Origin: Camelus ferus
Taxonomy: Eukaryota
Assembly (NCBI RefSeq): GCF_009834535.1
Contig: NC_045696.1
Span: 2,172,001 to 2,236,000 of the forward strand
Direction of reading: 5' to 3'
Length of the DNA stretch: 64,000 bases
Made by a program: the position numbers and the translations under genes. Of this stretch, positions 1-64,000 are shown piece by piece. The notes under the pieces were generated by a model, which was given only the letters and a program-made list of their open reading frames with translations, was not told where the DNA came from and ran no database searches. How positions within the stretch are numbered: position 1 is the first letter of the stretch; every line of letters starts with the position of its first letter.

Positions 1-766
1 TCTGTTGATCTTCATCTACACTTTTTTTGCTACTTCCACGGGGTCTAGATTACTGTAGCAACAGAGGAAGTCTGAAAACCAGGGACTCTTTTGTGTGTCT
101 CTTCAAAATTAGCCCGGCTCTCCCAGGTCCTTGAATTTTCATGTAAATTTTAGACTAAGTCTGTAACTTTCTACAAAAAGCCTTGCCAGGATTTTGATTG
201 TGACTGCACCGGATCTATGTATCAATTCCGGTAGATCGGCATTTTAAGAACATCGGGTCCTGCGGCGCATTCACAGAGCATCTCTCTCCGTTTACTTAGG
301 TCTTCGGTTTCTCTGGCACCATTTTGTTAGATTGATCCTCCCGACGTTCACACTTTTGATGCTATTATAAATGGTGTTTTATTACAGCTTTTATATGTTC
401 AGTGCTGGTGCACAGAAATAAAATCAGTTTGTTGTAATAACCTGGTGTCCCGTAACGTCACCAAACCCATCCATTGGTCTAGTAACTTTCTTGTGGGTTT
501 CTTAGCATTTCCCACATCGGCCAGCATGTCATCTGTGAATAAAGACAATTTTACTTCTTTTATTCCATGCTGTATGTCTCTTCTTTCTTTTCTTGCCTTA
601 CCTTTCGAGGACAATGTTGAGTGAGGTGAGAGCAGATGTCCTCTCCTGGCTCCCCGCCCGGAAGGACACCGTCGGTCTCTCCCCATCAGGCAGGACACTC
701 GCGACAGGCCTTCCACAGAGCCCTTTACTGGGCTGAGGGCGTCTTCTCTGTTCTGGACTGCTGCGG

Positions 767-797
<31 letters not shown>

Positions 798-3700
798 GGC
801 TTTGCTTTCGCTTTCTTTCTTTCCTTTTTACCACGAATGAATACTAAGTCCTTTCTTTTGTCTTTTCTGCACCACTGAGATGGTGATACGGTTTTTCTTT
901 TTCTGTCTGCCAGTAGAGTGAATTGTAACGACTGATTTAGAATGTTAAACCAACTTTGCATCCCATCCGGTATGACGCAGTATCCTTTTCACATGTCGCT
1001 GGCTTTGATTTGCAAAAATTTTCTAATTCCTGAAAGATTTTGCCTATGATGGATACTGGTCCACGGCCCTTGTTTGGTTTTGGTGCCAGGGGGACGCTGG
1101 CCTCACCGAGTGAGCTAAGACGCGTTCCCTCCTCTCCCAACTCCCGGGGGACTTTGCAGAGAATCCGGGCTGCTTCTTCCTTGAATGTTCGGTAGAATTC
1201 ATCAGTGACGTCAGCCGGGCCAAGAGTGCTCTCCGTTGGAAGGTTTTATATACAAATTGAATTTAGGGGACAGGGTTACTTGGGTTGTCTACTTTGACTT
1301 GAGTGAGTTTTAGTGATTTGTTTTGTTCCAGGAATCTGCCCCTTTCGTCCATGTGGCAAACATTTCTCAGCATCGAGTGCTTCATGATACTCCCTGACCA
1401 CCATTGTAGCACCTGTAGGGCTCGTAGCGATGCCTCCTCTCTCATCTGATTGTGGTACTTCCTCTTCTCTCCCTCTTTTTTCTGATCAGTCCAACTAGGG
1501 GTTTATCAATTTTAATGATTCTTTCACAGAAACAGCTTTCGGTGTCATTGATTTTTCTTCTTTTGTTCATTTTCTATTTCATTGATTTCTGCTCTTTGCT
1601 CTTTATTTTTTCTTAAGGTTGAAGTTTGAATCATTGATTTGAGGCCTGTTTTATGTTCTGATATAATAATGCTACTCATTTCTAAGCACTGCTTTTACTC
1701 GCGTTCCACAAAACCTGCTGCGTTGTTGTAATTCTCAGTCAGTTCAAAACGCTGTCCAGTCTCCCTCGTGATTCTCCCTCTGGGTTATTTAGAAGTGTGT
1801 TCATTTAGTTTTCAAATATTTGGGGGGGGGGTCCAGATATCTTTTAATTACTGATTTCTAGTTTAATTCTCTGTTGGTCAGAGAAATCTTTGTAAGGTTT
1901 CAGTCCTTTTTCATTTATCAAGATTTGTTAATAAAAAATGTTAAAAAAAAAAAAAAAAAGATTTGCTTTTCGGCCCAAATTTGGTCCACCTTGGTGAAAG
2001 GTCCACGTACATGCAAAGAGTACGCATTCTGCTGTTTGGACGGGGTGCTCCATGGATTGGTGGTGCTATTCAAGCCTTCCACATCTTTACTGATTTCCTC
2101 TCGATTATTGAAAGAGGAGTGTCGAAATATCCAGCTACAGTGGTGGGTTCACCTAACTCCCCTTTCAGTCCTGTCAGTTTTCGCTCTGTGTATCTTGAAG
2201 CTCTCATTAGGCGCGTACTCACTCAGTGCTACGTTCTCTGGATGAACGGAGCCCTCTGATCACCATGAGGTACCGCTCTCATCCCTGGTAACATTTCCTG
2301 TCCTGAAATCTGCCTTGTCCCATACTCATCTATCTACTTGGATTACCCTTTGACTCATATTTGCAATCAATGGTATCTATTTTTCTAACCTTTTACTTTT
2401 AACCTATCTGTGTCTTTATATTTAATGTGGAAAGCACTTTTACCTAATGTTTTTTTAATCTGATCTGATACTCTGACACAATGCCTTTTATTTGGAGTTT
2501 TCAGGCCATCCACAATTTGATGTGATCATTGACATGGCTGGGATTAAATCTATCCTCTTTCTACCTGTCCTATCTGGGTTTGCAAAGTCAGGGATGATTA
2601 ATTTTTTCAGCTTCCGAATATCTGAAGAAGTCTTTATTTTGCCTTCACTTTGGAAAGGGATTCTGTGGCTGTGGGACTGCAGGCTGCATTTTAAAGATGC
2701 CCCTCCACCGTCTTTGGCTGCAGAGCTCCTGGTAAGAAGTCCGCTGAGATTTCACCTTGGTTTTCTCTGAACACTGTAGGTTTTTGCCTCTGACTGCTTT
2801 TAAGATCTTCTGCTATTAAGATTTCCAGAAATTTGATTATGATTGGTTTGTTTTCTTTATATTTCTTCTGCTTAGGATTGATTGATCTTGAAAAATAAGT
2901 TTTCATCAAATTTGCAAAAATCTTACCCATTATTTCTTTCAAACATTTTCCACCACACACGCCTTTTTCTGGAATCCACGTTCATACCTGTTATTTCTCT
3001 TCTCGTGGTGCGCTGGTGCCATTCCTTTTTCCCTGTCTTTTTCCTGTGTTTCATGTTAGAAAGTTCCCAGTGCTGGATGTTCAAGAACCCTGACCCCGCC
3101 TCTGCAGCGTGGGACCTGCTGTGACCCCGCCCAGTATGTCTTCCTCTTCAGGAGACTCGGGTCTTTTTTATAGCCTCCATTTGCCCATCTTGTTCGTATT
3201 TTCTCTGTGACATTGAACACACGCAGCACATTTATAACACACATTTTAACATCCTTTTCTGCCAATTCTATCATCTGGGAGGTTGTGGATCCACCCAGAT
3301 CTGTTTCTGATAACTGACTTTTCTCATCTTCTGGGTTACGCTTCTCCACTCGTGTGTATGCCGAGTGCTGCTTGCTTGGTTCCGGGACACTGTGAACACG
3401 ATGTGTTGAAGGCCCGGCTTTGCTGCAGCCCCTCAAACGCTGTCAGGCTCTTTTCAGGGGTGCAGTTACCTTACTCAGAGTGGTCTGACCCTTTCAAGGC
3501 TTGTTTCAAGCTTTGTTTAGGTGAGTCCTGGGGGGGGCTTGTGTTGAGGGCTATGGGGACCCTAGCCGATGCCCTTTGAATTGGGACTCCTTCCACCTGG
3601 CGGGTGAGAACACTAACTTCCTTGCAGCCCTGTGTGAACTAAGGGACTTGTTCACCTCCTCCTTTCGAGGCTCTCCCAACCTTGGTGGGATTCCCACACA

Positions 3701-4050
3701 CGTGCGCGGATCAACACGCAGCCTCAGCCTGGGGCCCCTCGGCTCCCCAGAGCATTTTATTCATGCAGTCCTAGCCTCTCCAGTACTCCTGTCCACTGAT
3801 TCTAGCCCAACGTGGTCTGCCCCGCCGCCCTGTGCTCCGCGGATGCTGCCGGTGCTAAGCTGGAGGGCGGCCCCCCACTCCTGCCCTGTCAGGGGTCACC
3901 GCCCCGGGCTCCTGTTGTGCACTGTTTGAAGTCTGCAGCTTCACGTACTTTGGTTTGGTTTTCCCATGTTTCAGTTGGGGGTGAAATCCAGTCCCTGTCA
4001 TCCCATCACGGTTAGCAGTGGATGCTAGAATCATGCACCCCATTTCCCAC
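1..4050 (-). mobile_element. Old decayed L1 (L1M-type): ORF2 RT/EN region, ORF1 and part of the 5' region
   Basis: Minus frames give L1 RT-like EVKLSLFTDDML (ORF 399-716) and ORF1-like ENKPIIIKFLE..EDLKSSQRQK and MIELAEKDVKMCVINVL. The plus strand is T-rich, as expected for antisense L1. Confidence 0.85.
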
Positions 4051-4489
4051 TCAGCCAGGGCAGCTCCCCTAACAGATCTGACGGCTGCACCTTATCTGAG
4101 AAGCACTGGGCAGCACCTCGAGACAGAGGCTGGGGCTGCACGGAAGGGGTGATGCCTGCGAATTCTCAACAGGTGTCCAGCGACCCTCCTGCACACTGTT
4201 AGGTATTGGGGGCAGGGGCAGCACAGGACAGGAGGGCGCATCTCAGAAGCACAGCAGCGTTTAGCTCGCCCCCGTCCCCCCTTCTCAGTCTGTGTCTGTT
4301 CCCGAGACGCTGAGCACGCCGAGGGCATCGCTGGCGCTCAGGCAGGGGCGGCTCTGACGCACCCGAGCTCCTTCTACGCCCTGGGACAAGCCCCTCTCGG
4401 ATGTGCAATTTTTTTACTCCCATCCTGTGTGTTGTCTTTTCACTTTCTGGATGGTGTCCTTTGAAGTACAGAGGTTTTTAAGTTTGATC

Positions 4490-6660
4490 TCAAAGCCAGA
4501 AAAAAAAGCAGATTATCTTCAAAGGAGAGTCAGCCTGGCAAGGACCTGTTAGCAGACGAAGGACGTCAAAGGCCAGTGCATGACGTCGTCAATGTGCTAA
4601 AAGAACTCAGCAGCCAGCCCAGATTCTACAGCCCCCAATGCATCTCTGAAGGAGCAAGTAAAACTCAACAGAAGGGGGAAGGGGAGAGCTTGCCACCAGC
4701 AGAATCGAACTAAAGGGACGTCTCACACGTGCACTTCAAGCCAGAAGAAATGACCTCGGATGGAAAGTCAGAGATGCAAAAAGAATGAGGAGCAAAGAAA
4801 GTGGCAGGTCCATCTACAAATCTAAAAAAAGCAATACTGTGGGTTATTAAGCAACACTGAGGGCGCAGCAACGAAGGCTCGTGGGGTGAAAAATCAGGCC
4901 CCCAGCAAGCCGCGGGGGGGGGGGGGTCAGGGGTGTTGTCGGGCCCTCGGCACCCTGAGGAGTAAAGTACTAGGTGATCTCAGATTTCTGACAAGTAAGA
5001 ATGTTGTAATTTCTGGGAAAACCATCAGAAAAACAGTAAGAGTCTATAACTTCCTAATTGTAGAAAAAATGGTCCAAAAAATGAAAGAATCAATAATTAA
5101 CTTGAAAAAAACAAGAAAGGAGAAAGAAAGAAAAAAATACAGCACAGATAACAAAACATAAGACAGCAGATTTAAACAAATCCATCTGTAATCACATTTA
5201 AAGTAAACCAAATGAAAACTCCTGTTAAAAGTTTTTAATTGTCAGACTTAAAAAGATTAACCAAACTTCAATTAAAAAAATACTTTAATCATAGGCTGTG
5301 CACAAGCTACATCTAAGATATAAAGATACAAAAGGGTAAAAATAAAACAGAAGGAGGATACAAGGCAGTTATTTCCCAAAGGTTCAGCTACGTGAACTTC
5401 TGACGGAGCCGACTGTGGGCAGAAACCCCCCCAGGAGACAGATGCCTTCACGTGACAGACACGTCGTTCACAAAGGAGATACAGCAATTGTAAACCTGTG
5501 CCACTGGTAACGCAGCCCCAAACACATAAAGCAAAACTTGACAGAAACGCACAACTGAACAGGCAGATCCACCGTGATAGCTGGGGATTCTAACAGACCT
5601 CGCTCAGTAGTCGATAAAGCAGGTAGACATGAGAAACCAATGAGGATGCAAGAGTTGGAGACGTTTTCTGGAAAGGGCCAGAGAGCAAATATTTTGAGTT
5701 CTTCAGGTGGTCTCTGTTGAAACAACTTAGCCAGTCATACTGCGAAACAGCCACAGACAATACATAAACCAACGGGTGTGGCTGGGATCTCATTAAACTT
5801 TATTTCTAGAAACGGGTGGTGGGCCAGATTTGGCCCATGGGCTGCAGTTTGCCAATTCCTGATACTGAAGGTTTACACAAAGCGATTAATAAACTTAGTG
5901 AGCTCACCAAAAACTAACCCCACCAACTGCAGAACACAGTCTTTCCAAAGAAGCACAGAGTACTTCCAAAATCTGACCACATGCTGGGCCACAGAGCGAG
6001 TCTCAACAAATGCCAAAACACAGGCACCAATCAGAGCATATTCTCTGACCAAAACGCACGGACACTTAAAGAAAGGCCACAAAAAGATATTTGGAAAAGT
6101 CCTCATATGCTTAGAAATTCAAAACAGTTATCAACAATCAAAAATAAATCAATTCGGAATTAGAAAATCTATTGAACGGAACAGTAACAAGAAGACGTAA
6201 CATCACGTCCCTGAGGCCGCGGCTAAGGGTCACGCTGAAGTGTGTGCTAGAAAACGTCAGAAGGCTGAGAGCGAAAAACGAAAAACATAAGTTAGAAAGA
6301 CAAAAGAGAGGAAGGAAATAATTTAGAAAACAGAAACTGATGAAATAAAAAACAGAGAAAGCCACGAAGGTGGTCGTTTGAAAGAATCAGTGAAACTGGC
6401 AGTTTCAGCCAGAGGACCAACATGGAGAGAGGCGTCACGGATGGCGTCCAGAGAGAGGAGAGGGCGCAGCCAGACGCTGCGGATTTGTCTAAACAAGAGG
6501 GAACTGTGAACAGCTTAGAGTAATACGCTTGAAAGTGTTAGCTCAGGGCAAGTTCCTAGGAAGAATAACTGACAAAACCTTAAGAAGATGCAGAAAGCCC
6601 AGTGAACACTGCAGCCCTTAAACAGCTGAAGCAGAGGTCACCACAAACCCAGGCCCTCCA
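4490..6660 (+). mobile_element. Old decayed L1 (ORF1 end, spacer, ORF2 endonuclease region)
   Basis: A-rich strand with EN-like remnants (MLGHRASLNKCQN...QSIFSDQN). Interrupted by MER58. Confidence 0.8.
5649..5861. mobile_element. MER58A-like hAT-Charlie DNA transposon inserted in L1
   Basis: Typical body (aagggccagagagcaaatatttt...gggccagatttggcccatgggctgcagtttgccaattcctg). Confidence 0.75.
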
Positions 6661-8534
6661 CCGTGGCCCCTCACCTGGGAGCGCCCCCCTCGCAGGCCCC
6701 TGGCACCTCCGGGCCTGCCTGGCCGGAGCCGGGCCCTCAGACCTGCAGGACAGGAGACATCGTCTCCCTCCTCAGAAGGAGAGGAGAAATTTACCTGAGC
6801 GTTGTTTGTTCAAGAACCAAGGAAGGGCTGGGAGAGCCGGTGTGCATCTGGGTGGAGGGCTGACAGCAGGCGTGAAGAGAGTATCTGACACCCCGGAGCT
6901 TCTGCGCTGGTCCCAGCCCCACCCTGCAGGGAACCTGAAGGGAGGCAGCCACCACACCGCTGTGGGCCCAGGGGACACTGACCGTCCAGACCCACAGTCC
7001 TGCTGCCACGCCCGGTCACAGGCCCAAGGCAACCCCTGTTCTTCAGGAAGACCAGTGTTTCCCGACAAAGGGCGAAGACTCTGCTTTGAAGAAAACAGAG
7101 GGCATTGCTGTTAACGGATTGTCAAGGGTCGGAGGAGAAGGGAGCAGACAGGGTCACAGCGCACAAGGAGCCACGCCGCCAACACAGGCCGCCCCACCTT
7201 GGCTGTCCCAGCCCAGCCCCAGCCGCACGCGGCCTGCCGCCCGGTCCAGGGTGGCCGCCCTGACTGCACGGTCCACGCAGGCCGGCCGAGGGTCAGGGAG
7301 GGGCTGCCTGGTGGCTCCGCTGAGAGACTGTGGGAAATACGGACGGAACGAGAGACTCCCGTTCTACATGTTGTTCGTCTTACACGAATGAGTTGAGTAT
7401 GAAAAGCTGATTTACTGAAAGAGGCATCTCCTGCGTCACCCGCTTGCAGTCAAGTGTCCTCATGACACACGTGGTGGGGGCTGCACGTGGGCCCCCCAAC
7501 CCCAAGACTATTCTGGGACATCCATGACCTGGTGACAGTAAGGACCAGCTGGTCAAGGGTGTCCCTTTGGGAGACAGACACCCAGGCCCGCGGCAGAGAG
7601 GTCCCAACACGGGACCTCAAGCTCCCCGGGGCTGCTGAGCCAGGACCATGGCCGACTCTCCAGGACCAGCGGCTGAGCAGGAGGAGCAGCTGCCCTGGGC
7701 TGATGGCCTTCCTGTCCCGGGGCCAGAGTGGCCTGGGGAGCCCAGAGCTGTGGCCACCTCGCTCTGGGCCATGTGCGCCCTCCCCAGAGACCCAATCCAT
7801 GCAGGTTGGCCTCCAGGGGGCCCCTGAGCCCAGGCCCAGAATCGCCACCCAGAGGGGACAAGAGGGAACCCCGCTGTGTCATTTTCCCAACTGCCTGGTC
7901 ACCTCTTCCCCAACACTTCCACGTGCAAAACGCTCCCAGCCAAGGAAGGCGGCTGCTCCTCCGGTCGTGGTGCCTCCGGGGAACCCACATGGGCCGCAAG
8001 ACAAGGACAAACGGAGGCCCCAGGGCCCCGAGGACAGATGACGGCAGTGGGGCTGGGCCACATCGAGGGCCCGAGGGCCGGTGAGTCTCCCAGACCTTCC
8101 CACTCGCTGCACAGGAACTTCTGTGTCACTGGGGGCTGGTGTCTGCAGCACAGCTGGTAGTTCTGAAGGGTGGGTCCCACCCGGGTGGGTCCCACCCTGC
8201 GTCTCACTGGGCTCCTGCTCTCAGAGCTCAGAGCCTGACCCCACTCAGAGCAAACACAGCAGAGCCCTGTCATCACACACAATGACCGGTCCAGGAAAGC
8301 AGGTGCCTGCCAGACACGACCGGGAGACGTCCCCAGCCTGTCTCCCCCAACCCCCACCACGCCACGCCCACCAGGGCCCGGGGTTCCCACACGCAGAGCA
8401 TGTCCAGATTGTAGCACACATCCTTTTGAAATTCTGGCGGTGGACAAGCACTGAAACCCATTTCCACACAGTAAAGAAGACATTCCCAAATAGCCCATTA
8501 CTGATAATTAACGTCCAAGGGACACACGACAGGG

Positions 8535-8720
8535 CCTAGAGTGCAACCTTAAATCCCCCAGCAGCAGCGCACAAAGAAGCAAGCAAACGCAACTTGGTAC
8601 TACATTTTATCCCACCCAATGCATCCAACATATTATTTCAACGTGTATTCATATAAAAGAACATCAGGGAGACATTTTACTTTTTTCCCCACATTGTGAA
8701 ATCAGTGTGCAACCCACCCC
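8535..8720. mobile_element. MER33/MER3-like hAT fragment
   Basis: Motifs atccaacatattatttcaacgtgta and gagacattttactttttt...gaaatcagtgtg. Confidence 0.5.
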
Positions 8721-10599
8721 GACAACTCCTGACCACTGCTCCCCCCAACCCCGCGTCTCTGTCTCCCTGGCCCCCTACCTCCCAGCTGGGAAGGATCTGC
8801 TCTGCAATCACCCCCCCACCTCTAACAAACCTCTCCTGCTGAGCACGGTTGACAGACACCCCGCTACGTGTCACGTGGGTCGAACCAGACGCAACACCAG
8901 GGAAAGCGCGTCAGAAACGTCCAGGCGTCACTGCCTGCTCCCCCGGCGTCGGCGCGGGTGCGGGGGTCGCTGCTGCCGTCGACCTACGTGCCTGTTCTTA
9001 TTTTTGGTGGATGTGTGTGTAAATAAATAGAGTAAGTGGCAAAAGTCACCGTTTTACATAAAACCGCCCTCCCGTAAGTGTGGTTGCATATTTTGACATT
9101 TATTTTCAAAAGGCCACAGGTGTCTATGTGACACCCACACGCACACTAATAAAACTGCTGAGGAGGCGCGATTGTCCTCTGAGCCCAGCAGAGACCCTGA
9201 CCGCACAGCGGGGCAGGCCCGCTTCGGCCCGCGTCACCGAAAGCCTGACGCTGAGCTCGGCTTCTCCCAGGGGCGCACAAACGCAGCCTCACATCCCTGG
9301 GGAGAAGCCTCAGAGCCGCTCAGGGACGGATGGACCGGGCGCCTGCCCTGCTCCCGCTCCACGGCCCTGCAGGTGCCTCCCCGGGAGCTCGGGCCAACGG
9401 CTCTGCTGCCCTCGGGCCGGCGGTTCCGGGGAAGAGACGCTCTTCCCAGAAGTGCTGAGCCAGGAGACGATTCAGCAGCAAGGGAGCGTGAAGCTGGCCT
9501 AGGCCCGCGCTGACCGCGGGGACAGCCAGGCACCCAGCGTGGCCCGGCAAGGGAAACCCGCCTCTCCTGGACACGGCCGAGTCCCCTGCCACGTGCTTCT
9601 GCAGAACAGAGAGTGACACGGATGGACAGAACCCACCACTGTCTGCTCTGCACCCGAGGGGAGGCATCAGAGGAGAGGCGGCTGGGACCCTTGTCAGCTG
9701 CCCGAGGACAAGGTGGCCAGTTTGGGGACAGGCAGGGCAGAGCTCAGCCCGTGTCTGTTCCTGCTTGCCCTCCGAGCCGTCACCCCTGGGCAGCCCCCAG
9801 GCCTGGCCACTCACCCCATGAGCAGCACCCCCGCCTTACGAAGCCCCTTCACACGTGATGCTTTCTGACCCTCGCTAACTCCTGGGGGAGATGCCCCAGT
9901 GGTCCATCCCACACCCCCACAGAGGAAAGGCCAGTCACCGCCACCTACGGGCGCCGCTGGCCTTCACAGACGGGGGCCAGCATCGGTTAGGTGCCTGTGA
10001 ATTTCACACACTCGCAGCACGTTACATCCCAGAACTGGAAAGTGAAGCAGAAACGAGGAAACTGTTAGGCACCCAGAGTGGGGTGTTCGTTCAGTCGCTC
10101 CTGGTGGGGGCGCAGGCGCGGTCTTGTCCTGGGGAGAGTCGGCCACGTGCCGGTCAAGCCCCCGGTGAGCTGAGCCTGTGCCCAGCGGCCGCAGGCAGGC
10201 CTCGCCCTCACCGGCTCCCAGGCAGGGAGGCAGCCTCAGTACACACAGGGAGTCAGGGCAGCGCTCAGGGCAGGGCTGGGGAGGAGGGCGAGGGTCAGCT
10301 GTGGGATGGGCCTGATGGAAGTGGGCCGTGAAGAAGGTCCGCAGACGTGGTCCACACGTGTGCGCGTGTGCATGTGCATGTGTGCTTGTGTGATCGTACG
10401 GGGCGCGTGTGCCCAAGGGGCAGACTTGCGGTGGGGGAGGCCTCCAGCCTCGTGACAGCAGGCTGCAGGTCGAGCACAAACTCCCCAGGCCAAGGTCCGA
10501 GGTGCAGCGCGACTCAGTGGAGAACCCGAGGCCAGTGTAGGGGGCACCAAGGAAGAGGAGGTGGCCTCAGCAGGCATCACCACGGGGCCCGGGGGCAGG

Positions 10600-12330
10600 G
10601 GAGTGACAGGGACAGGTCGGGGGCTACTGAGACGCAACCTGGACACACAGTAGGGAGTGAATCAGATGGGAACAGAACCACAGGCATGAGGACTTGGCGG
10701 GTGCAGGAGAGTAACAACAAGCTTTTAAATCCTCGGGAATTGAACAGTGTCATTACTGCACACCAAGATACACAAAGCACAGGACGGCAGGATGGAAATC
10801 AGGAAGGAATGTTGCAGCCTTAAATGCTTATGATAGAAATGAAGTCTGAAAATTAAGAAATTATACTTAGAAAAAGTAAAAAAGAAGTTACACTTTCAGC
10901 TCAATAACCTATAAAGAGAACACCAGAAAAAAACCCAAGAAGCGGGGAAAGAAACGCTGACAACAAAAGGAAAAGTTAACGACACAGGAAACAGAAGTAC
11001 GAGGGGTGGATCTACGAAGCTCCGTGTGCACAGCAGTGAGCCCGTGAAGCCCTGCCGAGGTGAATCAACAGAAAAGAAAAGCAAAACCAAGACCGGGAGT
11101 GGGAGGCGAGCCTGATGTCAGCTGCGGCGGAGGTTTAAAAATTGGGAGATTATGACCTCTGTAGCAAGGCACTGACAGCTTTACTGACATGGATACGGGG
11201 CGGAGAGCTCTCAGATGGCCCCATGGGTCACATCCTTGTGAGACCTGCACCCTTGAGGTGGGGCTAGACCTGGTCACTGGCTCCCAACAAAAAGTACCAC
11301 AAAAGCAGGGGGGCTGCCCCCGAGACGAGGTTTACAAGCTCTTGGTCCTGGTCTTGCTGGCGAGCTCGCTCCCCTCTCCCCTCCCCGCTCTCTCCCCACC
11401 ACCTCACTCTGACGGACAAGTCGCCAGGCTGCGGGGACCCTCAGGACACCCACTGGCAAGGACCTGAGTCCTGACAACAACCCCATGAGTGAACTTGAAG
11501 AGGGACCCTGCCCTGCTGAGCTTTCAGATAAGGCCACAGCCCCCGGCAGCACCTCCATCCCAGCCCGTGAGGGGCCCTGAGCCGGGGGACACAGCGAGGC
11601 TGCTGGGTTGCTGGACCACAGACGCGAGAGCTGGTAGCTGTTGTTGTCTAAAGCCAGCAAGTGCAGAGGTCATTTGTTACACAGCAACAGATAACCGATG
11701 CATATCACCACTAGAAAAATAATGCCAAATCTTACGCAAAAAGGATTGGAAAAGCTGAACAAACCTGCAACTATTAAAGTGATGGACCAGGACGAGAAAA
11801 TCTATCTGCATGAAAGCCAGGCCCAGACCAAGAAGCTGCGAAAGAAACACACAACCTCGGTTTCACACGTGCTCCTTGGACAACAGCGACGGTGGCAGCG
11901 CCGCCCACTCGCGGTGAGACCAGCGCGAGCCAGCACCAAACCCAGACGGGGACAGCACAGTGACGGACAACTGTAAGGCGCGTGCACTTCCGGACACAGG
12001 TGCGAAAAATGCTAAGCAAAGTACTGACAAACCAAACACAGTAATGCAACAAAGAGTGATGTGTCATGGCCAAGACGGGACGGTTCCTGAGAAGCAAGGA
12101 AATCTGCTCAGTACTTCACAAACTAACCATTAAAGGGAGAAAATCTTACGGGGTCAGCTTAACACACGCAGAAAAAGTCTTTGATAAAACAACTTTTTCA
12201 GTAAAATATTCATATAAACAAGGGAACCTTCTCAAGCTGAAAGGGGGATCTACAGAAAACTACGCGTTCTCTTTCTTGTAAACATCACGGGTTTAAACGG
12301 GTAACTCAATCCAAGACGCATCAACACGCT
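10600..12330 (+). mobile_element. Decayed L1M fragments (ORF1 and ORF2) split by an MLT1
   Basis: A-rich L1-like text; remnant frame ...KSYGVSLTHAEKVFDK resembles L1 ORF2 IISIDAEKAFDK. Confidence 0.65.
11160..11702 (+). mobile_element. MLT1 (E/F/G-like) MaLR LTR
   Basis: Characteristic 3' end tgttgtctaaagccagcaagt...atttgttacacagcaacagataaccgatgca. Confidence 0.75.
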
Positions 12331-13989
12331 GTGACCCCGCCCTGCTGCACCGTCCCAGCCCTTGGGAGAAGTGACTGCTTATCCCCTGGGTCTCCCCCGG
12401 GGGTGGTCTCACCTCTCCCCCATTCCACACACAGGGCTCCAAGCCCTGCCCTCTGCCCTGGGTCCCCTGTAGGCAGGAGGGCGGCCTCATCCTCAAGGTG
12501 CACAGCGTCCAGGTCTGTGGGCACCTCCTGCTCCTCCGGCCAGGGCCCCGAGACAGGCCCCCGAGTCACCAGCGCTGAGACGCACAGCCCTGCCTAGGTC
12601 GCCTCACACCTGTAAAGGGCCCCAGGCGTGCGGCTGCCCAGCCAGCCCAAGGATAGAAGCCCTGGGGCCGCGGAGCGGTGAAGCCCCCCCCCGCCCCTCC
12701 TCCAGAGCCTCCTGGGCAGAGCGTGCCCAGCTCAGGGATGTGGAATGGCTGGGTTTGAGGAACGACAGCCCCTCCCCTTTCTTCCCAGCTGTGCCGACAA
12801 TGTTAGGGCTCCCCAGTTCACTCCGAAACACACCAACTGCCATGCAGGGTCTGTCTACTTTGGTCCCCAGCCACAGAACCTGGCAACGGGCCCTCCTCTC
12901 TCCACCTCCCTCCAGTCCCTCCACTCTCACACCAGCCGTCTCTTGGGACAGTGCTTGTCACCGCCCAGCTGACCCCACCTGGGGGTAACCGGCCCCGACT
13001 CCCCTGTCATTGTGTAGCGGGCGGCAGCCTGTCCTTCAGACGCCTCCCAGAAGGGCTTCTACAAACGCGGCCCCTGAGCTCCATGCGCCCCAGAAGGGCA
13101 GCGTAGGGACACAGTCTGTGGCCCATTTTCTTTCCTGAGTCCCTCTCGTGTCTAACTGGGCACTGGTTGCTCTCCCGAAGAGTCGCCGGCCACCTGCTTT
13201 TCTCTCCTTGAAGGTGGCCATCTCTTGGCCCCTGGGGAGGCTGAACCTGGGCCTCCCATATTTGCCAGGAGAGGCCCCTGTGGCCCCGCCCGGGTCAAGG
13301 TCAGCTTACACATCCACCCCCACAGACACACCCGTGTCACCAACACCTGGATGGAGAGAGAAAACGTTTCCAGTGCCCCTACAAGCCCAGTGTCCCCGCC
13401 CAGCCGCCCAGCCTGCTGACAGCCGCACCCTGGATGCCAGTGGCACAGACACCTGGCCACGTGAACAGAATCCAGGGCGAGCACCCAGGGCCGCACTCCC
13501 TGCTCAGCCCGCAGGCCGGATTCATGCACATTCACCTCGGGTTGGAGCCACTTCCCGCTGTGTGAGCTATTTCTCCTTTTGTTTGGAGCGTTTGCAGGGT
13601 CTGCCGTTGTTAGGTGTGCTGCTGTGGGCGTTCGGCCCAGCCCGGGGGCGCCCAGACGTCCGGGGGAGCACACACGAGGAGCACCCAGGTGTGAAAGTCC
13701 TTTGCAGACACGGCCGGCAAGTCTCTAATGCACACCTGTTCACGCTTACACCAGCACTCTGCTTGCGCACGTCTGAGCACCCCCGGGGCCCCAGCAGCCT
13801 CTTTGCATCGTGGCCGCGCTCCCTGTGCCCTCACAGGCCGGCCGGCCTCTCACTGTGCTCTTATTTCTGCATCTCCCTGGTGACCGGTGAAGGTAAGTCT
13901 TTCAGCTCTTCATCTCTATCTTCTCTGTTTGTTTGCTCCCCTGTTCCCAGGGGAAGGCGGAGGCTTCAGAGCCGGGCAGCCTCGGTGTC

Positions 13990-15520
13990 TGTACCAACAC
14001 GGGACGGCTGAACAGCATTTCCCAAAAACCAGGAGCGAGACAGGAACGCCTCACCGCACTTCCACCTGGCACGGCCCTGACGGGCCCGGCCCAGGCAGGA
14101 AAGCAGGAGGGCACCGTTACAGGCAGGAGGAAGAAACGAAGCCGCCACCATTCCCAGATGAAAGGGATGTCCGCACAGAAAATCCCCCAAACCTACAAAC
14201 AGAGTTTCAGAAACAGAGACTGGCAAGGTGGCCAGCTGTCAAACCGATTCCCCAAATCAACTGCGTTTCTGTTCAGCACCGAGAATCAGAAACATTTTAA
14301 AATAAAAAATAAAAAATTTAAATACCACTTAAGAAAGCAACAAAAATACTAAGGACAGCTGGGAATAAACGTGCCCGTGGGGTGCAGGGCAGCCTGTGGA
14401 ACAGGGCACATGGAGCCTCGTCGGACGCCGTCTAAAAGCTACACTGACGGAGGCAGACTGCAGGTTCACAGCAGGAGGACTTCAGCCGTAAAGATGAGAG
14501 CTCCCCTCAGCGGGTCCGCAGGATCCGTACAGCTTCATTCCAAATCCTGACAAAGGTTTCCATGAATGTGACAAACCGTTTAAACGCGCACACAGAAAGG
14601 CAAAAAGCAAGAAGCAGCGGGCGGGGGGCGCCCGGCGGGACAGAGAGCCGAACGGAGGGGACTGGGCCTGTGGCTGCAGTGGCATCTGGGGCCGGCAGGG
14701 AAGGAGGGCCGACTCGCTGAGGACAGGAGGCAGGACTCCTGTTACGGGCAACGCCTCTTTTGAGCGCCGCTAAGAAGCTCCTCCCGCCCTGGGCTCGCTG
14801 GCGCATTCTGTGTTTCCTTCCAGAAGTTGTGCGGTTTGCTTTCCACACTGAAGCCCTGAGTCCCCCAGGAGTGGACTCTGTGTGGTGGCAAGTAGGGGGC
14901 CTCTGTCCCCACATTATTTTATGGCATTACCCGTAAAAGAAAAAAGCCAAATTCTACATTAAATTAAGAATTTCTATTCGTCAAAATTAAGTAAAGTAAA
15001 AAGACAAGACGTGGCTAGGAAAGGCGCCAGACACACGCGTTACGACAAAGGACCCAACCTGAATGTGTAAGAAGGCACGGCACCTAGAGCTACAGGGCAC
15101 ACGTGAGACAAGGCTCCCGCCCAGCCGGAGGGGGCGAAGGAGCACGCGGAGGAGCGCGCGCATCTAGGTGAGCACGGGAGCTGCCCGGCTGCACTGGGCA
15201 GGGGTGTGGAGCAAGGCCACAGTCACGTATTTTGCATCCATTCTATTCGCAAAAATTATTGCCAACACCATGTGCTGAAGAGCACGTGGGTCCACTTACA
15301 CACTAGGGGTGGCTGTGTAGTCCGGGGCCATCATTCTGGGAAACAGCCCAGGATCACCGTGTAAATTCTAACCCACCTGGACCTGCCCGCCCAGCGGTCC
15401 ACTCTGAGCACACCCGAGGGCCGCACGACTCTACTAGTGAACCAGGAGGGTGGACGCAGAACGTTCCACCTGCCTTCTGGTAAATGTACGGGTGCATTTG
15501 GTAAACATTATTTTTTGCAG
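13990..15520 (+). mobile_element. Heavily GC-shifted L1 ORF2 and 3' fragments
   Basis: Frame EEETKPPPFPDERDVRTENP resembles EEIKLSLFADDMIVYIENP. Later fragments such as attaaattaagaatttctattcgtcaaa are also L1-like. Confidence 0.6.
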
Positions 15521-16206
15521 ATTCCATCCTCACATGGCTCTTAGGGCCTCCGACCTGTACACGGAGACCTAGGAGCTCTTGCATTCCTCAACAGACGCTG
15601 CTCTGGGTTCTACCTGCCCTTCCCCTCCGCCAGCTCCACGGACCCACCCTGCTCCCAGCAGCCATGCTTCAGACGCAAAAGACAGTTGTATCAGTTTTCA
15701 CCTGTACACAGAGTCTTGGGTTTCTGTTCTTTGCTTTTCCCACACATTTTGAAAGTGCCCGCTTTGTCCTCATTAAATTGGCTCACTTTATTTTGAAAAT
15801 TAAATAAGCATTTTAGACCAGAAATTGTAAAAATAGTAGCCCACAGGCTAAATCCAGGCAGGAACATTTTTCATTTGCCTGCACAGTTTGTTAAAGATAA
15901 GTAACTGCATATAAAGATCCAGATTTCTGACTTGTCTCAGCAGACCAAAGACCTAGTGACTCTGCTCCCCTCCCCGCCTGGCATGTCGGCTGGGGGTCAG
16001 AGGCTGGGGGTCAGAGGTGGGGGTCAGAGGTGGGGGTCAAGCACGACCCACCCGAAAGAAGAGGCGCTCGGGCATCACTCACGTTCACACGGCCACCCCT
16101 GCCTGGCACCTGTCGGATCTGCGTTTACAACTTTCACACATAGCTTTTGTTTACCAAAAAAGAAATATTTATACCCAAAACATTTATACCCATTAAAATT
16201 TAAAGA

Positions 16207-16342
16207 TGGTGGGTACAGCTCAAGTGGTTGAGTGTGTGCTTAGCATGCAGGAGGTCCTGGCTTCAATCCCCTGTGTGTTCATTAAAAAAATAATAATAAT
16301 TAAATAAATAACCCTAATTACCTCAAAAAAAAAAAAAAAAAA
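16207..16342 (+). mobile_element. Vic-1-type tRNA-Ala-derived SINE
   Basis: A-box/B-box-like tRNA head, AATA-rich segment, ccctaattacctc, poly(A). Confidence 0.85.
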
Positions 16343-17296
16343 GGAGGAACAGAAATGTCAGTGCAAAGCAGCAGGGCCCCGGAAAACGCCCTGCTCGCCT
16401 GGAGCCCGGACCACGCTTTCCTCACAAATGTTCTGGAACTTCAGTTCCCATGGGAAGTGCCTGGGCTCAGGAAGCTGAAGACAGGCCCATGTTCTGGTCT
16501 CTGCTGGAACCCAGGAGCCCTCCGCCTCTCTCTGTGGCTGGACCAGCTCACCCCTGTCACACAGAGAGCCGAAGTAACACCTACTGGCCCCGCCAGGACC
16601 TCAAACTAAACCGGGGCGCTGCCCGGGCTCAGGACTGTTGGCGGTTTGGGATTAATTTACTGTCCTTCTGCTGGTGTGGGTTCCAAGTCACTGAACTCTT
16701 GTCTCTGAGGCCATCATGGACCCTGCACACTCAGACCCCCCACAAGAGGGAACCTGCCATGGGGGCATGTCCCTGCCACCCTCCAGCCTCACCCGGGGCG
16801 GGGAGGGCGGGGAGCTGAGGGACAGGGGCTCCTGGCGGGGGGACCCCAGGAGGAGGCTTCCCCAGAGCTGCCTCTGAGGCCCAAGGCCAGCCTCCTGCCC
16901 TCCCCACTCCGCAGCCCCTCGCCCGGGGGGTCGGACCACCTCCTCCTGTGCCTCCGCAGCCCCTCCCGGCAAGCCTCCCACACGCCCTGCACCCCGCGCC
17001 TCGGCACCTCCTTCCCAAGTGACCCGGACTGATGTCAGCTTCATTCACCAACAACTTGCCTCTTGTCTTCGTTTGGCAAGAATCACTGCTGGCAAGCCAT
17101 ACTTTGCAAGGTACACCCATTGTTTAATTTCTCTCTAAACACGAGGATTATGCGCGACTTCCTAATACAAGGTACACCTGCTCACTGGTTCAGTCACTCT
17201 CACTCCAGTCAGCTAGGACCACGGCCTAAGTAGAAATCTCTGCAGGAAAAGCACAACCCAACAGCAGCACGTGCTCCATATTGACAGTCGGTAGCC

Positions 17297-17440
17297 GGGG
17301 GAGGGCACAGCTCAGCGGCGGAGCGTGCGCTCGGCACGCACCAGGTCTGGGTCCAACCCCCAGCACCTTCATTAAAAATAAATAAATAAATAAACCTAAT
17401 TACCGCCCCCCGCAAAACAAACAAAAAATAAACCAACAAA
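17297..17440 (+). mobile_element. Vic-1-type SINE, GC-shifted copy
   Basis: gggggagggcacagctcagcggcggagcg...(aaat)n aaacctaattaccgcccccc followed by an A-rich tail. Confidence 0.85.
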
Positions 17441-20400
17441 AGAGTCAACAGACAGCTCTTCCCTTCACTCCCACCGAGTCTCAGACGAAAAGCCGGGCAC
17501 AGGCGAATCTGCATACGCTGAGTTTACCCCCAGCCTTCCCCAGACACCATCGCGCCAGCACGGACCTGTTCCCAGCACCCTAGGGGGATTTCTGAACCCC
17601 AGTCACCAAGTCCAGCTTCTACAAGTAAAAAGGCTTGTCATGACTACTTCCGTGAAGTCAGTCACCGAGTTTCTGTTTTAAAGGTGAAGATTTTCATACA
17701 TTGATTGGGCTTTTTGAGTGTTGAGCTGGTTTGGATTCAATCAGACCTCTATTCGAAATCAAGATTCATGGCTTTCCCATCTCAGTTTCTCCACCTGTGT
17801 AACAGGGCAGCACCCGTCCTTCCAGGGCTGTTCTGAGAAGCAGACAACATAACGAGCACACGCAACGCCCCACAGAGATGCAGTCATTGCAGCTGCTGTC
17901 ATAAAACTCGAAGCAGGGACACGTTTAATGTCAGTATCTACTTAGAAAGTTTCAGGTCAGCAAACGATGGGATGAAAAGAGCCAGCGTTCCTGCAGCTTC
18001 GGGATGCAGGCCCCTCCCGCCGAGCCCCCGGGTGTGTGACCCTCAGGCTCACAGGCGCCCTGAGAGCAGATCTGGGTGGAGGAGCTCCCCGCTCTCCCCG
18101 CTGGGCGTTCTGCGGGCTCTGGGACTCCTCTCTGTCCCTCCCGTCACTGATTCCATCCCCCACCCACTTTCAGAAAGGAACTGAGAGGAGCCACATCAAT
18201 GATGCATGGCCTCCCCAGGCCGCCTGGGGACAGGCCTCCGGCTGCTGGCAGGCAGCTCCCACCACGAGCGCCCAGTTCCTAGTGACGCCAAGCACTCCCG
18301 CCAGGGAGGAGAATTCTGCCTGTCACTGCTGAAGGACACGTTTCTTTCAACTTAGTAGCACTAACCTCCAAAATGTATCTTATCCGTGACCTTCTGGCTA
18401 CACTTGGGAAAAGACATGGCCATTTAAAGCCCCGTGTCCAGGGTCAAAGACTCCAGCCCTGCAGTGGGAACTCGGGCCAACTTTCCCCAGGCACCTGCTC
18501 CTCCACCTCCAAAGAGAAACCGATGCCACCCCAAGATTACCTGTGCATCAGTTTTCTCAAGCTTTGCTCCACAAAGATAATCAAAACATGATGAATTCTC
18601 CTAAATAACTAAATGAGACACTGTCCAAGGATGGACCACTAAGATGTTTCCCTAAAATGCAACATTTTGAAATCAGCAATGTAGGATTAATTTTAAGATT
18701 ATTACAAAGCGGTTTTAGGAACAACAGATGAAGTCATAGCCATTTCACTATGCAATGGGAAACAACTCGTAAAACCCCGAGCACGCCTTGCTTAACCAAG
18801 AGTAAAATCGACGGAATTTCTGAGCAATTGTTTTACAAAATTCAGTCTAACCTCGCTGTGACGTGAATTTCTCAGTGAGAAGGCTGAGCAACTGAAGGTC
18901 TCGCGTCACATAGCACAAATCAGTTAAAGAGGAACAGGCAGGTGCGGTCAGTTGCATCCAATGCTTGGCTCTCTACGTATCAATCGGCCACAACTTGCAT
19001 GGTAAAATATTAAGAGTGTTTGACAAAGCCCAAGAGAAGGAAGAAACAGGGGAGCAGAAGCCACTGCTTTTCCACAGGTGGATTCTGACTGAGACAGAGA
19101 CTAGCTGCTAACGGCGAGCCCGGGCCCCTAACCGGCACCGTAAACGCCTTCTTGTGTCTCCCACGCCAGGTCGGCTGGAGCCGATGGCAGTTGTGTGCTT
19201 TGGGGTCAAATATGATTGGAAAAGTTAACCCCACCTCCCCCACCCCCAGGAAAACGCAGTAAATTTGGCTCTTCTCAGACACAATTTCTATGTCTCATGT
19301 TCCCTGTTTATAAGGATTTCAACATTTGATTTGACCAGAGATAAAGGTTTACAGAGTTTGAGCTGAATGAGGGGAGAAGATTGGAGTCCATGGATCTTAG
19401 TTTAAATCCTGGCCATGCCGATTTGTGACCGAACCTTCAGGAGGTAACTAACCTCTGTGTTTTCCCAGGTTGAAGTGTCATCCGAGGTGACCCACGTCCA
19501 GGACTAACCCTGTGTATGGAGACCCACTGCCAGTGAACACGGAAACAGAAGTAAAAGAGGGCAGACCAGGTCACTCTGGCAGATACGCATTTTCTAACAT
19601 CCAAAAGAAACACGGACTCTTAGTTTGCCTCCCCAGCCGGGCCCGCAGACGGGTGTGCAGCACAGGAACACCAGCAGGCTGGCCTGGGCGCAGCAGTAGC
19701 CCCTGGAAGCCACACCCTGGCAGCTCAAGGAGCCCTCCCCCAACTTCCTTACCATCCCACGACACCGACTTGCCCCTGCAAACTCCCCAGGCTGCTGCTA
19801 AGCCTCAGATCACTGGGCAGTGATGTCTGGGCAGAGTCCCACTTGGGTAGGGTGACCAGCACCCTCCAGCCAGCACAACCAGTCTGGGTGCGTGGGAAGT
19901 CTGGTTCAAAACATTAAGGCACCTGCCCCTTCCGAGGCCAAGAAGAGGCCCTGTGTGTTCTGACCGCCAATCACATGTCCGTACATTCTGAATGTCAACC
20001 ACGGGTGTGTAAGAATCTCAATCACATGTAACTTCCTTTTTTTAAAACAATGTAATCAAGAAGATGCCCTGAGTGACTGAGAAAAGGATACAGAAGTGAG
20101 TTGTAACAGCCTAACTCCTAAACTTTGAGGGAAGGGGGGGCGGGGTCAGGATTATCTAGAAAGGGGGAGGTGGCAGTCAGGAAATGATCAAATTAGAGAA
20201 TGTTCAGAATCTCACTGAGACCCCTCAGGAAGTTTTTAAATGGAAAAAACATTGATTAGCAATCCCTAAAAGAATATCATGGCCCTGCAGAGCTCTAATT
20301 TAAAGCATGTTGGGGACTTCCTGGTTTAGTCCCTCAGCACCAGCCAGGTGTTCGCACCAGCACACTGTCATCCCCCACCAGCCCCACCACTGGTGGGGCT

Positions 20401-20635
20401 GGCTCTCTGGGCAACTGTCACCCTTGACATGGGTGGTACCACTCATTCCTGTCTGCCTCAAGGGGAACAGCCCTCATTTCCCCTTCTCATAAGATCATAT
20501 TTCCTACAAAAACGGACTTAATTGCTCTAGTATTCTCTTAAAGGAGACTGTTTTTAGTGTGCTTTAAAAAAAAAAAGGTTTGGGAAGTCATTTATAAAAA
20601 GCATTTTCCCTATTTCACTGAACTTCTCAAAGTTG

Positions 20636-20687
20636 AAAGGAGGGAAGGAAGGAAGGGAGGAAGGGAGGGAGGGAGGAAGGGAGGAAA
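20636..20687. repeat. Polypurine (GGAA/GGAG)n tract
   Basis: About 50 bp of pure purine, seen directly. Confidence 0.9.
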
Positions 20688-21467
20688 TCTGCACAATTTT
20701 TCAAGGTAGCTTCAACGGCTCATCACCCTCTTTTCCTGAGACCCTTGGAATCCCAGGTTCCCGGGTCCTCCAGGCGGCCCTGGGGGTGGAGGTGGCTTTC
20801 CTCCTAAGGGGCTCCTAGGTTATTGACTGACCCCATCACCTGACTGGAACCGTGGAGATTCACCGTCGGCCTTTGGTCCAGACGCCAAAGTCAAATCTGG
20901 AGAGTCAGCACGCACCCCCTTGCAGTCCCGCCTGCAGCCCTCCCTCTGGGCTGAGCAAAAAGTGAAACTAGACCGTGGCCGCAGCGCGCAGGGTCGGGGG
21001 CGCGCGGGGCCCTCGGTCCCAGCGCCCCGAAGGCGGGCGAGGGGCGCGTATGTCCTCGGGGAGCAGCGGGCCTGCGAAAGTCCTTGGGGAGCGGGCGGCG
21101 ATGTCGCCCCTCGCCCAGCCCGGTCGCCCGGCGGCCCGCCCGCCCCTCCCGGGCGCCCCTGCCCCGGCCGCGCGCAGCCCGGGCCCAGCGCGCCCGGCTG
21201 CAGCGCCCCAGGCGGGCCGGCAGGGACGCGGACCAGGCCTGGGCCTGGCCGGACGGGACCCCGGGGAGGCCGGGAGGGAGCCCGGGGCCCGCGGACCCCA
21301 GCCCCCGTCCGCCCGCAGGCCTCCCGCAGGAGGAGCGCAGCCGGCCCACTGCGGCGGCGCGGGGCCCGGGTCGCGGTGGGGGTGGTGACAGGGGCAGTGG
21401 GGAGGGTCCCCGACCTCCGGCGGCGGGGAGGGGAGGGGGCCGACCTCGCGGGGGCCCCGCCGCTCAC

Positions 21468-21660
21468 CTGCAGCCGCCGCCACCTGCTCTTCGCGCGCGT
21501 GGCCCCGGCGTCGCCTCCGGGCCGCTCCGGCCGCCGCGCTCCGGCCCTGGGCGCGCCCGGCCCTGCGTCGGGCCTCAGCGAGTGCGGCGCCCGCCGCCCC
21601 CGGCCCCCATCCCGCCCCGCCCGGCCCGCCGCCCTCCGCCCTCGGCCGCGCCGCCCCGCC
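21468..21660 (-). other. AGPAT3: Non-coding first exon (5' UTR) of probable AGPAT3; coding exons lie beyond the left end of the window
   Basis: Lies in a CpG island and ends in a consensus donor CAG|GTGAGC (GT at 21467-21466). Minus-strand text ...GCCGCACTCGCTGAGGCCCGACGCAGGGCCGGG...GGAGGCGACGCCGGGG...GAGCAGGTGGCGGCGGCTGCAG matches my recollection of the human AGPAT3 mRNA 5' end (not database-verified). The TSS position is approximate. Confidence 0.75.
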
Positions 21661-21708
21661 ACTTCCTGTGCGCGGCGATCCCACAGTTCCGCCGGCGCGC
21701 GGGGTGGC

Positions 21709-21860
21709 GGGGACACGCGGGGGGACACGCGGGGGGGCGACAGGGGGACACGTGGGGGACACGCGGGGGGGCGACAGGGGGACACGGAGTCCGGCAGGGG
21801 AAACACGCTAGGGGCACACTCGGGGGGGGGGGGAGGTTGGGGGGAACACGTGGGGGAGAT
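21709..21860. repeat. G-rich minisatellite (GGGGGACACGY-like ~11-12 bp units; 34-bp higher-order duplication at 21721-21786)
   Basis: Units read directly; they decay towards higher coordinates. Confidence 0.85.
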
Positions 21861-24800
21861 ACGCCAGGGGGACTGGGAGGTACAGCGGTTCAGCGGGGGT
21901 GGGGGACACGAGGCACCAGGGGACAGGGGACGCGGTAGGAGAACAAGGGGACACCCGGGGTGGGCGGCCTGGCTGGGGTCCAGAAACGGACGCGGCTGGA
22001 GGATCCGGCGAGCTTGGAGCCAGAAGCACGTGGGGTGCGGGCTCAGCTAGGTGAGTCTAAGGAGGGATTGGGGGTGCAGGGAGGGGGTCTGGCTGGGGAC
22101 ACAGACGGGGGACTGGACGTAGGGCCAGGGGCACTGCATGGAGGCGGCGAGTCACAGGGCTGGGGAGGGCAGTGGGGACCGCCCAGAGCCCTCATCTCTT
22201 CAGAGCCCCCTCTGCGGGCACTTGGGGGTGTTCCCCGGCGTGAGATTCCCCCAGTTCATGTTACTGTCCGGGGTTACTCGGGGGTTGGGGGGTCCTGGGG
22301 AGCCACCGGTCCACGCGGGGATCAGGAACCAACCCCGTCGCCCTTTGACTTATTTATAGTTGGCACCCGGCAACATTGTATCCTACTTGACCCTGGAGGA
22401 AGCCTCCCGAATTGGGGGTATGGGGTTCCCGGAGGTTGAGGGGAGGATTGTCGCCCTGAACCGGCCTCCTAGCCCCACCCCTCCCCTGTGGTCAGTAACC
22501 ACTGCCCCTCCTGGAAGAGAGTCATCAGAGCCGCGGAACAGGGCTGCCTGCATCGCCCATCAGGCACCCGGGGAGCGGCCAGGGAGGGCTGTCCTGCCAC
22601 TGGATTGTTAAGGATGACGGAGGGCCATCTCCGCTCTCCTGCCTGCTCCCTGCCTCCGTGGGACCTGCGCCTGCTCAGGCCCTCAGGTCCAAGCTGGACC
22701 TCCTGCACTTGGATGAGTTTCATCCCAAAGCTATTTAAAATACCAGGTGCTGTCACTCTCTGCTGTGCCTTATTTTAAGCCTCCTCAAATTATTTCAGAA
22801 AACACCTAGACTAAAATAAAATAAACATACCTGCACCTGTTTTACTCACAATTCTCTTACCCTTGAAAAAGAAGACATGGTTTGCAATGTTCGTGTAAAG
22901 TCCCTATTTGTAAGATCGTGGACTTTTCACTGCCACTGCAGTCATGTAAATCCTACAGACAAATTCCCATAGCCACCTGCAGATATGGACACAGATGTTC
23001 TGACTCACAGCACGCATTTACCCTAAAAACCCTGAAACAACCAACAGATGCCCCATTAAATAAACTAGGCTATTCATTTAATGATATTTTTATTTTAAAA
23101 CATTTAAAAATTATTGTAGTAATCCTATGCATGCTATTACATAATTTCTGAGATTTTTCAAGTTAAAATAAAAAACAAAGAGAAGCTGCAGAGCCATGGG
23201 TATGCAATGAACCTCTTTCTGTATTTAAAAGCAACATCTGCACATCCACACCCAGGAAAGTCCTGGAAGGACAAACATGAGACTCTTGTTGGCTGGGCAA
23301 GGTAAGGGGACCTTCTACTGTGTGCTAAGTGTATCAATACGCACTCACTTTGTAATTACTTTTTTTAAACTGATAAAAACGCACCTCATCACTGAGCTTT
23401 CCAGTCAGCGCCAAATACTATCTTTGTCTCAACAGCATAAAGTGTCAGCAATCTAATCCAGACTTGGTTTAAATCTGTGATCTTCAGACCTCAGCTGAGC
23501 AGAAACGTGCTCTGGAAAAGCAGGTCTGAACATATAAACAGAGTAAACACAAAAAGGGAACTTGGAAGCCAGCCCAGCAGCCCTTGACTGCTTCCTGGGC
23601 CCACGTGCTAAGATGACGGGAGATGTGGTCACTGCTAAGATTTATTGAGGGCTGTCACACGAGTGTGTTCTTTCAGCTGCTTATCTAAACAGGCCGTGAG
23701 GTAGAGATGATTGGCATCCCATTCTACATTTGCAGGAAACGAGGCACAGCAAACTCCGTAACTTCCACCATCAGTGTACAGCCCACCCGCCCCGGCTGCA
23801 GGGCTGGAGCCTCTCACGCCCCAGGCAGGACGTTTCCTTGCAAGGAGAGACACTCACGTCCCAGCCTGCTGAATTAAAATGGGGAACGGACAAGCCTACC
23901 TGCAGTGCTACTTGGCACAGGGAGGGAGTGAGGGGATTTCTGCCATGAAGGAACCAAAGGCAAGTGGGGTCTCTGTACCTGCCAGGAGCGTTTGCTCAGC
24001 CCTGGGAGAGGGACTCCACTCTGCTCATTATTGGTTCTCATTCTCAGGACAAACTTGCTGGCATCCCATTTCATAGACAAGTAAACCAGAGCCTGAGAGG
24101 AGACCCCAAGATGGAAGGGCAGCCAGCTGCCCACTTCCAAGACCAGGAGGGGTCTTTCCAGCCCTGAGACACTCACCGGGAACTTGCCCGTCAAGCCCTG
24201 CTCAGGTGCGCGGAGTACAGGCGTGAATCCCGGGAGGGGCCCGTCCAGCTGGCCGGTGGCTCCTAGGGCAGTAGGACACAGACATCTGGTTGTTGCCACT
24301 GCCTGGAGGAGCTGGGAGCCAAGGCTTAGAGCCAACCTCTGACCTTGAACAAGGACATGACCCCTTGGGGTCTTAGTTTCCTTTTCCGTAAAACAAGGAG
24401 ACTCCTACTTGCACTTCCGTGATCCCCAAGTGTGTGCCGGGGAGCACAAGCCTTGGGGATACTTCAGGCATTTTTAGAAGTTTAAGGCAAAACTTCCTAT
24501 CTACCCAAAATGTAGAAATTTACCAGCACTTAAGATAATGACTTTGCTGGAAACGTATTAACTCCTGCACGTTAACACACTCTCCAGTGGGTAAGTGATG
24601 CAGGTTCCTGTTTAACACGTAGGAGGGAACCACGATAAGTGCAGAATTTCAGAAGACAGGTTATTTTAAATATATTCAATATACATAGTATTTTAAACAT
24701 AGGCTCTACAAGGGCAAAAGTCACAAAAGGGTTTTTCTTACCAGGACACGCTGAGACCCATCCTCGAGGTGCCGCTGAGAAACTGAGCTCGGCCTACAGG

Positions 24801-25689
24801 TGCAGAGTCAGACAAGACTGTTGCCGTCCATCAGACATTCGAGTGTCAGTGGAGAATACAATACAGGGGGCACAGGGAGAAGCTTGGCCTGACCAGCCTG
24901 CAGATCAAAGTCAAGTTCACAAGAGCAGTGAAGCCAGCGCCCGGCCCAGGACAGACCTCGTCCTGCACACAGGGAAGACATGCCTGCGGGGGTGAAGTCC
25001 TGAGTTTGAATCCTGCACCTCAGAAGAGCGTGAGGGCAGTGTGGTTGGCCAGGTGTGAAAGGCAGTGGCTGCTGTGTGTGGCTGTCCTATAAGGGGGACT
25101 GAGCACCTGCGACCTGAGCACAGGGCTGGCTCCAACAAGAGCCGTGGAACTATTAGCTACGGACTGTAGGAAGCATCTTTGTACAGAGCCTCACGGGAGA
25201 GACATGGGAAACAGAAGCGGGGCAGCTGGGCCAGAAAGCAGGCCAAGGGGCAGAGACAGGGAGGCCCAATCGGGGCTTCCCAGGTGCCAGCCAGTCGGAG
25301 CGGGCTGGGTACCAGGACATGTCTGCCCATGGCCCAGCATCCTATGGGGCAGTCTTTGCTCTGAGCGTCAGTCAGATGCATCGAGGTCTGAGGCTTTGCC
25401 TGCCCAGTCCTGCCTCCCTTTATCTTTCACAGGTGCTACCATGGCCCCAAACCCCTTGCACCCCAACCCCACTCAGTGTGGTCTGCCCAAAGGCCCCACT
25501 CCACCCAGGGACCTGGCCACCACACCTCACTTAGAAATGCTACTTGCCCAGGGCACCTGCGAGGTCTGCAGCCTGATGGAAGGAATTTTCACAGACTGGA
25601 GTATGGGGAAGCCCCCAGCTTGTGCATGATTTGGCCGGTACTTGATGGATCTTGCATCAAACATCTGCTTTAACCATGAAAGAAAATGA

Positions 25690-25995
25690 AGCGTTATTCG
25701 GAAGTGGAGGATGTCTGCTCCAAAGACAGGGGTAAACGCTAGTGCTCCTTCAGAGATCAGGCCCCCCCGGAAGCCGAGGCCACCTGACTCGCTGTGTATG
25801 TGCTGATCTGTCTCTTCTGAAGCCTGGAAGGAACGTACCCCTGTCATGTTTGATATTTGTTCTCTGTTCTGACAAGGTGCAAAACTGCCGAACGCCGTGC
25901 TTCCTGCCTCTGCGCAGGTGGCCCTCCTGGGCTGTAGTTCTCGGTTTGGGTCCAGTAAAACTTCTGTTGTTGTTGTAGATTGTTTATTGATTAAT
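25690..25995 (+). mobile_element. ERV1-type LTR fragment (MER34/MER39-like)
   Basis: tgtcatgtttgatatttgttctctgttctgacaag...gctgtagttctcggtttgggtccagtaaaactt resembles ERV1 LTR R/U5 text. Confidence 0.5.
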
Positions 25996-27145
25996 TGTGA
26001 GGCCAAGACAAAGGTGGCGTCCTGCGCACATGCGCAGTCCTCTGACCCGAGGCTGCAGGTGTCCGGCTCCCAACGGTGATGCAGCCTCCTTGCTAAGGTG
26101 GGAGCCCCCGCCCTCGACAGGCTTGTTCACAGAGGGGTGGGCAGGGCCTCTCAAGGGCAGGTCTCTCCGCCTGCGCCCCCCCCCAACTCAGACGCACACA
26201 CGCTCGAGCAAAATCGTTCACTTTTTCCTTTGCACCAGATTGTTTTTCCAATTGTTCTCTGGGGTTAAAAAAGAAAAAGTTCATGCTTTTCCTAAAAATT
26301 CACCCATGCAGGTTTGGTGTTTCTCCCGCAGGTGGGAAAGCTCTAGCAGACCTCACAGGCCCGATATGCTGCCCACCTCCTGAGAAACGGGGAAGGAGCC
26401 TTCAAGCACTGCTTTTGGTGGGTCTGAGGAGATGCTTCCAGAAAGCAATAGACCGCTGCGTTAGCACGGAGGGGGAGGGCTGGGGTGGGCCTAGGGGAGG
26501 CTGTTGAATTTGGGCATAGATGCAAGATCACGACACGACGCGACTGGGAACAAAATACACTAAAACCCCAAATATTCTAAATAAAAAGAGAGCTGTGGAG
26601 AAGCATCACTGGCCCACGGGAAGAAGCGTGTCCGCACGCCGCCCAGCGCGTGGAACGCAAGCCCAGTGCCGCCTCCTGGAAAACGCGTAGGAGAGGAGCC
26701 TCCCTCCGGGGTCAGGTCTCTCTGAACAATTTGCTGCTGTCATCGGTCACGACATCACATCAAAACGTAAGCTCAACCTTCGGCATCAGGAAGGGCTGTA
26801 GGCTGGGAACTGGGTAGTTGTGAGGTAAATCCGTTTATGTCCTTTTATTCCTTGAGGACTGGTGTTGGGGGTGGGGAGCTCAGCCCTCAGGTGTCCTGAG
26901 CCCCATAAATGGAGTGACTGCTGTCAGCACTGGTGGGGAAGGCTGTGGTGGTCCCGGGAGGACCCTTGAGCCTGTGCTGCAGGCAGGCTCCCTTGGGGGA
27001 CGTGGCCCGGCCCCCCACCGTCTGCACACTGTCTGTATGAGCAGGTGCAAACCTGCTTTCACACCTGGGAGGCTGAGCAGCCAGGCTTCCCGGGAGACCT
27101 CTGAGCGGGCGTCCGCGGGGAGGGCGTTCCCATCACTTTACTCCT

Positions 27146-27562
27146 CGTCTGAGTTTGTGAGGGCTGCAGTAACCAGGCACCACGGCCCCGGTGGCTCAGA
27201 GGACAGAGGCCCCGGTGGCTCAGAGAACAGAAACCCGTTGTCTCATGACTCTGTAAACCAGAGGGCCCAGAGCAAGGCGTCAGCAGGCCAGCTCCTTCCA
27301 GGCCTCCTTTCCTGCTGTGCAGACTGCCGTCTCCTCCTTGTGTGCCCCATGGTCACCCCCGTGTGTGTCTGTGTCCTGATCACCTCTTCCCCTAAGGACA
27401 CCTTTCAGATTGGATTAGGGCCACCCTAGTGACCTCATTTTACCTAAATCACCTCTTTAAAGACCCCCCTCCAGATACAGTCACATTCAACACATGTTGA
27501 ATACACAGCTTCAACAGATGGATTTGGGGGTGACACAGTCCCCCAAACCCTCAGCCCATAAT
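27146..27562 (-). mobile_element. MLT1B/C MaLR LTR containing a ~24-bp tandem duplication
   Basis: ggattagggccaccctagtgacctcattttacc...acagtcacattc. The motif ggccccggtggctcagag occurs twice at ~27184-27225. Confidence 0.8.
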
Positions 27563-28116
27563 ATGAGCATTCTCTCTCTTTTTTTATTTTTTGTAATAAG
27601 CATGCATCCCTTATGTAATGCTAAAAGGCATTTTAAATTAGCCTATGTCTTATAGACATGAGGATGCTGGGAAGGTGAGCTGTACTGGAGCTGCCGTGGA
27701 GAAAGCAGAAGCGGGCTCTGCTGGAGGGAGCGGAGATGCTAATCAGCCAGGCCATCTAGAGCCCCTGCTCCTTTCTGCCTTCTGCTCTGTTCACTGTAGC
27801 CAGGACGCAGCTGGGACCTCCACCCTTTGGACAACAGAATTGAAAGGGAATTTGAAATCTGGAGAGCTGGTGGGACCTTGCTCTTCTGCCCACCCTGCAG
27901 CCGGGCCCTGGCCTTGCCTTGGCATCCTCAGGGTCCAGCTCCCAGTCAGTCCCCAGCGGAGGAGTGAGGGGACACACAGGGGCATCGCCAAATCAGCACA
28001 GTGAGGACAGCAGTGCCTGCCAAGCGGGTGGACAGAGCCGCTCACAGGGCAGGGGAGCAAGGCAAGGTCCCATCAGCTATCCACGATCCTGGCTCCATGA
28101 CCTAAAAGTTATGGAG

Positions 28117-28927
28117 GACAAATGACAAATGCTGGAGAGGCTGTGGAGAAAGGGGAACCCTCCTACACTGCTGGTGGGAATGCAGTTTGGTGCAGCCACT
28201 GTGGAAAACAGTATGGAGATTCCTCAAAAGACTAGGAATAGACTTACCATATGACCCAGCAATCCCACTCCTGGGCTTATATCCAGAAGGAAATCTACTT
28301 CAGGATGACACCTGCACCCAAATGTTCACAGCAGCACTATTTACAATAGCCAAGACATAGAAACAGCCTAAATGTCCATCAACAGATGACTGGATAAAGA
28401 AGAGGTGGTATATTTATACAATGGAATACTACTCAGCCACTAAAACCGACAACATAATGCCATTTGCAGCAACATGGATGTTCCTGGAGAATGTCATTCT
28501 AAGTGAATGAAGTAAACCAGAAAGAGAAAGAAAAATACCACATGAGATCACTCATACGTGGAATCTAAAAAAAAAAAAAAAAATAGAACGTAAATACAAA
28601 ACAGAAACAGACTCCTAGACATAGAATACAAACGTGTGGTTGCCAAGGGGGCGGGGGGTGGGAAGGGACAGGCTGGGAGTTCGAAATTTGTAGATTCTGA
28701 CAGGCATATACAGAATAGATAAACAAGATTATACTGTGTAGCACAGGGAAATGTATACAAGATCCTGTGGCAGCTCACAGCAAAAAAAAATACGGCAATG
28801 AAAATATATATATGTTCATGTATAACTGAAAAATTGTGCTCTACACTGGAAGTTGACACAACATTGTAAACTGACTATAATTTGATAAAAAAATTTTTTT
28901 TTAATTTAAATAAATAAATAAACACAG
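28117..28927 (+). mobile_element. Young 5'-truncated L1 (lineage-specific): ORF2 C-terminus plus 3' UTR, with TSD
   Basis: Well-preserved L1 3' end with an A-rich tail. 13-bp TSD AAAAGTTATGGAG (28104-28116) / AAAAGTTTTGGAG (28928-28940). Confidence 0.92.
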
Positions 28928-29489
28928 AAAAGTTTTGGAGCGACCCAAGGCTGCTCTCCCTGGCCAAAGCGTGGCCCTTCCCTGCTGCACACCCAGCCCA
29001 GGACCAGTGATCAGGGAGATGCTGGGGCTTGGTCGTCATCTGCCGAGGTCCTGGGCTGATTTGCTTCTGCGTTAGACGCACTTTCCCATGCGGTGTTACA
29101 GCTGCAAATTAATAGAGTAAATCAAATTGCTGAGGGAATGTTGAAAATACTCAAAGACGATTTTCAGAGCAATTTAGAAGCAATCTTCTTACAGAAATTG
29201 AAATGCAAATTGTAAGTAATTACTATCTATTTACTGAGATAATCAACACTATTATACTGGTCTGAGCTTCTGGTGGCCTCTGAAATAAGAAAACAGCCCT
29301 CACCCTCCAGATGGGCTGAGAGGGGAGAGGGTGAGCCAGCCACAAACTCAGGCCAGCCTCCTCTCGGCTCCTCCCAGCAGCCTCCGCCCTCTGTCCCTCC
29401 TCCCTCCTGGCTCCAGCAAGAAGTAACATGTGCCCCTCGGAAACGTGCTCGGAGAAAGTTAGGACCTGGTTCCACCCCGTCTGGACCAG

Positions 29490-29700
29490 TCTCCTGGGTT
29501 TGAGTCCTGACTTTGTAACTTACAGCTGTGTGACCTTAGGCAGGTTTCTTAACCTCTCTGTGCCTTAGTTTTCTTATTTCAAATGGGGACAATAAAAGCA
29601 CCTACCTCTTAGAAGTGTTGTGCAGATCAAAAAAGATCGCAGCAACAGGGCCTCACACGGCACCTCGAGTGGGATAAGCATGAAATAAAATCAGCTGCGT
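29490..29700 (+). mobile_element. MIR SINE
   Basis: Core gctgtgtgaccttaggcaggtttcttaacctctctgtgccttagttttcttat..aaatggggacaataa. Confidence 0.85.
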
Positions 29701-29894
29701 TGACAACACCAGGGACGAGGTCGATGAGCACTGTACCTGCCCCTCCTCCCTCCATTCAGCATTCAGTATGGAAGCTCAGGGACTGTGGTTTTTTTTTTTT
29801 TTTTTTAGGGACTGTTTTTATGATCTGAATTATTTATGCATTGATCGTTCTAAAAAGGTGGACCCCAGACCAGCCCTGACACAAGAACTGGGCG

Positions 29895-30025
29895 TTAAGC
29901 AGTTCTCCAACCTTGTCCCAGACCTGCTGAATCAGAAGCTCTGGGACGGGGCCCAGCCACCTGCATTGTAACGAGCCTTCCAAGGACACAATGCACGCTT
30001 GAGCTCTGAGAGCCTCTGCTCTAGA
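29895..30025. mobile_element. MER5A-like hAT fragment
   Basis: cccagacctgctgaatcagaagctctgggacggggcccag...tgagagcctctgctctag. Confidence 0.7.
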
Positions 30026-30198
30026 GCTCTAGCTTAACAAAATAAATAAAGATAAATCCAGTCTCCTAGGTTGCAAGGCTGCACAGGAAGACAGAAATGG
30101 CCATCCTTTCTCTTCCTGTACCGAACATGATGGTTTCTTTGTGATCACAGATAGCCACACTCAGCCCAGCTCAGACCCTGAGCCCCCAGCCAAGCCCG

Positions 30199-30647
30199 CG
30201 TGTGTGTCCCACGGTTGCTGCAAGCAAATACCATAGACTGGTGTGCAGAGACAGCAAAACTTTATTCCCTCGCCGTCCGGAGGCCAGAAGTCTGAGATCA
30301 AGGTGTCGGCACGGCTGGTTCCCTCTGGAGATGCTTGGGAAGGATTGTTCCCAGCCCCTCCCCCAGCTTCGGGGGTGGGGGTGGGGTGTTGTTGCTGGCA
30401 TCCTCGGGGACGCTTGTGGAGGCACCCCGCAACCTCTGCCTCCATCTTCACTTGGGGTTGTCTGTGTGCATATTCTTCCCTCTGTGTCCAAATGTCCCCT
30501 TTTTGTAAAGACACCATATTCCAGATGACCTCATCTTAACTAAGAACGTCTGCAATGACCCTGTTTCCAAACAAGGCCACGTTGTGAGGAACCGGGGGTA
30601 AGACTCCTACATACGAGTTGTGAGAGGACGCAGGTCAACCCATCACA
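30199..30647 (-). mobile_element. MLT1C-like MaLR LTR
   Basis: ggaggccagaagtctgagatcaaggtgtcggc...atgacctcatcttaac...caacccatcaca. Confidence 0.85.
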
Positions 30648-31282
30648 CCCAGTGACACCCGCCTTCACACTGGCATCTAGATGGAGGCCACACCCAGGCC
30701 TCCCTCCTTCCACCACGGAGAGGTACAGGACTCCGACGCGTAGAAGGGATCAAGGCGGGGCGTTTAGACCTTCCGGCCCGGAGCTGAGTACGAGGAGCAT
30801 GCTGCCTGCTGAGAACGGGCTCCGCCCCCGGGCCCGGGCCCAGGCTGGACAGATGCCCCCAGCCCCGCTGGGGCTCGCGGCCTCCTCCCCCCCCTACCCC
30901 CGCACCCGGCTCTGCTGTGAGCAGGTAGCGGCCAGCCCCCCTGCCTGGTGGGGCCGTTCCCTGACTCGGCGCTGCCCTGCCCTGGCCTCCTGCCCCAGAG
31001 CTTCACACGGCCCTGAAGTGTTGCCCCTGTGGGGGTACAGGTCTCATTTTATTACGGAATCTGATATGAAAACGGTTCTTGTTTTACAGAGCTTAGAACA
31101 CAATTTACAAACTGCCTGTAGCGAAATAAAATTACAGATATCCGTGTAGCATTTGCTCTCATGAACATCATTACTTTTGTTTGTTTGTTTATAACGAAAG
31201 TCTGTTTATTCAGGGAGACACGCACTCCGTGGACAGAATGCAGGCTGTCTCCAAAGGTGAGAGAAAGAGAACCAACATCATT

Positions 31283-31407
31283 CTTTTCTTTTCTTTTTTT
31301 TTTTAATTTTTAAAAAAATTTCTTCTTCTAATGGAGGCACTGGGGATTGAATCCAGGCCCTCGTGCACGCTAAGCACGTGCTCTACCACTGAGCTACACC
31401 CTCCGCC
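31283..31407 (-). mobile_element. Vic-1-type SINE
   Basis: Antisense tRNA-Ala-like head, T-rich tail, TSD-like aacatcatt/aacgtcatt. Confidence 0.88.
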
Positions 31408-32591
31408 ATAACGTCATTATCTTCAGAGAGATGAATGCCGCCTGTGAAGCCCGAGCAGGCTCGCGGTGCGGAAGTGTCCAGTCGGCCTTTCTCTCTGGCT
31501 GCACCACTTCCAGGCTTGACGTGAGAATGTTCTGATAAAGTGACGAGGCCCCGCTGTCACCTCCCGTGTGTGTGTGTATCATGACATCAAGGGACCTGAG
31601 GCGTCGGAAGGGCTGGTTTCTGGAGGTGAGTGAGAGCGCACATCCTGAGGCAGCTGTGCCTGATGTCCGCTCAAGGTCAGGACAACTCACACATCCTAGG
31701 GTATCGGGGTCACGGCCCTCGGGTCCCACCAAAGCCCCGTGGGAGGTTGACCTGTGTGTTCCACATGGGGTCTGTTTCAGGAAGGAAGACGCCAGGGTTC
31801 CAGGCTCAGAGGTGAAGACAGCTGAATAAGCCCCTCCCCCCAGGCTGCCCGCCGCCCAGCTAGGATGCAGCTCCTGGCAGAGGCCCCCCCGGCCTCAGCT
31901 TCAACTTGCCTCTGCCCTCCCCTCCCCCCCTGGCCCCTGACCCCCTCCCAGGGCCGCCCCTAGGGCCTGCAGCCTTGGCACCAACTTGGGAGCTTCCGAG
32001 GGGCCTGTCCCACCTCTGCAGCCCCCAGCTGACCTTGTGGTGATGTGGGGACCTAGAGGCATTCAACTCCAGGCCATTGAAAGTTTCCTGACAAGACACA
32101 TGTGACCTAGCAAGGCCTCAGCTTGGTGCTGGGGGCCAGGACCCAGCTCGAGAAGGCCCAGGGCACGGGGTCAGTGGCCTGGCGTAGATGGACCAGAAGG
32201 GAACGACTGTGGCCCCCAGTGTAGACAAAGGGTTGATCTGTCCCTTCCATTGGCGCTGAGCAATGTGAGCGCCAGGCTGCAGCAGCTGCAGGAGCAGGAA
32301 GGGAGCTGGGTCTGCGGAGCCTGGGCCTCCCGAGGCCCGAGAAGGTCACCAACGGGGAGGCTTCCTGCCCAGAGCCCTGGGTTCTTTTGGAAACGGGTCT
32401 GTGTCTACACTGCTGGCTACCTGTTTCCTTGGCTGCCTCCAGTGCAGTCTGTTTGGCTGTGGTGGCCTTGGGGCAAGAGGACAGGTTTACGGATGTGCCT
32501 GTGCAGAGCTTCCACATTCCAGGGGCGTCTAGGGGGTGGGGACGGGTCCAGACAAGCCAGGAAAGCTGCTTCCTGACACTAGTTAGCTGAG

Positions 32592-33013
32592 GTATGAGTG
32601 TCCTGGGGCAGCTGTGACAAAGCACCACCAACAGGGGCTGAGAACAGAGCTCCATCCTCTCCCAGCTCTGGGGCTACAGTCTGGAGCCAAGGTGTCGCAG
32701 GGCTGCACTCCTGCCAGAGGCTCCAGAGGCGGGTCCTCCCCGCCTCTCCCAGCTCTGGGGAATCCAGGGGTCCCATGGCTCGTGGCCACATCACTCCAGG
32801 CCCTGCTCCAGTCATCATGGGGCTCCTCCCTGGGTCTGGGCCTTCGCACGGCCTCCACTGAAGGACCCCATCTTGAATTAGGCCCCTGGCTCCAGGGTGA
32901 CCTCATCTGAACTCTTACATCTGCAATGATCCAGTTTCCAAATAAGGTCCCAGTCACAAGTAGAGGTCAGGACTTCAATACGTCTCTTTTTGGGACACAG
33001 TTCAACCCACAGC
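32592..33013 (-). mobile_element. MLT1C-like MaLR LTR
   Basis: gggtgacctcatctgaactcttacatctgcaatgatccagtttccaaataaggtc...gacacagttcaaccc. Confidence 0.85.
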
Positions 33014-34949
33014 TCCTGACAATTGTAGACACAACCTGCGTGAGCCTCACCCCAGGCCCCGGGCTCCTCATCCACGGCCCATCTCTGTGCTTGTCGGCGG
33101 TGACAAGCACACGCAGGACACAAAACCCCAGGGTCACGGGGTCTGCGAGATGGTCACTCGGCAGTGCCTCCGCTCTGGACCTCCGGGCCAGGCAGCTGAA
33201 GCAGTCCTCGGCCAGGGGAGGGGCTGGGTGCACCCAGCTCGCAGGACCACCCACACCCGTCCCAGAACAGGGACCCAGGCCAGCTGACTCTCAGGACAGA
33301 ACCTTTTTATTGTGCTTCTCTGGAGAGGTTCTCACCCCTGGTCTCACTCTCCTCTCTGTCCCCGCTGACCTCCCCAGACGCTGGCACTGTCCCCACTGGG
33401 GTGAGAGGACTTCCTGCCGCCTCCACTGGTCCAGCCCCCACCTGCATCCAATACTCTCCGAGGGCTCCTCAAGCCTCAGATCTCTGCAGCCCCCAGGGCC
33501 CTGCCTTGCCGGGGGCCAGTTCTCTGGGTACCGCCTGTTTGCTCACAGTCCACATGTGGGCGTCCAGAGTCAGCCTCTGACATAGGTAATGTGCGCAGGC
33601 TCGCCCTGCGGCACTGACTTGGGCCCAGAAGGGACACCCACGCGGCTGGATGGTGGCCCTTTGAGCTCAGCTATGAATTTCACAAAGCCTGCTGCTGCTT
33701 TCCAGCGAATGTTTCTCTTAAAGACCAAGAAAGTTATGGACTTGGGGACAGTTCCGGTCCTCAGAGAGCATGATCCCCCAGGAATGCACACAAGGCGACG
33801 GGCAAAATAGAAACGCTGGCTGGGTTACGTCACCCCGTCCCTGTCTGCTAACAGAGACAGGGCAGCGGGCAGAAGACCGATCGAGGAGGGGCTTTGACTC
33901 TGGATTAAATCTGTCGGCGTTGCTCCAAACAGCATCTGATATTTGACATTTCAAAAGATCTCCAATGCATGGAGCTGGATACACAAAACAAATACCCCAG
34001 TGACGCGTGCTGTATATATGACGCCATTTATGGGGGGGACACCTGCAGAAACCACAGGCACAGTATGAACACAGCCACCTTATAGCAACCCTTAGAGAAA
34101 GATCTGGAAAGATCCACCCCAGCTCTCAAACACTGGAGAAAGAGACCAGGGTTGGGGGCGATAGACGGACTTGAACCTTTCTCTGTAATTGTTGGGGCTT
34201 TTCCATGTTTCCCACCGTATCACAAAGGGCACAAGTGAACACTCAGATGAAAAAGCGCACAGACAAGGCCCGAGGGCCCTGAGCGTGGAGTTCCTGTCCC
34301 CGAGGAGCTGGGTGCGACGCCCCGCCTGGCACGCGGACACAGTCACCAACACGGGAGCTCCCTGAGCTGCCCTTTTCCATGTTTAAACTTTTACAGGGAG
34401 ACTGCATTTCTGGATCACTTTGATAATGAAGAATTAGTCCTTTTAAAACCACAGCATTTTCTAAGTGAAAACAGGCCAGCAACCATAAAAACAAAAAGCA
34501 CTAGAAAAGCACAGACAGAAAGTGCGTGTGGCCAAGGGAGCACCAGGCTCTGCCTGAAGTGCTGGGCCTTAGCTTAACGGATTTTTGCTTTCTAACTACG
34601 TAAGGGAAACCCGTATATCTAACGAGGAAAAAAACCATTTTTCTCCCGGAGTTGAATTGGCAAGAACTCATTTTGAGGGTCCTTGGAGGACACATGACAG
34701 TGGCGTGGGGGGTCTCAGTCCCGTCTGTAAGACGAGAGGCTGCCCGGGCCGCCAAGGAGCCCCTCCCCGCCGGTGACTGGCCAGCATCCCCCTCCCGCAA
34801 GGTCCTGCCTGTGCTCTGTGACAGCAGGAGGCTCAGGGGCTCCCCGGCTGGGGAGGGGGCCCTGAGGTGCCTCCCACATGCAGGGGCCCATCCCGTGGGA
34901 GGACAGGACCGTTTATCCGGACACGTGGGCCCAGTGAGATGGTCATGAG

Positions 34950-35120
34950 CATGCGCCTCTCATAAACACTCCAAGAGTAGGAATTATTTGTTTATTACAA
35001 TCATTCTCCCATTTTACAGTTAAGGAAACTGAGGCTCAAAGAACACACACAACTTGCCTGAAGTCTTGCAACTAGTGAGAGGCAGCTCCTGGGTCTCTGA
35101 CACCAGGACTCGGTGCTTTT
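34950..35120 (-). mobile_element. MIR SINE
   Basis: cccattttacagttaaggaaactgaggctca...aacttgcctgaagtc. Confidence 0.75.
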
Positions 35121-36269
35121 CCAGGGAACACATTTTCCACAAACACGCACACCTCTCTTTCCCCTCCCTCTGCGCTCGGGGCACTTGTAACCGCATAGCT
35201 GCTGGGGGGTTATCCCTTCGGGAGGCCTCCCTCCCTGGGGCACATGGTAGCTGTTTGTGCGAGTTCTCACTCCCCCACGGCTCACACCGCTTGACTGGAG
35301 TTTCAGGAAGGCGGGACCCACCCTGATCCAGCTCTCGGGAGGGTCTCAAGCAACAGTCATGGATTCAAATCCGCACCAGCCACCAACATCCTGCAGATGA
35401 TGGCGGACGAAGATCTTCATGCTCCAGGGAGCCCCAAATATAGCTGCAGGCAGAGTCCCCAAGGGGCAAATCCACACCCACAGGGAGAGGGTCTCACCTG
35501 CAAACACTGAGCGAGGCCCCTGTGGCGGCTTCTGGCACCTGGGGAGAGAATCCAAGAAGGGCTCCTCCCCCTCGCGGAGGCACAGCCCCTGCCACCTGGG
35601 GGCCGGAGGGAAAGCCGCAAAGCAGCCCCGCCCCTGCCTGGCCTCACTGCACACGGGACGGGAAGGACGGGGCAGGATGACTGGCGTGCCTCTCGGGAGA
35701 GAGAGGGAGGCGCACGGTTCTAACTCCAGTGCCGGCAGACCCACTCCACTCCCTACGGGGAAAACTGGTGAAGTACATGTACCATGCAATTCACCGTCCT
35801 AATCGATTTGAAGTGGACAGCTCAGTGGCATTGGGAGCATTCGCGACTTAACCACTGTCCACTTCCAGAACTTTTCATCAAGCCGTCCCTCCCTCCCCAT
35901 TCCTCTCTCCCCGAGTCCCTGCAGAGCCTGGACTACCGACCTACCACCTACATGGCTGTGCGAGGTCAGCTGTGCCCGCCGCCACGCCACCTCCAGGCTG
36001 AGTTCCAGGCCCCTCGGATGCCTTGTGCAGTGGGAGGCCTGCGGGACAGGCGCCGCAGCCGCAGTCCGGGAGACGCGGCGGGTGTTTACTTGCTTTCCCG
36101 GGAACGGGCTCCCCTGTTGTGCCCAGGGCGTTGTTCACACATTTCCCCCCAAGAATCCACAAAAAGGCTTGAGTTTTAAACCCCTAAAGAGTAAAACATT
36201 AATTTTTTTATGATGGAAATATTTTGGTTTTGTTGATGACAGTAAAACCTGATTACTGTAAAAAAAAAT

Positions 36270-36810
36270 TCCATCACAAATAAAGCCAGACGCTGGTTGC
36301 AGCGGTGAGAGCTGCGTTCCTCAGTACGTGCTGCAGAGGCTGAGCTCCGCTCGGATTGTGCAGCGGACACGGAGGGTGTTTTAAAGGGAGGATGAGGGAG
36401 GGGGCCAGCGGGGACAGGACAACTTCCCCGGGTGAGGGGCGGGGGTGGGCCGCGGGAGTGTGATCACGTGCCTGCTGGCTGCGGGGTCAAGTCAGGGTTC
36501 GACCGTCCCCCGAAACAGGGTCACAGAGCCCTGTCCTTCCTGCTGACGACAGAGAAAGGGCCTTCAGGTGCCTGAGAGTTAGACATGCGCAAACACACAC
36601 ACGTCTCACGAGGAGGAGCCGCAACGTGGACCCCTAGTAAGTGCACTGAGGCAGGAGGTCGAGCCTGTGGCCACGCGCTGGTGGGGACACTAAACTCTCG
36701 CTTCTGCAAGCAGGCGCTCGCAGGGGCAGGGTCCTGGGACTTGGCCTCGGGCTGCTGGGGGCGGGCCAGAGTTAACTGAGTCCTGGGTGTGCGGTTCTGG
36801 TGGGCAGCTC
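36270..36810 (-). mobile_element. ERV1-type LTR (MER31/MER67-like), GC-shifted
   Basis: aataaagccagacgctggttgcagcggtgagag...gggtgttttaaagggaggatgaggg resembles antisense MER31/MER67-family text. Confidence 0.45.
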
Positions 36811-36819
36811 CTGCCAAGA

Positions 36820-37025
36820 GTATAAGAGACAGAAGAAAGGACACCGACGCAGAGGGAAGCCGGCCTCTGCGGGAAGGCAGAGGCAAGCCTGGAGAGATGC
36901 AGCCACAAGTCAGGAGCCCTGGACCACGGAAGCTGGATGAGGGAAGGACAGATTCTCCCCGGAGCTTCTGGAGGGAGTGCGGCCCGGCACACACCTGGAT
37001 TTTGAACATCTGGCCTCTAGCACCC
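36820..37025 (+). mobile_element. MLT1C-like fragment
   Basis: ggagagatgcagccacaag...gattctccccggagcttctggagggagtgcggccc...ctggcctctag. Confidence 0.7.
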
Positions 37026-37344
37026 TGAGGAAGCATTTCTGTCATTTGACGCCAGCCAGCTTGCGTCACCTCTGGCAGCTGGGCAAGCCCTCTCCCCCAA
37101 GCTGCGGCCCCTTCCTCTGCAGTGGGAGAGCAGTGGTCCTTCACAGGGTAAAACAGAAAATGGACATGAACTCCACTGCACCCCCAGCCCCGCTCCCTAC
37201 TGGGCAGCCACGAGCCTGGGAGACCCCACTCCCGGCCCCACTGTGTCTGCAGAAGGCAGACGGACCTCAGATCCCACTGTTCCCAGTCACGGCCGCCTCT
37301 GCCTTCTCGCACCTGCTCAGCAAGTGTCCACAGAGCAGCCACTG

Positions 37345-37830
37345 TGCACGGTGTGGCAGCAGGATTCTGAGATGAGCCCCGAGATGCTCACTCCTGGGGT
37401 GCCTTCCCTTCCTCCCGGCTACTCCATCCAAGACCCACCCGGGTGCTGCTTGGAGGGGTCCCTGCAGGTGTAACTGAGGCCCCAACCATCGACCTTAAGA
37501 TGGGGAGACCATCCAATCTGAGCACAGGGGCCTTTGAATCTGGATCCAGAGGCCAGAGCAGAGAACCAGAGAGTCCCGAAGAATGAGAGGGACTTGACAG
37601 GGGCCAGATGCTCTGTGGCTGCGTTTGAAGAGGGTGGGGCCCATGGCAGGTGCTTTGAGTGGCCTCCGGGGAAGCTGAACTCCGCCAACAGCCACGTGAG
37701 CTTGGAGGGAGCCCGGGGTCTGGATTAGAAGGCTGCCAGCCCGCACCTAGACCTCAGCTCTGGAGACCCTGGGCCCCAGACCACAGAACCTGGGAAGTGA
37801 CCACACTTGTGTCGTTTGTCACCCAGCCCA
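37345..37830 (+). mobile_element. MLT1D/E-like MaLR LTR
   Basis: gtgtggcagcaggattctgagatg...gaccttaagatggggaga...ccacagaacctgggaag. Confidence 0.65.
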
Positions 37831-39084
37831 GCTGGCCAGCAGCAGCCTGAGTGGGGAGGAGGCTCAGGCAGCAGGTGAAGAACAGAGAGGCTGACGTGCT
37901 GGGCCAGGTGTGGCCGGGAGGGGTCAGGTGGGCAGGACAGACGCCGGGCCATGTGGGGCGATCAGAGCAGGTGTCCGACACGAACCTGTGGTTAACGGGC
38001 TAACAGTGGCCTCGGTGGCGTCCAGAGGCATCCTCCAAGGTCAGACCCGAGGTGGCCACTGTGACTCAGATACTTCGGGGGTTAGAGGCACCGTCCTCTC
38101 CGGTCGTCAGGACCTTGCACACCCCCCTTCCCGCTGCAGAAAATGAGTCACCCAGGGTGACACCCAACACACGGAAAGGGCTGAAGCTGCTGGGTCACGA
38201 TGAACCAGGGTCAGGGCTCCTGTCCCCGGTCCTCCACCCTCCCGGTGGCCCTCTTCCAGGTGACCAGCTGTGCCCCGGTCACATCATTCGGATTCCTTGA
38301 CCCTGAGGCCACAGTGAGGCCATCTTGGCTGTGTGTCTGCCCCTCAGCTGCCAAATGTTCCCTGCGCCGACTTGCAAGGCTGTGCCCTGTCCAAGACCGT
38401 GGGTCCCGGGCTGCTGTCCGCACGGCCGCACGGGCCATCCTTTGCCTGGAGGGCGGGCCAGCGGCCCCAGGCGTGTGCGGAGGAGACGTGTTTACCTGGC
38501 AGTTACACAGACAGTGTGGCTTTTGTGCATGCAGAGCTTCCCCAGGGGCCACGTGGCGCTCACGCTGCAGCCATCCTAGGGAGCACGCCCAGGGCGGTGT
38601 GTCCCCAGGGCCTGGGGACAGGGAAGGGACCGGGCCGGGCAGGAAAGCACCCTGTGAACCTTAAGTTAAACGACGGAATGGAGGCGCCGACGTCAGGAAT
38701 CAGAAGTTCCATTTCCTCTACCCCTTTTGAGGCCTACATCAGTCCTCGTGCCTGTGTCATAATCCAGAGGGATGGCCCCACCCATCAGCACCCTAAGGAA
38801 GACATGTTCTCTCTAGACCGGCTCCCAGAACCCATCCCCAGGGAGCCAGAAACCCTGGGAGGTTCCAGGGTCAGTTCCATCCGGAGGACACCGAGACTCC
38901 GCGGGCAGGGCAGAGGCGCCCCTCCCCCAGACAGGCTGCACCCAAAGCCTGGCAGCGTCACTTCGCGCTGTGACTGTGGGCAGGAGCCAGAGCTCACAGG
39001 CCTCCCTGCAGGCTAGTGGGGTGGGGGTCATAATGAGCCCTGCAGATCTGGAGATGGAAAACTTTCCCACACTCCTGCTGACTT

Positions 39085-39735
39085 TTTTGATTTCTTCTTT
39101 ATCATTGGAGTAAAACATCCGTAACACGACATTTACCACTAACGACATTTACCATTCTACCCACTGGGAGCTGAGTGCAGCCAGTGGCACTCAGTCCATT
39201 CACGCTGTTGGGCAACCATCACCACCATCGTCTCCAGAATTTCCATCTTCCCAACAGACACTCTGTCCCCATTAAACACTCACTCCTCCTCCCTCCCCCG
39301 GCCCCTGGCCCTCCACTCCCCGCTTTCTGTCTCCGTGAGTCTGTCTCCTCCAGGGACCTGATGTAAGTGATCAGACAGTATCTGCCCTTCTGTGACTGGC
39401 TTATGTCACTAACACGACGTCCTCCAGGTTCATCCATGTTACAGCCCATGTCAGGACGTCCTTCCTTTTAAAGACTGAATAATATTCCATTGTGTGGATG
39501 GACCACCTTTTCTTTGTCCATCCGTCCATCCGTGGACTCTTAGGTTGTTTTCACCCCTTGGCTGTTGTGAGTAACACTGATGTGGACATGGGTGTGCAAA
39601 TCTCTGTTTGAGACCCTGCTTTCACTTCTTTTGAGTTTATGCCCAGAAGCGGGGCTGCTGGATCACGGGGGAATTCTATGTTTAATTCCGTGAGGAAGTG
39701 CAGTACCATTTTCCACACGGGCTGCCATGCATTTC
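39085..39735 (-). mobile_element. L1MB-type 3' end
   Basis: Antisense L1MB 3' UTR; minus frame QPVWKMVLHFLTELNIEFPRDPAAPLLGINSKE is the L1 ORF2 C-terminus. Confidence 0.88.
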
Positions 39736-40894
39736 TGTTAACATTTTTCAAAAGACCTTTAAAAAGGAAGCAAGTCGCAGACGGCAGAAAGCGAATGGTT
39801 TGGCCTGAAACACAAAAAGTGTGGTGGACCCCCAGGTCCCGTGGGGCCAAGGCACTGTCCCTGGGCTCTGGCAGCAGCAGTGTCCATGCTTGGGGCCTGA
39901 CTCAGCCTGATTCCACGCCCACCCCTCCTGCTGCCCCCTGTGCCCCACATTTGGGCGAGAGGGGCTCCCTCCCTGGGTGCAGGATGGAAGCATGAAGCCC
40001 ACCAGCCAGGAGAACCCTCCCCAAGCCGAACCCCACATGCAGCGAGACCCCAGCCAGCACCTCCCCGGCTCTGAGGGTGTGTTCAGACCTGCTCAGGAAC
40101 CTACCTCACTCTCCCCCCAAAGCCCAGGCCCGGGAGAAGTAAACCTTCTGGCCCCCATGGGTGCACTGCAGTGCCATTAGTCTCCATTTTGGAAATGAAT
40201 TTTGGGTGGGGGTCCATCTGGCTTCTGAGGAGTGAAAAACACAGGGCTTTCCCAGCAGGTGTGCTGAGCTGCACCGGCTGGAACAGTCTCCAGCCAGGGC
40301 AGCACCAGGAGGCAGAAACACCTGGGTCCTCATGTCCACGGGACGCTGCAAGCTTGGGCCATGTAGGTCTCAAAACCTCCACCTGCTTCTTTTTCACCTG
40401 AGGTGGCATCCTTACGTCCTGACAGCGTGTGTCCTAACCCCACTCTGCTGGGAGCATCAGAAAGGGGATAGATCAGAGCTGCCATTAGGTCCCAGCCCAG
40501 CCCTAAGCCCCCAGCGCCTGCCAGCCCTCGGCAGCAGTGGACAGACAGGTCAGCTGTGGGGTCACCTACGACCCCTGCCCAGGGCAGGTTGGTGACAGAC
40601 AGTCCCACTCCCGCTCCTGTGGCTTTCCCAGTGAGCACACATTGCCCATCTCAAATGCCACCCCATCCGCGAGGCAGGGCAGATGCCATCACTGTCCGGT
40701 TCCTCCTCGGACTACAAGACTAAAGGGTCCAGCCTGCAGCGTGGGACTCCCTCCCCAGGAGATGGAAGCAGTTCAGGGAGGCCGTGGGGGCCTGACCCTC
40801 CTGGACACCAGCTGTGCCCACAGTGGGAGCCACGCAGGGGTCCAGCCCTGGCCCACGTTCACCTGCTGGAAGTGGGGGGGGCTCCCACACAGCA

Positions 40895-41040
40895 CTCACC
40901 CTCTTAGGCCTCAGTCTCCTGGTCTGTAGGGTGGGGTGATGAGGGCAGCTGCCTGGGTGGGTCATAGGGCTTAAGGAGTTGATGTGCGTTCTGTGTTCAG
41001 CACAGGGCCTGGCACAGGGCAGGTACTCACTGGACACCTG
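40895..41040 (+). mobile_element. MIR fragment
   Basis: gcctcagtctcctggtctgta...gttcagcacagggcctggcacagggcaggtactca. Confidence 0.6.
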
Positions 41041-42449
41041 GTATTACCTGTCATCACCCTGGGCTGCAGTCTGACCAGCCCGATAAAGCATCTTCGGATC
41101 AGCCACTTGATTAAAGATTCACGTGAAGGAAAAGAAACCGCCTGCAGAGCCCAGTCTCGTCCCCAAGTCCCCTCCTGATTCCTGGGTCCCTGGCTCCCTC
41201 TCCACCATCATTTCACCTCTCCAAGCATCCAAGGGGCTATAACCTGGGGGTTCCCGAGGCCTAGCCCAGCCCGAAGTCAGGAGTCTGGGTCCAGGTCCTA
41301 GATGTTACCTGGGGACAAAATACCTCCCTCCTGCCTCCCCCATCCTCCCAACAGCACTGCGCTGACCATCTCACCCTGTGTGGTGGGTTGGACCATTTGT
41401 CCACAAACCCTCCCCTCCTGGCCTTCCTGTGATGGAATAACCTCCCCTGTCCTGAGGATGGGGTGTGGCCACGAGACCTGCTGATGGTTCTCGGAGGGAA
41501 AGCACTGAGCCGGCTCTGGGCTGGGCTGTACGAGGCCGGCAAGTTTCCGGTAGCCCCTTTAGAGCTTCCTTCCCCCCGTAGTGAGAAGAGACTCCTGGTG
41601 GGTCAAGAATGAAGACGTGGGACGGAGCTGAGCCCCTCCCGGAGCCCACGTCTGCCAGCCCACAGCCAGCACAGGCTTGTGAGCAATAAATGAGTGTGAG
41701 TCGGCATAAGCCACAGCACCACAGACCCACAGTGTTTGTTATGCAGCTATAACTGACTGGTGCATGGATGCAGCATCTTTATTCACTGAGGGGGGCCGAA
41801 CACATGGGAGAGGCAGAGCGGCCTCCGTCCTGAAGTCAGACGAATGCAGCGTGTCACAGAGACAGCACTGGCGGGAAGCCTCTGTCCCAGCTTTTCCTGC
41901 GCTGATCCTACGGGGCTGCAGGGATGAGGAGGATGCGGGAGACTAGCGGGGTGGGGATGTGGGGAGGAGAAGGCACTAACTTGCCCATGTCCAAATGGGG
42001 CCAAGTCTGAGGACCTGGGGGCTAGTTGATCTGTCCAACAAACGCTGGTTGTATCCACAGCGTGCCAGAGCTGGGGCTGTGGCAGGGGACCAAGAGGACA
42101 GGCCCCCTCGCTGGCGGAGCTGACGTTCTAGCAGGGAAGAGCGTCACCTAGATAACAGATGCGACAGTTAGATGCGCAGAACGCCGGGCAGCGGCAAGCG
42201 CTTCCCCGCGGAGTGCGCACGCGCGGACGGTGGGCGTGTCCCTGGTGTGACCCGGGGGCAGCCAGGCGCCTGGTCAGGGCCAGGGGTGTGGGATGGGAGC
42301 TGGACCCCGGCGGGCAGGGCCTCGCCGGCCAAGGAGAGCCTTCAGCCTCACCCGAGGAAGGCAGGAGCTGCTGGAGACCCCGAGCAGGGCGCTGCGGTGG
42401 GTTAACATCTGAAGGCATGGGTCCCGGGACGAGGGCCCCTAGGTCAGTC

Positions 42450-42960
42450 CTCATCACACTGACCGAAGGAAGCCCGGCAGAGACCACGCACGACACAATT
42501 CCGTTTATGCCAAAAGCCCAGGAGAGGTGGTTCTTTAGACACGGAAAGTGAATTGGTGGCTTCCTAGGGTGAGGGTGGGCTGGGAGGGTGAGAGGGTTGG
42601 TAGCTAATGGGTTTGGGACCTCTTTTTCATTTTCTTGAAAATTTCCCCTTTATTTCCCCATTTTTAATGCGGTCATTGGGTTCTCTACCATTCTCCATAT
42701 AGGAGGGTACTTTTTTTAGTAGTATTTAAAAATACAGGAATCTGACACATTTATGCTTAAAGCCATTGCAAACATGAGTTTGATGTAGAAAGTGCTTCCT
42801 GGTTGTCCATGGGGAGGGGTTTCTTTTCAAGGTGATGAAAATGTTGTGAAATTGACTGTGGTGATGTTTACCTGTAACTGTGAATATACTAAAAGCCATT
42901 GAATTGTGCATATCACATTGGTATGTTTGCACTATCTCCCAATAAATCTATTTTAAAAAG
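42450..42960 (+). mobile_element. L1MB-type 3' end interrupted by a retroposed insert
   Basis: gaaagtgaattggtggcttcctaggg...gtgatgaaaatgttgtgaaattg...gtgaatatactaaaagccattgaattgt...aataaa. Confidence 0.8.
42623..42808 (-). pseudogene. Probable retroposed mRNA 3'-end fragment, parent unknown
   Basis: On the minus strand, AATAAA (42654-42649) lies ~20 nt before an A-rich end. Flanked by a degenerate duplication of the host L1MB target. Confidence 0.55.
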
Positions 42961-45327
42961 TTGGGGCACAGTTTAATGATCGCAGCCACGCAGTTGAAAC
43001 CCATGCTTCTCAGACCCACTGTGACATCCTGCCTCTCCCTCGACTGCCGTCCTGACCAAAGGCCGGAGCCGCAGCCCGGCCCCTCCCGGTGGCCTCCCAG
43101 AGGTACAGCTCTCAAGCGAGGGAGGCCTCCCGGGGAGCTTAGCCCCTGTGGCAGCCCCTCCTGCAGTCCGCGCACAACGTGGTGGTTCTGCTCCACAGAA
43201 GAGATCTTGTGGTCCCCTTAAGCCGACTGTCCCTTGTATTCTGTCCTTTACGATGGCGCAGGCTTGGAAAATCAGACGTCAGAAACTCGGGGCACTTGAG
43301 CTGTGCCCCTGATTACTGTGCCTCTCAGAGAAGTTTAACTGGCTTAGTTATTTCCGGGTGACGCTCCTTCAAGGGAAGCTGGGAAGGTGCTATTTAAATC
43401 CAAGATCTAATTTTTGTCCTTTTCTGAAAAAAGCAGCTGTGACAGTCAGTACCTGCTCCAGAGGGCTGCTGTTAAATTTAATTGTTTCTTAGCTTGTGAG
43501 TTTTCCTAGAGTGAGATTTGGCGCCGGCACCTGTGATGTAAGTAAACACGTAAACCCACCAGGATGTCCGTGGGAGGCAAGAAGACAAGGCCCCGATTCT
43601 GCATGTGTCCCAGGGCTGGGACCTCAGATGTGACAGCTCTTTCCCTCGCCCTGACCCCAGCGCAGTCCTGCTGTGGTTCCCTCTCCACAGCGGTGGCCTG
43701 CGCAGGGAGCCCCGCTTTCAGCACCACGGCCAGCGCCGGAGACGCTTCCCGCGTGCAGAGAGGCTGCCTGCCCAGCTCTGCCCAGGTCTTCCGTTCATTC
43801 CCAAGGCTGGACATCACTCAGACCTGCCTCTCTCTCCAGATAACTCACCCCACATTCACCGTCCCTCCCCTGGCTTCTTTGACATTTATTTGCTCTGCAT
43901 GTTTACTGAGCCAGCTCTGTGCTCACCATGGCTGGGTTCAGGGGCCGGGGATGAAAAGACAGTCCCAGTAGTTGCTCCAGGGAAGGGAGTCTGGAGGCGA
44001 GGCTGGTACTGATGGGGAGAGTCTTGGGCCTTGGGCCACCCACCATTGTGACCAAATGGGCTTTGGGGACATGCCTGGGGGAAGTCGCCATTCAGGCACC
44101 ACATTAGCAAGGAGACTCCAGGTCAAACAGCCAGGGAGCAGCAGGCCACAGAGCCCCAGCACCAGGCTCAGGGGCCAGGGCCAGCAGACTGACTTGCAGA
44201 CAGGATGCCAGGCATCCAAATCAGGACTCTCTGAGGCCAGGACCCTGGGAGATGCTGACCGCTGGAGTGCAGGGGACGGAGCCCAGAGTTGTAGTTCCAA
44301 GCTGTCATGAGATGAGGTCCAGAGTCTGAGAACCAGGCAGGGCCTGAGAGAGGGGTCCAGACCCCAGACATAGGCCCCACCCCCAGGAGGGGAAGATAGA
44401 GAAGTGCCGACGGGGCCAGAGATGAACCAACTCTGACAAGCCTGTCTCTCCTTCCCATTTTAATGGCCCCAAGTGTGGGCCAAGTTTTCAGCAAAACCGC
44501 TGTTCTTGTTGAGGGCATGGACCCTGATTTGGGGAAACCACCCACCCCATCCCCGGGCTGTGTGATGCCATGGTGTGTTGACTCCACTCCCGCCTGCGCA
44601 GAGATGGTGGGGCTCAGGCCAGGGGCCACAGCTGAGGGGCGGGGACTTGAGCCAGGCCCATGAGATGGGATTCTAGAACCTGGATGTCTCCAAAGTTCTG
44701 ATCTCTGCTTTTGCAGGGTTCCCAGCTGTAAGGAATAGAAGCTGGGTGCTCCTAGGGCTGCCGCAGTTGACATGGCCCACACGGAGGAAAGCAGAGCAGA
44801 GAAGTGGAGAGAGCGAGGGGGAGGAAGCTGAGGGAGACCCAGAGGCCAAGACAGGCAGAGAGCGCCCTCCAGCCCTGGGTCCGCCCCGCGGGACCCGCCA
44901 GGTACCCTTGGCCATTTGGAGTTGGGTTTCCAGCACTTGCAGCCAGACTCTGACTGGCACCTGGGACTGCGGGGCCCCCACGGGGATGCCTCTGACTGCT
45001 TCTTCTGGAGGTTTCAGGAGGCACGGAAGAGAGGGGAGGTAGACACTCGGGGTTGTCTGTTCCTAGAGCTCCCTGGATCTCCTGTGCCTGCTGCCAACCT
45101 TCAGACAGACTCAGAGCCTGGCTGCACCTCTCTCTGGTGTGAGCCAGATCAGGGTGCAGGGCGGGCTTCAGAGTCTTCCCCACACCCGGCCTTGGTGCTT
45201 GTTCTTCCACTTGTGCTTTGCTTTTCCCTCTAATATTCTCCATTGTGTCTCTTCATCTTGAGACAAAGCAGCCCATTTCTTCTGAATCAGGGAGTGTCAC
45301 CCCCCATCAGCCATCTCTGTAAGGCTC

Positions 45328-45966
45328 TGTAATCAAGCAGGACCCTTGGGCCTTCCCAGGACAGACCCCCCCCCCCGCCCCACCCCATGTCCTCTGCCTG
45401 CCTTTTGTCTGTAGAAGAACTTTAGCCAAAGAATAAACTTAGTCAGAGAAGTGAGAAAATGCAGAAACAAAGGAAAACAGTCAGCAAGATGAAATAATAA
45501 TAGTTTAGCCATTAAACAAAGTCAAGGACATGCCATTCCTCCTCCAGGGCTGGAGATCATATTCTGAGCCATGTCCTTCCAGCTACTTTGCAGACACTGA
45601 AACCCCCACCAGGTGGAAGAAGGTAACTGTGTGCAGCTCACAAGCACATAGACCCCAGACTGGTTGGAACCAGAAGGTTGATGACGTTGGCTCTTGGTTA
45701 CCTCACCACCAGCCAATCAGAAGAATGTCCACAGCTGATCATGCACCCCACAACCCTCTCCTCAGCGCGTAACCCCTTCCTCTTTTCCCTGTGTAATCTA
45801 CCTGCAAAGCCTGGAGGGGGGGAGTTGGCTGTTTGGGACACAAGTCCGCCTTCTCCCCAGGACTGCTGGCTTCCTCAATAAAGCTGTCTTTCCTTTTACT
45901 CAGCACTTTTCTCTCAATGTTGGATTCTTGAGCAACGAGCAGTTGAACCTGAGTTTGTTAGCAGCA
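45328..45966 (+). mobile_element. Solo ERV1-class LTR
   Basis: Starts TGTAA and ends CA. CCAAT at ~45713 and AATAAA at ~45877. 4-bp flanks GCTC/ACTC (3 of 4 match). Confidence 0.8.
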
Positions 45967-46313
45967 ACTCCACCCCTTTCTCTTGGTTCAAAATAGTTTC
46001 AAACGCTCCCATATGTGGCACTAAACTCTACCATTCTTTTGGAAAAGCAGTTTGCTATGTGCCAAGAGCAATAAAGTGCTCTATTTGACCCAAATCCATC
46101 TGGGACCCTACCTGAAAGTAATTATCCGCATCCCAAAAAAAACTTTGTACACAAAGATGTTTGTCACAAAGTTTAAATTGACAGCAACTAAGTGCCTATC
46201 AAGTATTACTGCTTACAACGATACAAAAAATGCTATATATTGGGGGTAAAGATTGGAGGAGTACCAGCCAAAATATTCACAATTATTACCTTTACGTGGT
46301 CAGATTGATCTAC

Positions 46314-46344
<31 letters not shown>

Positions 46345-47123
46345 AGTTTTCCAAATTTCTCCAAGTTTATTTAATTGAAATTTTATTTTTTAATTTAAAA
46401 ATATGCTTTCATGCCGGTTACCCAGTTCCTGTGGGGCAGCTCCTGACACATGATGAATTTAGCTCCCATCTACAATTACAGTGACGTGCATGGATGGTTT
46501 TGAGTCAACAGTGAAAGGATGGTAATTACATACCTATAAAATTGGAAATGACAGTTATTAATTATAGCCCCAGTGACTAATCTTCTGTCCACCTCACAGT
46601 TGTGTTGGTAAAAACCAGCCGGAAGGTAGATTAAAAGGTACCTGGGAGGAAATTAAAGCCCATTTCAAATGCTGGGAACTCACACTCTGGAGCGAAGCCT
46701 GGAGCTCAGAGGTGCACTTTCTAAAACCTAAACAAGACAAGGAGGTGGCATTTTATTTTTAACCAGATCAGATTCTCCTCTAACGCTGGTGCGCACAGCT
46801 GGGAAGTGACAGGCAAAGAGCAGGTCTGTTCAGACCTCCCCTGGGTCCCCTTGAAAGACCTGAGATGGGTCTTCTGCACCCTTCAGTGAGGACAGAGTTC
46901 TGCAGGGGAAGCACCCCTGGTTTCAGGGAGCTCTCTGGCCACCTCGGTCCTGAAATCCCCGTGTTCACCATCCTCCCACTTGTCAGCTGTGCCCCCAGGG
47001 GTGTGTGAACCCCACGGCGGAGGGACCGTGTCCTTCCAGCTTCGGTGCTCAGCACAGCAAATGTCGGGCATGTGGTGACTCACTGTCTCTGCTGTAAGGG
47101 TGCCCAGGATTTGTTTAACGAGG

Positions 47124-47632
47124 TGTATTTAATGAGAAATGGAAACAATGTCACAAGGAAAGAAGTTTTACTCACTGATTCCTAGAATCAGGAGACATGC
47201 ATTCCATGCAGGGCCACGCAGGGAAGCACCAGGGTTGGTCAGGAGGCAGGGACCATGAGAGGAAAACGGAGGCAGGAGTTTTATGGTGGTTTCCACAAAA
47301 AGGAACAGGCGAGACTGGGTCAGTAGACTTGGGGTTGGCTGGTCTGAATCAGCCCAGCAGGCTCTGGGCGCAGGCGCTGTCCCCAGGTACGTGCCGTCCT
47401 GTGTGATTAGGGCAGGTGGACGGTGGCCCAGAGTTTGAGAGCCCCGTGGAGGAGGGGTTTGGGGTGTGGGTTCTGGATTGGTTGGTCTACATATGAAAGG
47501 AGCACTCGAAGGCGAGTTGTTTGCCATCTCTAGGGATCAGCTAACCGGGGAGGGACAGCCCCTCCGAGGTCAGCAAGGCCCCAGTGTGTCCAGGCATCAG
47601 AACACGGGAAATAAAAAGGCGTGGTGACGCAG
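47124..47632 (-). mobile_element. MER74/MER54-like ERVL LTR
   Basis: Antisense of ...ggggccttgctgacctcggagggg...gagatggcaaacaactcgcc...tttcatatgtagaccaaccaatccagaaccca. Confidence 0.65.
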
Positions 47633-48699
47633 CGTCCACAGCTGCGTATCTCAGCGGCAGGAGGTCGAGCTGTGGCTCGCTGTGCCTCTGCTGGGTGCCC
47701 TCCTCTCTGTGTCCCTTGGACCCTGGCATTGGCTGTAATCCTTAGGACCTTTTCCAAATGTTTCTTCTTTTCTGTGAGTCTTTGGTGCTACCTGCCAAAC
47801 ACCCCCATTGTCCCCTCAACAAAATTAAAACAAATAAATTTAAATTAAAAAACTATTTTTTAATGACATCGGGTTACTTTAGATTTTTCCATTGTCGATA
47901 CACTGTAAAGAATTTTCTTGCACCAAAGAGTTTTACCTCAGTTAAATCACTCCCATGGGATTAATTCCCAGTCAAGGAATAGAATTTCTAAAAATGGTTC
48001 TTGTAATGTAGTCTGTGTCTGTCTCATTTTTTTACTTTATCATTTTTGTATAAAAAGTTCAAACTCCAACAGAAAAGTTGAAAGAACCAGAGAGGGGACT
48101 CAAGGTCTTGATTCCACAATCACAGAGCCAGTCCTCCAGCTACCCCACCTCCCCTCCATCAATCTGTCTTATTTTTATGCATTTCAAAGTAAATTCCAAA
48201 TATCAGTATGTTTCTCCCCACAAAATACTTCAACATGCATTTTGTTAACTAGAGTTTAAGCTCGATGTTTACTTACGGTTCTCCTGAAATGAAACTTACA
48301 CACGGTGAAACGCACGGGATTTGCTGGCGTCTGGCAAATCCGTACCCCTGTGTAACCCAGGCCCTTGCGAGTACATACTGTGGCCACTGTTCCAGAAGCG
48401 TCCTTCACGCCCCCACCCCCCACCATTGTTCTGATCCTGCTCTCCCACGGATTAATTTTGCCCGTTTGCCTTTTTAGAACTTCATGCAAATGGAAGGACA
48501 CAGTGGGTGCGCTCTGGGTAAGGCTTCCTTCAGCACGACAGGTTTCAGACTCATCAGCGTTGCTGCGTGCGTAAGTAATTCTCTCCTTTTTACTGCTGGC
48601 TCCAATTCCATACTATGGAGGTAGCACAGTTGATCTGTTTTCCTGTTGATGGGTATCTGGGCTTTTTTTTTTTCTAATTTGGGGCTGTTTTGAATAGAG

Positions 48700-49010
48700 C
48701 TGTGCTGTGGACCAACTGTGTCCCCCTCAAAGTCTATGTGTTGAAATCTAATCTCCAGCACGTTGGTACCAGAAGGCGGGGCTTTGGGGTGATCAGGTCG
48801 TGAGGGCAGAGCTGTCACAAATGGGATCGGTACCCTTGTAGGGAGAGGCCTCTCCTCACACGGGAGGCTCTGACAGGAAGGCGGCAGTCTGCACCGGAGG
48901 GGGGCCTCCCCAGGACCTGGCCTGGCCTCAGACTCAGGCCTGCAGACCTGGAGAAACAAACGCGTGCTCTTGGTATGCTTTGTCTGAGCAGCCCAAGCCA
49001 AGATGAGGGA
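48700..49010 (+). mobile_element. MLT1A-like MaLR LTR
   Basis: tgctgtggaccaactgtgtccccctcaaagtctatgtgttgaaatctaa...gcagcccaagccaag. Confidence 0.8.
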
Positions 49011-49204
49011 CTGTGAAGATGCTTGCAAGAGTCTTTTTGTGACATGTCGTTCCATGTTTTTCTTACTTAGAAACCTAAAAGAGCAACTGCTGGGTTATGG
49101 GGCAGCTGGTGTCTAGTTTCGTGAGAAACTCGCAGCTCTTTACCAGAGCTGTGGCATTTCACACACCCGTCCGCGGCAGCTCCGCACCGTTGCTAAACAT
49201 GTCT

Positions 49205-49352
49205 TTTTAGTTTTTAGTTTTTGAATTTTGGGGGGGAGGGGAGGTAATTAGGTTTTTATTTCTTTATTTATTTTTAGTGGAGGCACTGGGGATTGAACCC
49301 AGGACCTCATGCGTGCTAAGCACACGCTGTACCACTGAGCTATGCCCTCCCC
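49205..49352 (-). mobile_element. Vic-1-type SINE
   Basis: Antisense head, gaggtaattaggttt segment, TSD-like catgtctttt/catctcttta. Confidence 0.88.
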
Positions 49353-51822
49353 TCCCCTCATCTCTTTAATTTTAGCCATTCTGATGAGTGCTGTAGTGGT
49401 AGATCACTGTAGATTTTACCTTTATTTCCTTGATATCTAATGATGCTGCACACTTTTTCATGTACATTTTGGCCATTTATGTCTTCTATTTTGAAGTATC
49501 TATTCAAATCATTTGCCACTTCTTTAGCTATTTGTCCTTTTATTGTTGAGTTGTAGGAGTTCTTTACATATGCTGGACCTCAGTCCTTGACAGACATGCA
49601 TTTTACAAATATTTTCTCCCAGTCTGTGGCTTGCCTATTTATTTCATAATGAAGCTTTTGATGAGCAGAACTCCTTAATTTTGATGAAGTTGAATTTTCT
49701 GTTATGATTATTGCTTTCTGCGTACTTTCTAAGAAATCTTTGCCTACCACCAAGTCAAAAAGTTATGCTCCTATATTTACTCCTAGAAGGTTCATGGTTT
49801 TAGCTTACATTTTGTCTAGGATCCATCACAATTTAACTTTGAGTAAGGTGTGAGGTAAGGACCAAGCTTCATTATTTTCCATGTGGATATCCAGCAGTTT
49901 CAGAACTGCTTGTTAAGAACTTTCTTACCTGCACTCGGTTGCTTTAGTGCTTTTGTTGAAAATCAGATGGTAGTATAAACGGGGATCTGTTTCTGGGTTC
50001 TCTATTTTGCACCAGTGATGTATTGTCTGTTATTCGCCAGTACTATGCTGTCTGATTACTGGAGTTTTATGGTGAAACTTGAAATCCAGTAACGTGAGTC
50101 TTGCAACTGTTCTTTTTCAAGAGCACTTTGGATTTTCTAGGTCTTTTGTATTTCCGTATACATTTTAAACCAGCTCATCAACTGCTCCAACCAGAGCTTG
50201 CTGAGACTGGGGGTTTTTGCATTAAATCGATATATCGATTTGAGAAGAACTGACCTCTTATCAATACTGGGTCTTCCAGATCACTGAACATGGTACACCT
50301 CTCCAATGATTTAGTCTCCTTTAATTTCTTTCAGCATGTCGTTTAGTGTGTGCGCAGCTTATTCATTATTAAACTCATAACATTTCATTGTAAAACTTGG
50401 AAAATACAAAAAAGTAGATATAATGACAGAAAAGAACCCCCCACTCTGTGGCACTGCTTAGAGACCCCTGCTGTTAACAGCCCGTGCGTTTGCTCCCAGT
50501 CTTTTCTACGTGTAGTTTTTGTTTGTTGTACACAGCTTGTTAGTTGTGTATGTAAAATTGTGTACCTTGCATTTATGACTTTAGCTCACTGTAGCAAACC
50601 CTGTTGGTGCCTGGCCTACATGCCCTGGGTCTTCTCCAAAAATGATTCCAACACTTGTTTCTTGCATCTCTGCCCGAGGGTGTCTCCAGCCCCAGAGGCT
50701 GCTTGGGTGGCACATGGAGCAATCAGAGCACTGGGGAGTTGGTGCCACCGGAGTAATCCTCCAACACATAGATGAGATGCTGGATGGATGCCCCAGCAGC
50801 CTGTCTCTTCCATGGAAGCATTCTGAGGCGTCTCTCCGTCTCTCCAGGGTCCCCAATGGGACCAAGCTCCCCGCTCCTGTGAGCCCTCTTCTCTCCTCCC
50901 AGTCCTCTCCTATCTCCCACCCAAGAGGACCACCCGTGCCTTGGGCCAGCTTGGGTGGGAACCCACACTAAGACACATTTCCCCAGGTATCTTAATTCTC
51001 TGGACATGTCAGTTTCAGTTGCCGCATAATATTCCATCCAATATATTTACCATGGTTTTCTCAATCCTTCCCTCTTTTTGGTGAGCTTTTCACTTTCTTA
51101 GAAGTGCCACAAAGACCAGAGTTATGTATGATGCTTTTTTGGTATTTAGAGTAATTTCCTTAGGATCGTTTCCTAGAATAGGAATTTTTTTGAGGCTCTG
51201 AATTTGCACTGCCAAAATGCTCTTCTGAAAAAAATGAAACCGATTTAGAGTCCTCCCAGTAGGATATAAAAGTGCCTGTTGTATCATATGCTGAGTGGCC
51301 CATATTTTCCAAGAGGAATTAACATCTACTCTTGGTTTATGTAATGGAAAAATAAAACTGAGTGATTTTTTTTTCCACTTCAGGTGATTCAGGAAGAAAA
51401 CAGACACACCACCGATTTTCATAGGTTTCTTCTGTGTTTCTCTTGTGCAGCAAATAGAAATAATTTCTATCAGGGACCCCTAGTCAGAACACCTCCTGAA
51501 GGAGCCAGCAGCACCCACAAAGATAACAGTTTCTGGGCCATGAGTCGGGTCTGTCCTACATTTGGAGCAATTCAAGGATGCTTCACTGAGGGCCAGGATT
51601 TGAGAACAAATTACTTTTTCATTTTTCAAGTGTTTTTTCATTTGGCAGAAGAAATGTACTAAGATAAGAAAACATGTGTAGCTCAGAAATGTGGTTTACG
51701 AAAAACAGATTAAAAACTAGCTCTTTGGTCCCCAAAGAATTCCACCAGAGAGAGTCTCTTGGTATCACCGTCCTCCTGGATGAATGAGACAAGAGGGTAC
51801 CACTTTGCTCTTGGTTGGTTTC

Positions 51823-52282
51823 CATGGTAAACAGAATGATGACCCCCAAAGAGGTTCACACCCTCTTCCCCAGAACCTGAGAATGTTACCTTACAGGGTA
51901 AAAGGGACTTTGCAGATGGGATTAAGTTAAAGATGGGGAGATGCGGGGATGCGGGCTGGCGATGGGGGACTCAGTGTCATCAGAGGGGACACAATGCCAT
52001 CACACCATCTGTGAGGGAGGCAGAGGGTCAGAGTAAGAGAAGGAGACAAGACGGTGGAAGCAGGTCAGAGGGAAGCTGGCCGTGGAGGTGCCGGAGGGGC
52101 CGTGAGCCCAGGGAAAGACGAGAAGGTGGTTTTTTTCCCCCGGAGCCCCTAGGAGGAAGACAGCCTTGCCCTGACCTTGACTCTAGGACTTCTGTCTCCA
52201 GAACAGTGAGATAATAAATCTGCGTTGTTTTAAGCCACTAAGTTTGTGATCATTTGTTCCACAGCCACAAGAAACCACGGCA
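51823..52282 (+). mobile_element. MLT1D MaLR LTR
   Basis: gaatgttaccttacagggtaaaagggactttgcagatg...gagataataaatctgcgttgttttaagccactaagtttgtg. Confidence 0.88.
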
Positions 52283-54410
52283 GGTACTTTCTGCTCTAAT
52301 TTATTCACCAAAGACCCTCACAAAAATGTCTTGATGTTCCAGCAATTTAAACAGCTTCTGTGGTAAGATCGTTATTCTAGAATGACTGGTTAATGAGTGA
52401 AACTCGTGTACCGGGACACCTGTTAGCACTGCAAGGGGAAACGGGGGCTGTAACCTCCTCTCAGCGTCTCTCTATTTTCCGCGGTGGATGCAGTGTTGCT
52501 TCTTGGGGGGCGGGGGGAGCACGCTCCCAGAGCGGTGGGGACAGTCCCAGCAGGCGATGCGGTGCCAGGTGAACGGGCCTCGGCCCGGGACCTGCGTGTC
52601 CTTCAGCTGCTCACCTGCGTCTGGGGCTCGGGTCTTCTGCTCCATCACAGGGTGGCGTGGGCTTGGAGTCGGCGGGTCCGTGGTCGTCAGCCCGGAGGTG
52701 CCTGTGGCCCCTGCGAGGCTCTGTACACACCCAGGCCCAGCCGTGCTGGATGTTCTGGTTGGAGCTGGACACCTGCCTCCCCAAGAGCTCGCCCGGCAGT
52801 GCCACCCGGCTTAAATGAGAACACAGGACTCATTCAGGGGGGGATCACGGAGAAACCACAATCGTCTGTCAGTACAAGTGTGTCTCAGATCCTGCCCGGG
52901 ACATACTTACACTAAACTGTTACCCGCGGTTTGTCTGAGGATGATTTTACTCCGCACCTGCTGCGGCTCCTGCGGGGCGATGGCTTCCCGGGCCTGTGCC
53001 GACCGCCAGTGTCTCTATTTAAGGCAATAAATAGGCAGTGCTGCCTGGAGACGGCCACCGCTAGGAACTGCCCCTGGTGTGGCCCTTCACTGCCGTGACA
53101 GGACGCGCTAGGAGGGACCACTCTCTCTGGGGACAGAGCACCTTCAAAGCTTGCCCATCAGTGGGTGGGCGTGTGGGGCTCCTCAGCCCACGTCCGGGGT
53201 CCTCGGAGTCTTGGGAGGCCCCGAGAGGCAGGACAAAGAGTCCATCTCCTCCGTGTAGGCAGACCCTCTTCTGGCGGCCATGGGGCAGGAAGGGGTCTGG
53301 AAGGAGAGGGGCCACCAGGTGGCCTGGGGAGGCAAGCCTGCATTTCAGGTGCAGACAGAAGATGAGCTCAGACTCAGAGGCCGGGGAGACCCCCTCACAT
53401 GGCAGAAAGATCAAACGGGGTCGGTCATCCAAGGCTGTGCTTCCCAGCACTGGACAGGTGTCACCCAGTGGCTTCCTCCAGGATCCAGGAAGGCCTCTGG
53501 TTCTGGAGAAAGGCTATAACCTCCTCAGCCGGGTCAGGGACATCGCAGGTGAGCGAGGCTGGGTGGCCGGTCCGGGGCCTCTGAGAGCAGCATCAGACAG
53601 GACCAGGAGAGCGGCGCAGGGGAGCGAGACCCTGCCGTGTGGCCCACAGGGTGGCAGCGCTCTGCTTTCCTCCCCACGTCCTGACAGTGGGCAGAGCCGG
53701 CTTCGGGGGCCTCCCCAGAGGGCGAGGCCCTCACAGACAGAGGAGATGACCAGAGTCCTCCCCAGCCTTCCTGACTCCATTCCAGTCACCAGGGGCAACA
53801 TCTGAGGACGGGCTGCCCCAGGCCCGGGGGCAGCTTGCTGAGGGGTGGGGTGGAGCAGGAGGGCCAGGGCTCGGCAGGGCAGGGGCAGGGAGAGGAGCAG
53901 GGCCAGTGCTCCCCACGCCACCACCTTCCAGAACCCCCTCAAAGCGGCCAGTTTCCAAGGTTCGAGCTGGCCAAGCCACCTCCACCCCCACCCCTGGCCA
54001 CCAGCGTCTTTGTGTGTCAGGATGGAGGACGGAACAAATGTTGCTACTGATTTGTTGACTCCTTTATGACTCTAAAATATTTAGGCCCATCTGCCTGGCC
54101 TGCCTTCGTCCCACCTGCTGTGCAGGCCCATGACGGTGGGGCCCAGAGGGGCTGGTCATGCTCACAGCCATCGGCCATCGGCGCCTCTCTAAGCCCCTCG
54201 TCCAGTGAGGATCAGCGCCCAGAGGCACATTCCTGGGGCCCCAGAGAGAACAGCAGAGCTGAAATCCCAGCAGGGGCAGCACCCGGCAGAGGCCTGGGAG
54301 GCATTTATAAACGCTGAGAAGGGTGAGGGGAGGGACCTGCACACACTGAGTGCCTGCTGTGTGCCCGCAGTGAGTCACTCTCAAACAGTGTCTTCAAAAC
54401 AATCCCCAGA

Positions 54411-54555
54411 GGGAGGGTGTAGCTCAAGTGGCAGGGCGCACGCTTAACATGCACGAGGTCCTGGGTTCAATCCCCACTGCTTCCTCCAAGAATAAGTAAA
54501 TAAGAAATAAACCTAATCACCTCCCCCTACCAAAAATTAAATCAATTAATTTTTA
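54411..54555 (+). mobile_element. Vic-1-type SINE
   Basis: gggagggtgtagctcaagtgg...gaggtcctgggttcaatcccc...aaacctaatcacctcccc. Confidence 0.88.
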
Positions 54556-54566
54556 AAAATCCCACA

Positions 54567-54786
54567 CAACAAGTTTCTACTGTAGAGCACAAGCAACTAT
54601 ATTCAATTTCTTATAATAACATATAATGGAAGAGAATATGAAAAGAAATATATGCATATGTGTGACTGAATCACTCTGCTGTACACCTGCAACTAACACA
54701 ACGTGGTGAATCCACTGCACTTCGAAAAAAACCCACAAAATTTAAATAAAAAAGAAAATTGGACAACAACAACAACAACAACAACA
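54567..54786 (+). mobile_element. Short cetartiodactyl-type L1 3' end with (AAC)n tail
   Basis: ctactgtagagcacaagcaactatattcaa...gactgaatcactctgctgtacacc; (aac)n at ~54763-54786. Confidence 0.85.
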
Positions 54787-57037
54787 GTCCCAGGAGACAA
54801 GCACTATTATCTGAGTAATGCTTCACTGCACTGGTGAGAACACTGGGGTAGATGACTGGAGGGGCGGTGACCCTAGAGCCAGGTGACCACTCGGACCCTC
54901 AGTTTCCTCATCTCTGAGCTAGGAATAAGGACAACACCTGCGGGCCTGGGGAGACGCAGAACCTGGAACGCGCCCGGCCCTGAAGGCCCTGCACACGGAC
55001 AGGCTGCTCTGACTACCTCCTCCGTACTCCAGTCGTCTATTTCCAAAAAAAAAAAAAAAAAAAAATCTCCAAAACACAACTAAACACACATAAAATGTTA
55101 AGACAAAGGATGCTGGACAAAAAGGAATTTGTCTTTTATCACTTGGAAGCACATCGGCCTTCAGGGATGTGGTTGCAAAGGGCCCACCTTGAACTTGGGA
55201 CAGACTGACCGATGGGTCTGTCCTGTTATGAAGGGGGCCTGGCTGACCAGGTTTCTGAACACTGAATGCAAGCAAGCTGGCCAGAAATAGGCCCGGAGGT
55301 GTGGGCACTGGGAAGGAGATGCTGGCTGGGACGTGAGTCATCTGCAGCTCTGAAGGCCAGTGCTTCTAGGAACAGATATTTTGGGTTCCTTTGGAGAGCG
55401 GTTTCTAAAGAGGATTTTGGGCGCTGGTGTCCCTGGACAGAGTTTCCCCCGGATGGAGAGGAGAAACACTCAGGGCCCAGCTCAAGAGGGACCAGGGAGG
55501 GGGCTGAGCCTTCCCTCCGTCCTGGGGGGCCCAGGGACGGCCAGGGGTGGGGGGCGTGGGTGTGGTGCTCACAGGGAACATGCGGGGGGGGGGGGCCCTG
55601 AGAGGAGCCCTAGGGACACGAGGACGGGGAGGGTGGGCCGTTGCTAAGTGTCTGCGGGGCTCTGACTAGGATGCATTCTCCATGCGGGTCTCCGCGGGGG
55701 TCTAAGGCCCTCTCTGCAGATCTGGCATATTGTTCAAGATGAAGTGGGGTGAGGGCCTCCAGGGACAGACACACAGGAGGCCTCAGAGCCGAGGATACGC
55801 CCCTTCCTCCCCACCATGGGCGGCAGACCCAGCCTGCAGGGCACCTCAGGGGCCTTAGACCGGTAGGCGCCTCCCTCTGGGCCACTTTCCTCGTTTGCAT
55901 GAAAGGGAGCAGAATTAGGAACTCTGGAGGATTCTGGAAGGCAAACAACAGATCCTCTGTGGCCGAGGCCCAGGCAGGGCCAGCAGAACCTGCTGCCCCG
56001 GGCCGAGGGCGAGGCCCTGGCGCCCCCGTTGGGCCCTGCCTGCTGGGACTCCTCAGAGTTGGAGAGCAGGTCGCTTCCCGGTGCCCGCTTTCCAGACCCC
56101 GTGCTTGGAGCAAAAGAGCTGATTCCGCCCAAAACAACCTAAAAATAGATCAGCCAGGGACAGAGGGCACGGGAGGCACTCCTGCCAGAGCCTAAAAGTG
56201 GGGGGGAAATTGCTTCCAGAGACATTCTCAGTTAAGCCCAAGGGCAGCAGCTTTCGGTGGACGGGATGGCTGTGTGGGAACCGCCTCCTGCAGACCCCAG
56301 GCTGGAGCCAGTGGGCCTGGGGCCTCGGGGAGGACGGACTCCGGCTCCCCTGGCTCCACTGGGCGTGTCCGTGTGGGCTCTAGAAGCCCATGTTCTCACG
56401 GTGGAAGCTGCCTTCTGCATTTCCCACTGCGCTGTGGTCCTGTCGCACTCGCAGTGAGGGCTAGGGGTTATCTCACGGCAGAAGCGTGGGGCCACAGCGA
56501 CTCAGCGCCAGGCAGGAACAGCAGTCCCCCCCCCCCTGCCCCGGGGCCCCTGCTGTCACCTGAGCCTGTGTTGGGAAACTGGGACAGTCCTGTGTCACTC
56601 TGCTCTCAGCTGGCCGGACTCTCTGGCCTGGGTGCTACTTAAAACGGCCACGCTTGCCCGCTGTGTCCCCATCCTGTGGCCGTGCCAGCACACACCCCAC
56701 ACCTCACCCTCTCCCCCCAGCAGCTCCCAGATGCAGAACACCCTCTCCCTCTGACACACACTTCAATCAGTTCATTTGTTCGCTCCCCCCTGCCAGCCTG
56801 CAGGCGTCGCTCCCTCCTCGAGAAAACTCCCTCCCGCCCCCTGCCCTGCCGGGTGGTCCCGGTAGCCTCCCCATTCTCCACGCGTCCAGGGGTGTGGGAA
56901 CCCTGAGCCCCCCACCTGCGGTGCCTGGGGATGGGGCATCCGATCCCGGCATCCCCTGCACTGGGGCCACGCTCAGACAACACTAGACAAATAGGCGATC
57001 AAAACAAAATGAAAATGTCTACTGAAAAAAAACAGTG

Positions 57038-57530
57038 GATGTAAACCACCATGTACAAAATAGACAGACAGCAAGGACCTACAGTGCAGCACAGGGAACC
57101 GTATTCAAAACCTTGTAATGGCCTGTAATGGAAAAGAATATGAAAACGAATGTATGTATGTGTGTGCATGACTGAATCAGTGTGCTGTACACCAGAAACT
57201 AACTCAGCATTGTAAATCAACCGCACGTCAGTACTGGATAAAGAAGATGTGATACAGACATGTACGCTGGAACACTACTCAGCCATAAAAAATAATGAAA
57301 TAGTGCCATTTGCAGCAACACGGATGGACCTGGAGATCGTCATTCTATGTGAAGTAAGTCAGACAGAGAAAGAAAAATACCGTATGATGTCGCTTTTATG
57401 TGCAATCTAAAAAAAAGACACAAATGAACTTATTTACAAAACAGAAACAGACTTGCAGATGTAGAAAACAGACTTACGGTGACCAGGGAGGAGAGAGCAG
57501 GAAGGGATAAATTGGGAGTTGAAATCTGCA
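57038..57530 (+). mobile_element. Cetartiodactyl-type L1 3' end in permuted order
   Basis: The terminal segment (57038-57232) precedes the segment normally upstream of it (57233-57530). See findings. Confidence 0.85.
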
Positions 57531-57532
57531 GC

Positions 57533-57715
57533 GCTGGGGGTGCGATGGAAACGTTCGCGATCCCGATGGTGGTGGTGGTTTCACAGGTGTGGACATCTGT
57601 CAAAATCCATCAGGTTGTGCATCTGAAGTACATGGAGTTTACTGTACAGAAATTATACCACAATAAAGTTGTTTTAAAAACTAAAAGCACATTTATAAAA
57701 AAAAAAAACCAAACC
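57533..57715 (+). mobile_element. Older L1MB/MC 3' terminus
   Basis: ctgggggtgcgatggaaacgttc...gtcaaaatccatcaggttgtgc...aattataccacaataaagtt followed by an A-rich tail. Confidence 0.75.
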
Positions 57716-60139
57716 AAAAAACTATACAACAATCAATCAATCAAGTAATAAAGTAATAAAATTTTTATATGAACAGTGGTTCCTCTTAGAAATCGAGAAG
57801 AGATGTGAGGGGTGAGGAGTGGGCAGTTTTTTTTCAATAAACATGGGTTAATTTCATAATAAAAACTTCTTTTTAAAACACCTCATGATATTATTTGAAA
57901 TGTGAGATTCAGTTTCATGATCGCAGACAAATCAGAGCTGCAGGTGCAGACTGCTTACCTCCAGACAGCTCTGCTGGGGGCCGTGCTCCCCACACCCCCG
58001 GGAGGATCTTGGCCTAAACTACTCAGGCGTGATGGGCCCCCACTTTATCCCAGCCCGCTCCCCCTAAACAGCCATGGTAACTTGAGCTAAATACACATTT
58101 TTGGCAAAGTATGAGTTTAGGATGGTCAGTGGGTTTCGGTGAGCCCAGCTCTCCTTCCGCTCAACTTCCAGGCCACGGAGACTGGTCCCAGCTGGAAACA
58201 AAACTGGACCAGGGAGGAAGGGAGGGGGGTGCAGGTCTGAGTGAGGCGGGGTGCCAGCAGGGCTCAGACCCCTCCTCCAGCAGACACTCACCTTGCACTC
58301 CACCGTGGCCATCTGGGCAGGGCCAGGACTGGGGGACAGATCAGCCCGGCACCCATCCCCAGGGAGCTGCATTCTTATGGGGGGCAGACAAAACCCATAG
58401 TTACAGACTGTGGTTAGTGCCGTGAAAAAAGCAAGTAGGAACTGAGAAAAACAGACCAAGCAGGGGTGTCTTCTTCAACACACGAGTGAGGGAACCCCAC
58501 TGCTGCCTGTACCACATCCATTTTCCCCACGTCCCTTTTAATCCCAGTATTTATGGTGCCACCAAGAGCACAGCTCTGAAAATGTCTCTCAGCTCCCCTT
58601 GCACTGGGGTTTGCCAATGAGATATAAATGATGGGCTGAGACTTCTATAAAAGCTCCTTAAAGAGGGCTGCCTCAGCTGAGAAATTCTCCCTTTCCCCCT
58701 CCATTCTCCTTTGTGCCTGGAATATGGTTGTGACGGTTGGAGCTCCAGTGGCCATTTTGTGACATTAAGTAGCCTTCCCAACCAGTGTCTGGGACTCCAA
58801 AATTTAAATAGCAGGTAAGTTCTGGAGCCAAGCATTGGACTTTTGATTCTAAAACATATATTCTTCACCATCTCCGACTGCTTCCCTCTCAACACATGCA
58901 CACACACACACACAACCCTGAGATGAAAAACAGTGGGAGCCTTTCTGTGTTCAGCAGAGCTTCTTATGGGATAGAAGGCCCCTGTGAGTGCAGGGAAAGT
59001 TCTTGCCCACATGACTTCAACCTCAAGCAGAGGGAGCAGACAGACCAGCTGACGGCAATTTTTGTTCTTCTGAGAGTTCTAAAATCAAATTTCCAATTCT
59101 TCTCTGTGACTACAACCAGATAAAATTACATGGTGCCAGCAATTTATAAATAGAAGGAAATAAATGGGGAGAGATGAGCAGATGAAGCCATAAGCCACCA
59201 GGAGAAATCAGAGGATGGAATTGCTTTGTAATTTTTTTTTTTTTAGTTTGCCAATACCATGGTTGGAATTCTCTGTGCTCTGCATCTGCTGCATGTGGTC
59301 CCCAGTGAGCATCTGGCTCCATCCTTCTCACGTCAGCGGAATCTGGTGAGACTGCAGAGCTTCGCGCTCAGGAACCCCATCTGCACTTCCGCGTCTGCTT
59401 AGGACGCTGGGTCCCTGGACGCAAACCAGGAGACACGTGGTCGCCCCCAATGGTCTGCATTTGGTGGACGCCACATTCCTGCAGGTGAGGATGCAGGCGA
59501 GGGTCCCACAGAGAGGAGCCCCCGGGCTGAGCCCAAGGCAAGCTGGGCTGTCCACGGCCAAGCCAGCAACGGGATGCTCTTCCGCCTCCAGTACCGCTTC
59601 TGACTCGTTCTTAGCCGGGAATCAGAGGCTCACTCCTCTTGCAAACATGCTCAGAGTCCAAGTGACATCAGCGTGAAACACTAGCAAACTGAAGGGGAGA
59701 CAAGATTAAAAACAGAAGATCCAGTGCTTTGTCTCCGGAGCTGCCCGACTCCTCAGATGTGCAGGAGTCATGGCTGTGATCTTTTGATCGCGTTGCTCTG
59801 CCACACAGAAGGCGACGCTGAACTACGTCAGAAGGGGTGGCGGGCGACTGGTGAGAGCTAGAACTCTTCTTCCCTGGGCCCCCCGCCCCAGTCTCTGGTC
59901 AAGAGATGTCTGGGGGCACATCTTAAGCAACCCAGACAGGGACCCTGGTCTGTGAGTTTCTCCTTTTTTTTGTGGAAGAATGAGCACTGTTTCCCTCTTT
60001 TCTTTTTTTTTTTTTTTGGTCTACGAATTTCTGAGCAGGACAAAACCCTGCCCCGTGGAAGCCGTGGGCATGGACTCCAGGAAGGGTCTCACGTACCCTG
60101 AGGCAGTGGCATCTGTTGCGGTCCTAACTGCCTGCTGTC

Positions 60140-60485
60140 TGTCTTTATTATTATTAAACTTTTTACTCTGAGGTAATGGTAGATTTACATGCTGTTGTAA
60201 GAAATAACAGAGAGTTTCTTTATTCAGTCTCCTTGAATGGGAACATGTTGCAGAGTGCAGTGCAGTATCAGACCAGGACGCTGGCACTGACGCTGTTACG
60301 GACCATCCCGTCCCCTGGTCCCCACGTCCCCACCAGGTCCCTCCTGCTCTCCTTCTGTAGCCTCAGCTCTTCACTGCTGTCCCCACCAACCACCCATCTG
60401 CCCTCTGTACCCACAGTTGTGCCATTTTAAGGATGCTTTCTAGAAGGAAGCGTCTGTATCAACTGTTTGGAATTGGCTTTTTTGC
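60140..60485 (-). mobile_element. L1MB/MC 3' end fragment
   Basis: gtagatttacatgctgttgtaagaaataacagagag...gttgcagagtgcagtgcagtatca. Confidence 0.7.
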
Positions 60486-61149
60486 ACGCTCACATCCCCA
60501 CTCTAACACACCCGCACGCACACTCACACGCTCACAGTCGGGGTCCGAGCTCACTTTCCAGGCCCTTTCTACTCAAAGAGGAGCTCGAGGAGGAGAAGAA
60601 AGGAGGTGAACACACTCTGGAGGCGGCTGCCGTTCACCAGCTCCATCTCGCTTCCTTCGCTGCCCCAGCATGCCCTTGTTTGGCTTTTGCTTTGTTCTGT
60701 TTTTACTTCTTAGGAAATGAAACCCGTTAGCGCAGCACTGGGGCTGGGCAGGCATCTGAGGACCGGAGTCACCGGCCTCAGCCTCCTCCAGCGGGGACAG
60801 GGACAGGGACAGGGTAGGGACCGCAGGCCTCGCCAGCTGCCTGCCCGCCCGGGTCGTCCAGGCCCCACCGCAGGGTCCCCTCCTCCCGACGCTCCCACCC
60901 CACTAGGCCCCAGGGTGTGGCTGGGGTCCCCCATCCCCCAGGGGCCAAGGGAGGGGCTCAGGGGGAGCCTTGCTCATTCGGGTGAAAAATTTAAGGGGGT
61001 GCCAAAAACTCAGCAGTGAGATAAACAATATTTTATTTCAATATTTTAATAAATTAATATGTGAGTCCACAAAGCGTGGGTGGTGATGGGGGCAGAGAGT
61101 GGCTCTGGAGAGCCGAGGGGACCGCGTTCTGGGGGCCGCTCGCCAGGGA

Positions 61150-64000
61150 GGGTTTAGGACACCACAGTCTCCTTGTCCAGGATCAGGAAAAATAGCAAAG
61201 CTCCTGGGCACCTGGACATAAAAGCAGCAAACGAGACACGATGGAGCAGCAGAGGAGCGCGGTCCAAATGAAGGAGGCAGGTAAAAGCCCAGGGCTGAGC
61301 GCGGCGGAGACCGGGGCCTCCCTGCAAGGAGCGCCAGGCCGTGACCCGCGAGGCCGGGCAGAGGCCTCGGGAGAGCGGCGCGCGCGCAGAGCCGGAGTCA
61401 GACGTTTTCAGCAAAGAGCTAGAAAACACGAAGAACAACAACAAAGAGCCGAGGAAAACCGCGAGCGAGATGAAAAGCAGGCCGGGAGGAGAAGCAGGGC
61501 GCTGGGCGGCGCGGAGGCTCTGCGCCTGGACGGAAGGCGAAGCGAAGAGCGATGAAAGGAACGAGGCGGGCTTCAGGCCCGGCGGGGCCTCGGCGGGCGC
61601 GCCCCGGCACGCGCGGTGCAGGCGCCCCCGGCAGGGCAGGCGGAGGGCCGGGCGGGGAGCGCGCTCTCAGGCTGGCCGCTGAAAACCGGCCTCCCCGGCG
61701 GCGCCGGCCGGTCGCCGCAGCCCGCGAGGCGCAGAGCCCGACGCAGGAGCAGCCCAGGAGAGCAGCGCGCGAGGCCCTGCGAGTAAGCCGGCGGAGTCCG
61801 GGACACGGGAGGGCGTCGCGTTCGGCGCGGCAGCAGCGGAAGCACGCCGGCCGCGCGCCGCCTTCTCAGCGGAAGCTCTGCGGCCGGCGCGGTTAAGCTG
61901 CTGAAAGGAAAGCCCTGCGGCCGAGCGTGCTTCGCCCAGCGAGGCTCTCCCTCCGAGCTGACCCCGAAGTCAAAATTCCGCAGACAAGCGGAAGCTAAAA
62001 GAGCTCAGCACCCCGAGCCAGCTGTACGAGAAATGCTAAAGGAAGAATAAATAAAATAAACGTTAAAGGAACTTCTCCGAGCGAGAAAGAAAAGGCCACA
62101 ACTAGAAACGTGAACATCATGAGAGGAGAAAGCTCACCGTGAAGGCGAACGCACAGCCAAGGCAGCGAAGGAACCACGCCCAAAGCGAGTGGGACAATTA
62201 AAGGACAAAGGAGGAAGGCCATCAGCCGCAGGCTGGGCAGCACGGGGCGCGCGACGATCAGACGTAAAACCGGACCCCAAACACAGCGGACGCGGCGGGA
62301 GGCGAGTGAAAGGCAGGGTCGTCCAAATGCATTTGAAATTAAGAGACAAGCGACTTAAAATTATCACGTATACACACATGCATACGTGCGTATACAGACA
62401 GACACACATCACAGCAACCACAAACCAAAAATCCACGGTTGGTACACACACAAAAGGGAAAGAAATCCAAACGTAACACTAGACACAGTCATCAAAGCAC
62501 AAGGGAAGAGGACGGAAGAAGACAGGACTGAAAAAGAAGGACCAAAAACACCTGAAAACAACGAACAGAGTGGCCGTAAGTTCGCACCTGCCAACGACGC
62601 TTCAAGTGCACATGGGCGAAATGCCCCGCTCACAGCGGCTGGATGGTCCCAGAAACAAGCCCGTCTGTACGCTGCCTCTGTGTCCACAGTGGGATCCTCC
62701 TCAGCCATGAAAAGAATGGGGTTTCGCCAGTTGATACCACACGGAGGACCTGGAGGGTGTCACGCTAAGGGAAGTAAGTCAGACACAGAGAGACAAAGGC
62801 TGCATGACTTCCCTTACACGTGGAATTAAAACGCAAAACAGGCGAGCGGGGGTGAGGGCCCCTGGCTGGGCTGATACACTGTAACGGACCCCAGCCGCTT
62901 GCGACCTTTAGGAAGAACAAACGTGCTTTGCTGGCAGGCGTCCGTGCGTCGCACTCCTGTCTCCTTGCTGTGAAAAGCAGACACGATGCCTTGCTTGCAC
63001 AGCTGAGGTTCCAGCTTGGGGCTGCTTCCGTAATGGACGCGCCATTGTGTGTCCCTTGTTACAAACGCAGGACGTGGCTTGTTTTAAGCTTAGGTCCACA
63101 GCCCAGGGTTTACTCTGCTCGTTGCAAAGCGACAGCCCGTGCCCTCAGCCTGAAACGCCGGGCGTGCTTTCTGCTGTTTAGATGGCCTACCCCCCAGGAC
63201 AGGAGCTGGCGGGCTGGTGGTCTGTTTTGTAGTCAGCTTCTTATATCTGAAGAATGTACCTTGTTCCTCTGCCCCCGTGACTGCCCTGAGGGCGAATTAA
63301 GCCTTTGCACTCGTGGAATTTACGATCTCTACCCGCCCCTGCTTTTCCGTAAGCTCCTGTGTTCCATGACACAACTGTTTGTGGTCTTTTCTTTGCGCAC
63401 AATAAATATGAGAGTGTTTGAGAGGCTTGGGGGGTTGGCCTCCAACTCCCTCTCGCTCTCCTGACTTTCCACAGAGTCTCGAGTCATTCATTCCGTCACG
63501 GTGGGACTTCTGCCAGACGGAACCCACAAACAACCCGCAGAAAACAAACCCGCAGAGAACAAACAGGTGGTTGCCAGAGGGGAAGGAGGGAGGAGGAGAG
63601 AACTAGGTGAGGGAGATTAAGAGGGACAAACTTCCAGTTGCAAAATAAATGAGTTGTGAGGATGAAATGTACAGCCTGGGGAATACAGTCAATTACTGTG
63701 CGACATCTTTGCGTGGTGACACCTCATAACTAGACTTATCCTGGTGAGTGTTTTGAAATGTAGAGAAATATGGAACGACTGTGTTGTGTAACAGGAATTA
63801 ACACAGTGTTGCAGGTCAATTATACTTCAAAAAGAAATTCATAGAAAAAGAGACCAGATTTGTGGTTACCAGAGCAGGGGTGGGCAGAGGGGGAATTAGA
63901 TGAAGGTGGCCAAAAGGTACAAACGTCCAGATATAAGGCAGGGAAGTGCGGGGGGGAATGTCCCACGTGAGAAGTGTAATTAACACCACTGCGTGTTACA
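61150..64000 (+). mobile_element. L1 relic: end of 5' UTR, ORF1 (61241-~62050), spacer, ORF2 start, then 3' end; interrupted by an LTR
   Basis: MEQQRSAVQMKEAGKSP resembles the L1 ORF1 start MRRQRNMFQMKEQDKTP. DVFSKELENTKNNNKE..SEMK resembles the coiled coil. cagacaagcggaagctaaaagagctcagcacc...aaatgctaaagga resembles the ORF1 C-terminus. L1 3' UTR text from ~62680 and again at 63530-64000. Confidence 0.85.
62880..63528 (+). mobile_element. Solo ERV LTR inserted in the L1 3' UTR
   Basis: Starts TGTAAC and ends CA, with AATAAA at 63401-63406. L1 3' UTR resumes immediately after. No clean TSD seen. Confidence 0.7.

Follow-up and report, generated by a model that had tools for sequence, protein, structure and literature searches.

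The Fxy gene of Mus musculus, which straddles the pseudoautosomal boundary, underwent a massive and sharply bounded rise in GC content after very high recombination. One study reports that a considerable fraction of orphan CpG islands overlaps tracts of GC-biased gene conversion (gBGC) (PMC11170920). The "BGC islands" of primates are highly methylated and undergo rapid deamination (Cohen, Kenigsberg & Tanay 2011, as given in a section of the review PMC8286816). Further, PRDM9-independent "default" hotspots are located at hypomethylated CpG islands, where stable recombination drives extreme local GC, as described in passages of PMC11161765 and, for dog, of PMC4350167 and PMC7980453.

Here, we analyzed the window, a stretch of 64,000 nucleotides of Camelus ferus DNA whose first base is located 2.17 Mb from the start of a contig of 122.45 Mb. 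The results support the presence of an old, broken LINE-1 (L1), in which most of the A/T bases of ORF1 were replaced by G/C in place (Table 1).

Table 1. Coordinates of the GC-rich block and of the parts of the L1 in the window.
Feature	Coordinates	Strand	Description
CpG-island-like block	61111..62370	.	1260 bp, GC 64%, 137 CpG, o/e 1.07
L1 5' UTR, terminal part	61172..61240	+	aligns to the segment preceding ORF1 in other copies; L1 homology is detectable no further 5'
L1 ORF1 remnant, frame destroyed	61241..62050	+	collinear with ORF1 of 13 copies; 69.8% GC; CpG o/e 1.07
GC core, conversion peak	61480..61900	+	79% GC; 85% at 61561-61680; shuffle test z = 11.1
L1 inter-ORF spacer and ORF2 5' end, moderately converted	62051..62680	+	many L1 copies in the genome are 63-85% identical
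Fragment of L1 ORF2 3' part	62681..62860	+	its counterpart in copy L022 precedes the 3'-end segment by ~36 bp
LTR-like repeat, ~650 bp, later insertion into the L1	62861..63520	+	not at the homologous place in L022
L1 3' end, continuing to ~window-equivalent 64180	63521..64000	+	39 genomic copies at 76-91% identity; 45% GC

An earlier note on this DNA had described 61561-61680 as extremely GC-rich with dense CpG, and our count agreed (102 G+C of 120 bases, 20 CpG, CpG o/e 0.94). The ORF1 remnant contained 104 CpG, with 181 A compared with 64 T, and at 61500-61900 the GC content was 78.3% and CpG o/e was 1.12. The 3' end of the same L1 was ordinarily AT-rich, as had also been noted. The block at 61111-62370 exceeded the sequence thresholds for CpG islands (at least 200 bp, GC of at least 50-55%, o/e of at least 0.6-0.65) and was the sole one with o/e >0.81 among the 20 CpG-island-like blocks of at least 300 bp in the window, which averaged 54% GC with CpG o/e 0.48. 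Between 58001 and window-equivalent 84000, 500-bp bins with o/e of at least 0.84 (0.84-1.10) were detected only at 61001-62500. Because CpG o/e of ~1.1 was confined to the block, whereas its equally GC-rich surroundings showed 0.2-0.7, the block is probably unmethylated in the germline, as judged from this ratio. On the + strand, GC skew at 61100-61600 was +0.15 to +0.27. There was no minisatellite in the GC core, where only an 11-bp unit at 2.1 copies was detected, and a search of 58000-64000 for Rfam families found none.

The block is not an assembly artefact, because an independently assembled DNA contig with a second organism label (X10) spans 60600-63266 with four base differences in 2667 bases and one indel. 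None of the four differences lies inside the GC core, and their total is too small to gauge ongoing bias.

Because the coding signal was erased and ORF1 protein domains were undetectable, L1 membership was judged on DNA homology. Stops were present in all three ORF1 frames, and the open frames at 61196-61552, 61299-61679 and 61474-61893 gave no Pfam match at E <= 0.01. The collinearity with L1 ORF1 anchors that had been noted earlier was borne out. An ATG is located at 61241-61243, and BLAST matches to other L1 copies at 61244-61292, 61360-61476, 61893-62044 and from 62051 onward were all collinear. Further, the motif gctgaaaac at 61679-61687 lies within alignment columns where at least 7 of 13 copies share the base of the window, and the spacing of the anchors was kept (core of 411 bp here vs 457-496 bp in the copies). 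ORF1 is followed in the same orientation by the inter-ORF spacer, parts of ORF2 and the L1 3' end, which is the layout of an L1. Most of ORF2 is missing owing to an internal deletion at ~62680. The repeat inserted in the element was labelled LTR-like from its TG...CA ends and AATAAA as read in the sequence; 40 candidates were scored, of which 39 were further genomic copies with 75-83% identity to it.

Upstream of 61172, no L1 5' UTR homology was found by BLAST or profile search. An nhmmer search of 59001-61400 found no such homology (best E = 1.1) with a profile that was weak because the 5' UTRs of the seven copies were only 65-88% alike, in patches. Thus, a 5' truncation of the L1 near 61172 is possible, as is a UTR that has changed beyond recognition. 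L022 (C1:3423742), the 3' end of which is 91% identical, was considered as a duplicate of the locus and rejected, because the flanks differ; it is a separate L1 copy.

The homology continued through the GC core. Global alignment of 61480-61890 to 13 copies scored 8.5, compared with -30.2 +/- 3.5 for dinucleotide shuffles (maximum -20.7), and 0 of 200 shuffles reached the score of the core. Purine/pyrimidine identity exceeded the expectation from composition in all sixteen 60-bp blocks across ORF1 (p 1.9e-10 to 0.016). The homologous segment was AT-rich in the 13 other copies, and the core had no match in the 2.09-Gb genome except itself.

We then inferred the ancestral state at each site as the majority of the 13 L1 copies, which possibly include sister subfamilies, and counted changes from A/T to G/C (W>S) and the reverse (S>W). 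In the aligned stretch of ORF1 (61175-62110), there were 269 W>S and 11 S>W changes, whereas the 13 copies together gave 544:553 (Fisher p = 8e-56). This extreme asymmetry upholds the claim that ORF1 was converted in situ with a W>S bias. The segment before ORF1 (61175-61240) likewise had 11 W>S and no S>W changes. Of the 231 sites in the core that were ancestrally A/T, 159 have become G/C (this fraction, rWS, was 0.688 vs 0.078 in the copies), and 6 of 121 ancestral G/C sites are now A/T (rSW 0.050 vs 0.158). The changes were symmetrical between strands for transitions (A>G 91/171, 53%; T>C 28/60, 47%) as well as for transversions (A>C 29/171, 17%; T>G 11/60, 18%). At most 15 of the CpGs could have been kept from the ancestral sequence, and the ancestral dinucleotides under the CpGs of the window were CA (20), TA (15), AG (8), AA (7), TG (7) and GA (7).

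The degree of conversion changed along the element. rWS was 0.68-0.75 at 61541-61840, forming a smooth peak over ~300 bp with shoulders of 0.4-0.55. It was 0.15-0.45 at 62051-62600 and 0.03-0.12 at 63521-63850, and then 0.32-0.35 at 63961-64180. At 62051-62680, we counted 98 W>S and 10 S>W changes (rWS 0.291 vs 0.073 in copies; rSW 0.072 vs 0.114; rSW here and in the two segments below refers to non-CpG S>W), and at 62681-62860 there were 24 W>S changes and one S>W change. The LTR-like insert had 56 W>S and 9 S>W changes (rWS 0.170 vs 0.045; rSW 0.028 vs 0.056), with rWS dropping from 0.20 to 0.09 away from the core, and the L1 3' end had 74:10 (rWS 0.197 vs 0.062; rSW 0.051 vs 0.116). The LTR-like insert is younger than the L1 and thus also probes the bias at this locus. 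Elsewhere in the window, three further L1 pieces showed W>S:S>W ratios of 43:17, 10:2 and 15:6 with rWS of 0.08-0.19. Because the W>S excess and the S>W deficit extend to the rest of the element, to the LTR-like insert and to the other L1 pieces, ORF1 is a sharp local peak in a subtelomeric domain that is driven toward GC.

The converted L1 is probably best explained by gBGC at a long-lived focus of meiotic recombination. Three features of a gBGC tract were present, namely a clustered W>S excess, a concurrent reduction of S>W and strand symmetry that included both transitions and transversions. gBGC fits best because S>W was reduced together with the rise of W>S. These fixed differences point to a fixation bias, and recombination would be its cause. 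The earlier note had proposed a gBGC hotspot, probably a fossil one, and none of the three findings that it named as refuting its reading (no alignment of the core to ORF1, a symmetric spectrum or an equally GC-rich family) was obtained. The local peak at ORF1 and the fit of gBGC favor the hotspot, whereas the bias was not confined to a hotspot, given the ratios of 98:10, 56:9 and 74:10 found nearby.

According to this explanation, an old L1 would have been inserted in the + orientation and would afterwards have lost most of ORF2 and taken the LTR-like insertion. The surrounding GC-rich domain, 2.2 Mb from the end of the 122-Mb contig, would favor fixation of W>S changes. At a focus ~1 kb wide and centered on ORF1 (peak 61540-61840), such fixation would have been far stronger and longer, and ~70-75% of the ancestral A/T sites of the focus turned to G/C base by base, in situ. 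These changes wiped out the coding signal, and ~100 CpGs arose anew. We consider gBGC plus a raised mutation input at the same focus to be the most likely mechanism. The probable hypomethylation would place the site with PRDM9-independent hotspots of the default type, and the process may feed itself. One observation is odd, because an AT-rich patch of ~60 bp (61000-61060) remains directly beside the island, which is hard to square with a kb-scale tract.

Mutation bias without fixation bias could also raise G/C, if error-prone repair at a hypomethylated CpG island or a break-prone site yielded G/C and CpG faster. Candidate routes are aberrant base-excision repair by TDG/MBD4 (TpG/CpA to CpG) and mutagenic repair of double-strand breaks. 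The overall substitution input was indeed raised. S<>S changes, which are neutral to gBGC, occurred at 24 of 121 sites in the core vs 65 of 3486 in the copies (10.6-fold), and at 5 of 62 in the well-aligned tail 61841-62050 (p = 0.007). Part of the signal in the core is therefore attributable to a higher mutation input or to alignment noise and not to bias alone; under a simple model, B of ~3.9 plus ~3.6-fold extra input was needed. Further, the TDG route is published for CpG islands (in part of PMC4041421), and in the core the S>W deficit could be mimicked by reversion. Across the other copies, rWS and rSW were negatively but not significantly correlated (Spearman -0.31 to -0.52, p 0.07-0.26). 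However, among the 75 CpGs for which the two ancestral bases could be called, no more than 27 lie over CA or TG, and 148 of the 269 W>S changes are outside CpG. CpG gain through TDG only was ruled out, because the gains were not restricted to TpG/CpA>CpG. Moreover, non-CpG S>W was approximately halved in the flanks (the LTR-like insert and the L1 3' end), in which reversion plays little part, and W>S mutation alone does not predict this reduction. We therefore consider mutation bias without fixation bias to be unlikely.

Alternatively, no distinct hotspot might be involved, and the island would be the upper stochastic extreme of a subtelomeric gBGC that operates across the whole isochore, here on an old element. 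W>S changes were in excess in every nearby piece that was tested, from 24:1 at 62681-62860 to 43:17 in another L1 piece; the adjoining 20 kb has 52-71% GC in 500-bp bins, and rWS rises again from 63961. In contrast, rWS spans 0.03-0.75 within an element of a single age, with the smooth peak described above, and W>S per site relative to typical copies was 14-fold in the core compared with 3.4-4.5-fold in the flanks. In addition, CpG o/e of ~1.1 is unique to the block. Accordingly, the absence of a distinct hotspot appears quite improbable.

Selection would be a very unlikely cause, in which the L1 piece would have been co-opted for regulation, with gains of G/C or CpG favored for function. The block is situated between one gene with a Nop52 domain and another with an Acyltransf_C domain. 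The earlier note had placed it ~40 kb upstream of AGPAT3, and the position is consistent with an Acyltransf_C exon at C1:2122646-2122729 (-), Nop52 exons at C1:2254618-2257620 (-) and a CpG island at 20811-22410 that is the largest in the window; on the basis of synteny, the gene would be AGPAT3. Contigs from RNA libraries of three studies (X15, X16 and X19) covered parts of 60600-60933 and of 61277-63413, and none covered 60988-61181. Such contigs reveal neither transcription starts nor strand, and at a depth of 3-8 they may be carried-over DNA. In the window, stop-to-stop frames of at least 45 aa numbered 874, and the 150 longest gave no credible Pfam family, with two sub-threshold chance matches. 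The earlier note had suggested that the block could act as a promoter or enhancer, and orphan CpG islands have been linked to enhancer activity (part of PMC11170920). However, the neighboring junk, namely the LTR-like insert and the L1 3' end, shares the W>S bias, and according to the review PMC8286816, there are few signs in any of the CpG-island regimes that CpG density is under selection.

It is hardly conceivable that the block is not a converted L1; although some L1 consensus sequences, such as canine L1_Cf, have GC-rich segments (in part of PMC7980453), an unrelated GC-rich insert is rejected by the unbroken homology and the alignment of the core to ORF1, an originally GC-rich subfamily by the AT-rich homologous segment of the 13 copies and the lack of another genomic match, and hyper-editing of the ADAR type, acting on the L1 RNA ahead of its insertion, because A>G editing of one strand cannot yield T>C, here as frequent as A>G, together with 29 A>C and 11 T>G transversions.

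gBGC at a recombination focus can be extended to a doubtful but possible reading, in which the retroelement gave rise to a self-sustaining focus of recombination that is still living and is now an orphan regulatory element between the Nop52-domain and Acyltransf_C-domain genes. Regional gBGC would first lift the GC content of the A-rich sense strand of the L1, making it CpG-dense and its + strand G-rich. Such a sequence might escape germline methylation, perhaps aided by the formation of R-loops on transcription, and the hypomethylation would recruit PRDM9-independent double-strand breaks. The breaks would add mutations, as in the excess of C<>G changes, and more conversion bias, thus locking the island. 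If the gBGC-neutral rise of C<>G is real, it would link mutagenic break repair and conversion bias at one focus.

Because the starting sequence is known from the L1 family, the locus documents, base by base, the extent to which biased conversion can change neutral DNA. ~70% of A/T sites were replaced, ~85% GC was reached, CpG is at random expectation and the coding signal is undetectable. Thus, junk-derived sequence can pass all sequence criteria for CpG islands without selection, and caution is required when promoters are annotated from CpG islands or when accelerated evolution is tested for, in this genome and in similar ones.

Other L1 copies in this genome, which have decayed in the ordinary way, share the architecture of the element (5' UTR end, ORF1, spacer, ORF2 start and 3' end) and are of comparable age, given that the majority-state identity of 0.84-0.94 at the 3' end in the window is within the range of 0.79-0.92 over their ORF1. 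In ORF1, however, they have 23-62 W>S and 18-65 S>W changes and are still AT-rich, unlike the present element with 269 and 11. The block resembles gBGC tracts and BGC islands, as these are portrayed in parts of PMC8286816 and, for phastBias tracts on orphan CpG islands, of PMC11170920, in that a kb-scale cluster of W>S changes raised GC and CpG in non-coding DNA near a chromosome end and in that the sequence passes as a CpG island without an ancestral promoter. In contrast, the BGC islands of primates are described there as methylated with fast decay of CpG, which does not match the o/e of 1.07-1.14 of the present block, a value as in unmethylated islands. In addition, each change can be polarized here because the substrate is a datable L1 ORF1. 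The default hotspots indicate how an island could sustain its own conversion; unlike them, the present block is not at a known promoter and was born from a retroelement. We regard the block as an especially clean case of a process already known, gBGC, and not as a new type of element; previous publications cover gBGC tracts, islands of the BGC type and orphan islands linked to gBGC (PMC8286816, PMC11170920 and PMC11161765).

Finally, the ancestry of Fxy is likewise known to have been AT-richer, and a massive, sharply bounded increase in GC followed. Its cause, the move into the pseudoautosomal region, is known and Fxy is a functional gene, whereas the present substrate is a dead L1.

The ORF1 remnant (61241-62050, plus strand) of an old, broken L1 has a GC content of 69.8% and 104 CpGs (observed/expected ratio, o/e, 1.07), with far more A than T (181 vs 64). 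At 61561-61680, where the earlier note described a G+C count of 102/120, the same count was obtained, together with 20 CpGs. That note proposed that L1 ORF1 was converted in situ into a CpG island at a probable fossil hotspot of GC-biased gene conversion (gBGC), and that the island could now act as a promoter or enhancer. Apparent A/T to G/C differences arise whenever GC-rich DNA, related or not, is aligned to AT-rich copies, so homology was examined separately. A search of the 2.09-Gb assembly (window, C1:2172001-2236000) identified many L1 matches to the inter-ORF spacer and ORF2 start (62051-62680; 63-85% identity), a few of which extended back to 61934. A more permissive local BLAST comparison with 19 retrieved copies added collinear anchors at 61244-61292, 61360-61476 and 61893-62044. 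The alignment of 13 copies with near-complete ORF1 to the window was continuous across the GC core (61480-61900), and the span between the flanking anchors was 411 bases in the window vs 457-496 in the copies.

When the core was globally aligned to the 13 copies with all mismatches scored equally, the score was 8.5, compared with -30.2 +/- 3.5 (maximum -20.7) for 200 dinucleotide-preserving shuffles. Identity (194 vs 169 aligned positions), transversions (99 vs 141) and purine/pyrimidine concordance (0.756 vs 0.653; shuffle maximum 0.680) also separated the core from the shuffles, and the reversed core was shuffle-like. Purine/pyrimidine identity exceeded the compositional expectation in 16/16 60-bp blocks across ORF1, the weakest being 61540-61719 (0.69-0.74 vs 0.50-0.58 expected). 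The core alone had no second match anywhere in the 2.09-Gb genome, and at the homologous positions the copies are rich in A/T. These results rule out both a foreign GC-rich insert and a GC-rich state of the whole family; the second possibility had to be checked, since GC-rich segments are reported in a canine L1 consensus (PMC7980453). The remnant has stops in all three frames, its open frames matched no Pfam family, and its protein-level L1 signal is gone.

Taking the base common to at least 70% of copies per column as ancestral, we counted 269 A/T to G/C (W>S), 11 S>W, 10 W>W and 33 S>S changes at 735 callable sites of the window ORF1 (61175-62110). In the core, 159/231 ancestral A/T sites became G/C and 6/121 G/C sites became A/T. 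When each of the 13 copies was run through the identical procedure, W>S ranged from 23 to 62 and S>W from 18 to 65 (pooled, 544:553; Fisher p = 8e-56 against the window). Changes in the core (A>G, 91/171; T>C, 28/60; A>C, 29/171; T>G, 11/60) are strand-symmetric and include transversions, which excludes one-strand RNA editing. Outside CpG lay 148/269 of the W>S changes. The CpGs of the block are new; at most 15 could be ancestral, kept here while decayed in the copies. A described repair pathway confined to TpG/CpA>CpG (PMC4041421) cannot be their main source, because they overlie not only CA (20) and TG (7) but also TA (15), AG (8), AA (7), GA (7) and others.

To separate fixation bias from mutation bias, window segments were compared with their relatives by leave-one-out (Table). 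W>S was raised and non-CpG S>W lowered together, relative to the copies; reversion in the flanks is too rare to account for the S>W deficit, and a fixation bias, gBGC for example, predicts just this combination. Across the other copies, rWS (the share of ancestral A/T sites that have become G/C) and rSW were negatively but not significantly correlated. A rough calculation gave a time-averaged B of ~2 in the flanks, and ~3.9 in the core with roughly 3.6-fold extra substitution input. In line with the latter, S<>S changes (C<>G transversions, not favoured by gBGC) were about tenfold more frequent in the core (24/121 vs 65/3486 in copies), and about fourfold in the well-aligned tail 61841-62050 (5/62, p = 0.007). 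Meiotic breaks have been linked to C>G changes, and the excess may be a trace of mutagenic repair of breaks at the conversion focus; noisy alignment of the most diverged blocks could also have inflated the count.

Table. Substitution measures along the L1 and features of the locus
Feature	Position	rWS	rWS, window vs copies	Non-CpG rSW, window vs copies	Strand; composition
Segment	61175-61540	0.39-0.54			
Segment	61541-61840	0.68-0.75			
Segment	61841-61940	0.55			
Segment	61941-62050	0.31			
Segment	62051-62600	0.23-0.45			
Segment	62051-62680		0.291 vs 0.073	0.072 vs 0.114	
Segment	62681-62860	0.22-0.29			
LTR-like insert	62861-63520	0.20 declining to 0.09	0.170 vs 0.045	0.028 vs 0.056	
L1 3' end			0.197 vs 0.062	0.051 vs 0.116	
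Segment	63521-63850	0.03-0.12			
L021, L1 3' end running on past window end	63961-64180	0.32-0.35			
Largest CpG island of window	20811-22410				1.6 kb, 75% GC, o/e 0.78
Acyltransf_C exon	C1:2122646-2122729				minus
Nop52-domain exons	C1:2254618-2257620				minus
Second Nop52 set	2.342-2.346 Mb				

The hotspot of the earlier note is a real peak, at 61541-61840, that rises from a domain-wide bias. W>S:S>W is skewed throughout the L1 remainder and LTR-like insert (98:10, 24:1, 56:9, 74:10) and in three further L1 fragments of the window (43:17, 10:2, 15:6; rWS 0.08-0.19). A background of this kind is expected for DNA lying 2.2 Mb from one end of a 122-Mb contig. The rise in rWS after the trough at 63521-63850 suggests a second conversion focus just past the window end. 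The insert within the L1, a ~650-bp repeat with TG...CA ends, an AATAAA signal and at least 39 other genomic copies (75-83% identity), looks like a solo LTR. Elsewhere in the genome, some other repeat copies also combine raised W>S with lowered S>W, as milder examples of the process. Values of rWS 0.12-0.18 and rSW 0.03-0.08 were observed in L019 (C17:29911832-29915208), L036 (C5:96864210-96867847) and L022 (another L1 copy; C1:3422242-3425677).

A simple island scan detected 20 CpG-island-like blocks of at least 300 bp in the window (GC 54%, o/e 0.48 overall), and only 61111-62370 (1260 bp) exceeded o/e 0.81. In this neighbourhood the o/e was 0.84-1.10 only at 61001-62500; neighbouring DNA equals the island shoulders in GC, yet has an o/e of 0.2-0.76, and GC is 52-71% over the next 20 kb (500-bp bins). 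Conversion alone in methylated DNA is expected to deplete CpG, as exemplified by 60700-61000 (GC 67%, o/e 0.41). On the simplest reading, the block would be without germline methylation. That CpG-poor flank (GC 67-71%) carries a GGGACA x3.5 repeat at 60794-60814, and no L1 5'UTR homology was detected in it. Between flank and island lies a ~60-bp AT-rich patch (61000-61060) including TATTTTAA x3.4. Survival of such a patch would be surprising within a conversion tract on the kb scale; the patch may be younger, or slippage-renewed.

A single DNA contig labelled as a second organism covers 60600-63266 with four base differences, 0/4 of them in the core, and one 1-bp indel. The GC-rich sequence therefore did not arise through faulty assembly, and the second organism label carries the converted state as well; the comparison is a shallow one. 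Three RNA libraries, from three studies, yielded contigs spanning 61277-63413; two of these libraries also have contigs over parts of 60600-60933. Depth is 3-8, a picture that DNA in RNA libraries would equally produce, and 60988-61181 is covered by none of the three. At 61756-61757, one base of the assembly is absent from the contigs of two RNA libraries and of the second-organism DNA (three runs), which may be a run-length polymorphism or small assembly error.

The island (C1:2233111-2234370) lies between the Nop52-domain and acyltransferase genes, antisense to both. It is ~39 kb upstream of 20811-22410, the largest such island in the window and a likely promoter candidate for the minus-strand acyltransferase gene. 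The placement 40 kb upstream of AGPAT3 in the earlier note agrees with this if the human order RRP1-AGPAT3 applies, the gene names resting on that synteny.

Conversion in place is borne out by the ORF1 homology of the core and the 269:11 spectrum: L1 ORF1 became CpG-island-like through a W>S-biased process whose signature, read from sequence, matches gBGC. The converted ORF1 is an extreme local peak in a regionally biased subtelomeric domain. Primate BGC islands, described as highly methylated in a review (PMC8286816), are a poorer fit to an island with this o/e. The phenomenon is already known in kind, from gBGC tracts, islands of the BGC type and orphan CpG islands linked to gBGC (PMC11170920), and the value of this locus is as an unusually clean, fully polarisable example of gBGC-type conversion.
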